This document shows, piece after piece, positions 1-64,000 of a stretch of 64,000 nucleotides of DNA. Each line of letters opens with the position of its first letter. Position 1 is the stretch's first letter. This stretch comes from Trichoplax adhaerens (lineage: Eukaryota > Animalia > Placozoa), in the NCBI RefSeq assembly GCF_000150275.1, contig NW_002060945.1:9316011-9380010 (forward strand), given 5' to 3'. The translations under genes were made by a program, and so were the position numbers. The notes under the pieces are model-generated. The model saw only the letters and a program-made list of their open reading frames with translations. It did not search any database and had not been told where the DNA came from.

Positions 1-1882
1 ATAATGTACCTGTAAATGAAATAGGCTATATCCGATTTATGCTTATAAAAGTAGCGTAATCACCTCGATAAGCACATCTAACCGTAATCCTGAAAATACA
101 AACTATCGTTACTAAATATAAAATTTTGTACCCATATTTATTAAAATATCATATTTTCTTCAGAGACTATAGGAATATATCTTATCCTATCTTAAAATAG
201 AAATAAATTGCGAGACAACAAATGAATTATTTCCTCTCGCTTAGTAAACGAGAACCATCTATAGATATCATACTATAAATTAAGTATATTTTTCGAAGTA
301 TTTCTACTGTAGGTAGAGAGAAAGCTGAAATTCAAAACAAGAAATCGGTTTGAAATTTTAAAGCACTAATAAGTATAATTAGTGTACTAATAGCGTAACT
401 AGATTATCAAGTTGACCAAGGTATAACGAATTGCTCATACATTGACATAATCTGTTAATATCAAAGAAAGGAAAATTATGACTCGTTATAAATATGGAGC
501 GATATAACATTGCACCGCTACTATACTGTTAGAAATATTTACACATACAGAACGAAGACGTAAAATTTAGCGGAAATAGTCTAAGTCTGTAACTATACTA
601 CTAAATAATATGCAGAATTAATATAACTACGTTATGGAATTAATATGATAAATTATTGCCGGATAACAAGAAAACAAGATTAATTGAATTATTACGTCAT
701 AGATGTCACTTCTATATTACAAGTATTTATTTACATTATAAAATTGATAATAAAGATGAAGGAAGGTATTAAAGAAAGCAATTTGAGATCATTAAAGCAA
801 ACAGCAGATCAGAAGCAGTGCAACTAAGTGATAGTACTAACATAATCTAATCTCGTAAAAGAATATGACGATTTATTGAATACGTCTTTTATGCCGCATG
901 GACCGTCGTTATCTGCCGGTTTATTTACATGATATAACTGATAATAAGGGGATACATATAGGAAAGATAGGAAAATTTACGAAAATATTTTAGACTAAAG
1001 CATACCAGTAGAACTTCTCCGAAACTATGCAACTCAATTATAATAATATTGACCCGATCCAATCTTGTCTTTGACAAAGAAAACCGCGATTGATTGAATA
1101 CTATGTTATACACACCGGTATTTATGTAACTAGTCCTATTCTGATATAATGTATACCAGCTCAATAAATATAGTTGAATATATCCAATATTGAACGAATT
1201 CATTATACATACACTTAAAAAGATATAATAATAGCATATCTATGGTTTACAATACTATTTGAAAGGATGTGATCTTGTCGAAGTAATCCATATACAGTAA
1301 AGGGAAGATAGTGAGGCCAAGAAAAGTGGTTTTAGATGTAATTATATAACTCGCCAGAAATTACATAACTAGATTATTGGTATTGACATGATCTAAGCTT
1401 GTTCCATACCAGAAAGACACGATAATTGAATACTATAACACTTAACTTGATTAAAAAGTCTGTTGATTTTAATTGAGCTAAAATTTATCTCATTAACGGA
1501 TAATTATAAACTAAAAAATTTAGTAAATTATTCCCGATAATTATTAATTAGGCAATCATTTGAATTTCCCTTTTATCTGCGTTTTAATAAAAAACACAAA
1601 ATTTCCAAGTATAATATCATGACAGTATGAGATACGATAATTGTTTATTAACAGTAATTAACCCTTGGTAGATATTGCAATCTATTCGTTTATTCTATTT
1701 TCTTATTTATAATATACGAGATCAAGAGGAAAATTATAAAATTGAAAATTTATTATTGTGTCTGTTCATTGTCCATTAGTAAATAATACCAATTTTGAAT
1801 AACAATAACTATATTATCGGTAATATATTACAACTGCCAAGGATAAAACGTGACGATCATTTAAATAGAAATTATTAACTAG

Positions 1883-4800
1883 CTTAGAGTCCGAGGAGGA
1901 AGAAGTAAGGAAATTATGAAATAGACAAGAGCTTCATGTCTATATCGATCCAATAGAAGTAGCAGCAATATAAGGTTAGAGTGGATACGCTTAGAAAACG
2001 GAAGATTTCTAGAATTTTTAGTAGAATGGGAATTTTTTATTTTTAATCTATTTTCTTTATGATCTGTACAATTTATTGATAATGAATTAAACTCTACATT
2101 AACCTTTAACAAATTTAGTACTTATTACTAGCTATATTAACCGCCGTAGCGCTAGTATCTTATCCTTGTTTTTACATAGCGGTATGAAACTTAAACATAT
2201 TACCATGACAGATTAGGTTAAAACAAGAAAATAAAGTAGATTAATTGACATTTTAATAAATTCATCATTAACTTAAATCTCTATCTCAACACGTATCTCA
2301 ATTTGGGTTCATGATGTACGGTACAATAGTTAAACGAGACTGTTTGCTTGAATAATTTACATTTGAATAAAACTGCCGTTGAAATGGGTATCTTAGTTTG
2401 TGGTAGGAATTGTAATGGAAATATTAAATGAGGAAATGGACCTGATTATTCAACCAGCGCGATTTGATCGATCTTTAACAGTTTATCAAATTGGCGTTGG
2501 ATTTGACAGTCTATCACGAACTAAAATTCACTAAGTCGAATTGAAACAACAAGCAAGTTGAGTTGATGAATTTAGATTAAAAAAACAGGAGATTCCTAGT
2601 TGAAAGATAGAGCTGCCTTTATTTTGATAATAAGTAACAGAGATATTTAGTTAGGAAATTTGCTAGATTAACTTCTAATGGGATCATTTCCTTTTGAATA
2701 GCTATCTTGGCGTTTCATAATAGTATGTTAGAGGCAAAATAGGAAATGTGCTTGAATACTTTACAGTTGAATACATCTCAATTTCTATAGAAACAAGAAT
2801 TTCAAATTTCTGTCTGTTGTGTACGTTATAGAGTTATTGAGTAAGGAAGCTTTACCTGATTAATTGAACGTTGAATATTTGCTTTTAAAATTCATATCAC
2901 GATTGATTTGACGATCGTAGTCTATCGTAGCGATATTCAATAAGAGAAAAAAACAAAACTAACATGGAGTTCAAATTAATCAGGTAATTCCTATGGAACA
3001 TGTATCTCAACCTGCCTTAGCAATACTAGAAGAAAATGTTTAGCAAGAAAACTTGCTAGTTCAAAATACAGCTCAATACATTTTCAATTTCTATTGAAAT
3101 ACAAATCTGAATTTTATGTTAGTTGTATGTGGCAGACTTGATGAAAGAATTTAATAAAGAAATTGACTTGATTGATAGTTTCAATAGGTTTCAATACTCT
3201 ATTAGAAGTGTGGATGTTGATTTTGTTTTTAGTCGTAATACTAAATGAAATAATTAAACAAGGAAAGTAGTTTGACCAATTTTATAATTCAATTTTTGTT
3301 AAAAGATATATACGGATTTTGTTTTTAGTTGTGTACGTGATGAGAGTATTTAAGATGAAAAGTAGTTTAACCAATTTATAGCTGAATGTTTATTAAAGGA
3401 TAAATGTGAGTTTTAAGTCACATAAATGATAAAAGAATTTAACAAGGAAAATATCTGTAGCTTAATAAATTTATGCTATTCAATTTCTATTGAAATCTGC
3501 ATCTTGATTTACATTTTATTCGTGTTTCAACGGAAATATCCAATAAGGAAATTGTTAACTGAACTTATTTATATAGATCAATCATTACTATATCGAAATT
3601 GGATCTTAATTTGTTCTAGTCGTTTACATTAACAAATGCTCAACTAATAGATTAACTTAACTGCTTTGTAATTTTAATTATTCTTCTCTCAAATTTGCAA
3701 CTAAATTTGTTTTGGTTTTAAGCGTGATAAGGCACTTAGCGAAGAAATAAATTTGAGTAATTGTTTAGTTAACAAATTCGAAGCTCCTATAGAATGCCTT
3801 ACAATATGAAATATGCTCAATAAGGAAAATTAACTGGACTAATCAACAGTTAAATTTGTTAATTATTTCTTTTGAAATACGAATCTCAATATATCTTATG
3901 CCTACAGAATGAAGAGGCTCAATGAAAAATTTTGACTTGATTATTTTTAAATTTGAAGTACTTTTATTGGACTTTGTACCTTCAATGGGTTTCGTTGTTC
4001 ATAGGATAGAGATGTAGAGTGAGAAACTTAGCATTGACTACTCCGTAATCTTAATTCTTTCCGTTGAAATTGCAATTTCTATTTGCTCTAATTGTGTATG
4101 TAATGGCCGTGTTTAATATCGAATTTGACTATCCTACAATTTCAGTTATTCCCGTTAAAACGGCTATATTGGCTTGCTGTAGTTTTGCATGGAATAGAGA
4201 TACTTTGTAAGAGAATTGACTTGACTACTGGGTAATTTTAGTCATTTCCGTTGAAACTGTCATGTCTACTTGCCTATCCAGTAGCTTAGTAACAGGACCA
4301 TGACTTTAACAGCTTTGCAATTTCAGTCATTTTCATTGAAACAGCCATGTTTACTTGCTTCTAGTTATGTATAAAATGGCTTATTGGGGACACTGACTGT
4401 AATCACTTTGCAATTTCACTCGTTCTCATGAAAACTGCCATGTCTACTTGCCCTAGTCATGCAAGTAATGAAGATGCTTAATGAAAATTGACTTAACTAT
4501 GCTACAATTTCAGTCATTTCCGTTGAAACTGGCATGTCTGTTTACTGTAACCATACATCCTTGATGGAAATACTTAATTAGAAAATAGGCCACTCAACAA
4601 TTTCAATTATTCCCGTTGAAACTACCGTATCGATTTGCTCTAGTTGTATATAGGATGGAAAGATTTAACGCACAAATGGATGGACTAGTTTACTCTACAA
4701 TTTCAATTGTCCCCGTTGAAATTGCCATGTCTACTTGCTCTAGTTGTCCGTGTAATGGAGCTGTCCGACGAAGAAATTGGTTTGATCATCTTATAATTTC

Positions 4801-7514
4801 AATGAGTTTCGTCACTATCTCACTTTGCTTTCAATATACGTAACTGAGGCAAATAAAAATAGCAGTTTGAATGAGAATGATTGAAGTTGTAAAGCCATAA
4901 GGAAATCCATTTGACTAACCAGTAATTCAATAGATTCTAATTTCTATTGAAATTGACATCTCGATTTACCTTATTGGTGAAGAATAGAGGTGTTCAGCAA
5001 CAGGATTGACTTAACTAATCTACCGTATAAGGTCAATAGATTTAATATTTGCTGTAAAAATATCCGTTTACATTCATTTGACAAGTATACCACCACGATA
5101 TTCAAGAAAGATACAGACTTGATTCATTTAGAGTTTAGAATTCACGATAAAATTAAAATTTTCATGGAGTGCCATAGCGATAGAGCTAATCAATTAGGCC
5201 ATTAGCTCGAATTATTGATAATTAGATTATTATTTTAACTGAGATTAGTGTATCCGTTGCTGATCATTTTGGGGGGACCGATTTGTTTCAGTTCTATTCA
5301 ACTTGTACTTATGGATACGTTTTAAAGTTACACAAATTTAAATTAGTCGACTACAATTTTCTTATTGAAATATTCCATTGCCTACCGATACTGCTCAAAA
5401 ATAAATCAAGATTTTCCTAGTACGAATAATTGAATCAATCAAGTTGATTTTCTCATTAAATATCTCAATTCAGCAAGAGTTGTAAAGTATTCTCTGCTAT
5501 AATTCAATAAGCTAGTATTTGCGTGTAATTAAAAGTATGATTGCAGAATTTACTACTGCTTTTTATACGTAACATATGCAGTAAAATACACCTTATTAAA
5601 TAGAGATATTAAACAAGAAAATTGACTAATTGCATCATTGCTACTAGGAATGTCTTGATTACTTACAGTAGTATGCGATACAACTTTTCAATGAAAAATT
5701 CGTCCGTAACTAATTTCTATTTCCACAACTTGAACATTTTTTTTCGATATTTGTACCTAAATTTCTCTAAGCTATCTGTATCTACTACAGAGACTGAAGT
5801 CATGTAGAAATTGTACCGGGTTGATTCACGCTGATTCAAATAAAATGGAACCTTCCTGTAGAAATTTGTATCTCGGCTAGCCAAGTTATCAGCATTGAAT
5901 TAAATCATGTAGACACATGAATGATGCTGAATAGCTGGTTAAAGTTAAAATCGAGTGTAAGAAATTATTAAATAAATAGCCTCAATTTTTATTTCACTTA
6001 AAAACTTAATGATTGATAAAATATCTGAGACATTGCGCTGGATTGATTTAATCCCATTCCAATAAATGAAACAGTTCTTTGGAAATAGCATCTCTGCTTA
6101 CCCAAGTTATGACACTTGCTTTGCCTTAGCAATCCGAGTTCAATAGGGCGGTTTAAATATTAAAAGTAGTTTTTTTATTAACATCCATTTTCTTTCCATT
6201 GGAAGATTTGTGCTACTATGAAAAGTAACATGGTTGATTTCAATCAGTTGTGATTATAGAAAACAATTTCTCTTTGCTCATGGAATCTCAACATAGTGAC
6301 TACAGTAATCTATTTAAAACTAGCACGAATTCCTATGGAAATCGGTATTGACAGTCATGAACAATTTTTATCCATTTCTACCATTTTTGATTAAAAGAAA
6401 AGAATGATAATCATATTGATACATTATTCTTTCTGTCCTTACGATTGGCTAAATGTTGTTATTTATAGGATAATCATCTTAATTTACTTCATTTTTTATT
6501 TATTCCACTATTCTAAAAATACTCCTTCAGTAACATTGTCCAATATTAGAATATTGCATTTTAGAGCGATAGTATTATCCATAACATGACTACTATTCAA
6601 AAACTTAACCTAGAAGATTGATAATAATATTGTTTGACGATGACATGGCTATTCTTTTAGACAACAAGGAATTAAGGAATAGAAATTGAGACTTGATCAC
6701 GGTAAAAATCCTTTCTTGACTATAAGATATGTATTCAAATCCCATTCTAGGGAATGTCAATTCCACTTTTTTTTTGCTACTGTCTAACCCTAATTGTAAT
6801 TTGTATTTGAAAATAGGCAAGTATACAATCGATTCGAAATTGATGATATCAGTTGGACATGTTGATTATTGGAAAATAATGGTAAGGAAAGGATTGTGCA
6901 ATCACTCTATTGATACAAATACTGGAAAGACTTTACATTAGCTTATTTTTCGTATAAACAGCGATGAAAATGGCATCATTTCATTAGAAATAGGTGTTGT
7001 TTTAGAGCATTTCTTTTTATAGAATTAATTCTTCTAGCAGTATTATTTTAAAGCGTTTGATGAAATTGAATAACGATTGCCTTTATCATTCTTTTTTCTT
7101 AACATTTTTTTCATCATTGATTTGTATTTCCCTCCCATTTCTTGGAATGGATCTTGAAATGGGACAAGTTGGCACGAGGAATTAAGTTTTACATCTATTT
7201 TATTCGTAAATTATAAGCTTTCCCAAAAATAAATATGTGTAGGTCATCACCGGATACAACTAAGTAAAAATCGATTCTACTTATGTAGATATAATCTATT
7301 AATTTCTCATTGTATACAAATAACTAGATCAGTCTATTGATTAATTAAGCTAAGCAAAGTCATAAGAGAGAAGGCGGAAATCAGATCGTCTAGGGAGCAA
7401 ATCGACTCCATGTCAGTTAAACTGGCCAAGTTATCAGACCTAGAAGGAAGATCCAGCTCAAGTTTGTCGTAGCACACTAGTCTTGATAATAATTCCTCTA
7501 CTCAAAAGGAGTGA
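1883..7514 (+). pseudogene. Scattered exon-like, stop-interrupted remnants of an unidentified gene
   Basis: 1883-1974 (ag|LESEEEEVRKL*NRQELHVYIDPIEVAAI*|gt), 6817-6881 (branch ctaac, ag...gtaagg), 7344-7514 (IKLSKVIREKAEIRSSREQIDSMSVKLAKLSDLEGRSSSSLS*HTSLDNNSSTQKE*). Confidence 0.25.
2340..5050. repeat. Degenerate tandem repeat, unit ~90-97 bp, >20 copies
   Basis: Core TTTC(C/T)(G/A)TTGAAA followed by ...ATGTCTACTTGC at ~4058, 4149, 4245, 4330, 4422, 4517, 4610, 4711; more decayed copies at ~2376, 2688, 2782, 3088, 3485, 3866, 4941. Confidence 0.85.
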
Positions 7515-8129
7515 TCGATCGTAATTACTATAAAATCGATTTTTCTCCCTAAAAAAGTCATGATTGCCTTGTCTCAATTCGTTGATCTTTATTCTCTTTC
7601 GCCAATTTTGATATCTATCTATTCTTTTAGTTTTAAATTCAATATAATAAACTTTTCAAATACTATTACAATAGCTAGCAAACTATACTTTAGTTTTTAT
7701 TGATAATAAATTGAATAGTATATAATGGATGATTCTTTACACTAACTAAAAATACCCAATTTTGTTGTTTTTAATGTTTCAGTCTAATAATGAACAACAG
7801 CAATGACAGCTTGATTTATTAATTTATCCACTTAGCCGATTTGGAAATGAGATAGATGAGCTATCATCGTTTAAGAATTGGATGCCATCAAAATTATACA
7901 GGCACTATCAGTGAAGGAGTTAATCGTTGTATCTTACTAGGAAGTAAACATATCCATCCGGGGTATCTATAAAATATAATAAGAGTCATTTTAACAAAAA
8001 GAAGGAAAAAAATCAATTACAGTAACAGAGGAGTGGAAAAAAATCCAAACAATATTACCTGTATATTGATTTCATTCCTATTTCTTTTTTGAACGCATCT
8101 TTGGATCCGATGTCTAACCCCGAATATTT

Positions 8130-9600
8130 ATCACATTACTGTTAACTAATCTTGCTTGCATTCTAGTAACTGGCATTGACATTTAACAATTTAATTTATT
8201 AAATAAGCTCGCTGCCTTTTTCTTCTTCTTAAATCGGTCTTATGTGGAGCACATTGGATACCTAGCCATGGATATTCTAAGCCCTCTCTGTTAACCGATC
8301 TTGCTCGCATTCTAGTAACAAGCATTGATATTTGACAAACTGACTGTTTACTACTTGTTATATCGGCCAATACGGCTACTTTTGTTGCGTAGCCATGAAC
8401 ACTTTAAGCACTTTTTAATAGCTGATCTTGCTTGCATTCGAGTAGCTAACATTGATAGTCGGTAATTAAATTTATTAAACAAGCCCACTATTTACATCGT
8501 ATTATATCGATCTATATTGCTAGTTTTGATATCCAGCTTGGACATTGAAGGCATCTTTGTTAATCGATCTTGCTCATATTATAATAACCCTCATTGATAT
8601 TAGGCGAGCTGGTTGTTTGCTTCTTGTAATATCGGCCCATGCTTTTAATAGCCATGAATATTTTAAGTTATCTCTATTAACCGATCTTGCTTAGATTCCA
8701 ATAAGAAATATTAATATTTGACAGTTTTATTTTTTAAACAAACTCGCTATTTACTTCTAGTTATGTCAGTTTACAGTGTACTTTTACCTTGTATTTCTTG
8801 ACATAAAATTTAAGTCATCTCTGTTAACCGATGTTATTTGTATTCCAATAACAAATATTGATATTGACAGTTTTATTTTTAAAAAAAGCTCGCTATTTAT
8901 TTTTAGTCATGTCAATATATCCCTCTATCTTGCAGATCTAGACATGGATATTTAAGCTATCTTTGTCAACCGATCTTGCTTGATTGTAATAACGACTTTA
9001 ACTTTTTAAATGAGCTTGCTATTCACTTCTTATTATATCAGTCGATACAGTTACTTTCGATGTCTAGCTACGGAATTTTAAGCCGTTTTGATAGCCGATC
9101 TTGTTTTTACATTCGAATAACAAGTATTGGTATTTGATAGTTTAATTTTTAAACAAGTTTGCTAGTCTATACCTCTGTCTTGTATTTCTCGACATGCATA
9201 TTTAAGCCATCCCTGTTAACTGATCTACTATTTTAATAACAGGTATTGATATTTGCCTGTTTAATTTTTTAAACAAGTTCGCTATTTACTTCTTGTTATA
9301 TTAGTCGATATAGTTACCTTTGATATCTAGCCATGGATATTTCAAGCCGTCTATGATAACCGATCTTGCTTACATTCCAATAACAAGCGTTAAATTTTGA
9401 CAGTTTCAATTTTATTTTAAAGAGGCTCGTGGATAGCTCAGTTTGCTCTTTAATGTTTCTGGTTACATAAGCCTATGTAGCTGTTTTCAGTAGTAAATCG
9501 TAGATATTTATGACAATTCTACTAGTCAGTCTTGCATTCCTATAACAAGCATTGCTATTTGATAGTTTAGTGAATGAAAGAAGTTGGTGGATAACTGAGC
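8130..9600. repeat. Degenerate tandem repeat, unit ~120-150 bp, ~11 copies
   Basis: GTTAACCGATCTTGCT...ATTCCAATAACAAG.ATTGATATTTGACAG recurs at ~8147, 8297, 8424, 8565, 8682, 8829, 8972, 9097, 9222, 9362, 9530. Confidence 0.85.
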
Positions 9601-12600
9601 TGATTCATTCATTTTCTTGTTATATAACTTTACACGGCTACCATTAGTTAACAAAGCATTAGTAGTCACAATTTTAGCTTCCATAATTATCCTATCTTGC
9701 CAGTAATTGTGATAGTTTTTATAGCTTATTTATTGGTTTAATGTAACCGTGTTTAGACTGTTCGGGAATACAAACAGTTTAGCCATGAATATCTTTAAAA
9801 GTATTTCGGTTAAGATTGAGTTTCTTCTTCTAAGTGTTGAGACCGCTGTAATCGGCTTATAAATATTAGTAGTTTACAATTTGTACCTTGGATTTGACTT
9901 GCTTACTAGCGACCAATCCTATATCTGATTTTAAATTAAATGCGCTTAAATCGTACTTGTATTGTGATATTTGCCTGGGTTTATTTTATGATTTACTTCT
10001 TTTCTTACGCGTCTATGCCGTTATCATGTGTCTACTAGCACTAATATTGGACAATTTACGCAAGGACTACTAGATGAAGCCCTTGGTCTTCTTCTAGTAT
10101 AGCTTCGCACTTAATCTAAATTACCCATAAACTGGCCGTTCTACGTTAGCTGTTTTGGAATTTACACGACTTAGATTCTACGATTTCTGCTAGAATTGGC
10201 TATCGATGTCGTCCAAAAATCCTTGTACCTTGCATTTATTACCCAAAACATTGAATTAATAGTCGACATTCTCCAAGGGTCTCCTTTTGAATTTAATCTA
10301 TATTTACAGTATATAGTCTCCAGTATATAAAAGTGAATATTTGGCAATCATTGCTACTATAATTTGATCTATCTTGCCTAGAAACAACGCAATCTGTTAT
10401 TTCTTTTTCTTAACCTTAAGCACAACCTAGCGTTAACTAGTAGCTACGGGTGCCATAAAGTATTGGATAGTCTAATACAGAACTTAATCTTATTTTGCTC
10501 ATCCAGTAGTATGCAGATATGGGTATTGGCTAATATAAACCTTGCCTTATCTAAAAATGAAGTTATCCTCCACTTTTGACTGTCCAATATATCTGAATTC
10601 TCATTACACTAGCATTAATATTGGATAATCTACTCATCTATCTTTATAACATCTCCCTTGGTGCTAAACTGTAAATTAGTTCTCTCTTCCCTTCTCTGAC
10701 ACAAGTACATACCCGTTAGTTTCTGGATATTAAGCATAATTTCTCATCGCATTAAAGTTGATTTGCCTCACGTTCAATGTGTTTTCTCTGCATTTTATCA
10801 ATTTTTATAGCCATCCAAATACTATTATTTGATAATAAGTATCTTTAAAATTAAGTTAATGCACTCCCCAATGAATTTCTTCTCTATTCACATACTCGTA
10901 TATATTCTAACTTCGATAGATGTTCATTTATATCTGACAATTGACGTCATTACAGTCGATCTGTCTAGGCCGCAAATGAAGTTAATTTTTTGCTGTTTAT
11001 TTATCTATATTGCCTGGCTTCCATTATATAAGTATTGATATCTAACAATTTGCATCATGCTTATGTACGTAAATCCGCCATGGATATGTTGATACGTGAC
11101 AACTGACGTCTTTAAATCTGTTCCATCTGGCTTACAAATAATTTTGTTCATTATTTTGAATATAATAATTTATTCTGGCTTTCATTGCTCAAGCATTTAA
11201 TCTACTTTGCTAATATTGACCTATCTTTGCAATAACTTAACTTTTTTGACTACTTCACACCCTGACTTTGGTATACTAGCATAGTATTTAGTTATCTATG
11301 TTTCCAATGTTTAAAACCTAGACTATCTACGGATGAGGTCATTGCTCATTGGCTTTCTTCTTGCAGCAAGGTAGGTAAATGATATGGAAATTGGTAGTAC
11401 AGGCTATTAAGGTAGTTATGTTACTGTTAATCACTCCTTATAATGTAGAGGTAAATTATTTATGTTATCCATCCAGATTGTAATATACAACTATTGATAG
11501 AAATAATCTGCCTTACGCTTACGATATTGGCTTGTTTATTCCTTAATTTTAAATTTCGTATATGTATGTCCGGTATATTCCCCAATTGGATAGAACAACA
11601 TTTGATATTTGACAATCTATACTGTTCAATTCGATCCGTGATGTATATGATAAATTTATTTTCAATCCTTATTATATCTTGACATCTGTATCGTTATGAC
11701 TTTAATATAAACAGGATGGGGATTGAACTTATCCTGCTTATAAACACTTCCATTCTTTATTTTTTTCTTTTGCATGTACTACGGTAACTTTCAATACTAT
11801 TTTGTAAGCATAGATACATGGTAATTTTCAGGCTTTAATCTTGCTTAATCAACCTTTTTACAGCTAACCTTTTTTGACTATAAATAACTCAAATTTCTGG
11901 TACTGTATTCCTTGAATTTGATGTACTACTGATCATGTTTGCAGTCAGGGGCCATAGTGCAGGTCTATAGTGCGTAGACACGGGTTAATTTTTCAATTTC
12001 CGTATCTGTCATATGGTATACGATTTACACACGCCACATGTAACCCTAACTTGGATATTCGGTAATTTATATTTATTTGATATTTTCGTACCTTACTTCA
12101 TCTTGCTTTTAACTAAAATGTATACTTAATTTCTTATATACGGCTACATTACGTGTTATGGATAATATGATCTATATTATATAATGTCAATATTGATACA
12201 AAACAATTTATATCTTTCAACTCTAAAGTCTTGACTACAAATGAGGCTATCACTCTATTTCTTAGAAAAAAATTACAGGTTTCAATAGAAGAGCAATCTA
12301 TGTTGTTGACATTAATTGACTGTTTCAATATTCAATCCGACGATCTAATCTACCAAAATTTTAATCGTTGTAAATTTTATGATCGAAATTAGAGCACATT
12401 TAAATTTCATGTTTATAGCTTAAGAATTACCATGTTTGGTAATTATAGTATCCGTTGGATATCTATCGAATTTAATCATCATCGAAAATTACTGAGCAAA
12501 CACCTAACGTTATTTTTCGATATGGCTATTTTTGCTTGAATGTTACTTTTATAATAATCAGTCAATGACAATATGCTTTTGCAGTAAATAGTCGCCAACT

Positions 12601-14594
12601 TGGATCCTGGCCAATTCTGCAACAATGCCACCTATTAATAAACTATATAACTTTAGTAGATCTTGGCCAGTAATATAATAGCTAAATATTGAATAAAATC
12701 CGTACATCCTGTCTACATCCATCACTTGAATCCAAATGGAGACATTCTATACAATATAATTATTTTTTCTTAAAAAGGGTAACTATTTTAATTACAAGAA
12801 AAATACATCAAATGTATAAATCAATAATGATCAATTGTTTATCTACTTCTCCTCCATTTCTAGTTAGAACACATTATTCATGCGTGAATTTCTAGTATAG
12901 GATATTACGTGACAATATGAATAGACAGCAGTTGAAATGGCTTAGTTTATATTTAGTTTCCATTTCTTGAATTCAAGTTATGACATCAGTACGTCATCTT
13001 TGAACTTCTTTTGACAAGCCTATAACTAGTAGCATTCATTCATTGCTTTCTCTCCATACATATACAGTATATGTGCGTTTATCGAGACAAAGCCATAATT
13101 CCATAGACTACCTGCATTTGCTAATGTAGAGAGTAGACCAACTAGTACAATATATTGGAAATCAAGCAAATGAAAGAATTTAGAGATTGTCGTCTTACTG
13201 ACTAGTGTTGTAATTGGACTTTGAGATTTCTAAATTTTTTCATTCATTATCGTCATATATTATCAATCCCAATCGTGTTCTGTCTCTAGCTGGTTGCTCA
13301 CTACCCTATAGCCATCTTCTGTTGTGTATGATAATAATTAGAGCAAGTCTATTTTGTTAAAATAGAATGATCAACTATGGTTTATAAATTAGGATAGAAG
13401 CAGAGAAATATTTTTAATAATCAATATAATAGGTGACATTGAGATTCAAGCTAACTATCTAATCGATGTAATCTATCTTCATTATAATTTATCCCATGCT
13501 TTAGTTATGGTTGAATCCTAATAAAGCCTATCATTTCAAGAAGCACCCAGAAAAGGTAAAATATCAGAACTAATTTTATTCTATTAGCTGTCAAAAGTAT
13601 ATTTTATTACCCTTTTAGTAAAACTTTGACATAGGTGAATCTAGTTATTTTTCATTTTTACACATGATAACGTCAAATGACAACTTGTAAAGTATTTACT
13701 TATATATATAGATAGATAGTTAGATACAAGTCTAAAATTTACCTTTCCCTGTTTCCTTCATTTTTTTAATATCAACAAATTACCAACTTTTGGAGTCTAT
13801 TAGATTTTACATTGCAATACGTTTGTCTTAGATAGGAGTAAAATTATATTTTAATTTTAATTCCGAACAGTTATCATAAACGATTCAATATATTAAGATT
13901 TATTTTAGCTAGACAGAAGTAAAACTACATCTTATATGACTTTGCCTATTATTACGTGCAGTATCAAGTATTTAATTCAAACCCTTAGTTGAATTTCGTT
14001 CGGGTAGAAAGAACTATGTTGCAAAGTAACTTTGCATAGTGGCGTAATAGAGTTCTAATAAGATAAGTAGAATGTACTGTCATCAATTTATCTATGATGT
14101 CTGAAATATTTTAATAGATAATTGCATGCTGCCGTATAATATTATGTAAGTCCTGGCATTAACGTTATGAAGCTACACCATAAATTGTCCGATTTTGTAA
14201 AAATTTTTGAGTTTATAATTTGGTCTGAAGAAAGACTAGTAGTTATTGCGGCCACTTGTCGTTGGGAGATCGTCAGTATTTAGAATCATATTGTAGGGTA
14301 GATATTATACTGTATTCATGTATGGTATTCACTGCTGATACAATGACTAACGTTAGTCGTAATTATCAAGATTTGGATATAACTCCTTATTTGGTGTAAT
14401 TATCTATATTTGGTAACTTATACTAAATATGAATACATAAAAGAAATAGTGTTTGAGGCTGAGCAAGCTAAGCACGGGAGAGAGTTTTACGAAGAGTTGT
14501 TGTTTAGATCGGATCTTGTTACTCGTTGGTAACTTCTAGTTCATAACTAATAAATTGAATATAGCCAGATTTAGAGCCTGTTTTTATTATTTAT

Positions 14595-14681
14595 TACTAC
14601 ATCCCAACAGTAGATATCGGGGAAGACTATCGTGGCAGTGAGCGCATAACGTATAGTTCCCACTAGTAGTGTCTAATTTGT
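14595..14681 (+). pseudogene. Possible kringle-domain remnant
   Basis: YYIPTVDIGEDYRGSERITYSSH**CLIC resembles the kringle start CY...G..YRG....T.SG..C..W, with two in-frame TAGs. Confidence 0.3.
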
Positions 14682-17600
14682 CGATGCAAATTGCGGTTTA
14701 TAACAGGCTATAAATGGTATGGCACATTTAGCTATACCGTATTAGCACAGAAAAGTCTGTACTTCATGCATTATTAAGGTAGATAAAGTTAAGATTCGAG
14801 GATAACTCCACGATATATGCATCTTTAGAACAGATAAGTAAGTTTGCACGCCCATATTTTAATGTATTGCTTGGGGTAGGCAACGGTAAATTTCATTGTA
14901 TGTAAATCTACTTAGGCACGTGCAACAATGGTTAGCCTATATTTTATTGCCTTATCTAGAGTAGTTCGAGATAAAATGACGTTACCCTTCTGCATATTTA
15001 GCATATGCAAGTCTATATAACTTTATAGGCCGCATAGAGCAGATCAAGATTAGAATACCTTCTAAATCTGCACCATTTACATCTCGAATAGCTACTATGC
15101 GTAATAAGTAAGTCTATATCTTGCCGACCGTTTTGAGCTATACATACATGAATTTATATTCTAAATATACATTGAATTATAAAACTAGTAGTCTAGTGTG
15201 CAGTTACAGCTAGTTCTATTATTTGTACATCAACAATCATTAGTATCCGGTATATTATAGCTTTATATTCTCTTAAAGTACCTTCCCTTTTTAATCTCAA
15301 TGAAAGTAATTGTGGTACCAATAGATTTTAAGAATCATAAGCAATCATTTACAAACTTTTTAATGCTATAATCATACAAATAACGTCGATTTTGTCCTTA
15401 TTAGTCGAAAATAGCAGCAGTAACTGCTTAAGAAATTTGCTCATATAAATGGAATCTAAATCTGTAAATAATATTAATCATTTGCGTTTACAACATATCG
15501 GTAGTCGTCATAGACTCGTATTATTGCTTACACTCCGTCAACGCAAATTGGTTTAAAGCCTAAGTTTAATTTAAATACGTGTTATAAGGTAACTTTAGTA
15601 GAAGGCTTTTAAATTGATATCATTGCCAGTGGCTTTATCATAAACATTTGAGAATTTCGCTAATCTTAAAGTTGGTTAATAAATCAACCATTAGATCTTG
15701 TTTGCATAACTTTATTATTTTATCTCCATTAGATGTGTAACTTCAAAACTTATATTTAAAGCTTCAAGATGGACTAATTTTATTGTTGTACGATAAACGA
15801 ATTGCTTTAATAGATTAATGCCATCGGAATACTAACCATTGCATTATGCTTTAAGTTCGGGGCTACTAAATTTCAATTAGTTACTGATTTTGCACTTTCT
15901 TCGACTTGATAGTGACACAATTTAAGCTAGCAGGAGAATGAAACATTAGCTAAGGTCTGACTTTTCCAACTTATCATGAAAGTAATCCTTGAAACTAACA
16001 GATTTAAAGCATAGCCTCAGATCATCCGACTCATGAAATGTATAAGGCCATAATTCCCAAATATCCACCCTTTAAATAAAATTTAAGCTTGTATGATGCA
16101 TATCAGCGATTATTATCTTGAGGTCAATGTGATCAACTTCTCTACTGTATTGAAATTCATGAACTAGGTACCAATCATTGATATTGCACCGTGTGCATAA
16201 AGTACTTCGCTACTGAGTAGAGCAATTTTTAACTACAATTCGTCTCTTGTATTCCTGTTAAATGCATTTAAACTAAATTACAATCACGTAGGATCATAAT
16301 CGTTCATTAATCGTGTATGTTATAACGCTATCGTTTAAAGATTTTCCTTCTATTAATTTTCATGACTAAGTTTATAATATTCTACGAGAAAGATTACCGC
16401 ATAATCTTGTTTTAGAATATCAATAATTAATAATCTGCACTGCATTGAATTAAGTTATCAAATACATATAAAGAATATTATACAACGGATACTATCATTA
16501 ATGTTCGTTTCAGCAATTTACATAAAATTAATTAGCAAGTTTATCTCTGTTCTGATAATCTTTCCAAGGAATTGTAAACGAAATGTTGCAGTGGTAAAAT
16601 TATTTTCAAATTCTGATGTTGAATTCCGTCATAGCCTACGGTATGGCTTAGCAATTTTCAATTATAATACATTATACTACTTAGCAGCAGTTTACGTAAA
16701 CTATCAAGAAGGAAAATATTCACGTATACATCCTAAAATCCTTATAAGTATGATTTCGGAATGAGATCTATCATTTATTATAGTTAAATTTGTATTTGAA
16801 AAAATTTTTCTCATGGCAAACTGACATGATATTATAGTAATGCTATGAATAATATCAAATTCGATTCCATCAAAATCTTATAATTTGCGAAAAATATGCA
16901 TCTTATCCGTAACGTTTGCAAAGAACAAATAATAATTTAATGGTTGACAATGTATTCATAAAATTGAGAAGACAGTTTTAGTCTGCTTAGCAGTTAATTA
17001 TTGTCGCCGCTTCTTCCGTATTTCCTACATTCAGTTCTATATCTTTGACATTTTTAGATATTAAATAGAATCATGATAGAAATCGACTGACATATTGCGG
17101 AACTATATAACTTAGTCGTCGATATATTAATCAATTAAATATTACTTCGATCTATTATAATAGTCTATCATTGTTATAATGTCTGCCGCACATTTTCTTC
17201 ATTCTAAGCAATGGAACAATGACATATTTCAAGACCTATATTGTGCTTAAAACAATTATTAGATTAATTGTACAGATATTAAAATAGAAAATTTACTTGA
17301 TCGCTTCATTTAAAGTTCTATCTTCTCATGTAATACTACACTTGCTATCATGCTCATTATGATCGTTTGAATCTATAAGACTAATGGGAGAAAAATTACT
17401 TTGTGTTAATAACCCAAAATTACTTCTCCTTCGTTCTGCCTGATTCAGTTTATGAGCCAGACATCTCTTCAATACCGATATTATGCTCGATCTGATCGTA
17501 GAACTGTAACAATTACATAAATAGATCTAAAAAGATTCCATCAACACTTTCAGACTATAGTTGTAGCTATAGCTACGCGAAATTACGCCAACGTCTATGA

Positions 17601-18880
17601 TGAGCTTCGATTCAGCACACACTATTAAGTTATTTAAAGCTATACCGGATACTTTCTAATACAGATATTATATTAAACAAATTAATGACTTTTTACCTAT
17701 CATGAACAAATGTTATAGGGGAAAATATTACCTAAGGAACCAATTGCTTTAATTCACCGATATAATTTTAAGTCTACTTTCCTTGAATTAAAAAAATCAC
17801 ATCATTCAGTGAAAACAATGCGCTTAACATGGCTATTACATTCTATCAAATTATCATCATAGCCAAGATGATATATGCAATAGCAAAATAATCGTTGTCA
17901 AACCGATTCTTCAATTCATAGCTGCAATTATAGCCTCTACTATAAATTTGTGATTCTAAGCTTATCTAAAGATACTGATATTTTGCAATATTGGTTCTAT
18001 GCTCAATTAAGCTACTATCATGCACATGCTGGAAGGCGTATAAAGATGAATATCTAAGAGATCGATTTCAATTCGTAGCTATTATAACTTCCCTTTTTCT
18101 AAATTATTAACTCTGGATTTATTTAACAGTAATAATGCATTTCGATATGAATCTCATACTCATTTCAATTATCATAGCCGCACCAATGCGTATAATGAAG
18201 AATCACTCTTTAATTGATTAAAGAAATTTAATCCGTAATTATGATCACCTGCTCTACTCAAATTTTATCCTTTATCATTTAATTATAACGATACCCTCAG
18301 CATGGATGTAATGCTCGACCCAATTATCATTATGGCCATGTGATATACATATAATTGAAAAATAATTTCGATCAAAAAAGTGGATCATTTCCACCCAAGG
18401 CAATGATTCCTTGCTTGTTCCCAAATTGGTAATTTCTAATTCGCTTAATAATTTGGACGCCTTTTCATGGTGGGGTTAACTATAGTGCTTTATAACGCAG
18501 ATTATAACTATTGTTATCTAAAATATTATATTTAAAGTAATTATCGTCATCACCTTTTTGATCTACATGATAAAATAGTAATTATAATTGTTATTTAATA
18601 ATATATTATTTCAGCTCATAGCAGAAATCTAGAAGTATAGTCATCTAGAATATTTCGATCGTTGTAGCAGTTATCGTTTCGATCTATATGAAGTTAATTA
18701 TTATTTTAGTAATGAATAATATAACGAGTAATAAGGAAGGGAATTTGTATTTAATGGTGAATAATTTTACTACACAATAGCAATCTATAATTCTAAGGAT
18801 CTCTTTTAGATCTCCTATTTTAATTTTGCATTAATTGGGTAATCATTGCAATATCAGAGTACGCTATATAGTATAATAGT

Positions 18881-19053
18881 ATTATGTTGACATGGAATAG
18901 GAAACTGTCGTAGAAATATATGTACTATTAACACATAGTCGATTTATAAAATCGATTTAGAGCGTATTATTGTTGACATGGAATAGGAAACTGTCATGGA
19001 AATACTAGTACAATCAATACATTTAGACGATATGCAATATCGATTTAGAGCGC
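18881..19053. repeat. Tandem duplication, ~86 bp x2
   Basis: TGTTGACATGGAATAGGAAACTGTC...ATCGATTTAGAGCG occurs twice. Confidence 0.85.
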
Positions 19054-19349
19054 AAAATTGAATGATTTACGCTTTAACTTAGAGGAAGTTGCCAGGAAGA
19101 AATAATAAAGGCAATCGTCGTCATCAAGCCTTTGGCATATCGCCAACCTATTCACATTGAATAAGATTACGATTTTTATACATTATCGTTATTGTAGTGA
19201 ACATGTACGTATTGATATTATTGATGAGTAATTGAAATTCAGTTCTTTCATTTACCGCGGTACCATTCTGATACAGACGAAGAAGGAAAGAGTCAAATAA
19301 ATAGGGTAGTATAAAAGTTGAATAGAGAATGTAGCAGGTGCAAGGCACC

Positions 19350-20486
19350 AGTCATTCACAAACGCGATCAGCCAGCCAACTTAGTATAGATCTATCTCAA
19401 AAATATTCATCAACGTTTATTTATATTCTCCACACGGTAGATTAAAAAAGTAGATATTGAAAAAACAACAGACACTATAGAATCTACCAATTAGAATGGA
19501 CAATATATTTACAATAATATTATTACAGGCCGCCCTTTCTTATGGCGATGATGAATCATGCTGAATATTAAATTGAAATTTTCACCGACACTATGACGAC
19601 GCAAGAGGAAATAATCATCTTCTTAGCTTTCATATCATTCTTCGACTTGAATTTTTTCATATTAATTTCACAATCTACAAAATATTGCAGGAAAAGAAAG
19701 TATGTACTTTAATGAGTGACTCGAATATAATAATGACCGCTCTATGCTTTTATTTATGTTCATGCTAAGTTAAGAAATATTAATGGTAGAGTTTATTATT
19801 ATAGTCCGAAAATTTATAAATTATAGGTCATCAAATATCTACTTGCTCTTACCAAGGCATAATATAAGCTTAATTATGTCCATCAGATTCTTATACCTAA
19901 ATTTTAACAAGTCATCTTTTCTGAATAACTTACCTTTAATGTAGTAGACGATAATTTCACTTCGATTTAGTTCGAATATCTTTCCCAGTCTTACTAATTT
20001 ACGAGTATATATGATACAAGTGATCATAAGCAGTAATGGCATTTTTCAATAAAGTTAAAGCTAACTATAAATAATTACAAGATTTATGTAGCAGGTAAAG
20101 CTTTGACTAACTTTAATGGATTCTTAATCTTTAAATTACGTGACTTATGATATAGCGAGTGTTTCCATTTTTTTATTCAGAATTTTTAGTAATAAGGTAG
20201 ACGATACCCAGAAAAAATATTACAGTAGTATTTCAAATTAACATAAGCCACCGCCATTAGTCTGTGATATTATTAGTCAAGATTTCACTTGGCAACACTA
20301 TCGAACCAATTCAGAAGTAACTAAAGAAAAACATACGGTATGAATCCTAAAATATCGTTTTGATCATTTCTATTATTGTACATTGCATTCTAGATCGAAT
20401 TATTATCTCCTCAGCACTACCTAATTTCTAGCATTCGTTGTAATACTCATCAGCATCAAATTATCAAGTATTTCCAGATATATTGA
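19350..20486 (+). other. Putative non-coding 5' UTR exons of the RasGEF (ending 19699; 20181-20337; 20394-20486)
   Basis: Strong splice signals in order: |gtatgt 19700, ttttattcag| 20180, |gtatga 20338, cattctag| 20393, |gtaagt 20487; downstream acceptor ttcgtag| at 25252. The 20181-20337 exon has stops in all three frames. Start coordinate is approximate. Confidence 0.35.
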
Positions 20487-23400
20487 GTAAGTAGCTATGT
20501 AAAATTCTAATTTTAGTACGATAAAAAAGTAAATTGAATTGAAATTTCCGATTAAATAGAAAGCAGACCTAATGAGACCGGTTTAGCTAGTAAATACTGA
20601 TTCTGAAATGCATCTTATGCCAAGCACCATGCTATTTACTTGACATTCATACATCTAGATATGACTAAACTGCCCGATTTACGGCACTAAATCGCTATTT
20701 TGTAGGGGTCCTTAGCCCAGTAGGCAGAGATTTCATTTAAAGTTTCTTTTATGGGTAGTAGTAGCATCGTCAATTAATTAAATTATATGTCAACTACAGA
20801 GTTATATCTGCTAGGAGGTTTTTAATATCGAAGATAATTCAAGGTCAAGCTTTAATAACATTTTTATCTTTATCCATTCTTAATATTATCTACTTGAGGT
20901 GTAAAAAGGGAACTATAGTAATTTAACTTGTTGGTAAGTAGAACCATATTCGTCCTACAGAAAGTTATAGTTGGTCTTTTTTTATTACTTTTCTTAACCT
21001 TAATCACTAGCTGATAGCTATAAAATCATAATTGATACAAATCATTATAAAAGTAAATTGCGAGCTTTATTTGATGTTATACTGCTATACTCGTTCAATT
21101 ACGATCACAACTGAGTTAATGTTGCCATCTACAACACAGTAACTCAACGGGTATTCAACAGCATATAATAAGAAATGATAACTAGAATAGTTGCAAACAG
21201 TCAATGCTCTATGTTGTTACATATGAGATGTTATCTGAACGAATATTCAGGTAAAATACTGATCATAAATTATCTCAATCTTAATATTGCAACGCTTTTA
21301 GGAATGTAGAATGTTCATTGCGCTTGAAAATTTACCAATGTTATTACTTTGATTTCATCAGTCACTAGAAAATTGAAAAATGGGTTAAAATTCAAATCAG
21401 AAATTTATATCTTGATCAGCTCCATAGTAGAATGAAATAAATGTAATAGGCCTTTAGTCGTTAGAAAAATTATTCAACAAAATATGAAATAAGACTTCAT
21501 GATTTTGATTAGTTATATAGTAAAATAGATACAATAAGCACTTAATCACCTGGAAAATAATTAATCAACAAAAATATAAGTCCGAAATTTATAATCAGAT
21601 CAACAAAAAGATAAATTAGATGTAACGGATTATAGCTATACTTGTATTGTTGTGCCCCTCAGGAGTATCAATATCAACGATACTTCAGTTATAGCCAAGA
21701 TCGGTTTTCAATTCATATTCTACTATTAATAGACATAGAAGCTTCCTGCTTAATTAGCTACAATTTAGAGATCGTAAGCCTTAACTGTATTTAGATAAGC
21801 ATTAAAAATTAGCTGTTTTAAATACTAGACGATGCTTTATATTCTAACACGGCTCTCTGGGATAGTATGAAATATTAATTGATTAATTACTTTCATTTAT
21901 GGGATCAGTAAAATATTATGCTATTAGTCCTTTAAATACCGTAATAGATTATACATATTATTCACTTCACTTTATTGCTTCAAAATTATGCTAATCTCGT
22001 TGGTTTAATAGCAATTTAGAGTATCAATTGTTGACCAAACTTGGAGTAGGAGAATAGAATAACATTACGTAAATATAAGATTGTCTCGCTTAACTTGAGA
22101 TATCAAAATTATAGCACGTCTCAGCCTTGGCAAATGATGCCAATATCTGACTATTTCAAGAAAGTTGTTTAATACTTATGATAAAATCATTTATTAATAC
22201 TATTCACAATCTATAGTACATGTAAAATAGATAAAAAACAAATAGCTTATGCTTGAATATCATTATATTATTACGAGCTTACCAATATTTAAACTGTAAT
22301 TTTTATCAATTTTGAAAGGATATCTTCATAATTAATTATCATAATCTGTGGATATGCTGGAGAATAAAACTGAAAAGGCAATCTTATAGCTGTGATATTT
22401 GCTGAAGTGTAAAAAATACTGTAATTTATTTAATATTTTGAATTTTGAGGACTAACAAACTTTATAATAATATTAGTTGGCTATAAAATTTATCAAGTTT
22501 CATTAATACTTGTGATATGTCAGTCTTCGGACATAATTTTAGAGAATATTATCAAACAGTATACATTAAACTCTAACAAGATGACAAATAAATCATAACT
22601 TGTACTAAATTAGCAAATTATTTAGTTTCATAATTTCAAATAACATCTTTTAAATTATGATTACTTATCTAAATAGGTCAAATATCTTAGAAAAGCCCCA
22701 TTACATCATTTCTACAATATGTACTTTTAAATGATGTAATACGAAGTTGTTTTCTTAAATTATAATATGATTAAAATAGAACATTTAATTAAAAATTAGC
22801 ATTCAATCCAAGGATTACTATTTAAAGAATAATGAGTTTAAGTTAAAGATTCTTATATTGCTCCTTTGATCATAAAATTGATTAAAGTAAACATGAAAAT
22901 TAAAGAGTTAAGTGCAGTTTTACAAGTCTTTATGATATAGTAATATAATTTTTGGATTCTAAAAGTTTAAATATTTCTTCGACTATGAATAATATTGGAA
23001 TGTTATATTTAAAGATTACTAATTAATATAATTAATTCTAATTATGTAATTACGTAATGTAATGAATATTTATTTGGATGTTAACGTTTCAGTAAACTAA
23101 ACTAAGGTAGTGACCGGCAACATTATGCGGTAGATAAAACTCCTCAATTAATGGCAGTAAAAAACAATAGTAGTATCATGATTTCTAGGTTGCTGTAATA
23201 GCCATGATGTCACAATACAATAAATTTATAGTGCTAATTATTAATCGCTTAGGTTTATAGTTGGTTTTTAAAAAGCTATTCTTAGCATTATATTTACATT
23301 ATGTCGGATCATCGCTAGCATTCAGATCTTTCCGAGAACTAAATTATTAGTCTGTTCAAATGCTATATGACAATTTATGTTCGTAACTAGCGGCTCTAGT

Positions 23401-25303
23401 TTATTTGGAATGTCGGTTTGAAAATTGTATTAAACCATTACTACTTCCAGCACATCTTAAATGATTTGAAAGCATTAGTCTTTAACTAACCTAATTAGCT
23501 AATTAGATAATATTTAATCGCTTTATATTCATAACCAATGACTAGAATTCATTCTTGGTTATAGTTTACATAATATCCTATCGGTAGTACTATCGTATTC
23601 TTCAATTTGCTCACCTATTTATTCAATTCCTATCTGATCATATTACAATTACGATAACGTCTATTATAATTATAAGAGTATAATCTTGATAATATTTTAA
23701 AACTAGGTCGTATGATAAACCATTATTTCTATCCATTTTTACTGATTTATTTAAAATCTACCCTCATTCCATTTATCCAAATATTGAAATTGTTTCCCAG
23801 TTATACACTACATTTGAGGCGGATATTATTCGAAGATATACTATACTACGAAATATACTTTATCGTAAATATACTTATTCTAACAGATCTAATTATCACA
23901 TATTCGTAATTAGCATCTACAATTTATTCTTGGTAAGAATTTAGAATTTTTCTCGTATCATTTGCTATCTACCTATTTTTTCTACTTCTTAATTGATATA
24001 AAAATAGATCTTTAATTTAATTCTCAAATGGTATTTAATTGTTTTATAGTCTTGATTATTACTTACAGATGAGTCTTGATGCACATATTATCTGACAACA
24101 TACCTTATTACGAGTATGCATACTCTTCTATTCCAATGACGATATATCAAGCTACTTATTTAAAAGAAGTTTAATTGTTTTATATTCATAACTAGCAGCT
24201 ATAATTTATTGCTGAAATTTTTACTTATCACACGCTATATTCTTACTAGTCATCAGAATTTCCAGTTTAATATGAAATAGACTCTCATTCGAAGTCTCCA
24301 ATGATATTTAAAAGTTATATGTCCATAATTGGTACCCATAATATAATTTTCCTCTGTCTTTTTTAATTGATGTAGATACTGATCGTCTCTTGCTATTTCA
24401 ATATGAGATTGTTTTCAATTCATGATTAACTTACATCCATAATTTTGTCTACGGACTTGAAGATTCATTGCATACCATAGCTTTTCTCTTGTGCCTATTA
24501 TATGTAAATTATGTCCTCAATCGATCTCTATCCAAATAATATTATCTTAAGGATAATAGATACGGTTGTTTTTATTAAATAGGATAATATCGAACTGCTC
24601 GACTTCCTCAATCCTAGAAAAATTTCTTTGTTATTTAAATTGACAAATTATCTCAACGTTGATATTCAGCAGTAATACGATTTTTATTTTCTTTCATGTC
24701 ATTTGCTTTAATTTACATTTGTATAGATGTTTACTATTTTACAAAATAGCCTTGAATCTTTTATTATCTAAGTATTGATGATACAGACAACAAATGTCCT
24801 TTGGTTCCAAATAATATACCGAGCGATAATCAACATTGAACCTTAAGGGGTTAAAAATAAAATATAAGGCTGCCCTGTTATTCAATCCTCGTTAGGAATT
24901 TCACACTTAACGTAAAAATAACAGCCATCACAATCATTAATATAATAAATCAAACTCGTAGTTAATATTCATTTTGATGACTGATCAATAAAGTGTAATG
25001 TTTTGACTTTACCCTTTCTTTTAAAATTCAACATTCTATACTATTTAAATCAATACTATCGTGTTTTAAGATAATCGGGTAGGAATAAACTGCGTTATTT
25101 TGTCTTATTTGTTTAGTTTTATCTCATTCTCATATTGGAATCATTTACAATCATTTTACAGTATTGCAGACAGAAATTGCTTAAAGTAGAAACTATCTAC
25201 TTATCGCCAATCAGCTAAGTTCAATTAATACTATCCTCTCTTTCATTCGTAGAGCTTATCGAACTAGTAGGAAAAACAATCGGTTAAACATCTAGAAATT
25301 AAC

Positions 25304-25712
25304 ATGGCTGCAAGTTTACCGATGGAAAAGGATCCAAAGCAAGCATTAGAAGTTTATCGACAATGGAAAGACCAAGGCACTAATGACTCATGTTCTATCG
25401 GCCAATTAATAACTCAACGCCGTTCTGCAGTTATTTATGAAGATTTTATTCCTATTTGCCAAGATTTACTTGATTTCTGTCAATTATGTTATAAAAGCTT
25501 AACAGATGATTGCCAAATTAATTCAAGTTATTATCAACCGAGAGTCAACAAAATTATTCAATTAATAGAAGAGCTATATCGGATTATGCTAAATTTATGC
25601 CAAGTAGAGCAAACCATTCTTCAAATTCAACAGGAAAATTCTGCGGCAGCAATCGATCTACAAGCAGTAGCATTACTAAAAGATCACAAAGATACTGATA
25701 GCGTTCCGTGGG
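25304..25712 (+). CDS. RasGEF coding exon 1 (helical N-terminal region)
   Basis: ORF MAASLPMEKD...DSVPW, in-frame TAG upstream at 25268-25270, donor G|gtaaga at 25713; joins in phase 1 to tttag|GT ATA ATA GAT at 28932. Confidence 0.8.
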
Positions 25713-28700
25713 GTAAGAAAACGTTGAAATATATCATGGATAGAATCTAATTATATTCAGTCGTTTTTACTTTCGTTTTAGCGATCTTTCCGGAAATTTA
25801 TGATCCGATGCAATATTTTGTTTTTTGTTACCAATATAGCTGCTTTGATAACTGAGTAAAGGACTAACTAATAATAATGCTATTACTCCAATCTTATCAA
25901 TCAAGTTTTACGATTATAGTTTATTAGGATTATTTAAATACCGAGAAAAGAATTCGATGAGTCTATCTTAATTGTATCTCCAACTAAATCGAACTTTATA
26001 AAACCCATTTTCTTGATTCGTATATCAGCTTTGCATACTAACTTAGAATTAATTTATGTAATGGAATTTCAACGAGATAGAAATGATGCAATTCATCATC
26101 AACAGTCTAGTATTTATTGATTATGGGACTGTCTAATTTTTATTGATTAACTTTAATGCTGGCCTTTTTTACCCTTTATAAGATTGCTCAACAATCTCCC
26201 AAAATTCTATCGATCAAAGAACCTTAATCAGAATTAACATAGACTCTTAATTTCCTATATTAAATCCCATATTGTATTTTTTTGTATGCAAAGTTATTGT
26301 TGTAAAGTTGTTTAAACTCCTACTTTTAGTTCAAAATTGATTAGCATTGTACTAGTTCTGGCTGATATATTGAAGATACAGCGGTAATATAAGTTTCCTG
26401 TAGGACTAGAAAAACTATTTTACGAATAGATTAGAGAATATAGATGTGAATGAAAGGTAGGTTGTTAATTTATTCCATTAATTTTGAACTTACTTACCTG
26501 ATATCCATTTTAATGTAAACGAGTGACTTATCAAATAATAACTTTTTTAAATAGTGAAAATTTTATTTATTAATAAGCTCAGAGCTATATGGTGATTTAT
26601 TCCAACCCTTTACAGTATAAATTGAGTAAATGGCTAAGGCATTAAAAGATAGCATAAGAATCCAGAATAGTTCACACAATGTCATAAAATTGGTGTCAAT
26701 ATACACTAAAATGATTAACTAAAAAGGATTAAGTTTGCACTTTACTTTTGGTAGGTGTTAAGCTATATAATTTATCATTGTTTATCACAAAAATGACTGG
26801 TACTAAAGGGAATCTTATGGATTAGCATAAATTTCAGGTGGAATTTGTGTCCGATATACTAAAAGAATCCAATCCAATCTGGTTCATTTATCACTTTATA
26901 CATCATATGTGTTTACGCATCGTAGAAATCGATAAAATTTCTCTATTGCTGGCTAGCACAGATTCTAACTAGTAAGGCTTAAATATCTCCTAAAATTACT
27001 GCATATCTGAATAAATTCAGCAGAATTTCCCTATTACAGAGATAGATATAGGATTGAATTGAGTGCACTACTTATAAATTACCGACAAAGAATATTCTAA
27101 TAAAAAATCTACGAAGTTTTTCCTGCTGCCGACATGACACTAGATTAAATCTAATAAGCACTGCTTGAAATCTCAGAGAGTTAAGGGTTGATGGAAATGA
27201 TATTTGATCACTCACATAGAATATCAAATAATTAGACAAAGTTAAGGATTAATTGATCGTTAATTAATAATTTCATAGATATACAACTTTACGTATATTT
27301 TAAAAGGTTAAATTTTGTGTAGATATATCTATATCCCTCGTTTTATTTATTACTACTTCCGAATAAGTCTAACGGAGCTTCCTATTACAGATATTGATAT
27401 AGGACTGAATTTAGTATATTAATACTTATGAATTACTGATAAGGAATATCGTAAATAAAATCCATAAAGCTTTCCCACTGATTACATAGTAATGATGGCA
27501 TTGGATTAAATCTAGTATGCGTTTCCTGAAATTCTTGACGGTTAAGGGTTGATTGTTCAATAATTATAATTAGACGAAGTTAAGGATTAAACGATCGTTG
27601 ATTAATAACCTCCTAGGTGAACAACTTTGTTTTAAAGGTTCAATTTTATGTAGAGCCATTTCACTTCTCTAGTTGCATTTACTGCTACTTTATGCTTCAG
27701 GCAATAATTGAATAATTACTTAACATTATTAAAAATGTTAGAATAGAAAATAAACGGAATAAATGGTAGGTCTTTAGTTCTAGCATTCGAGTAATGAATA
27801 TAATAAAGTTGTAAAGGTATAACATATAATTATAATATGGTTTCAAATTGATTACTCTTTCATGAATTCTGTGATGACTATGACAATATTATGCTATAGC
27901 CTCCTTAACTATCAGATCTTTCCATAATCTACTATTATTACGGAAGGCTCTAATCTATTGTAGCCTAACTCCTTGTTAGATATTCTACGCCAATAATTGA
28001 TATTTTATATTGTTATATACTGCATCTTCGTGGAGCTTTTATATTGTTGGATATCCTGTCATGGGCACCAGGTCATCTTAATTACAGTTTTCTGATTGAC
28101 ATAAAGTACATAGAATAATCTATTACTATATAAGTACAGATAAATTCCTTTAGGAATATCCCATTAAACGTTGGAGATTATGATAATTTATTATGGTATA
28201 TAAATTGATGGATAAATATCGCTATCTCTTATGAAGCTAATAATTGCATCCTGATCTACGATATCGATGAAGGTTATGATATTATAGGGATATTATGATG
28301 GAGGATATTTAGGGTTTTATGCTATGAGATAGGATCGATTTTATTAATTGATACACTGCTTGAAAAATATCCTCGATACCCTGAATACTATTCTAACTCA
28401 ATAGCAAATTCAATTTACTCAACTTAAAAGGCATTCTGTATCCTTTACGATATTACTGAATTAAGTCAATCTTCTTGGCTAGAAACTGTCCAACTAGTAA
28501 ATCGAACTAGTTGCATTAATGAATAGCGTAATACTATCAGAAGAGTATCGACCTACGGAGAAAGTAGGAGATTATAAAGGCAAATAAGTGCCTACTCGAT
28601 ACAGCTTTACTAATCACCATTTCAATTTTAAATGACGTAGATTGTATAGCTGATGGATTCGATATTTATTTTAGCAATGAATAGCATGATATTATCAGTA

Positions 28701-31700
28701 CAAGTCTATGCATAAGTAGTAGAAATTTAAGGCAAGAAAGTGCATACTCAACACAGCTTTACTTTTCTATCGTCATTTTAATTTAAAACTGATGGATTCG
28801 ATATATATATTTAGCCACGAATAGCATGATACTGTTATTGCAGTATCGATCTATGCACAAAGAGTAGATAAATTAATTAAGGCAAATAAGTGCATACTCA
28901 ACGCAGCAATAATAATCTTGATTCTATTTAGGTATAATAGATGAAATTTATCACCATGAAATTGCCGGTAAAACCATCAGTTTAGCAGCATCGACATTAC
29001 CGCCGTTGATCGATACCGTAAGCCAAGAATTAAGCAAAGATGTAGTGAAGAAAATTATTGAAACTATTCAACGATTAACTTGGAAAATGGAAGCTGCAGT
29101 TGAATGCGAAAACGGCGATAGCCCAGTGATTCATTCCATCATTTTCACGCCAGTTAGGCAACAACAATTAAATTGGGCTATGCTTCCTGAGCCATCTTGT
29201 GGCAGCAGTAGGCAATCTGGTCTACGAAGTAGTTTTCATTTATCATTGCCTTATCCAACGGATGATATTAGCGGAAAAGGTGATATCCTGACATCGCAGC
29301 CACCTTTATTAGATCCAAATCATGTCGCTAATACCGATGGCCTTCCCGATCCAGCAAATTTATCCATCACATCCGACGAGAAAAGCTCCAACCATAGCAA
29401 GCAAGATACGACTATTCAGCCTCCCAGTGTTGCTATAGCTGATCGATCTACTATTGTAAATCATGATGACGATGATCGTAATCGATCAACAGATCAAAAT
29501 GAGACTTTTCCTGACAGTCACCAAGAACAGAAACGTAGCTGTCATGATGTCCCATCTGCCACTCGATTACAAGGAAATAACGAAGATTTATCAGCTCATA
29601 TTCTTCCTTGTAACATCAACATTAACAAGAAGAAAAGTTTAGACAAAGTTATCGATACAAAAGAATTGAAATTACCACCAGAAAGCGAAGTTGCAGATCC
29701 ACCTTTAAGCCCTATCTGCCATCCTAGAATCCCTAGTATCATCCTAATGAAACAAAGTTCTAGCTTAGATGTGGTGCAATCAGTCTCTGGCAATGGCAAA
29801 GTATCCAACGAATTCAACATCACTTCCGATGATATAGATAGTAATTCACCGACTTATATCCATAATAGAACCTGTTCCTTCGATTCTGTTCATGCTAATC
29901 ATGTCTTGACATTAGCTCGTGATAATTCAATGTCTAAAGTGATGGAGAATAATAACAAGTTGACCTATCGAAAAATTGGCCGTGAAAAATATTTAACCCT
30001 AAGACCGCTATCGGATGTGCGCTCATCGGCAGTCATGACCCAAGAAGATTTGACCAAATTAGGCTTAAAAGTGGACCTATTAGGACAAGTGGATAGCCAA
30101 TCGATCGATAACGAGATTAATAAGACTACAACGACGTTAGATATTAATACATCCACTGTTTTTCGACAAAGTTGTGCCGATATGGTACAATTATTCAGCT
30201 CACGGAAGCAATTAAGCCGCGTTAACGATGATGTCGAACCGCCAACCATGAAACGAATGAGTTATCATTCCAGCCAGGAATTAACTATACCGCTTATTAT
30301 TCATAAAGATTCTATAGAATCACAGAAAGAAGAAGAGAAAGAGGAAGAGAAAAGCCAAGGCAAAGAAGGGAAAAAAAATCTACAACTAGAAATTAGTCAG
30401 CCTCAATCGGAAGAATCCAAGCTACCTGCTGTTGACCAGGACATGGGCGAATCCCCCAAGCAATTATCGGTTTCATTATCGGATAACACGGATAAATTAA
30501 TTGCCAGTATTTCACAGATACAAGAAAATTTACAAGTCCTAAAACAAGGTAGAATTAGACTTCATTTTTCATTTCTATGTTGTGTCGTAATTTAATTTTG
30601 CCTACAAGCAATCAATAGCTGTCAGAAATATTTAGATTAGACAGGATTATAGGATAGTAGCAATCAATGAACCATACAGTATTTCGTTGAGAAAGTACCA
30701 AATCATATTAGCTCATAGATTATAAATTATTTATTGAACAGATTTATGGATTACTGTTTGCGTAGATTACGTACAATTCTCTACCTAGGCCATTTCTAGA
30801 ATAATGTTATAGAATCCTACACGACTTGGAAGATTCATCATGAATTTGATGTACTGTCCAATATTATTACCATTTTAACCCATGATGACAATAACAATCA
30901 AAAATCTATCATGGCTGTTCATCTTGCTCTCAAATATTATTTTATATGATTAGATGTGAATTGATTTGCGAATATATTACTATAATCCACCCTCTCAATT
31001 CAAAATGCCTAATGGAAATGGACTATATCCATTAATTTATTACCTATCATAGACATGCTCTTTAATTTAAACTAAGATACCGAATTATACGCGTACATAT
31101 TCAGCCAGTATACGATATGGTTATTCAATTCTTATTTTCCGTTATAGCATCAGTTTCTATAATGATCATATCGAAATTGTTGAACGCCATAGTTTAGCAA
31201 TTTTGATTAACAACAGCTTCATTGTAGCTTTAACCAGGGTAGTAAATGAATATATAGTTCGAATAGAATACCTAAATGATTTGCAATGTTAGTTTCCGCG
31301 TTGGTTGAATAGGATATATTTTGAAGTCCGTATATTTCGACCACAATAGTTTACTAATCAAAATTACCATCAACAACTTAAATATTGGTTTTAACCTGGA
31401 TAGTGAATGATATGCATCGAGCCTCGTTGTGTGAGATATAGCTGTGCAATCCTGTTTCCAATAATGGTTCGATTTTATGATACACAGGGTAATATTATCC
31501 AATTAGAATCATCGAGTATGGTAGTTTATTAGCCATAGTAGATAGTAGTTTTATTTATACCAGGACGGTCATCAATCATGCTTTGTGATAAAGTAAATGT
31601 CGTGACACTTAGGAAACAGAAAATAGTAGAAAATCGAACCTAACTCACTATACTGTCCTCGAGTCTAAATCACAGCGAGACCGTAAAAATACCTTATTCT

Positions 31701-34700
31701 TTAGAACGTATAATTCAAAGCTAACAGAAAAGTGCCTACGGAACATTTGCATAGAAATCAGTTTGAAGACAAGTTTACTGAGGATTACTAGAATGAAATT
31801 AAATGTTTAACTATTTCAACTGCCTTACACTCGTTTAGTGATATAATTCTAGTATTTTAGCCTATTTCTCTACCAAATAAAGCTTACCCTTATCTGCGTT
31901 ACTTTATTTTAAATGCTTTTAAATTCATTTTATTAATTGATAATGGCTTCAAATATTCATATGAATCTGAATATTAATTAAAAATCGCATGCGGGCTAAT
32001 ATCAATTAAAGTGGGGTGTAGCTGTATGAACTTTATTTACTAGGAGTATTGGTAATTGAAAATCATCCAATCAATTTTTTCTACTATTATGTAAACTAGA
32101 GTTAACGATAGCTTCTAATTTAGCTGTAACCAAGATACTAAGTTTTTTTTACAATTGATCTAGAATATGAATGTACATTTAACGTCTGTAGTGGTAACAG
32201 TTTAAAAATAAAGCATTTTTGGCTTGTTGTTGAAATTTTTAGATACTCCTTTGCAATTAAGTGTCACGCCAATATCTGTACGAAGTATGGGTAACTTTTC
32301 CAATATTTTGCAGCGTGCTCTACCTAAAAAAGTTGGCCAATCTGTATTTAAACATCGCTTTATCGTATACGAAATTAAAGTAACGACAATCTTGCCAGGG
32401 GTAAGTTCTACTTTATATTAATTATTATATATTTCTTGCACCCCACCTAACTGGACAGTTAAGATAGTTATAAGGTTTCCATATAATAAGCTATCAATGA
32501 ATTGACATTTGTAAATACTGAAGACTACTAGCTGCATTCTTTTATCGCCCTAGTCTATAGCTTTATTATCATCCTAACCTTAATTTGTTGGAAAATTTTA
32601 TTAGAAATAATCGATCGAAACTCAATGACGTAACAATTAATAATTATGAATAATCTAAATAATTGATGATCCCAGCTATTAAAATGTATAATGACGAAGA
32701 TAGCAATCATGACGCCTATATAGAAATACAAATTCGTATTGGATAGGATAGGCTACTCCAACAGAACGGAATTAACAGTATAGTACCTTTCAACATTCAG
32801 TGGATGGAACTAAAGCTATGCTATAAACAGCATTTGTTTGCGGTAGTCATGGATGTTATTCGACATCGTCGTCAGTTCGTGGGATTTTAATCCAAAACAA
32901 CAGTGCCATTCGATATATAAAAACCATGATTTAAAAAGTAGTCAAGTTAAGCTGTAGTTTATCGATTTATAATATGATTATTTAAAGCAATCAGCGATAA
33001 AATAGAAGAATATTTCGTTCCCTTGCTTCTTACAACCGCTGAACAGAGTGTTTAATGGAATTATGGAAAGTATACAGTAGAATGAATAGAAGCACCGTAG
33101 CTTACAAGCGGTAACTAAATAAACAACAGTATTCTACTAAATGGAAGGACCAAATTGTATTTCATAAGATAAGCAGTGGTCCTAATTTATGTTAATTAAG
33201 GATATAATTTATGTACGATGACTCAATGGAGGTAATTAACTAGCATACAAAGCATTGAATATGAGTCATGCTCAATTAATTCGCCATTAAAGAATCAATA
33301 TATTGTAAACATAATAGTCTTTAAATGTCCATAAAGTACTTTTAAGCGAAGCCATTGCTTGTACAGTACTTTAGACGAGGATTGATGAAATCTAGTCTCT
33401 ATATTAGCGATACAAAAGTTCTACTGTGCTCGTTATCAACATTATTCTTATTTATTAAAGCGGTATCATCCTTACATAACACAGAAAATTTTCTTTTTGA
33501 GATCATTTGTACCATTTTTTAACCCCTTTGATTGCACGTTATGATTTCCAAATTCATAAATTGAGTACAATTTAGCAGAATAATATAAATTTCAATATCA
33601 TCAGTATAATCTCAACAATAACAAATCAGTTTTGTATTCAGTGAGGTAAATAGTGAAAGAGTCGATAGGATACTAGAGTAAAAAAAGCTCCATACGTTGT
33701 CAATTTGTCATGGTTACAGAGAAAATCAGACAGGAGCTGGATAGTTGATAACATTTTAAATTTGGTTCAATCTTAAAATCTTGAGCTATATCTAGATAGA
33801 ATGAAGCGGAAATTGAATTGATTAACTTATTAATGCTATCGCTATGCAATATACCATCGCATAGTATGTAATAGCAAGAAAAAAGTAACTTGACTAATCG
33901 ATCATCTCAATCGATTTATGATTACGTCTGACTTTATCTCCACGATCGCCATTAATTTAATATATGCTATCGCGTTGACTATCTACATCTGCCGCTTGTT
34001 ATAAATTCAATTGAATCTTTCTTTAATAGATGTAATGAGAAGAATCTTAGGCTGCAGTAATAAAGTTACGACAATAGATTACTTATTGCATAACAATATC
34101 TCGTGACCAACATCTGTCAATAATTAAGTAGTCCGTATCGCGTCTACTGACAAGTTTACCAGTCTGCTGACATGGATACCGTAATGGAATGCTATGGATT
34201 CCGAATAACATTAAAATAGTTGAAAATCAAATCAACATAGCAGATGACTATTTCAATTCTCTAAATTGACTTGTAATGAGTAACATTTATTGACAAGCAA
34301 GCAGTAATTTAGATGAAGATTGGTGATAGAGTATGATAAAAGAATAGCTGATGAGTCATCAGTAGAGATTATCCTACTTGTATTAGCGATCTTAATGTTC
34401 ATGATGGTGATTGATTAATGAGTCAGCTAGTGGTAATTACTAATCATTACAGTGATTCAGGGTGATTATAATTTAAAATGAAGTAATTTAATTAATCTAA
34501 CCGATGTTGATTGATAAATTTACTGTATTTGATGAGGTGAAAATGAGTCAGAGGGAAGCCTTCCTTTATCATTTGTTCCCTACAAAAGTGGAATAATGTA
34601 TCATCCTCTACATAAACTTTTATGAAAGGTTTCATCTTAAAACAAATCAAAGCTTTTATATGTTGATTATTGATCTTACAAATTAATTAAAATCGAAGTA

Positions 34701-37700
34701 GACTACTTCAGATCTCTCTAAAAAATCGCTCTCTTACTGGTATAAATCTGTTATATAGCGCGTTAGCATCAGTAATCAGGATATTTCTATTCAACGACCA
34801 AAATTAATTATACTGTATGAAGGTTGTTATATAGTAGTATTAGCAGTTAGCCATCCTACGGAACCTTGGGCATATCTATTTCATGGCGAAAAGACTGGTC
34901 TGGATTTGCACACCTTCTGCAGATTACCTATAATAATATCTATGTCATTGGCAATTTTAAAGCCAAATTTATTTCTGTCAATTTAAGATAGTTTGTCTAC
35001 CGTGTACTGTATACCTCGTCCTATACTCATGGAACATAATCGATCAAGAATATTTTTCATGCTGCTAAGCATGAGCACCCTTCCATCCGTTAATAATATT
35101 ATTTGGTCCTGTTTATGTCATCAGATACAAGATATGGTATGTCTAACATTGCCATAAAATGAGTTTCAGTGAGCTTTATACTTGTATTTAGCTCTGCTGT
35201 CCTATACATAGCTATTCATAACAGTATTAGAAGTAGGACTTTTATGATTTACTAGTGCAAACTCCCGTCGCTTTGCTGACGGTTTACGATAATGTGCTCA
35301 TTTAACAGATAGTATTACCATTTGATAGACCTGTCAAATGTTATCATCAGTATTTCAGTTGTTGAACTCCATTTTTAGACAAGTACGGTAAGAAATATTT
35401 TGAGTTAGGTTATGGATTTATGCCGGTTTAAATGCCTACATTATAATTCAATTAGGCTTTCTGTTTATTCGCAACGACGAAAGATTTTCTGTGTATGCGT
35501 AATCTTCTATCGGACGTATCGAAGATAAAATGCATCGATATCCTAAGTTTAAATTTTTATTAGAATTTCGAACTTCATTGCAATTTAACAGTAAAAATGC
35601 TTGACATACCATTCTATAAAATTGACAGATAGCTCTTAATAGCCGAAGTACACGTAAAGTTCTGTAGCGTTTATTAGCTTACTAAGTTAATACCGCTGCT
35701 TTTTCAATTTTTCATCCGGGTAAAGAAGGGATCGAAAAGTTCCTGTTAGTATTTTGTTGCCATGGTCGAGTAGAGAAGCATGATGACGTATAATTAGAAT
35801 CACGTAGACATACATTGTTAGACAATTCCTTTCAAAAGTGTAAATGCTATACAGTATATTAAACATACGACAGAAGTTTTATTCTGTTTTATTGCAATCT
35901 ATTTGCAGATAAAGTAGAAACACCTATTGGCTGATATAGGTATTTCCTCTTAATTATTTTTAGCAAATCTTCGACTATACGATAGTTTGTAAGGAGGCAT
36001 TTACATCAAGTATACAAAGTACAGTTTATACAGCAAGATCTAATTTATACGCCTATATTTAGACCAAATTTTTGGATTATTTTTGTTTGCAATCATCACC
36101 TATACCGTGCGTGCATTTAGATCATATTAACGTTATTTTAGTGTTTCATTTTGCAGTGTGAGTCTGCAATAATGGAAGAGTTATCTGGGTAATTTAATAT
36201 AATCGTTCTATTTGCACTACATTTGCATATTGAGTCTATATTCATATCATATCATGATTATTTTTCCTCTATATAATTTGTAATACGTAATAACCTTATA
36301 TAAAAATTTGGTCTGAATAACATCCATGAATAGTATATAATATGGATACATATCGCTCGTATTCCACATATTAGTGTATCAAATTCTATATATGATATCT
36401 CCTACGTGGCAGAATTCTATACAAATACTTCAGCTCTATATTTATGGTACAATATAATCAATGCATGCTATTTCTGGATCATTGTGCGGAAATATTTATA
36501 TCGACTAAATATTAAGATCTGATACATATATTTTAGTATTTTTGGGGCTTATGGATTGTATTTAGTTTATACTTATATCATATTTTTCCTATTTATATAC
36601 GACGCTTACGTATAGTGCGCGTTGAACTACTGTTCATTACTATTTGCTCTATTTCGGTATTCAAAATACAGCAATAGTATAGGATAGTTATCAGTTGTCA
36701 CCATGATCATCTAATTTAAAGTACAAAGTATGAAATTAAGACGGGTCGCCTATAAGAGTATAGCAAACACGTTTGATTGATATTTATGAAATCGAACCTT
36801 GTACAGTATAGTGATCGACACCGGATAATGAATCAATTTTTCAGATACTGCAGGTTCCTAGAGTAAATGATCCATTTTAGAACTCTTCAGACAGACTTTT
36901 GGATGGGCAAACCCAAATTTCTCCTCATTTTGCTGAAAGTCCTGTTTTACCCTAGTTACAGCCTTCATTACTATTTAGATTTGCTAAGTATAATTCTGTT
37001 ATTCGGGACCTTGGCTTACAGAGTACATGGCATCGGTTAGAGGAATTTTTGGATTGAGTAGTTCCTGACTGATTACAGTATACAACACATCTAGTTACCT
37101 AGCATTTTTTATTGTCGGTATGTTATCCGATATACAGTGCTACGTTATATACTAATAAATATCCCGGCGAACTTAGGTTTGGATAATTTCCTATAATTGA
37201 TAGTATTATGTACTATTAAGTGTCTGTACGCCCAATTTGATTGTTACAATTTACAATTTATTATTTTTTAATACAAGGTCGATTTCTCGCTCGTTCTACT
37301 TCATATACTATACTTGTACCTTTTACTTGATAATATCTTATTTATCATTTTAATATACAGATTATTCTTGTTGATTCTAACATGGGAACAATATAGCATG
37401 GTAAATTTATTAAATCAATCACATCACAAAAGTTTGATTGATTAAAAGCTAAACATAGACAAGTAAACACTAGCTTGCCTGTATGATTATCCTTAAAATT
37501 GAATAGACCCGTAAATAACATTTTCTCTTGAAAAGAATTCAATATCCTATGTCTTTGACTAGGATATTGGACTAATATCGTAATGCTAAAGACTTTACAG
37601 CCAGAGTTGTGGCGTAATCACTTTTCGTCATGAGAACCAATAGAAAATGACCATATCCGAACTCTATTGCAACAGAGTGTAGTATCATGCTTCTTTATTC

Positions 37701-40700
37701 TGACTGTAGAATAATTATTGCAATGGCTACCGCGTTAACTGCTGATCTTATTACAACACAATGCAGGAATAGCTAAACGTAGATAAATGAAAGAGAAGAA
37801 CTGTGGTCAGGCATTATTATTCCACAATACTCTTAATACAAGTTGTATTTTCTCGCCGTTTAATGGCTCTGATGCTAGACAAATATTGTGCTGGTAGTAA
37901 TCATTACGTTTAATCAACGGCCATAGTAGGGTAATGATAACAACTAAGACAAATATAGACAATCAATAACAACGATATTAAAACTATGCAGTTATTGGAA
38001 GATATTAGTCCTATAGACTAGCCAATACTAGACAGGCTATTTCATTCAGTGAAATGCAAAAGACTTTAAATCTTAAGCATGAATATTGTATCCAGACGAT
38101 ATGAAAACAGACAAATATAGGGCTAGATGAACCAATAGAAAATCATTTGAGAAACGTTTTCTCCTATTTAAGACATTGATTTATCATTTCAATCTAGGCC
38201 CAAAGTCTATCCTATACTATAATAAGAAAATTCAAGCAAATTTGCAAGTTGTACGATAAACTATCCAAAATTGACCATGAAGGTAAGAATTGTCATCAGA
38301 AAAATCAATGTCTCTTCACTATCAAGATTACAAGTAGGACTATAATTGTTGTTGAATTATGTTGTCAATATCGTCGTGTACAATCATCTCTAATTATATA
38401 ATATTCATGATGTCTGCTTTGTCATTATAAAACTTTGTCTCTCTATTAATCGATATTAGCATCAATGCTTTACTGTTATGATATGAATAAATATAGACAA
38501 CGATTAAAAGAATGCAAACTACTATATATTTAAGGAAAATCGTCTGTCCATTTTTAGTCTATCTAATTGGTTATAGTAATCTTGCTTTCCTAAAAAGTAG
38601 CATAAACTCCTGGGTATTGTAAAACTATTTCTGTTACAAATTAAAATTGCCTACAAGAGTAGTCATTAAGTACGACTGCTACAAGGATTATTGCCGTTCG
38701 TTCTATTATTCCTACCCCCTTCCCGTAAAAAAGAAATTATCAGCTACTAATCAAGAATCATCATGTCGTTCGATACAGGGCCACTACCAAGTAAGCCAAT
38801 TAAGCGATTTTTCAGCAAAGACAAGCAAAAGCAACTGCAAAAGGTATAAAATTGTATTAGTTTAAAATCGATTCAATGTTAAAAGTTTGTCACTTTATGC
38901 TAGTATATCAGCTATAGCTATTTTTCTCTTTTATTCAACTATATATAAATTGACAGTATTTTGATTTATTGGCTCTTAATTTACTGATGCCAATTTAGTC
39001 TCACGAATAGAACTTTTTAATAAAGATTAAACTATTCTAAGCGATAGGTATTGATAATCATTATGCACTTGTGGCCTTCATTTTTTATTGCCTAAGTGGA
39101 TATACGTAAAACTCTGGCAATCTGGAGTAGTTTGGAATGACTAGAATTAATCCTAGTCTTTATGTGCTTGAGCTCTTGCCTTTTTTTCCATTTTGGCCTG
39201 AATAGATTACAGCTACGATAATTTAGAGTACTTTTGAACGATAAATGTTGTTCATTATAGTTATAGTTTATTAGTCTACACCTTCTAGCTGCCAATTTTT
39301 AAACGGATATAAAAAGTTGCAATAATCTATGGGACGGAAACTTTTTAACGTTAACATCGGCATTATGATATAAAATTCAGTCCGATGTTTGATATTTTCA
39401 TTTTTCAGCTATCTGCTCGTAATATTACATGACTGGATACTAAATTAAAAATTAATCATCAGTCTTTAACATCAAATGAGCCCTATTAATTTTCATTCAA
39501 TCAGTCTTATTGAATTGAGTAGATAATTTTTATTCTCAATACTTGGTGTTTTGAACTTGTTTTTTTCTAATATAATTGAGAAAATACATCAATCTTGTTA
39601 AAATTTGGAAATAAATTTTCTTCAAGACATTATCTAGGAGTGGAATTAAAAATAGAAGTTTAAACTAGTCATTTTAATATCCTGATTCTATATTCAATTA
39701 GGTTGAAGGCATCCTCAAATTTGTTACCTCCAATCCGAAACTTCGAACTAGTGATTGCGTAGTCGAATTTCTAATGCCAGATCAACAAGCAGACCGTATG
39801 TTTGAAATAGAAAATCTTACCATCTTTGTATATTTTCTTGATTTATGGCTGCATAAAAGTAGCTGTCTAGCTCATCATAGATAATGGTCTAATGTTTCTC
39901 TACTTTAACGATTTGATACCATAATAAGTTACATTTTTTAATATAAAATTTCCCATTAGGTTCTTATGACGAAGCTAATTTAGAACATCGTGCATCATCG
40001 GCTGTGGATTTATACAATGTAAGCTTTATCTTATATTTTTAATTTAAAAGTTATGATTCCTTCAAAGTGTACAGAATGATAAATAGGGTTAACGCGTAAT
40101 TTTATTTTCTTATCATAAAACTCTGACTGAAATTTTATGACCTATTTCCATTTAACGATGTATAGCTTAATGTATTGTAATTTAATTTTAAAACAAAATT
40201 TTACCGATGCCGTTTAATAGATGATTGTAGAGGATAAAAGCTTTCATTTTTAGTAGTCATGTACCTGATTAGCTTATTGTATTAGATTTAAAGTCATATT
40301 TATTCCAATGCTACATATCCATACTCTCTTTTTCTTGCTAGTATATTGAAGAAGTACAGTTTTAATTATAACTGGTTATGAGCCAGTAGCCATTTCTAGA
40401 CTTGTATCTATCGGAGATAAATAGAGTAAATTGTCAGCAAAGCCGTCAATTCGATGCTAGTATTTCCAGAATTTCTCTACATTCTTGACGTATATCCTCT
40501 AATTTACTAGCTTCCTTTGTATCGTTATTTAATTCTTAAAAATTTTATGCTATATTAACTACATCATATTTATACTTTTAGAGCATAACTCCGTAATTGA
40601 TGTTCGGATATTAGTATAGGCTTATCTCGTTGTGGTTTCTATTTCTAATAAACCAATGTCAGTCTAATCTGAATGCTAATACATTATAGATGCAATTTCA

Positions 40701-43700
40701 AATTTATACATTGGTTTATTCTTTCCTAGTATTTTTTTATTTCTTTAACTCCTAATTTTTTATTTTACCTATATTGTATTTATAAGGCATTCTAATGCTT
40801 TATTTCCTGCTAGCCAGGACAACGCGTTTTCTGTTCGTAAATATTAAATTTTTTTTTGATATCGGCGATTAGATTACTCACGCTAATCAAAAAGCTTTAT
40901 TAAATGTTGCGGCTTCCGTAAATATGCGATCACCGTCTTCCTCTCCAAGTAAGTTGTTAAGCAATAACTATCACTATAAAGTACTAGTTCGGTAAAATTT
41001 TCACTCACTTAATATAAAGAATAAAGATTTTGCTGAATTAGTACTTATTAACATAATAAAGAAGTCTACTTACCGATGAGCTTTTATTTATAATATTGTT
41101 ATTAAATGGATATTAATTTCTTTCGTGTGTAGTTTACGATAGTTATCAACATAGCAATAGAAAGAAAGTAGGATTTCGAAGGAGTCTCTTATTAAGATAA
41201 GAAGACTTTCTTCTGAATTTCTAACAAGAGGGGCTTTAATAAAGACGATAGATTAATCCGGTTTTTAATTAGTTTTTCTATCATCGTAGTGATTATAATA
41301 TCTACCTGTAATAATTATCTTTTCAATAAGAATAAGCTTGCGCAAGAGAAAATTAAATCTACAAATTTAAAAAAATAATAAATATAATTAAGCACTAAGA
41401 TAGGTTCATTAATTAAAATCGTAGGCTTTTTATTCAGCTTCAACACATTTTCATGCACGTTGCTTTTGCTTAGACTTTTTAACACATGAGAATAGTCTTA
41501 TTTAGGTATACCTATATCACACTCGAAGCTGTAATATTATCATTGTATATTTAGGAAATTAGAGTTGCTGATTTTACACTAAACTACGGTAGTACTAAAA
41601 AATGACTATATTCAATCACAACGTATCGCCTAGATTTGATCGGTCCAATAGATAAGCATAAGATATGCTTAAAGCTTTAGTTTTTTAAAGTGCAACTGAT
41701 TGATATATTTTTACTCATAACATAATGTTAATTAATTAATGATTTTGTTTTTTAATAAATCACGTAAATACCTTGCCATATATGGAAAAACAGAGATTCC
41801 AAGATGAAATTGATATTAAAGTATCGATAATTTTAATTACATCCATTATTCGTTTGTAGACTATAACTCACTCACTGATATGTAAATTAACGATATGAGC
41901 AAATTCAAGTTACCCAGGAGCCACTATAAATGCGTCTTGGAAAAGAAGTATACGTAGTAAAACTATCGATCATAGGAAACAATCATCCATATTGTTGAAA
42001 ACTAATTTATAATAGATTTTGGGTAATTAATCTCGAAGGAGTCCCTTATTTTTGGATAATTCTCATGTATGAGCATTCTTAAAATTTTCACATGCAAATT
42101 TTACACCTCTGACAGAAACTAGTAGAATAGAGTTTTACACTTGAGTATTGTTCGATGACATTAAGTAAATTATATAGTGGGTAACTTAATCCTATATGAG
42201 CTAGTTATGGTTTTAATTATTTAACGATGGGATATTAAAAATAATCACTAAAGAATAATACTGAAATCTAAATATGAAAGCAATATTTTACTGTAAAAAA
42301 GTGATATACGATGTTCATAGTAATAGTTAAATTTAGACAGATAGATATAAATTATCAATGATGATGATACCAATAAAGAAATTGTGTTGATGATTAATAA
42401 AGTTAATACGATGATAACAGCAACGACAACAATAGTAATGATACGTGATATGATGATGGATTAGTATAGATAATTGGCCGTGTGTCTGATATAAAATTTT
42501 ATCACAATGAGCTATATTGATATTATTTTAATTTTATAATCTTGTATCTATTATTAGATATTAATTCTTGTTTTTTTTACTCCAATACAAAAATATCAAA
42601 ATATAGGACAATCACCGATTATTTCCCAAAGATTCTTTACACGTCGAGGTTCAGCCACTCCTAAAGCTACTACTGCGAAAGAAAATCAAGATGTTGTCTT
42701 TAAAGAAGGTAAATAGCAGTAAACCAGAAAATGCTCAATAGTAATTTTATATTTCAATCTTGATTTCAATACAAGTATATTCGGCGTACTGTGAAAGATT
42801 AAAGTCAAAGTTTTTTGATGAGGATAAATACGACTTCAGTAAAAATTATTATTTTTTGTGTTTATTATTGTGATTTGATGTGATCTATTAGTCCTATATT
42901 TCTAAAAATGATTATATGCAAATATAAAAAAAAGAAATGCAAGTAAAACAAAATTGATAAATATCATTTTATCTAACCAGAGGATAAACCAACTATGATT
43001 CTAACATGGAGGAAAGATAAATATATTGTAGCAGCTGGAACTATCGAAAAATTAGTTGAACAATTGACCTGTGAGGACAGTGCAGGTAAAATGTGATAAA
43101 AGATTAATGCTTTGCTATACCAGTTATTAATTTCCAATATTAAAAATAGAAGTAATAACTTACAATAAATAGAATTAAAACCTTGTTATACTGTGAGCAT
43201 TTGTAAATTATCGTGCATTGAAATAAATATGCCAAAAATTATCTTCTGTTGTTTTATGTAGACGTCGGCTATGTTAAAGCTTTCCTTCTTGGCTATCGAC
43301 ACTTTGCTAAACCGGAAGCAGTACTACAAATGCTGCTATCTCGATATCTTTAATATACTATGTATGAATTATGGATTACTTGCATAAATATAACCACAGC
43401 ATTAATTAATATGTAGCTAGAGTTGAGTTTGTGTTAGCTTATTGAAAATTATACCCAGGTCGAAATTATTTGGAAGACAACTACAATATTAGAATTCGAT
43501 AAATGAAAGATGATTAAAGATATTATTGCTCAGACTTTGAAACCTACATCAATTACAGCGGAATGAAATATGAAGTAATTTGGTAGAACTCTAGCACTTT
43601 TGTCCTTTCTTAGAGATACTTATGATGTATAGTGTTATTTCCTTCCAATTACTAATTTAATAATTGGCTAAGCTAGAGCACGTAAACTTTATTCTTATCC

Positions 43701-46333
43701 TATAATATGTTTCTAATGAATAACTTAATTTCCTATATTTTATCATTAGATATTTTACAAGTAATAATAGTAAATAATCCATCATTGACTGCAATGATCT
43801 TTAGCGAGTAAAAACAAATTTATTGTTCTTAACTGTAACTACATTTAATGTCATGTTGCATTATGATGCAACGCAAGAAGAGCTTGAATACGTCGAGAAA
43901 TGGGGATTAGTCATTAGATTAAGGTAAGAAAATTAGCAAAGACTAAACTTCATAAAATTTTCTTGCTGTCTTGACAACAATCTATCTCCAATGGAATTGA
44001 TTACATGAAAGGAATTATCTTTTATAATATAAATCTCTAAAAATACACTGTACTAGTATCTCAAGAGAATGCCACTGTTGCTTGTTAGATTAGTGTTATA
44101 AATTCTTTGATGCTCAAGATTTAAGTATATTATTAAGTCTATCAAGTTATAAAAGTTAATATACTATTCCAACTAGGACTATCAATACCTTGATGCAATG
44201 GATGGAAAGATGTTGGTGGGATTTTCAGGGAAACGAGTCTATGGTTAGTAATAAATCTACATCTGATCCTATTAAATATTTTCCTGTGTAAGAATACAGA
44301 TCTTAAGATGCATACTAAGCTTAATTTAAAAAGTGTCATAATTTAAAGAATTTAGAGGATTTATAATAATTCTAATTATTTAAAATCCATGCTTATATAA
44401 ATTTAAACATATTACAGTTAAAGCATGTAGATGACTTCGTTGAAACTTTACTGGTTTCTGATGCTGCGTTTCACAATGCTGCCAAAGGTATTGCCGATTT
44501 AAAGAGTAAAAAGCTCGCAAGCGGTAATAATTCAGAAAATTCATCTGCAACCTGGTATGGCCCATCAACACAATCGAAATTAACCAATATAAAAGATATT
44601 AAAAAAATATGTATAATGCAAGTACCTGCGCAGCAAATTGCAGAACAGGTTATTAGAATTCTATTCTTCAATTTTCTGTTGATAAAGAAATAGTTACACT
44701 TAACTCAAAATAGGACCTGTAAAATTTTCCTTTCGTTTTATAGGTATATATTAGTTTAATTATGCGTATACTTCTAGTAACGAGGTACATCGTAAAATAC
44801 TCTCAGTTTCTTAACTTACTCATTTGTTTACTCTGGCTAGCTAACTCTGATAGATTTGGAAATATTAAGATCAATCGGCCCAAATGAAGTCTTATGTCAT
44901 CTATGGGGATCGAAATCAGGTAAAATATTTTATTTCTTTTTAATCTATTCAATTAGCATTCATAATGTATCATTAATTGGAATGCTAATATTATAAGCAC
45001 AGTTCTACGAAATGGTAGTAGTGTATAGCAATTTCATGAATTATTTAAAGGTCTATGGATTAACCGGTTAATATATAATATTTAGTATGTAGAGATGATA
45101 AAGACAAGGCTGAAATTGCTGGCAATTTGAATGCCTATATCAAGCGATGGAATACAGTTTGTTATTGGGTCGGAACTGAAATTTGTCGCACTTTAGATTG
45201 TCGAGGACGTGCTCAGGCTATGGAGAAATTTATTGAAATAGCAAAGGTAACGATAACTTTATTGCTTCGTGGCTCATTAAAACTATCAAAAAATTTTTAC
45301 TAAATAATGTTAAAAATTGTTTCCGATATATTAGCATTGTAAAATAATTCGCAACTACAGTACAATGGCTAGTATAGTTGGAGGTCTTAACATCCATCCG
45401 ATAAGATCATTAAAGAAATCCTGGGAGGTTAGCTTATTATTATACGTAATATTCCTTTTCCTAATTTTTCATTTATATGTATATATATATTTATACATTT
45501 ATAAAAGAATTCGAAATAATGTTCCATGCATGATATCTACATCTTGTCATTTGCACTATGAATATAGTTCAATTTTTGATATTATTCTGTAATTTACGCC
45601 AATCTTAGCAACTTATTGCTCTGCTATTGTAATTTTACTTACGCATCTTATGATTGATTTATGTTTTTTGTAGTGTGTCGGCCATAAGTATGTTAAATTA
45701 TTGAATGAAATGGAAGATTTTATGAAGCCTGATCGAAATTATATCAGTTATCGTAAAGTCTTGGCTGATATCCCAACCAGCTGTCCATGCATTCCATTTT
45801 TTGGTAATGCAAACAGCTAGAATTTATATTCAATTAATTACTTAGCTTGCATTTATTTAGGATACTATTATAATCTCGTTATATTTATAACTGATTTAAG
45901 ATTCATCCTTATTGCTTTAATAGGTGTTTTCATCCAAGATCTAACTTTTCTTAATGACGGCAACCCTAAAGTTTTAGCTAATGGATTGTATAACTTTACC
46001 AAGATTAGAGATATCAGTAATAAGGTTAGCCTAATCAAAAATGGGTATATTTTGATATATAACTGGAAACTATCTACTAACCGAACATTAGCCTTTTTAG
46101 ATATCATTCTTAATTCTATTACTGTTATGGTGCTTTACTATGCACCTAGTATTATGTTTCTAATTTTAGAAACGTCTCGGCCATTTATCATCTCAGACTA
46201 TGATATTAACAATACGCATTTATCTATTATTTTTTTATAAAATATTTAGATTAACGAACTAGAGCGTTATCAACGTTCTGCTTATCGAATATCGCCGAAT
46301 CCTAAGATATTTTTTGGATTAAAAAATTTGTAA
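25304..46333 (+). CDS. PX-REM-CDC25 Ras-family guanine nucleotide exchange factor, 20 coding exons, ~1292 aa
   Basis: Hand-spliced exons: 25304-25712, 28932-30548, 32243-32400, 38198-38282, 38779-38843, 39702-39795, 39960-40018, 40873-40948, 42607-42708, 42981-43085, 43262-43343, 43843-43923, 44177-44243, 44418-44648, 44841-44919, 45086-45246, 45335-45427, 45674-45803, 45924-46024, 46250-46333. Total 3879 nt, all phases match, no internal stops; all introns GT-AG except one AT-AC. The 3' end is either TAA at 46331-46333 or a donor at 46330 leading to an exon hidden in the N gap. Confidence 0.9.
27027..27690. repeat. Intronic tandem duplication, ~350 bp x2
   Basis: Copies start at ~27027 and ~27379 (CCTATTACAGA...GATATAGGA.TGAATT; GTTAAGGGTTGAT; GTTAAGGATTAA). 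Confidence 0.85.
28544..28907. repeat. Intronic tandem repeat, ~150 bp x2.5, next to the exon-2 acceptor
   Basis: AAGGCAAATAAGTGC.TACTC..CAGC three times and TGATGGATTCGATAT...AATAGCATGATA twice; units start at ~28544, 28697, 28842. Confidence 0.8.
28932..30548 (+). CDS. RasGEF coding exon 2 (end of helical region plus long S/D/N/P-rich disordered linker)
   Basis: Contains the 529-aa ORF; acceptor tttag ends at 28931, donor CAAG|gtagaa at 30549; phase 1 at both ends. Confidence 0.88.
32243..39795 (+). CDS. PX (phox homology) domain of the RasGEF, exons 3-6
   Basis: Spliced translation KHRFIVYEIKVTTILPG|AQSLSYTIIRKFKQICKLYDKLSKIDHE|GPLPSKPIKRFFSKDKQKQLQK|VEGILKFVTSNPKLRTSDCVVEFL follows the PX pattern (Y-x-I-x-V strand, RRY-type helix, PxxP-K loop, terminal P-x-L-x-x-S-x-x-V-x-x-FL). 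Recognised by eye, no HMM run. Confidence 0.82.
33219..34550. promoter_or_regulatory. Candidate intronic enhancer with an AP-1 site cluster
   Basis: Exact TGASTCA at 33219, 33262, 34352, 34419, 34544; TGATTGAT at ~34408 and ~34508. Confidence 0.35.
36056..36319. repeat. Long imperfect inverted repeat / hairpin in RasGEF intron 3
   Basis: Arms TATTTAGACCAAATTTTT (36056-36073) and AAAAATTTGGTCTGAATA (36302-36319), with nested inner stems closing on TTGCAG-tgtgagt-CTGCAA. Confidence 0.65.
42981..44243 (+). CDS. REM (RasGEF_N) domain, exons 10-13
   Basis: KYIVAAGTIEKLVEQLT...DVGYVKAFLLGYRHFAKPEAVLQMLLSR|FNV...EKWGLVIRLR|TINTLMQWMERCWWDF shows the classic REM motifs (GT.E.L; FLLxYRxF; I.LRV...L..W......DF). 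Confidence 0.93.
43344..43842 (+). other. U12-type (minor spliceosome) AT-AC intron, 499 nt, inside the REM domain
   Basis: 5' site |ATATCTTT, branch site TTCTTAAC at 43826-43833, 3' end ...aactac|. Splicing restores LLSR-FNVML in frame; read-through hits TAA at 43351-43353. Confidence 0.9.
44418..46333 (+). CDS. CDC25-homology RasGEF catalytic domain, exons 14-20
   Basis: PAQQIAEQ|LTLIDLEILRSI..., WNTVCYWVGTEI...RAQAMEKFIEIAK|HCKIIRNYSTMASIVGGL..PIRSLKKSW, NYISYR, PCIPFF|GVFIQDLTFLNDGNP, YNFTKIR. Confidence 0.96.
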
Positions 46334-46388
46334 ATACTATTTAAGTAATAATGTGTAATTAGGGAATATCTATTTCTTCCAAAATACA

Positions 46389-46438
46389 NNNNNNNNNNNN
46401 NNNNNNNNNNNNNNNNNNNNNNNNNNNNNNNNNNNNNN
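46389..46438. other. Assembly gap (50 N)
   Basis: Run of n; true length unknown. Confidence 0.99.
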
Positions 46439-46797
46439 AGTATAATGTCTAATATGGACTATAGAATCAGCACCGGTGAAAGATTTATTTACTATAAAGT
46501 AACCTTTGAATTTAACAATATCATTTGTATTGTTTAAGGGTATTTATCGTTACACCGTTAGTAACTGAGATTTGATATCAGATTTCGTATAATAGTTAGT
46601 TGATATAAAACGATTTCATCATTTTTAAATAAACAGCTGTTATTTACTAACTTTGATAGGGTAACGGGTGATTAAGCGTAACCCTTGACTTTAATATTGA
46701 TTTTATAGTATTAAACATGTAATTCGTGTAGATGTAACTTAATTAACGCAGTAATATAAGTTCACATCAGAAATAAAATAAAGAGTATTATGCTAGA

Positions 46798-47759
46798 CTA
46801 TTCTTGTGATTTCTTGAATGCGAGAGTTAATAAGAGAAATTGAGCTACAGCTGGTTGATAATTAATCGAGACAGTTTATGTTGTGGTATGATAGTCAGGA
46901 CGCGATAAGCATGGAATATTTTACCATCAGTAGAAGGGAAACGAACGATATCGTCGATCTTGTGCATGGAACATTAGTACACTTTTACGAAAAGACTTTA
47001 AATATTATCATCAATCTTGTAACATAAATTGAGAAATCGAGGTCATTCTATGCACGTACAATTAACCAATCTATTGGCTTCAGTGTTGAATAAGGTATAA
47101 CTAGCCACGACAGCATGATGTGATCTAAGTTAGGAATTATTAACATCAATCTTCTAAGGTAACATATACCGTATCAGATCATTGTGATTCATTTTGTTGC
47201 ATTAGCTTTTACATTATGTCTGCAATATTGCATTAAAATTCCGTATGTGAGTAACTCATTCAAATAGTATAAAGGTGCAGTGCTCCAGATGAATGAAATA
47301 CCGTGATGTCATCAGTTCTACGACATAAATCGTAACATGGACGGATGAACTTGGTCAGTCTATCGAATATATTTCTACTTGAAATGATTTACATTCTTAC
47401 CATCACTTGATCCTTCTAGAAGCATGAATTAACTAGCTATATATAATTATGCTGTTGATCAATATGTTGATTTTTTATTAAGTTTGAAATCTAGTGGTTT
47501 ACGATTAATATCAGCTCGCGTCTATTTACAGTATGTGTGTTTGCATAACATTAACGTATTTTATCGACGCAATCTCTTTTATCAACTTGTGCTATAATTC
47601 ATTTCGCCGATTCAAGTTAAAAAAACATACCTGTCTTTTAGACAATCTTTTAATAAGCTCAAATATTGTAATAGCTATCAGAGTATGACATCAGAGGGCT
47701 CAAGATGCCTGTGGGCTACTCCAGTCCCAGCTCCGATGTCTATCAGTATTCTTTCTAGT
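46798..47759 (-). pseudogene. Decayed multi-exon class I SAM-dependent methyltransferase
   Basis: Minus-strand segments with AG/GT ends: 47759-47631 (LERILIDIGAGTGVAHRHLEPSDVIL**LLQYLSLLKDCLKD), 47359-~47170 (LTKFIRPCYDL...FHSSGALHL, with stops), 47124-47067, 46958-46925 (IDDIVRFPSTD), 46850-46798 (AVAQFLLLTLAFKKSQE*). Motif I DxGxGxG is present; in-frame TGA TAG at 47680-47675. Confidence 0.6.
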
Positions 47760-47847
47760 CTATTTATAAAATTAATTGACTTAAGTAGTTATGCTGTTCA
47801 GAATTATTTTATTCCATCTTATTTTGGTGTTTCAAGTTTGATTTACC

Positions 47848-48360
47848 GGATAGGATACCAGAAGTGAATTGCCCATGTCTGTTTCAAGCATTCCATTATG
47901 AATAGCATGTAAGTGCTTAAAACGATGGGAAAAGTTAATATGGAATGATTGTAATAGAAAATGCTTTCATCCTATCCTGCTTTGATGACTTTACGTTGGA
48001 TATGCAGGATAGGATACCGGAAGAGAGTTGCCTGCGTTTTATTTAAGCATTTCACTATGAATAGTATGTAGATATTTAAAACGATAAAGTAATTATGTCT
48101 AATTCGAGATAGAAGCCTATTCATGGGAAATGTTAATATGGAGTGGTTGTAATGGAAAATGCTTTCATTCTATCCTACTTTAATGACTTTATGTTGGATT
48201 TGTAGGATAGGATACCGGAAGTGAGTTGCCTATGTCTATATCAAGGATTCCACTATGAGTAGCATGCAGACGTTTAAGACGATGGAGTAATTATGTCTAA
48301 ACTGGGATACGAGTCTATTCATGGAAAAGTTAATATGCGATGATTGTCAATAGAAAATGG
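47848..48360. repeat. Tandem repeat, ~160-200 bp x3
   Basis: GGATAGGATACC.GAAG.GA.TTGCC at 47848, 48007, 48205. Confidence 0.85.
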
Positions 48361-48582
48361 CCGTCAACTACATTGGTCCACTTGTTTAATTTTTGATGAC
48401 GTGTTTATGGATATACACGTATTATGGTCTATCTTGGCTATGTTTACTTGATTTAAAACGAATTGGAAAAATACAACTATCGACAGGTTGCATTACACTG
48501 CCGTACATTGTTAAACTATCCTTGAAGTCTATGTCAACAATTCTTGCTTACAGCTACTAAGTTCAATTTTATTTGCTTTTAG

Positions 48583-48620
48583 ACCACCAATGACAATAGT
48601 CCATCCCCACCCTTATCCAA
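48583..48620 (-). pseudogene. Possible SLC16/monocarboxylate-transporter N-terminal remnant
   Basis: Minus strand reads LDK-G(1-nt frameshift)-WGWTIVIGG, like the SLC16 DGGWGW-x-V signature. Preceded by an in-frame stop; no further exons recognised. Confidence 0.3.
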
Positions 48621-50539
48621 TTATCCGATTATTTTTTTATTATCGAATAGATATAATTCCGTATTTGAATTCTAAAATAACGTAACCCTAGCCATATTCT
48701 ATTATTCAACATTTGATTAGTTTCATGTAATTAAGCTTTTAACATGCTCTCTAATGGCCTTTTTATTGTCATTTGCATTGATGCAAAGCTGAACGCTAAC
48801 AACCTATTACTCGATAGTTACGATATCGATCAATCGCACCTGAAATTGGTTAGCTGGTGTCCTTAGAGAGTACCGCTAGCTACTGTATCATTAAATCTGT
48901 CATATTGTGTCATGAAATATTCCAGTCATAGTCATACGTTTACTTTTGATGAGGTTTTTTATCCGTTCGTAGAACGGGTATAAACTGCTAGTTAAAATTA
49001 TTTTGCCAGTGTGTGTGTGACTGTACTGTAGTTCAGTTCGAAGATTTAGGCGCCTATTTTTACAACCTATTTTGCATTTTAGCCTTACTTGAATGAATTT
49101 CTACGTTATACACTTTGATGTAGGGATCAGTCGGAGGATGAAGGCAACAACTTGATGCAGCTGTAGTGATGCACCTATATTTGATTATAATGATGGCTAT
49201 ATTTGATTGTGTTAATAGCTATATTCGATATAGTTAGATTACTTTAAATAGATACTATCCTGAAGCTAATATTAGATGATTGCTAACTACTATATTAGAA
49301 ATTGTTGATGACTGATAGTAGCCAGTTGACCAATTATGGTACAACATTGATATAGCTAGAAACGCTGTAGTTGTTAAGATGCCCTTCGGAGAAAGGGGCT
49401 AGACGTTAATAGAATAGAAGAGTAGTGGCATACTAAGTAGGATGATTTAGATTGTCGAAGATAATGATGTACTGTTTGAGAAAAGTAGTTTGTTTTGATG
49501 ACTCATATCTGATTGTAGATTAATCAAGTGTCATAAATGGATTTAACGAAGTGTATATATACTGTACTGTATAAGAACTACAGAGATGAGCTCAAGGGAG
49601 AAGAGACTTCACTTCTTCGATTCTTGTAGTGATTAATTATTGCTCCACTATTCCTAAAAACCTTGTAATAAAACCTTTTAGAAAATACTATTTGACTAAG
49701 ATAGTTATTGTGAGACACTTTTATTACAGCAGCACTTAGAGGTAGGGCATGTAAAATGATACAAGAGTATCAAAAGATGGATAGAAAATGTTGGTAACAG
49801 CTGTACAAACAGCTTACAAGCTAATGAAATGAGGTAATCCATGACTGTCTTCTAATCTGTAACATCTGTAACGCTACGATTGAAATAGAATGCATTCTTG
49901 AGCGTAACAGAGCCAATTGAATAATCAGATTATTATTTACCGAACCTTTATCAGGTCTACATATTACATCATGACGGCCTTAAGGCTGAAAAGTATACAG
50001 GTATAGCAAAATTCCTCCTAATATTATCAGTCATCATCAATAAGGTAGTCGTCATCCTTGCTCTTTACTTTCCCTCCTTCATTATCGAGAATGTGCATTT
50101 AGTCATGATTGACTGTTGAATGATACTTGATAGGAGATTTTGTATCATGTTGGGGACAATGATTAATTATTTTATTTTGATGACGGCCATCTGATATTTT
50201 CTAGACAGAAGATAGTTTCTACACCTGCCAGGGATTGCTGCACTCAGGGTAGCAGTAACCGTATTCTGGCACAGCTGAGTATCGATCCTAATGTTCGGCA
50301 ATGCTTCCATATACAAACGGATATTCCAATTTCTCGTCTGTAGCCCAGTTCAGTTCTGTGAGAGGCTAATCTTTTACTGCAAGTTGGAATTTAAAAATTT
50401 CGAATTGAATTCTGGGTGGCATTGTTCAATTTGCACACCTGCTGGTCAGGTAGTCATTATTTTTTGATCTCTATGCGATAGCCTCTTTATCACTTGGTTA
50501 CTGTACATGACAGTCCATGAAAGCAGCATCGATGGGATC

Positions 50540-51130
50540 TTGGTGAAGATTGGCGTTTATCAACTTTGTAATGTAATGCTCCTTTTAGATAGTGTACATA
50601 ACTTGACTAGCAGCATCAGTAGGATATTGGCGACGGTTAGCGTTTATGAATTATGCACGTTGCAGATAGTATAATGCGAAGCAAAGTGTATCTATGTAGC
50701 ATCGCTAGACTACAGTACATGGTAACAAAATCAATATATGATGTTGGCGAATATCAACATGCAATGTACGATAGTGACTCATTTCTGATAGTATACAGTA
50801 CTTGACCATAAAAAAGTAAAATCGCAAGTACGAAGTTGGCGATGATTGGTGTCTATGAACGAAGCAATATAGTAGATATTGCAGAGACTGATTTCAGGTG
50901 TTCTACTATGAGGTTAACTCTATCTCTGCATCGTTTAACTTATGGTAAGCAAAATCAGAAGATCAACCATGCAATATAAAGTAGTATATAGTATAGAATG
51001 TATACTGAAAAGACTGATTTAGGGTCGTTGACTACGAAGAAGTAAGATCAGTACGGCGACAGTTGGCATTCAGGAAATAGGCAATCGAAAGTAGTAGAGC
51101 ATGGACTACCGCGGCTAATTTCAGATAGTA
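50540..51130. repeat. Highly degenerate tandem repeat
   Basis: Recurring (A/G)TTGGCGA...TTGGC/TGT.TATGAA...GCAAT...GTAG blocks at roughly 100-200 bp spacing. Confidence 0.45.
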
Positions 51131-52866
51131 TATTATCCTAGATCAAGGAGGCCGTTGTTGACAAGCTGATATTGTTGAAATGGTTACGTATTAGGGCGGA
51201 ATCTATTAGTAATGTTATGGATTGCTAAAAGCTTACTATTACAATGGGGTTGTCTACTTTTGTAATATAAAAGTATTGTAAAACAATGATTCTATGGCTG
51301 AAAGTATAGCGTGATGATGAGATGTACAAGATTGCTTGAGCACGATTTAAATAAATAAATAACTCGTAAATAATTAGTAAATAATACTGTACTTGTACTC
51401 TACAGTGCGCTTTCTTGACTCTTGACTAGGACTAGACTAATTATAATAGTCTTTCCATATTATGTTCTATTGTATAATCATGCATGAACCTGTAAGTTAC
51501 CTATCCCCCCCAGAAAAAAAAAAAAATAGGCTGTAGAGCTTGCAGGGATAATTTTATGGATGCCAATTTATCCTAGCGGTGTTATTTCTATACAGTATGT
51601 CATATATTGTAGTGACTCGAGTAGAATAACCGTAGATTGTCGCGATCATTCATGGCAAAGGATTAGGCATAATTGAATTGAAAGAATAAAAGTAGATTGA
51701 GTGATAATTAACAGTGTCATTAATCTAATTAATTTATTGATGGTAAGGATATGTGGCTTGATTGAATTTGAACTTTAACAAATGACTTGAAAAGAATCAC
51801 TGTAGGCATGAGCCCATCATTGGTCATTTTGGCTAGTATTGGGCCGGTATTACTTGAAATGGTTACCCATTGATTACGAATTGAACTCAATTTGTTATCA
51901 AATACGAATTGTATTGAGCCCATATTTGAATACTGTATCGTTTTGAATTTTTCATGGCAAGGATTGGGTACGATTGAATTTGAATATACTGTTCATCAAG
52001 TGACATTTAATGAATTAATGTCGACTCTACAGTCTACAACAGATCATTCCTTGCAAAGATTGAGTATGACTGTATTCAAAAAGAATCTATGTCGATTGCA
52101 GTGATGATTATGATCTATTTTCAACTTGCTGTACGATCAATCAAGTGGTTCAAAAAAATAACCCGAAATCAATGCCAGTCAAGTTTCATTTTATAATATC
52201 AGCCCATATTAGTAAAATGACTTTGGATCGACATCCATATACTGTACGACTCGCCTATACCTTACAGTGTAACTGTACATTGGCCCTGATCATTTTGCAT
52301 CAATTACTTTGTACACTTGGTTTAAGCTGTCGTACTGATCCAAATTATTTTTTGATGGGGATGATGCAAGACACAAATTTAATTTACTCCACGTGAGATT
52401 GGACGATTTCTAGATTTTTTTTGTAGATATGTCATTCCATGTCTAATTGTATACAGTCTAAAATGTATCAGTAGGACAGCTGAAACGAAGTGTGCCAAGT
52501 AAAATAATTTATGCAACATGGTCAGGGCTAGGGTGTGCAATGTGCATTAATGTGCATGGATATAAAATACCAATCTACTGTACTCTATTTTATCCATGGA
52601 ATGCAGCGGAGTCGTATATTGATTTTTCTTCAAAGTAACATTTTACTTCGTCTACTATCCCCATATCGATCCATAGCAATGGAAGATTGTTCTTCCACTG
52701 TGAAAGGCCATGGACTAGCATAGGCCGTCCGTCGATGAAGACCCAATATCCAGCAGTTTTTGTATGGTTGTATGCATCAACTTGGTGTAGACGCTACTTC
52801 CTCCAATATTGACATAATCATGTTGTTTTACAGTAGGTTGAATGAGTTGCGGTAGGTCGGTCGACA

Positions 52867-53478
52867 TGCAACACGAGAGATACTGTGGTGACAGCAGTTC
52901 TGGAACTCGACCGTACTACTGTACAACGACGCTACACTTGGACCATAGACTTGAGTGAGTTGCATGCATGGAATGACCGAGTGATCGTCTTTTACTAAGA
53001 ATGCAACACGAGCGATACTGCGGTGACAGCAGTTCTGGAACTCGGCCGTACTACAACTACACCTGTCGAAGGTTTGGTTTGGACTTGAGTGGGTTGCATG
53101 CATGGAAGGACCAAGTGATCGTCTTTTACTATGAATTCAAGGCGAGAGATACAGCGGTGACAGCAGTTCTTGGACTTGAGTGAGTTGCATGCATGGAATG
53201 ACCAAGTGATCGTCTTTTACTGTGAATGCAACACGAGAGATACTGCGGTGACAGGCTGTTATGTAGCTCAGGTGTAACTACAGTACAACGACGCTACACT
53301 TTGACCATGGCCTTGAGTGAGTTGCATGCATGGAATGACCGAGTGATCGTCTTTTACTAAGAATGCAACACGAGCGATACTGCGGCGACAGCAGTTCTGG
53401 AACTCGACCGTACTGTACAGTGTACACTGTCCAGTACTACAACGACGCCGCAGTTGGACCATGGACTTGAGTGAGTTA
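52867..53478 (+). repeat. GC-richer tandem array, ~134 bp x5, at the 5' end of HECW
   Basis: ATGCAACACGAG.GATACTG.GG.GACAG...CTTGAGTGAGTTGCATGCATGGAATGACC.AGTGATCGTCTTTTACT copies at ~52867, 53001, 53135 (internal deletion), 53227, 53363. Confidence 0.92.
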
Positions 53479-56400
53479 GGGCCATGCAGGTAAGAAAAAC
53501 ATGGTCAGGGTTTCAAGCTTCCACTTTTCGTCACAGAATAATGCACCATCATTGCAGGAGTTCAGTCATAGACTAGAATTGAGTTGAGTTGCTGTAGTCG
53601 TTTGATTGTAGTCTATGAAAAATAGTTCTCGGAAAAGTTGGAGATCTCGACTGGACCAAACCAATCGACTCACTTGACTGTCTCGTATCATGGTTGGAGT
53701 CAATTTCTTACTACTTCATCGTACAGGATAGTCAGTCAGTCAGTCGAATTTAGGGTCGAGCATGCGCTCTTCGTTCGTCCTGTCCACCACAGTCTACAGT
53801 GCACAGTATCGCTGCAGTCCTGGTACGGTAGGCATGACCGATGAGAAACCCATTTGTTTACAACCTACCGTACGCCACCCTAGTTTTATTGTTTCACTAT
53901 GGGCACGATGGCCCCACGACCATCGTGCCCTGGTACCACTGACGGTAAACAATCTCTCTATGGATGAAGTGGGTGACCGCGCCAATCCTAGTTGAGTCGA
54001 TGTCTTAACCCCCTCCAATGTTGCAACTACCACCGAAAGCGGTGTAAATGCCCCGACATAACCCTATCCGAGTCATTCGTTATTGGCGTCACTGACGTAG
54101 GGAACACGGTTGCAAGAGTGGAGAAGAGAAAAAGTTGCCGACGATTCCTTCTATCCTCATCATTGCAATGGTCATCCATTGCGTTCTTCTTGCTTAGTTG
54201 ATAGCACCATTTTTTGCATTAGCTTGATAGAGTCTAGTACAAGCTACGATCATGATCGCTGTAGTTTGATTCCTTTTACTCATGGTTACCGATGGCTTTT
54301 ACCTTTGATTGCTTGCAGCATAAAAGGACAATCATCAATCATGCCAAGGATTAGGCCCAATCGTTCGTCCACTTCTGATCAGGCTAATTTAGTCATTGAT
54401 CAAGAAATCTCGACGTTATCCATCAGTACAAATGAAGTGGCTATCGGTTCAAGTATTATTATATCATGGGATATTAAAGGACCATGTTTAGAAAATGACT
54501 GGATCGGCCTATTCTATTCTGGTAAGGATTGTCACTCGTTGTAAAATTGATTTGTCGGCTCATTTCTATGCCTTTCGTCTTGTCATGGTACCCGTTGTTA
54601 TCATTCTCTCTTCCGTGTTGCAGTACAGCATTGTAAAGTCAATTACCCTTCTACAGGAAGCGTAGTTGTCCATTTCTTCAATCTAGGAAGATCGATCAAT
54701 CAATACGATCATCGTCCATTTGCTTTCCATTCCTTACTATCTTGATTACACTACATGTACATACTTGTACTACCTTTCAATATTCAATTCAACGCTTTCA
54801 AATAGCCCTTCAACAACACCATCGACACACTATAGTAGCATCTGTATGGCAAACATGGCGGTCAATCGACATCAGGTAGTCAACACGGATAAAAGGCCAT
54901 CGTTCAAATTGGACGATATACACAACGATTGGGCATAGGATGAGCATAGCCATGACAGCCATTTCTTTATTTGTGCATTTTTCTTCTTCATCCATTGGGG
55001 CCTCATTTTTCACTTGGATTTTCTCTCTTTTCAATCGCTTGGATATGGGGTTGACCACATCCAAATTTGCATTCATTTTAGATTAGTTGTTGTCCATCAT
55101 TTCTACATCTATACTTTAATAGCTATGCATTCCCTTGCAGGAGTGGAAAAAAAACGGCCAGTATAAATTAGACTATTCCTACAAGGCAGCTTACTTTCTG
55201 CTGACTGCAAGCACTGCATACCATCCAAATTTCACCCCTTCATATTCATAAACGACCATCATGAGACTAGCGATCAATTTTTGCTAGGACCTTACGGTAT
55301 CAATTGCTCATTGTATTCGCTGAATGGCCGACTTGTTTATATGACATAGAATATAGAATATGTCGTTTACCGTATGCAGTAGATCTGCTTTCTACATGAA
55401 TCTAAACTCCCGTACTGTATATGTATCGTGGTTGAAATCTTTTTCTCTCCAATCACGTTAGATTCTGTATTGGACGGTGTTGGAAGGCAATTCATCACCA
55501 TCTAATAACCCCGAGATAGCGATCCATACTGGAGAACTAGGCTATCATCGCAATCTTATCTTAAATTAGCCATGAGTAAACACTTTTGGAGAAACATTTT
55601 TTTTATCGCACTCCAGCAGTCTCTTCGTTAATGTTGCAATCCTTTCTTAGCCTGCATAAAACGATACTTTTCATCATGCTCTACTTGGATGGATTACAGT
55701 TTGTTTGCAATGTTTTACCTTGTAGTCCATGGAAAACGACTGTACTATATAATCCTCTATTCGAGAAAAAGACAAACAAAAAATAGCCCCAGGTCGATCC
55801 ATGATCGTACATTCAGAGTCTTTTCCGATCCATGTTGGTTCAGCCTTGATTGCCAAGATTCATTCACAAAAAAAATGAATTCCAAGCTGATCAGTTGATT
55901 GGGATTGTACACTCCAAGAGTCATCAATGGACTTTGTAAACTTGTAGTTATTCAATATCAACGGAATGAAATCATTCAGTCTCGATGGTCCATGGTCAGT
56001 ACTGCACTAACCATGGATTAACATTAGACTTTTTTCCTATTCAGAAATCAACTCTATCAAGGACGATACAGCCTTGTATTGATCATACTCAACATACGAG
56101 ATACTCTTTGCTTTAAAGAAAAAAATAATTTTTAAAATGTTGAGTATCGCCATTTCCAGAAGAATCCAAACACGACTAAATATATTCCATCAACATCACG
56201 GTGGGGTACTTTACTCAAACTACACAAGTTCTCTTTTACTACAGTAACGATATCAACAAAATTCCTCTGACGAATTGGAAAAGTTGTCGTAAAGGTACAT
56301 TCACATGATGGACAACTCTGCCTGTTAGTATACCAAGAGAAGTAAACTTTCTAACATGACTGCCGGTACTACACATTATTAGTACTATAGTAGGATGTGA

Positions 56401-59400
56401 TAGTACTGTTGCTTAGTTTCCAATAACTGGATCGATTAATGATACATTCTACAGCCATGATTCAGCCATGGCTCTTGCTACTAAATGACCAAAATCATCT
56501 CTACTCCAACATGGAATCGATAAACAGCGAAGAGATCCAATTCTTAATTACTTCAGTAGGAGCACAAATAAATACAGTGCGTTAGTCCCTTTATGGCTAA
56601 AGGAATCGCAAGGAACTGCTGACGTCGAACACCCTATAGCCACATGCAGTATGATAAAACTGGATTAAACCAGCAGTGATAGTATCTTACCTTATAAAAA
56701 ACACCATGATTCATGATCACATTGGCTTGATGATAAATGAATGAATGTGTTCCATTCTGTGAATTGATGAACATTCTACCGCCTAATAGACCGTTGAGAA
56801 TGTTCAGTTAGAACATTGGTGATTTAGAAATAACTTCATGTCTAGTTCAACATCCTTGTTATGCTTGGAAAGTTCGAATGCATCATTTGAGGGACTATTT
56901 TATCCTACAAATACTTATGTACTTTTATTAGATGGGATCGTAAACTTGATACAAGTAGTTTTGTTTTGCACCATGATGAGTCAGATATACGATTAATTAT
57001 TACCGTAGTTGGCACACTACCTACGGTAGCATGTATATGCACGACATGTATGGTAGAATTTATCCTAAAAAGCTATCCTTTAAAGTAAAAGTAAACTTTA
57101 AAATATCAATTCTTCTATGGCATGAGAACTTGATAGAGTTTTGATCGTTTTTTTGGCTTTTCAATATTGTTACGCCAATGATTATTGAATCTACATATAT
57201 ATATATATATATATAACACAACATTGCTATAACAATAATAACAATCATATTAATAATGACTTTCAATATGTGGTTGACAGTGAATTAAAGCTGACAAATT
57301 CAATCGATCCCATGTAACATATACTGTATCTTTATTCACATATAGATGATGACAACACAGATAATTCTATCGCCTGCTTCCATCGATACAAAGACGTCTA
57401 TAGAAAAGGAAAATACAGTTGGTTAGTTCGTGAATTCGACAACGAGTTTGGTAAAGGTACGTAACTCTGCTATCGTTGATAATTTCTAGTTGTATGTGAG
57501 TAGATATGCACCCTTGTATTAATTATTTCCATCTGATAATGATGATAAGTAACGATAATGATCGATAGCTTGCTTTTCTACAGAAACTGCAGCTCTTCAT
57601 CTGTAGACACTTCATTCTTAAATCTTAAAGCTTGATGTTGCTATTAATGATAGAAAATCATGATATGGCTTGGACTAGAGACCTAGAGAAATTCAAAGTG
57701 TCTCATGCCTTCATAACTTTATAGTGTTGTGACGTAAATAATAAACTTTAAGCCTTGATAGCTGCAATAATTCCTTAGAACTGAGGAATATAAAGTATTT
57801 ATAGTAAATTATACAATCAATTTGTATAGTAGTCTAAATTCCATCACTTGTGATCCTTCGATTTTATAACGGCCTTTCATTAAAGTATTTATAGTAAATT
57901 ATACAGTCAATTTGTATAGAATTTAACTTCCAACTATTGGTGATCCAGGAATTTTATAACAACCTTTCCATAAAATATTTATAGTAAGTTATACTGTCCG
58001 TTTGTATAGTATGTAACTCCCACTATTGGTGATCCTTCGATTTTATAACAACACTTTCGATAGTTTGCCTGAATGGTTCACAACAAACAATTCTATCTCT
58101 TTTTCTATCTCTTTTTCTTCTAACTATGTTTATTCTTTTCTACTTTTTTAGCTACATCACAATGTTGTTTTAGGTACTATAATAGTACATCGCAGATCCT
58201 ACGAGCTGTTAGTCCTGTATTTACAGTTTATAATCCAAATGTTGAGGTAAGGCTAACAACCTTAACCCTTAATTGAAAGACTAACCCTCAATTGAAAGGC
58301 TGACTTTCTTGCCCTGTATGTCAAGTCGATTAGTTACGCTTGATTTAAATTCGTATCACATACAAAGACTATACTAATAGCTAAATGATAACTTTATTGT
58401 ATGTGATTTTTAAAATGGACGTAAATTATATAAAATATTGAATTGCGTAAAGATATCGCATCATTTCTCTTAACGCTTGCTGAAAAATAAACGGAAACAT
58501 TGATAACGTCGTTATTGATATCAATCTTTCCGGTATGCAATAATCATGCACTTATTATAGTCTTTATCTGTTTGTAAAAAATTTACTGTAGTTGATCTCG
58601 ACTTGTATATTTCGTTGCTAAATGTTCTCTGCTAGGAATATCGGTAAACAAATATAACTAGTTATGGCTTATATTTATTTATAATCCATTACGGAATACA
58701 GTACTGCTAAAAAATATGATGTAATCAGCCAAATTTACTGCTTTTTTAAACAATTTCTAAAATTGATTATCCATCAGAAATAATTGTACATTATTGATAG
58801 TTTTTGCAATTTAATTAAAATTTTGCATTTAAGAAAATTTGTCAATAGCTGATCTAGTTCCTAATTTTTTGGCTTTAGATACCTTTTAACCTACAAGAAG
58901 AAATACTTCCCTGTTATCGAAATCGTAAATTTGTTTTTGCATTGTCTGGTATGCAGTATTATATATCTTTAATTCTATAATTGCTTTGTACAGAGACACT
59001 TATAAATAGGTATAGAATACTTATAGATGTATCTAGTCGTAGCATCGCTAATTAATTTTACCGAATTTATACGTATATTTGAGACTGTAGTGAAATAGGC
59101 TTAGATTAATATATCGCTTTTAGCAACAGTAACATAATAGTTGACTTTATTAAAGTACTGTATATTTTACGTTGTTTATGCTTCTAGATATCTGCGTCAA
59201 TGGCTTAAAAAGACGACTATTTAGCAAACCTTCAACTAATGTCGTTGTAGCAGTAATGCCTCGATGTCTCTTGCATCATAAGTCCAATTCTAGTTTCAAA
59301 CGATCTACTTCTGTGCAATCGAAAACAACCGAACCGTGCTGGAATGGCGAAGTAAGGATATTAACAATCATTACATATATAAAGATTAAAGTACCTTAAA

Positions 59401-62400
59401 TGTTACTTATGAATCTATATACGCGGCAAGCACCGGTGCATGTGGACTGACATTCACAATGATATGTATTATACTATCTTTTAAAATTATTATAATTTCG
59501 CCCATGAAAGCAATAGGATTTTAATATCATTTCTTGAATATACACATTGAATGATATTAACCTGCACCTCATCTATAGGATCTCATTCTTTATAGTACTA
59601 GAACAAGTCTTTCTATATAGCATTACCTTATGTGTTTATTTGGTAATACTACCTATTATAATTATATAGATTTTTAGATTTCAAGCGCGAGTTTTTGATG
59701 TTCTACAATTGGAGGTTCGTGACAGCGAAAATCTTTATAGGAGTAAATTTGTTGGAAAGATAGGCATTCCCTTTATCGAAATATTCAAAGCCAATTTAAC
59801 CAAGAGGTAAGCCATACCGTACCGCATTTGATCCAAAACTTTTTTTCTATAGTATTTTTTACAATATTGAAATATTCCTATCTATTTTTCAGTGAGATGT
59901 CGAACTATACCTGTCGATTATGTGACAAAAGTGGTTCAAAGTACGTCAATGGTTGGATATCTTTCGTTTTAACTCAAATTCCAGTAGATGGCTCAGGTTC
60001 GTTAATATCTTCATAGGGATGTTTTATCGAGTGAATTCTTAACAGTATTCATTCTTCTAATGTACATCTTATTGAATAGGATTGACAATCTCTTTATCCA
60101 TGTCCGGATTAAGTAATGTATCTGGTAAGTTACTTTTGTATCTATTGTAATTTATCGTGGCGAAACTAATTACTTCGATCTTTATAATTATCATAGCAGA
60201 AACCAATGGTCAAATTAACATATCTCGTAATAGAGAGGGTAGGTCATTTCAGAAGATATTACTCAATGAAGATTGGTTTCATCGGCTGAGTGATAATGTC
60301 GAAGACGATATCCAATCTCAGAATGGTACAGAGGTGGAAGTAATTCATAATTTAGATGAAATGGAAGATGATACTAGGTTTCCTCAATCAATACGACAAC
60401 ACGATAATGCAGCTATTTTAGGCAATCACACACATAATGAAAATGGTCATTCTTCTCGACATGGGCACAATGATTGCGAACCTGAGTTGGCCGTCGAAGA
60501 CTCACTCGCGGCAGGACATATTATTAACTCTTCTGGTGAAGATGAATCAAGCAGTGTTATCATCAATGACACACGTGAAAACTTTGAAATTGAATTAGCA
60601 CAAACATCTAACTTAACCCATGAATCGAATGGGTTATCGCATGATAGTTATAATCTAACATGCATAGAGCGCACAGAAGGCATAATTAATATATATCGTG
60701 CTAGTGTTGAAATTAACGGTCAAGCCAGTAATTCCGATGTAAGCTACTTAATTGTATTATAGTCGTAGTTGATGTAAATTAAAATTTCAATATTATGATA
60801 CTAATTGGAGTTGTTTAAATTACGTTAGTTAACTGAAACCGATTTAGAAGCTTCTGCAGAAGTACAAACTGCGAAAGTCCATCAAGATCTGACTACCACT
60901 GGAGCGTGCTATACGCCTGCTGCTAACGTGACATTAGATGATGCTAATCATGTACATAGTCCTAATAATGATGTAATTGATAGTAATTATGATAACCATT
61001 ATCCTATTGAAAGATCACAAGTTAATTCAATTAATGAACATAATCAAAATCATATCGACCTACCAACTATGAATGTGAATCCTGATACTGTCATTAACAC
61101 ATCTAATCAAACTCACTCATCGTATGAATCGACCAGCGCCAGTAGTACTAATACGTCTGAAACTTGTCATCAATCAGATCTATTAGAACCGTTAAATGAT
61201 AATAAAATTACATCGACCGACGAGATAAATAGAAATCGTCACGATAAGGTTGGAACATCCATAAATTCTACTGAACATGAATTTCGAGTAAATACTGATC
61301 ATAATGATGTAAATAATACACCACCTTCTACAAATAGCAATCGTCAATGGATAGATATAGATATTGAAGCAAACAATGTATGCGATTCAACACAATTATT
61401 ATCACAGGATAATTCCAATGAGCCTGGTTTAACTTTTGAGTCTACTATTGCGAGAATGGATAGTCACTCGTCTTCATTGCAAGATTGTCAACGTAGAGGT
61501 GAACCTTTCATATCTAATGCCATTAATAATGAAGTAACAGCTATGGTTCATGATGAAAATAGCAATCACAGCCACGTGATACAATGCGAATATCACAATC
61601 ACCAAATAAGTAACGAAAATATTGACGCACAGAATATTATACCAACATCAGACTGTAGTCAAGAATTGGGTAAAGCTGACCTCAGAAGCAATTATGGAGT
61701 TACTGCGACAAATCCTGATACCGTAGCGATATCGTCGCATCCAATCGACAACTCGCAATTAATGGAGGGTAATATGCTATATAATAGTGAAATAATTCCT
61801 TCTGAAAATCAAAATTTTAGCGTTGTGGACCAGTCTTTATTGAACTCTCAACTTACAGTAACCAACGATAATAATACTCAAGATGATGAACATAGCCGTC
61901 AACTTGGTAAATGATAGGGAAATTATTTATTTCGTAATTTTTAATCTACTGTAATTAACTTCGCTCTATAAAGACGATTACAGGTACACAGTCTAAATAA
62001 TATATTTAATTTTTTCTTTTCGGTTTAGAATCTGTCATGATTCCTATCTCAAGTCAACAAATTAGTGAGACGCAGCATCTATCGAATGATTATCACGATG
62101 ATCAACCTTTAAGAACTGAAAATACTGTAATTGTTAATCCTAACTCTGAGTTGCAGCAGTATAATGAAGATATTACTCCTGAACTCAACTTCAATAACAA
62201 CGAAATCTTACCTATAACTGCTGATGAAGTTTGTAACAGCAGTGAAGGTAATCTGATGGCCAATGTATCGGTATTACATGGTAATAGTGATGAAATAGAA
62301 GTTGATAATCATCTTTTCGTTAATGAATCTCCGACTAATTTAGTAGTGGAACAAAATCATTTTATTCTTGAACCATCAAATTCTCTCATCGTTCTCGATG

Positions 62401-63983
62401 AAAGTACTACTACTAATAGAAGCGAACCAATTGGAGTTAACAATTTCGACTTAGCAGACACAACTAGCAGAGAAATTATACCTGAATCAAGCGCAGATTA
62501 TAGTGAATCTAGTATGGCTTATCTATATCGACCTTACGTTGAAAGTGCGGAACGAGCTACCGAAGTATCTTCTGCTAATCTTTTACAATCAATTCCTTAT
62601 GTCACAGCGTCAGCTTCAGGAAACAACTGGTATGAAGCTAGTAGTGATACACAAGCTACAGCTACGCTCACGGATAGGTACAATAACGGAGAGGTTGAAA
62701 ATAGTAATGATACCGATATGGGAAATGGGTCTTATGCTAGCGCGTTACGAGCGGCATCATCCATGTTGTACCAAAACTCTGTGCCAGTGACGAACGATTG
62801 GCAAGATCAAAGTAACCTCGTTGATTCTAATAGTGCAGCCAGTGTAGATACGTCAAACTCCAGTAAGTTTATATAATTAATTTTTTTAAATTATCTCTGC
62901 AAAGTCTAACTTGCTGACCTTGGAATTGGTAAGGGTGGGAAAAGCGAACTGATATGTACGGACGAGAATTCTACTACAATCGTGAGACACATACGACAGA
63001 ATGGGCAGCACCGTTGCCAGGTATTTCTTCTTATTATTAATTTCTTCTTGTTAGTAAATCAAATTAATTCAATTGTGAAATTCAAAAGCTAATAACGTGT
63101 TTTCGATATAGAATCATCGTCTGAACAAACTTTAATTCAGAGACGGCGTCGATTAGACGAACGGTATTGCTATGATAACTATTCAAGTATTGCAATTATT
63201 GTATTGTTTAATTAATCCTTGATGTATCGTTTTTTTATATTATAGATATGTTAGCTTACGCCGTGCCATTAAATTTTCACGAGTTAATCCTGTGCATAAC
63301 CAAGTGAGTGATAACAGCAGTAACGATAAGAATATCCCTCAAGTTGAAGATGCTGCTGTAGCTTCGTTAGCTACTGAACCACAGCAAAATAGTAGCTTAG
63401 CACAAAACCAAGAAGGCTCATCTACTGTAGAAAGTAATTCGACGGAGACCTTGCCCCAGAATACTGAATCAACTACTGTACGCCGACACAGCGCCTTTAA
63501 TAGCTTAGCAACAAATTCTTCAACAGATGGTATTGAACCTAAACGCGACGACTCCCATGCTCAAGCTTTCCTTACACGTCATGATTTGATTGAATTAATC
63601 GAAGACCATGCTGTAAGTATACTCATGAAATTGTGTTATGATTAAATCATCAAACGTTGCCATCAGTTGTTCTCTATGCTTTTGAAATTTTACTATATCA
63701 AACGCGCGTATTTAGGAAGCTAATACGTTGTACAGTCGAGAAAAACCTTTGCGACAAGCAATTCAGAAGATACGAAGAGGCGCAACACAATTTGACAAGT
63801 AAACTCAAGTTGTTGTAGCTGTAAACTATCTATCTTTCACTAAGAATCTGATAAAATATCAATTTCTTATATTTTTCTAGATACAAGAAAAGTCGAAGAA
63901 TGGTTACATTCTTAAACTGCTTTGTTGATACTAGTGAACCACTTCCAGAACATATGATCGTGACCCAGCAAGAAAATGGAAAT
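53461..63983 (+). CDS. HECW: HECW/NEDL-type NEDD4-family E3 ubiquitin ligase, 5' part (HECT domain beyond window)
   Basis: Exons (53461-53489), 54319/54341-54521, 57346-57456, 58152-58246, 58879-58948, 59188-59351, 59670-59806, 59893-59996, 60080-60124, 60197-60738, 60829-61906, 62029-62862, 62934-63020, 63112-63163, 63246-63612, 63716-63798, 63881-63983; phases consistent. Motifs: HECW-N (ISWDIK..ENDWIGLF; CFRYYNSTSQILRAVSP), C2, WW (RWEKRTDMYGREFYYNRETHTTEWAAP), LDERYVSLRR, helical box (IQKIRRGATQFDKYKKSRRMVTFLNCF). The start at 53461 is less certain than the ATG at 54341. Confidence 0.9.
53640..54110 (+). promoter_or_regulatory. Candidate proximal or alternative promoter of HECW
   Basis: Locally GC/CpG-rich; CCAAT at 53661, 53982 and 54082 (reverse); CGTCA/TGACG half-sites at 54087-54097. 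Motif evidence only. Confidence 0.3.
54341..58246 (+). CDS. HECW: HECW N-terminal domain exons
   Basis: STLSIS..EVAIGSSIIISWDIKGPCLENDWIGLFYS / GKYSW / QCCFRYYNSTSQILRAVSPVFTV resembles the HECW1/2 N-terminal domain as I recall it (WDIKEEV..DWIG; KICFKYYHG.SGALRATTP). Confidence 0.85.
57195..57215. repeat. (AT)10 microsatellite
   Basis: Direct reading. Confidence 0.9.
57791..58050. repeat. Intronic tandem repeat, 90 bp x3
   Basis: TAAAGTATTTATAGTAAATTATACA.TCAATTTGTATAG...TGATCC...ATTTTATAAC at 57791, 57881, 57971. Confidence 0.9.
58879..59996 (+). CDS. HECW: HECW C2 domain exons
   Basis: FVFALSDICVNGLKRRLFSKPST...TSVQSKTTEPCWNGE|IFRF...DVLQLEVRD...KFVGKIGIP...VNGWISF. Confidence 0.85.
60197..62862 (+). 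CDS. HECW: HECW acidic N/S/H-rich disordered linker (three large exons)
   Basis: ORFs 60157, 60928 and 62037 are joined in phase by short GT-AG introns 60739-60828 and 61907-62028. Confidence 0.85.
62934..63983 (+). CDS. HECW: HECW WW1, helical box and start of WW2
   Basis: WW1 has both tryptophans and the terminal P; helical box; WW2 begins EPLPEHMIVTQQENGN before the donor at 63984. Confidence 0.87.
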
Positions 63984-64000
63984 GTAAGTTATAGGATATT

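Follow-up and report, generated by a model that had tools for sequence, protein, structure and literature searches.

A Ras-family exchange factor of Trichoplax adhaerens predicted to carry a PX-like domain upstream of its REM-CDC25 module

RasGEFs are sorted into classes by their accessory domains, which determine at what place and time Ras, Rap or Ral becomes active. Within the 64-kb stretch of Trichoplax adhaerens DNA analysed here (64,000 nucleotides of placozoan sequence, 99% identical to Trichoplax sp. H2; hereafter the window), the locus at 25304-46333 raises the question of whether a single gene joins a PX-like domain to a REM-CDC25 module, as a first-pass annotation had proposed, or whether two genes meet inside that domain, as the annotation of Trichoplax sp. 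H2 has it. If the single gene is real, a PX-coupled RasGEF would be a new type of input in one of the simplest animals, and early animal Ras signalling would have used domain combinations that are not found in vertebrates. Judging from the sequence, the locus is likely to hold one gene of 20 exons, predicted to encode, in order, an N-terminal region, a linker, the PX-like domain, a Ser/Pro linker and REM-CDC25. This gene very probably specifies a Ras-family activator (REM + CDC25) with a PX-like domain upstream, in which the CDC25 domain would catalyse nucleotide exchange on some Ras-family GTPase (Ras, Rap or Ral) and the PX-like domain would set the site of exchange through a membrane lipid or a protein partner to which it binds.

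The gene model runs from 25304 to 46333 on the forward (+) strand, as do all features described below, and its 3879 nt correspond to 1292 codons and a stop, which is exactly the length of 1292 amino acids given by the first-pass annotation. The introns comprise 18 of the GT-AG and one of the AT-AC type, all phases are consistent, and there are no internal stops. Exon 1 (25304-25712) provides the start codon, the first ATG downstream of an in-frame stop, together with the N-terminal region; it matches residues 1-137 of the H2 protein P0001 and ends at the donor GTAAGA. Exon 2 (28932-30548), at 539 codons, encodes a long linker in which some blocks are conserved between placozoans. The four small exons that follow (32243-32400, 38198-38282, 38779-38843 and 39702-39795) have AG/GT boundaries and compatible phases at each junction, so that their in-frame splicing, already put forward at first pass, is upheld as a prediction. 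Exon 3 (32243-32400) encodes the end of the linker and the PX strands beta1-beta2 (KHRFIVYEIKVT), is a coding exon in the H2 model too, and ends in phase 0 at the donor GTAAGT. Exon 4 (38198-38282) encodes PX beta3 and alpha1 (SYTIIRKFKQICKLYDKLSK) and ends in phase 1, with which the acceptor of exon 5 is compatible. Exon 5 (38779-38843) carries the PPK loop (G-PLPSKPIKRFFSKDKQKQLQK), and exon 6 (39702-39795) carries PX alpha2-alpha3 (VEGILKFVTSNPKLRTSDCVVEFL) and is the top PX-profile match of the window. Exons 7-9 (39960-40018, 40873-40948 and 42607-42708) form a Ser/Pro-rich linker from PX to REM, again with AG/GT boundaries and consistent phases, and matched no Pfam family. Between the H1 and H2 sequences, exons differ by 0.64% and introns by 0.68%; because the two values are about equal, this comparison gives no sign of constraint.

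The REM-CDC25 module reported at first pass was recovered exon by exon with the Pfam families RasGEF_N and RasGEF. The REM domain occupies exons 10-13 (42981-43085, 43262-43343, 43843-43923 and 44177-44243; consistent phases), with single-exon RasGEF_N matches at 43222-43350 (26.4 bits, profile positions 20-50) and 44160-44288 (17.5 bits, positions 75-101). The cut-off of this family (PF00618), 28.3 bits, applies to the whole protein, and the two exon scores, obtained apart, add up to more than this value; the 569-aa H2 model has a precomputed PF00618 hit. The AT-AC intron (43344-43842) lies within the REM domain and is of the minor-spliceosome type, with ATATCTTT at its 5' end, TTCTTAAC at 43826-43833 and the terminal AC at 43841-43842. 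The CDC25 domain is encoded by exons 14-20 (44418-44648, 44841-44919, 45086-45246, 45335-45427, 45674-45803, 45924-46024 and 46250-46333), the last of which includes the stop codon at 46331-46333. Across exons 14-20, RasGEF (PF00617) scored 39.8, 28.5, 38.8, 25.0 and 14.2 bits on five successive exons, the first four above the cut-off of 23.1 bits, and the matched profile segments follow one another in order (6-33, 30-79, 79-109, 111-153 and 149-181), covering positions 6-181; a profile scan of the genome, which gave 11 Trichoplax loci, recovered the same RasGEF exons. L..E...N..YR..L, a helical-hairpin pattern, and P.IPFFG...DL.F...GNP are motifs characteristic of the CDC25 core, and they are read in exons 18 and 19.

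The case for the PX-like domain was built on profiles from the same genome. The Pfam PX family (PF00787; cut-off, 21.6 bits) gave no match to exons 3-6 when these fragments were searched singly with E values up to 10, and its scan of the whole genome returned 23 matches elsewhere and none in this gene; the Pfam model, of 84 positions, starts only at beta3, and exon 3 therefore lies mostly outside it. We built a PX HMM from 22 PX fragments of the genome and ran it on the 3629 stop-free stretches of both strands of the window, among which exon 6 ranked 1st, exon 4 ranked 4th and exon 5 ranked 14th. The matched profile positions are colinear (32-51 for exon 4, 54-76 for exon 5 and 86-105 for exon 6), and the hmmsearch scores are low for each exon, 3-6.5 bits (exon 6, 6.5; exon 5, 3.3). 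Together, exons 4-5-6 form the best colinear PX-like chain of the window, with a chain score reached in 7 of 2000 position permutations; a test extended to exon 3 and an 8-kb span gave a weaker result, 13 of 1000. In profile-profile comparison by hhalign, exon 4 scored 17.4 and exon 6 scored 21.4 (P = 0.00036), both above all 220 controls (mean 8.1, maximum 13.2), and exon 5 scored 10.7. The end of exon 3 ranked 5th of the 3629 stretches against a four-sequence beta1-beta3 profile (6.1 bits), where it matches strand beta2.

In pairwise comparisons, exon 3 matches L029 and the Trichoplax PX gene L030, and exon 5 is 48% identical over 25 columns to the PX fragment L022. The gene L030 has VYSIKV and RRFRQF in one exon; here, the corresponding VYEIKV stands in exon 3 and RKFKQI in exon 4. 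A merged full-length PX profile brought no gain over the separate ones, PDB sequences searched by phmmer with exons 3 and 6 gave no useful match, a genome search started from the end of exon 3 came back only with that stretch, and a word search for PX proteins returned two. The profile, chain and hhalign results show that exons 3-6 resemble, at profile level, the PX domains of the same genome beyond chance and in the right order. The first-pass call of a PX-like domain in these exons stands on the genome's own profiles, on hhalign and on exon order, and fails with the Pfam PX model on single exons.

What such a domain would bind can be considered from its lipid pocket. Four residues are required for PtdIns3P binding, namely an Arg-Tyr pair, the PPK-loop Lys and an Arg in alpha2, and the PPK loop follows the motif Psi-P-x-x-P-x-K (PMC6449406). 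Exon 5 reads G-P-L-P-S-K; we counted its P-x-x-P-x-K core as present, the hydrophobic position being taken by Gly. Only the PPK Lys of the four residues is kept, the Arg-Tyr pair being replaced by Lys-Phe (in IIRKF) and no Arg being present at the expected alpha2 position, which makes endosome targeting doubtful. The coupling to endomembranes suggested at first pass is weakened accordingly, given the degenerate PtdIns3P pocket. The PX domains of Trichoplax sorting nexins (e.g. SNX20, P0035) show colinear likeness to this domain at beta2, beta3-alpha1, the PPK loop and alpha2-alpha3, but differ from it as follows: here, Lys-Phe stands for Arg-Tyr, no alpha2 Arg was found, Gly rather than a large aliphatic residue precedes the first Pro of the PPK loop, and the single exons fall below Pfam detection. 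In the column that corresponds to the secondary phosphoinositide site stands an alpha1 Tyr with nearby lysines. The degenerate pocket and this tyrosine with its lysines suggest that binding of a di- or tri-phosphorylated phosphoinositide, or of a protein, is more likely than classical endosomal PtdIns3P binding. Within the single-gene model, the domain might also have a true PX fold that has lost lipid binding altogether and acts as a protein-binding or autoinhibitory module packed against REM-CDC25. We regard this as possible though rather unlikely: three of the four PtdIns3P residues are replaced, and many human PX domains bound no membrane in any tested condition (PMC6449406), but the PPK Lys is retained, Arg to Lys and Tyr to Phe are conservative changes, and the lysine-flanked alpha1 Tyr occupies the secondary-site column.

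A second alternative concerns the PPK loop alone. Exon 5 could be read in another frame at about 38664-38790 (YPLPVKKK...), which would lengthen the alpha1-PPK loop and extend the 1292-aa protein by about 20 residues. This exon has a phase-1-compatible acceptor and a GTAAGC donor at 38791 that is stronger than that of the preferred exon; it likewise encodes PLPxK, and hhalign scores the two exons about alike, 11.3 for this one and 10.7 for the preferred one. Its hmmsearch score, however, is 0.0 bits compared to 3.3, its sole pairwise match spans 6 residues compared to 25 columns, the change between H1 and H2 at 38783 is non-synonymous here and synonymous in the preferred frame, and it is the preferred frame that the H2 RasGEF model uses in its first exon. 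We therefore retained exon 5 at 38779-38843 and consider the other frame improbable.

The remaining alternative is that of the H2 annotation, in which the locus is two genes split inside the PX-like domain. The upstream H2 model (TrispH2_009514), made independently, joins exons 1-3 and adds a terminal exon that tblastn of P0001 residues 729-775 placed at 32747-32887; this exon matched no family and probably reflects either faulty prediction or an isoform that truncates the protein. The H2 RasGEF model starts at an ATG at 38763 and extends beyond the retrieved part of the locus; its product carries RasGEF_N + RasGEF. Exon 4 is in neither model. It has no Met and comes immediately after a stop codon, so that it needs an upstream exon and cannot begin a gene. 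That exons 1-3 with 32747-32887 are one gene and the RasGEF from 38763 another, the PX likeness of exons 3 and 4 being chance or a decayed remnant, is quite improbable: the evidence-based MAKER annotation of H2 does call two genes (PMC6057997), the 5.8-kb intron between exons 3 and 4 contains a high-copy repeat, and no transcript linking the two models was found in protein collections, but the second gene would lack beta1-alpha1 and start within the PPK loop, exon 4 outscores 220 of 220 controls as PX beta3-alpha1, it lacks a start codon while its phases fit exons 3 and 5 exactly, and models of multidomain proteins differ between annotations according to the H2 authors themselves (PMC6057997). 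The H2 split is most likely an artefact, and the locus most likely a case of a public annotation halving a gene in the middle of a domain and missing one exon entirely.

Taking the locus as one gene, we compared its product with known exchange factors and PX proteins. Like the RasGEF1 type, it has REM and then CDC25 as its C-terminal end, nothing coming after, and like C3G/RAPGEF1, whose catalytic module comes after a long regulatory region that is mostly unstructured, it places a long N-terminal region ahead of that module. It differs from both in the PX-like domain upstream of REM, in N-terminal 230 residues that by word search have no relative outside placozoans, and in a CDC25 exon that is 43-53% identical to its best matches, the named ones of which are amoebozoans and Fonticula. 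With RalGPS (CDC25 + PH), the PH of SOS and the C1 of RasGRP, it would share the coupling of CDC25 to a reader of membrane lipid; its own putative reader, however, resembles PX instead of PH or C1 and stands N-terminal to the catalytic module, and the Trichoplax gene has a REM domain, which RalGPS is not known to have. PX is also fused to G-protein regulators in ARHGAP32/33, which are PX-RhoGAPs, and in SNX13/14/25, where it occurs with RGS, but theirs are GAP or RGS domains and the regulator here is a CDC25 exchange factor.

With single exons as queries, no PX-bearing relative was found. The 74-aa CDC25 exon gave 32 weak matches in a large representative search (best 43-53% identity, no self-match); four of these were traced by name, all to amoebozoans and Fonticula, not animals, others are contigs of metagenomes and sequencing runs, and a Pfam scan of 10 of the 32 found PX in none. 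Of the contigs retrieved for four matches, two, GC-rich and eukaryotic, were scanned with Pfam and the PX profile and show REM-CDC25 only, one of them with a PTB-like region upstream. An Atlas search with the same exon returned RasGEF clusters only, and the solved structures nearest to it, at about 25 bits, are RalGPS1 (best) and Epac2. A PX-RasGEF was looked for in the literature with no relevant result, and a survey of all human PX domains has no word starting with GEF or RasGEF (PMC6449406), in agreement with the first-pass remark that none of the human CDC25 families is known to carry a PX domain. PX with REM-CDC25 is a probable new domain combination, absent from humans. More tentatively, this gene might be the first recognised member of a class in which a PX-type module, in place of the PH, C1, DEP, RA or SH2 modules of known animal families, would determine the location of REM-CDC25; the class would be an old one (non-bilaterian or holozoan) that vertebrates have lost, or would have arisen in placozoans, and would be hidden by split gene models.

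The region ahead of the PX-like domain is, among the sequences searched, specific to placozoans. Exon 2 is 99% identical to P0001 of H2 and 54% identical to P0002, a second placozoan-like sequence, and matched no Pfam family; a word search with it found the H2 protein and one other placozoan-like ORF and nothing else, and the N-terminal 230 residues gave the same two placozoan matches. The AF2 model of P0001, which covers exons 1-3 only, has N-terminal helices, but with a pLDDT of 31 its confidence is very low and it is unusable. The linker encoded by exon 2 holds blocks that are invariant among the placozoan sequences compared, and these conserved blocks may be candidate phosphorylation switches. 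Basic-x-x-Ser patterns are present in them.

Sequence around all candidate exons was read, and exon boundaries and phases were checked by script, exon by exon. The resulting gene model occupies window 25304-46333 on the plus strand and runs from an ATG at 25304 to a stop codon at 46331-46333 in 20 exons. Of the introns between them, 18 are of the GT-AG type and one is AT-AC; all phases are compatible, no internal stops occur, and the coding total is 3879 nt (1292 codons plus the stop). The 1292-aa length given in the first-pass annotation was thereby reproduced exactly and the two models coincide, including the 65-nt exon 5 (38779-38843), and the proposed in-frame splicing of the four small exons 3-6 (32243-32400, 38198-38282, 38779-38843 and 39702-39795) fits the boundaries and phases throughout. 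The G+C content is approximately 30% across the gene, and NOWV01000168, a contig of Trichoplax sp. H2, matches the window at 99.2% identity over 27.6 kb; the DNA is placozoan and not human. A 50-N assembly gap (46389-46438), 56 nt past the stop codon, probably falls in the 3' UTR.

The C-terminal part of the architecture was identified by Pfam on successive single exons. Matches to RasGEF_N scored 26.4 bits over positions 20-50 and 17.5 bits over positions 75-101, each below the whole-protein cut-off of 28.3 bits, and five consecutive exons matched RasGEF positions 6-33, 30-79, 79-109, 111-153 and 149-181 with 14.2, 39.8, 28.5, 38.8 and 25.0 bits, respectively (RasGEF cut-off, 23.1 bits). Since these exons match REM and CDC25 and the protein terminates in the last exon, shortly past the CDC25 domain, the catalytic module is C-terminal and, as had been claimed, appears intact. 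The nearest solved CDC25 domains are those of RalGPS1 and Epac2 (~25 bits). A scan of the 105.6-Mb assembly (1414 contigs, the window being G000:C1412:9316011-9380010) recovered the same RasGEF exons, among about 11 RasGEF loci altogether. Elsewhere on this contig, a PX exon match occurs 29 kb downstream from a different RasGEF locus (G000:C1412:1500465-1500563 and 1529336-1530114, both minus strand); these are probably separate genes. The AT-AC intron (43344-43842, plus strand) falls within the REM domain, begins with ATATCTTT and carries TTCTTAAC at 43826-43833, ~10 nt from its 3' end; these motifs and the AT-AC ends are hallmarks of U12-type introns, spliced by the minor spliceosome. Predictors restricted to GT-AG will mis-model this site, which may explain why the RasGEF model in the Trichoplax sp. 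H2 annotation has 569 aa and not the 541 expected from the exons.

Pfam PX gave no match to any of exons 3-6 tested singly (E up to 10), and a genome-wide PF00787 scan also missed them. This negative is softened by the shortness of the exons (21-52 residues each) and by the late start of the current 84-position model, which begins only ~10 positions before the RRY motif and therefore leaves exon 3 largely outside. PX profiles were built from 20 exon-level PF00787 matches of the same genome and Trichoplax SNX20, and searched, filters off, against all stop-free stretches of 12 or more codons on either strand of the window (3629 stretches, 90,024 residues). Exon 6 was the top match in the entire window (6.5 bits, profile positions 86-105), with exon 4 ranking fourth (4.9 bits, positions 32-51) and exon 5 fourteenth (3.3 bits, positions 54-76). 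The top colinear PX chain anywhere in the window consisted of exactly exons 4, 5 and 6 (14.7 bits), a score reached in 7 of 2000 permutations of match positions. Against the same PX alignment, hhalign scored exon 4 at 17.4 (P = 0.0027) and exon 6 at 21.4 (P = 0.00036), both at the expected template columns, compared to a mean of 8.1 (sd 1.8) and a maximum of 13.2 for 220 control stretches of similar length; exon 5 was not separable from these controls. For exon 3, strands upstream of RRY were taken from three more Trichoplax PX genes, and with the resulting four-sequence profile exon 3 came fifth among the 3629 stretches (6.1 bits), KHRFIVYEIKVT, at its extreme end, being placed on strand beta2. 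In one of these three genes (L030), VYSIKV and RRFRQF are encoded together by one exon; their counterparts in the present gene are divided between exon 3, which ends with VYEIKV, and exon 4, which has RKFKQI. Adding exon 3 with an 8-kb span gave a weaker chain test (13/1000), because longer spans raise the null. The colinear chain, the hhalign results for exons 4 and 6 and the beta2 match of exon 3 support the PX likeness suggested for the four exons, and we consider a PX-like, REM and CDC25 architecture likely for the predicted protein.

The H2 annotation instead places two models over the locus: TrispH2_009514 (775 aa), comprising exons 1, 2 and 3 plus a terminal exon at 32747-32887, and the 569-aa model, which begins with the ATG at 38763 and includes RasGEF_N and RasGEF. 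Exon 4 belongs to neither. These models rest on MAKER with transcript evidence; the authors warned that multidomain protein models vary from run to run (PMC6057997). With its start at 38763, the second gene would open within the PPK loop of a PX domain whose strands and first helix were missing. Exon 4 cannot itself begin a gene, as it contains no Met and directly follows a stop, and its phases fit both exon 3 upstream (phase 0) and the acceptor at 38778/38779 downstream (phase 1). We regard the division into two genes as probably an annotation artefact, the likely causes being the small exons and the 5.8-kb intron 3 with its high-copy repeat. This ~100-nt repeat (about 35239-35344) has many genome-wide copies (461 initial candidates, 40 scored at 93-100% identity) and resembles a short interspersed element or a MITE. 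Also within intron 3, 37627-38100 is duplicated at 100% identity on a small unplaced contig (G000:C953:2231-2704), probably as assembly redundancy.

Two frames within 38664-38843 contain PLPxK, and YPLPVKKK and GPLPSK lie in different frames within 80 nt (38715-38795), with one usable per transcript. Reading exon 5 in the YPLPVKKK frame would use a stronger donor site but is not preferred, as that frame scores 0.0 bits against the PX profile versus 3.3, and it is the GPLPSK frame that aligns with a PX fragment (L022) over 25 columns, is read by the H2 model, yields the 1292-aa total and renders the H1/H2 difference at 38783 synonymous.

To bind PtdIns3P, a PX domain must have an Arg-Tyr pair where beta3 meets alpha1, the Psi-PxxPxK loop Lys and an alpha2 Arg; domains missing any of these are reported not to bind it (PMC6449406). 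In the profile alignment of the PX-like domain, the Arg-Tyr position reads Lys-Phe, the loop Lys is kept and the alpha2 Arg was not found, so classical endosomal targeting is not predicted; with the required residues mostly replaced, the suggested coupling of Ras/Rap/Ral activation to endomembranes is weakened. In alpha1, a Tyr with lysines nearby aligns with the His/Tyr position of a secondary site tied to di- and tri-phosphorylated phosphoinositides (PMC6449406). The domain may bind another lipid or a protein.

Relatives of the N-terminal 230 residues and linker were found in placozoan-like sequences only. The CDC25 exon query returned 32 matches (E up to 0.001, 1.84 billion representatives) at no more than 53% identity; names were found for four of the ten looked up (Arcella, Filamoeba and Fonticula), the others being contigs from metagenomes and sequencing runs. 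Pfam detected PX in none of the ten matches scanned, and further scanning of two contigs carrying CDC25-exon matches showed none either. The queries were single exons only, and these results are therefore weak grounds for the absence of PX-bearing RasGEF relatives. No word beginning with GEF occurs in a survey of the PX domains of human proteins (PMC6449406), in agreement with the earlier remark that no human RasGEF with a PX is known, and no PX-RasGEF was found in the literature searched.

Between the H1-type sequence of the window and H2 (25304-42893 against L001), differences amounted to 0.64% in exons and 0.68% in introns, and the majority of inspected exonic differences alter the amino acid, reflecting either too few substitutions to show constraint or a fast-evolving protein. 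Judging from conservation, the apparently disordered exon 2 linker (28932-30548) does have features: TrispH2_009514 and a second placozoan-like sequence, otherwise only 54% identical, share long unchanged blocks, for example HPRIPSIILMKQSSSLDVVQSVSGNGK and the segment running from LRPLSDVRSSAVMTQEDLT to GLK, and basic-x-x-Ser patterns in several blocks could be kinase or 14-3-3 sites.
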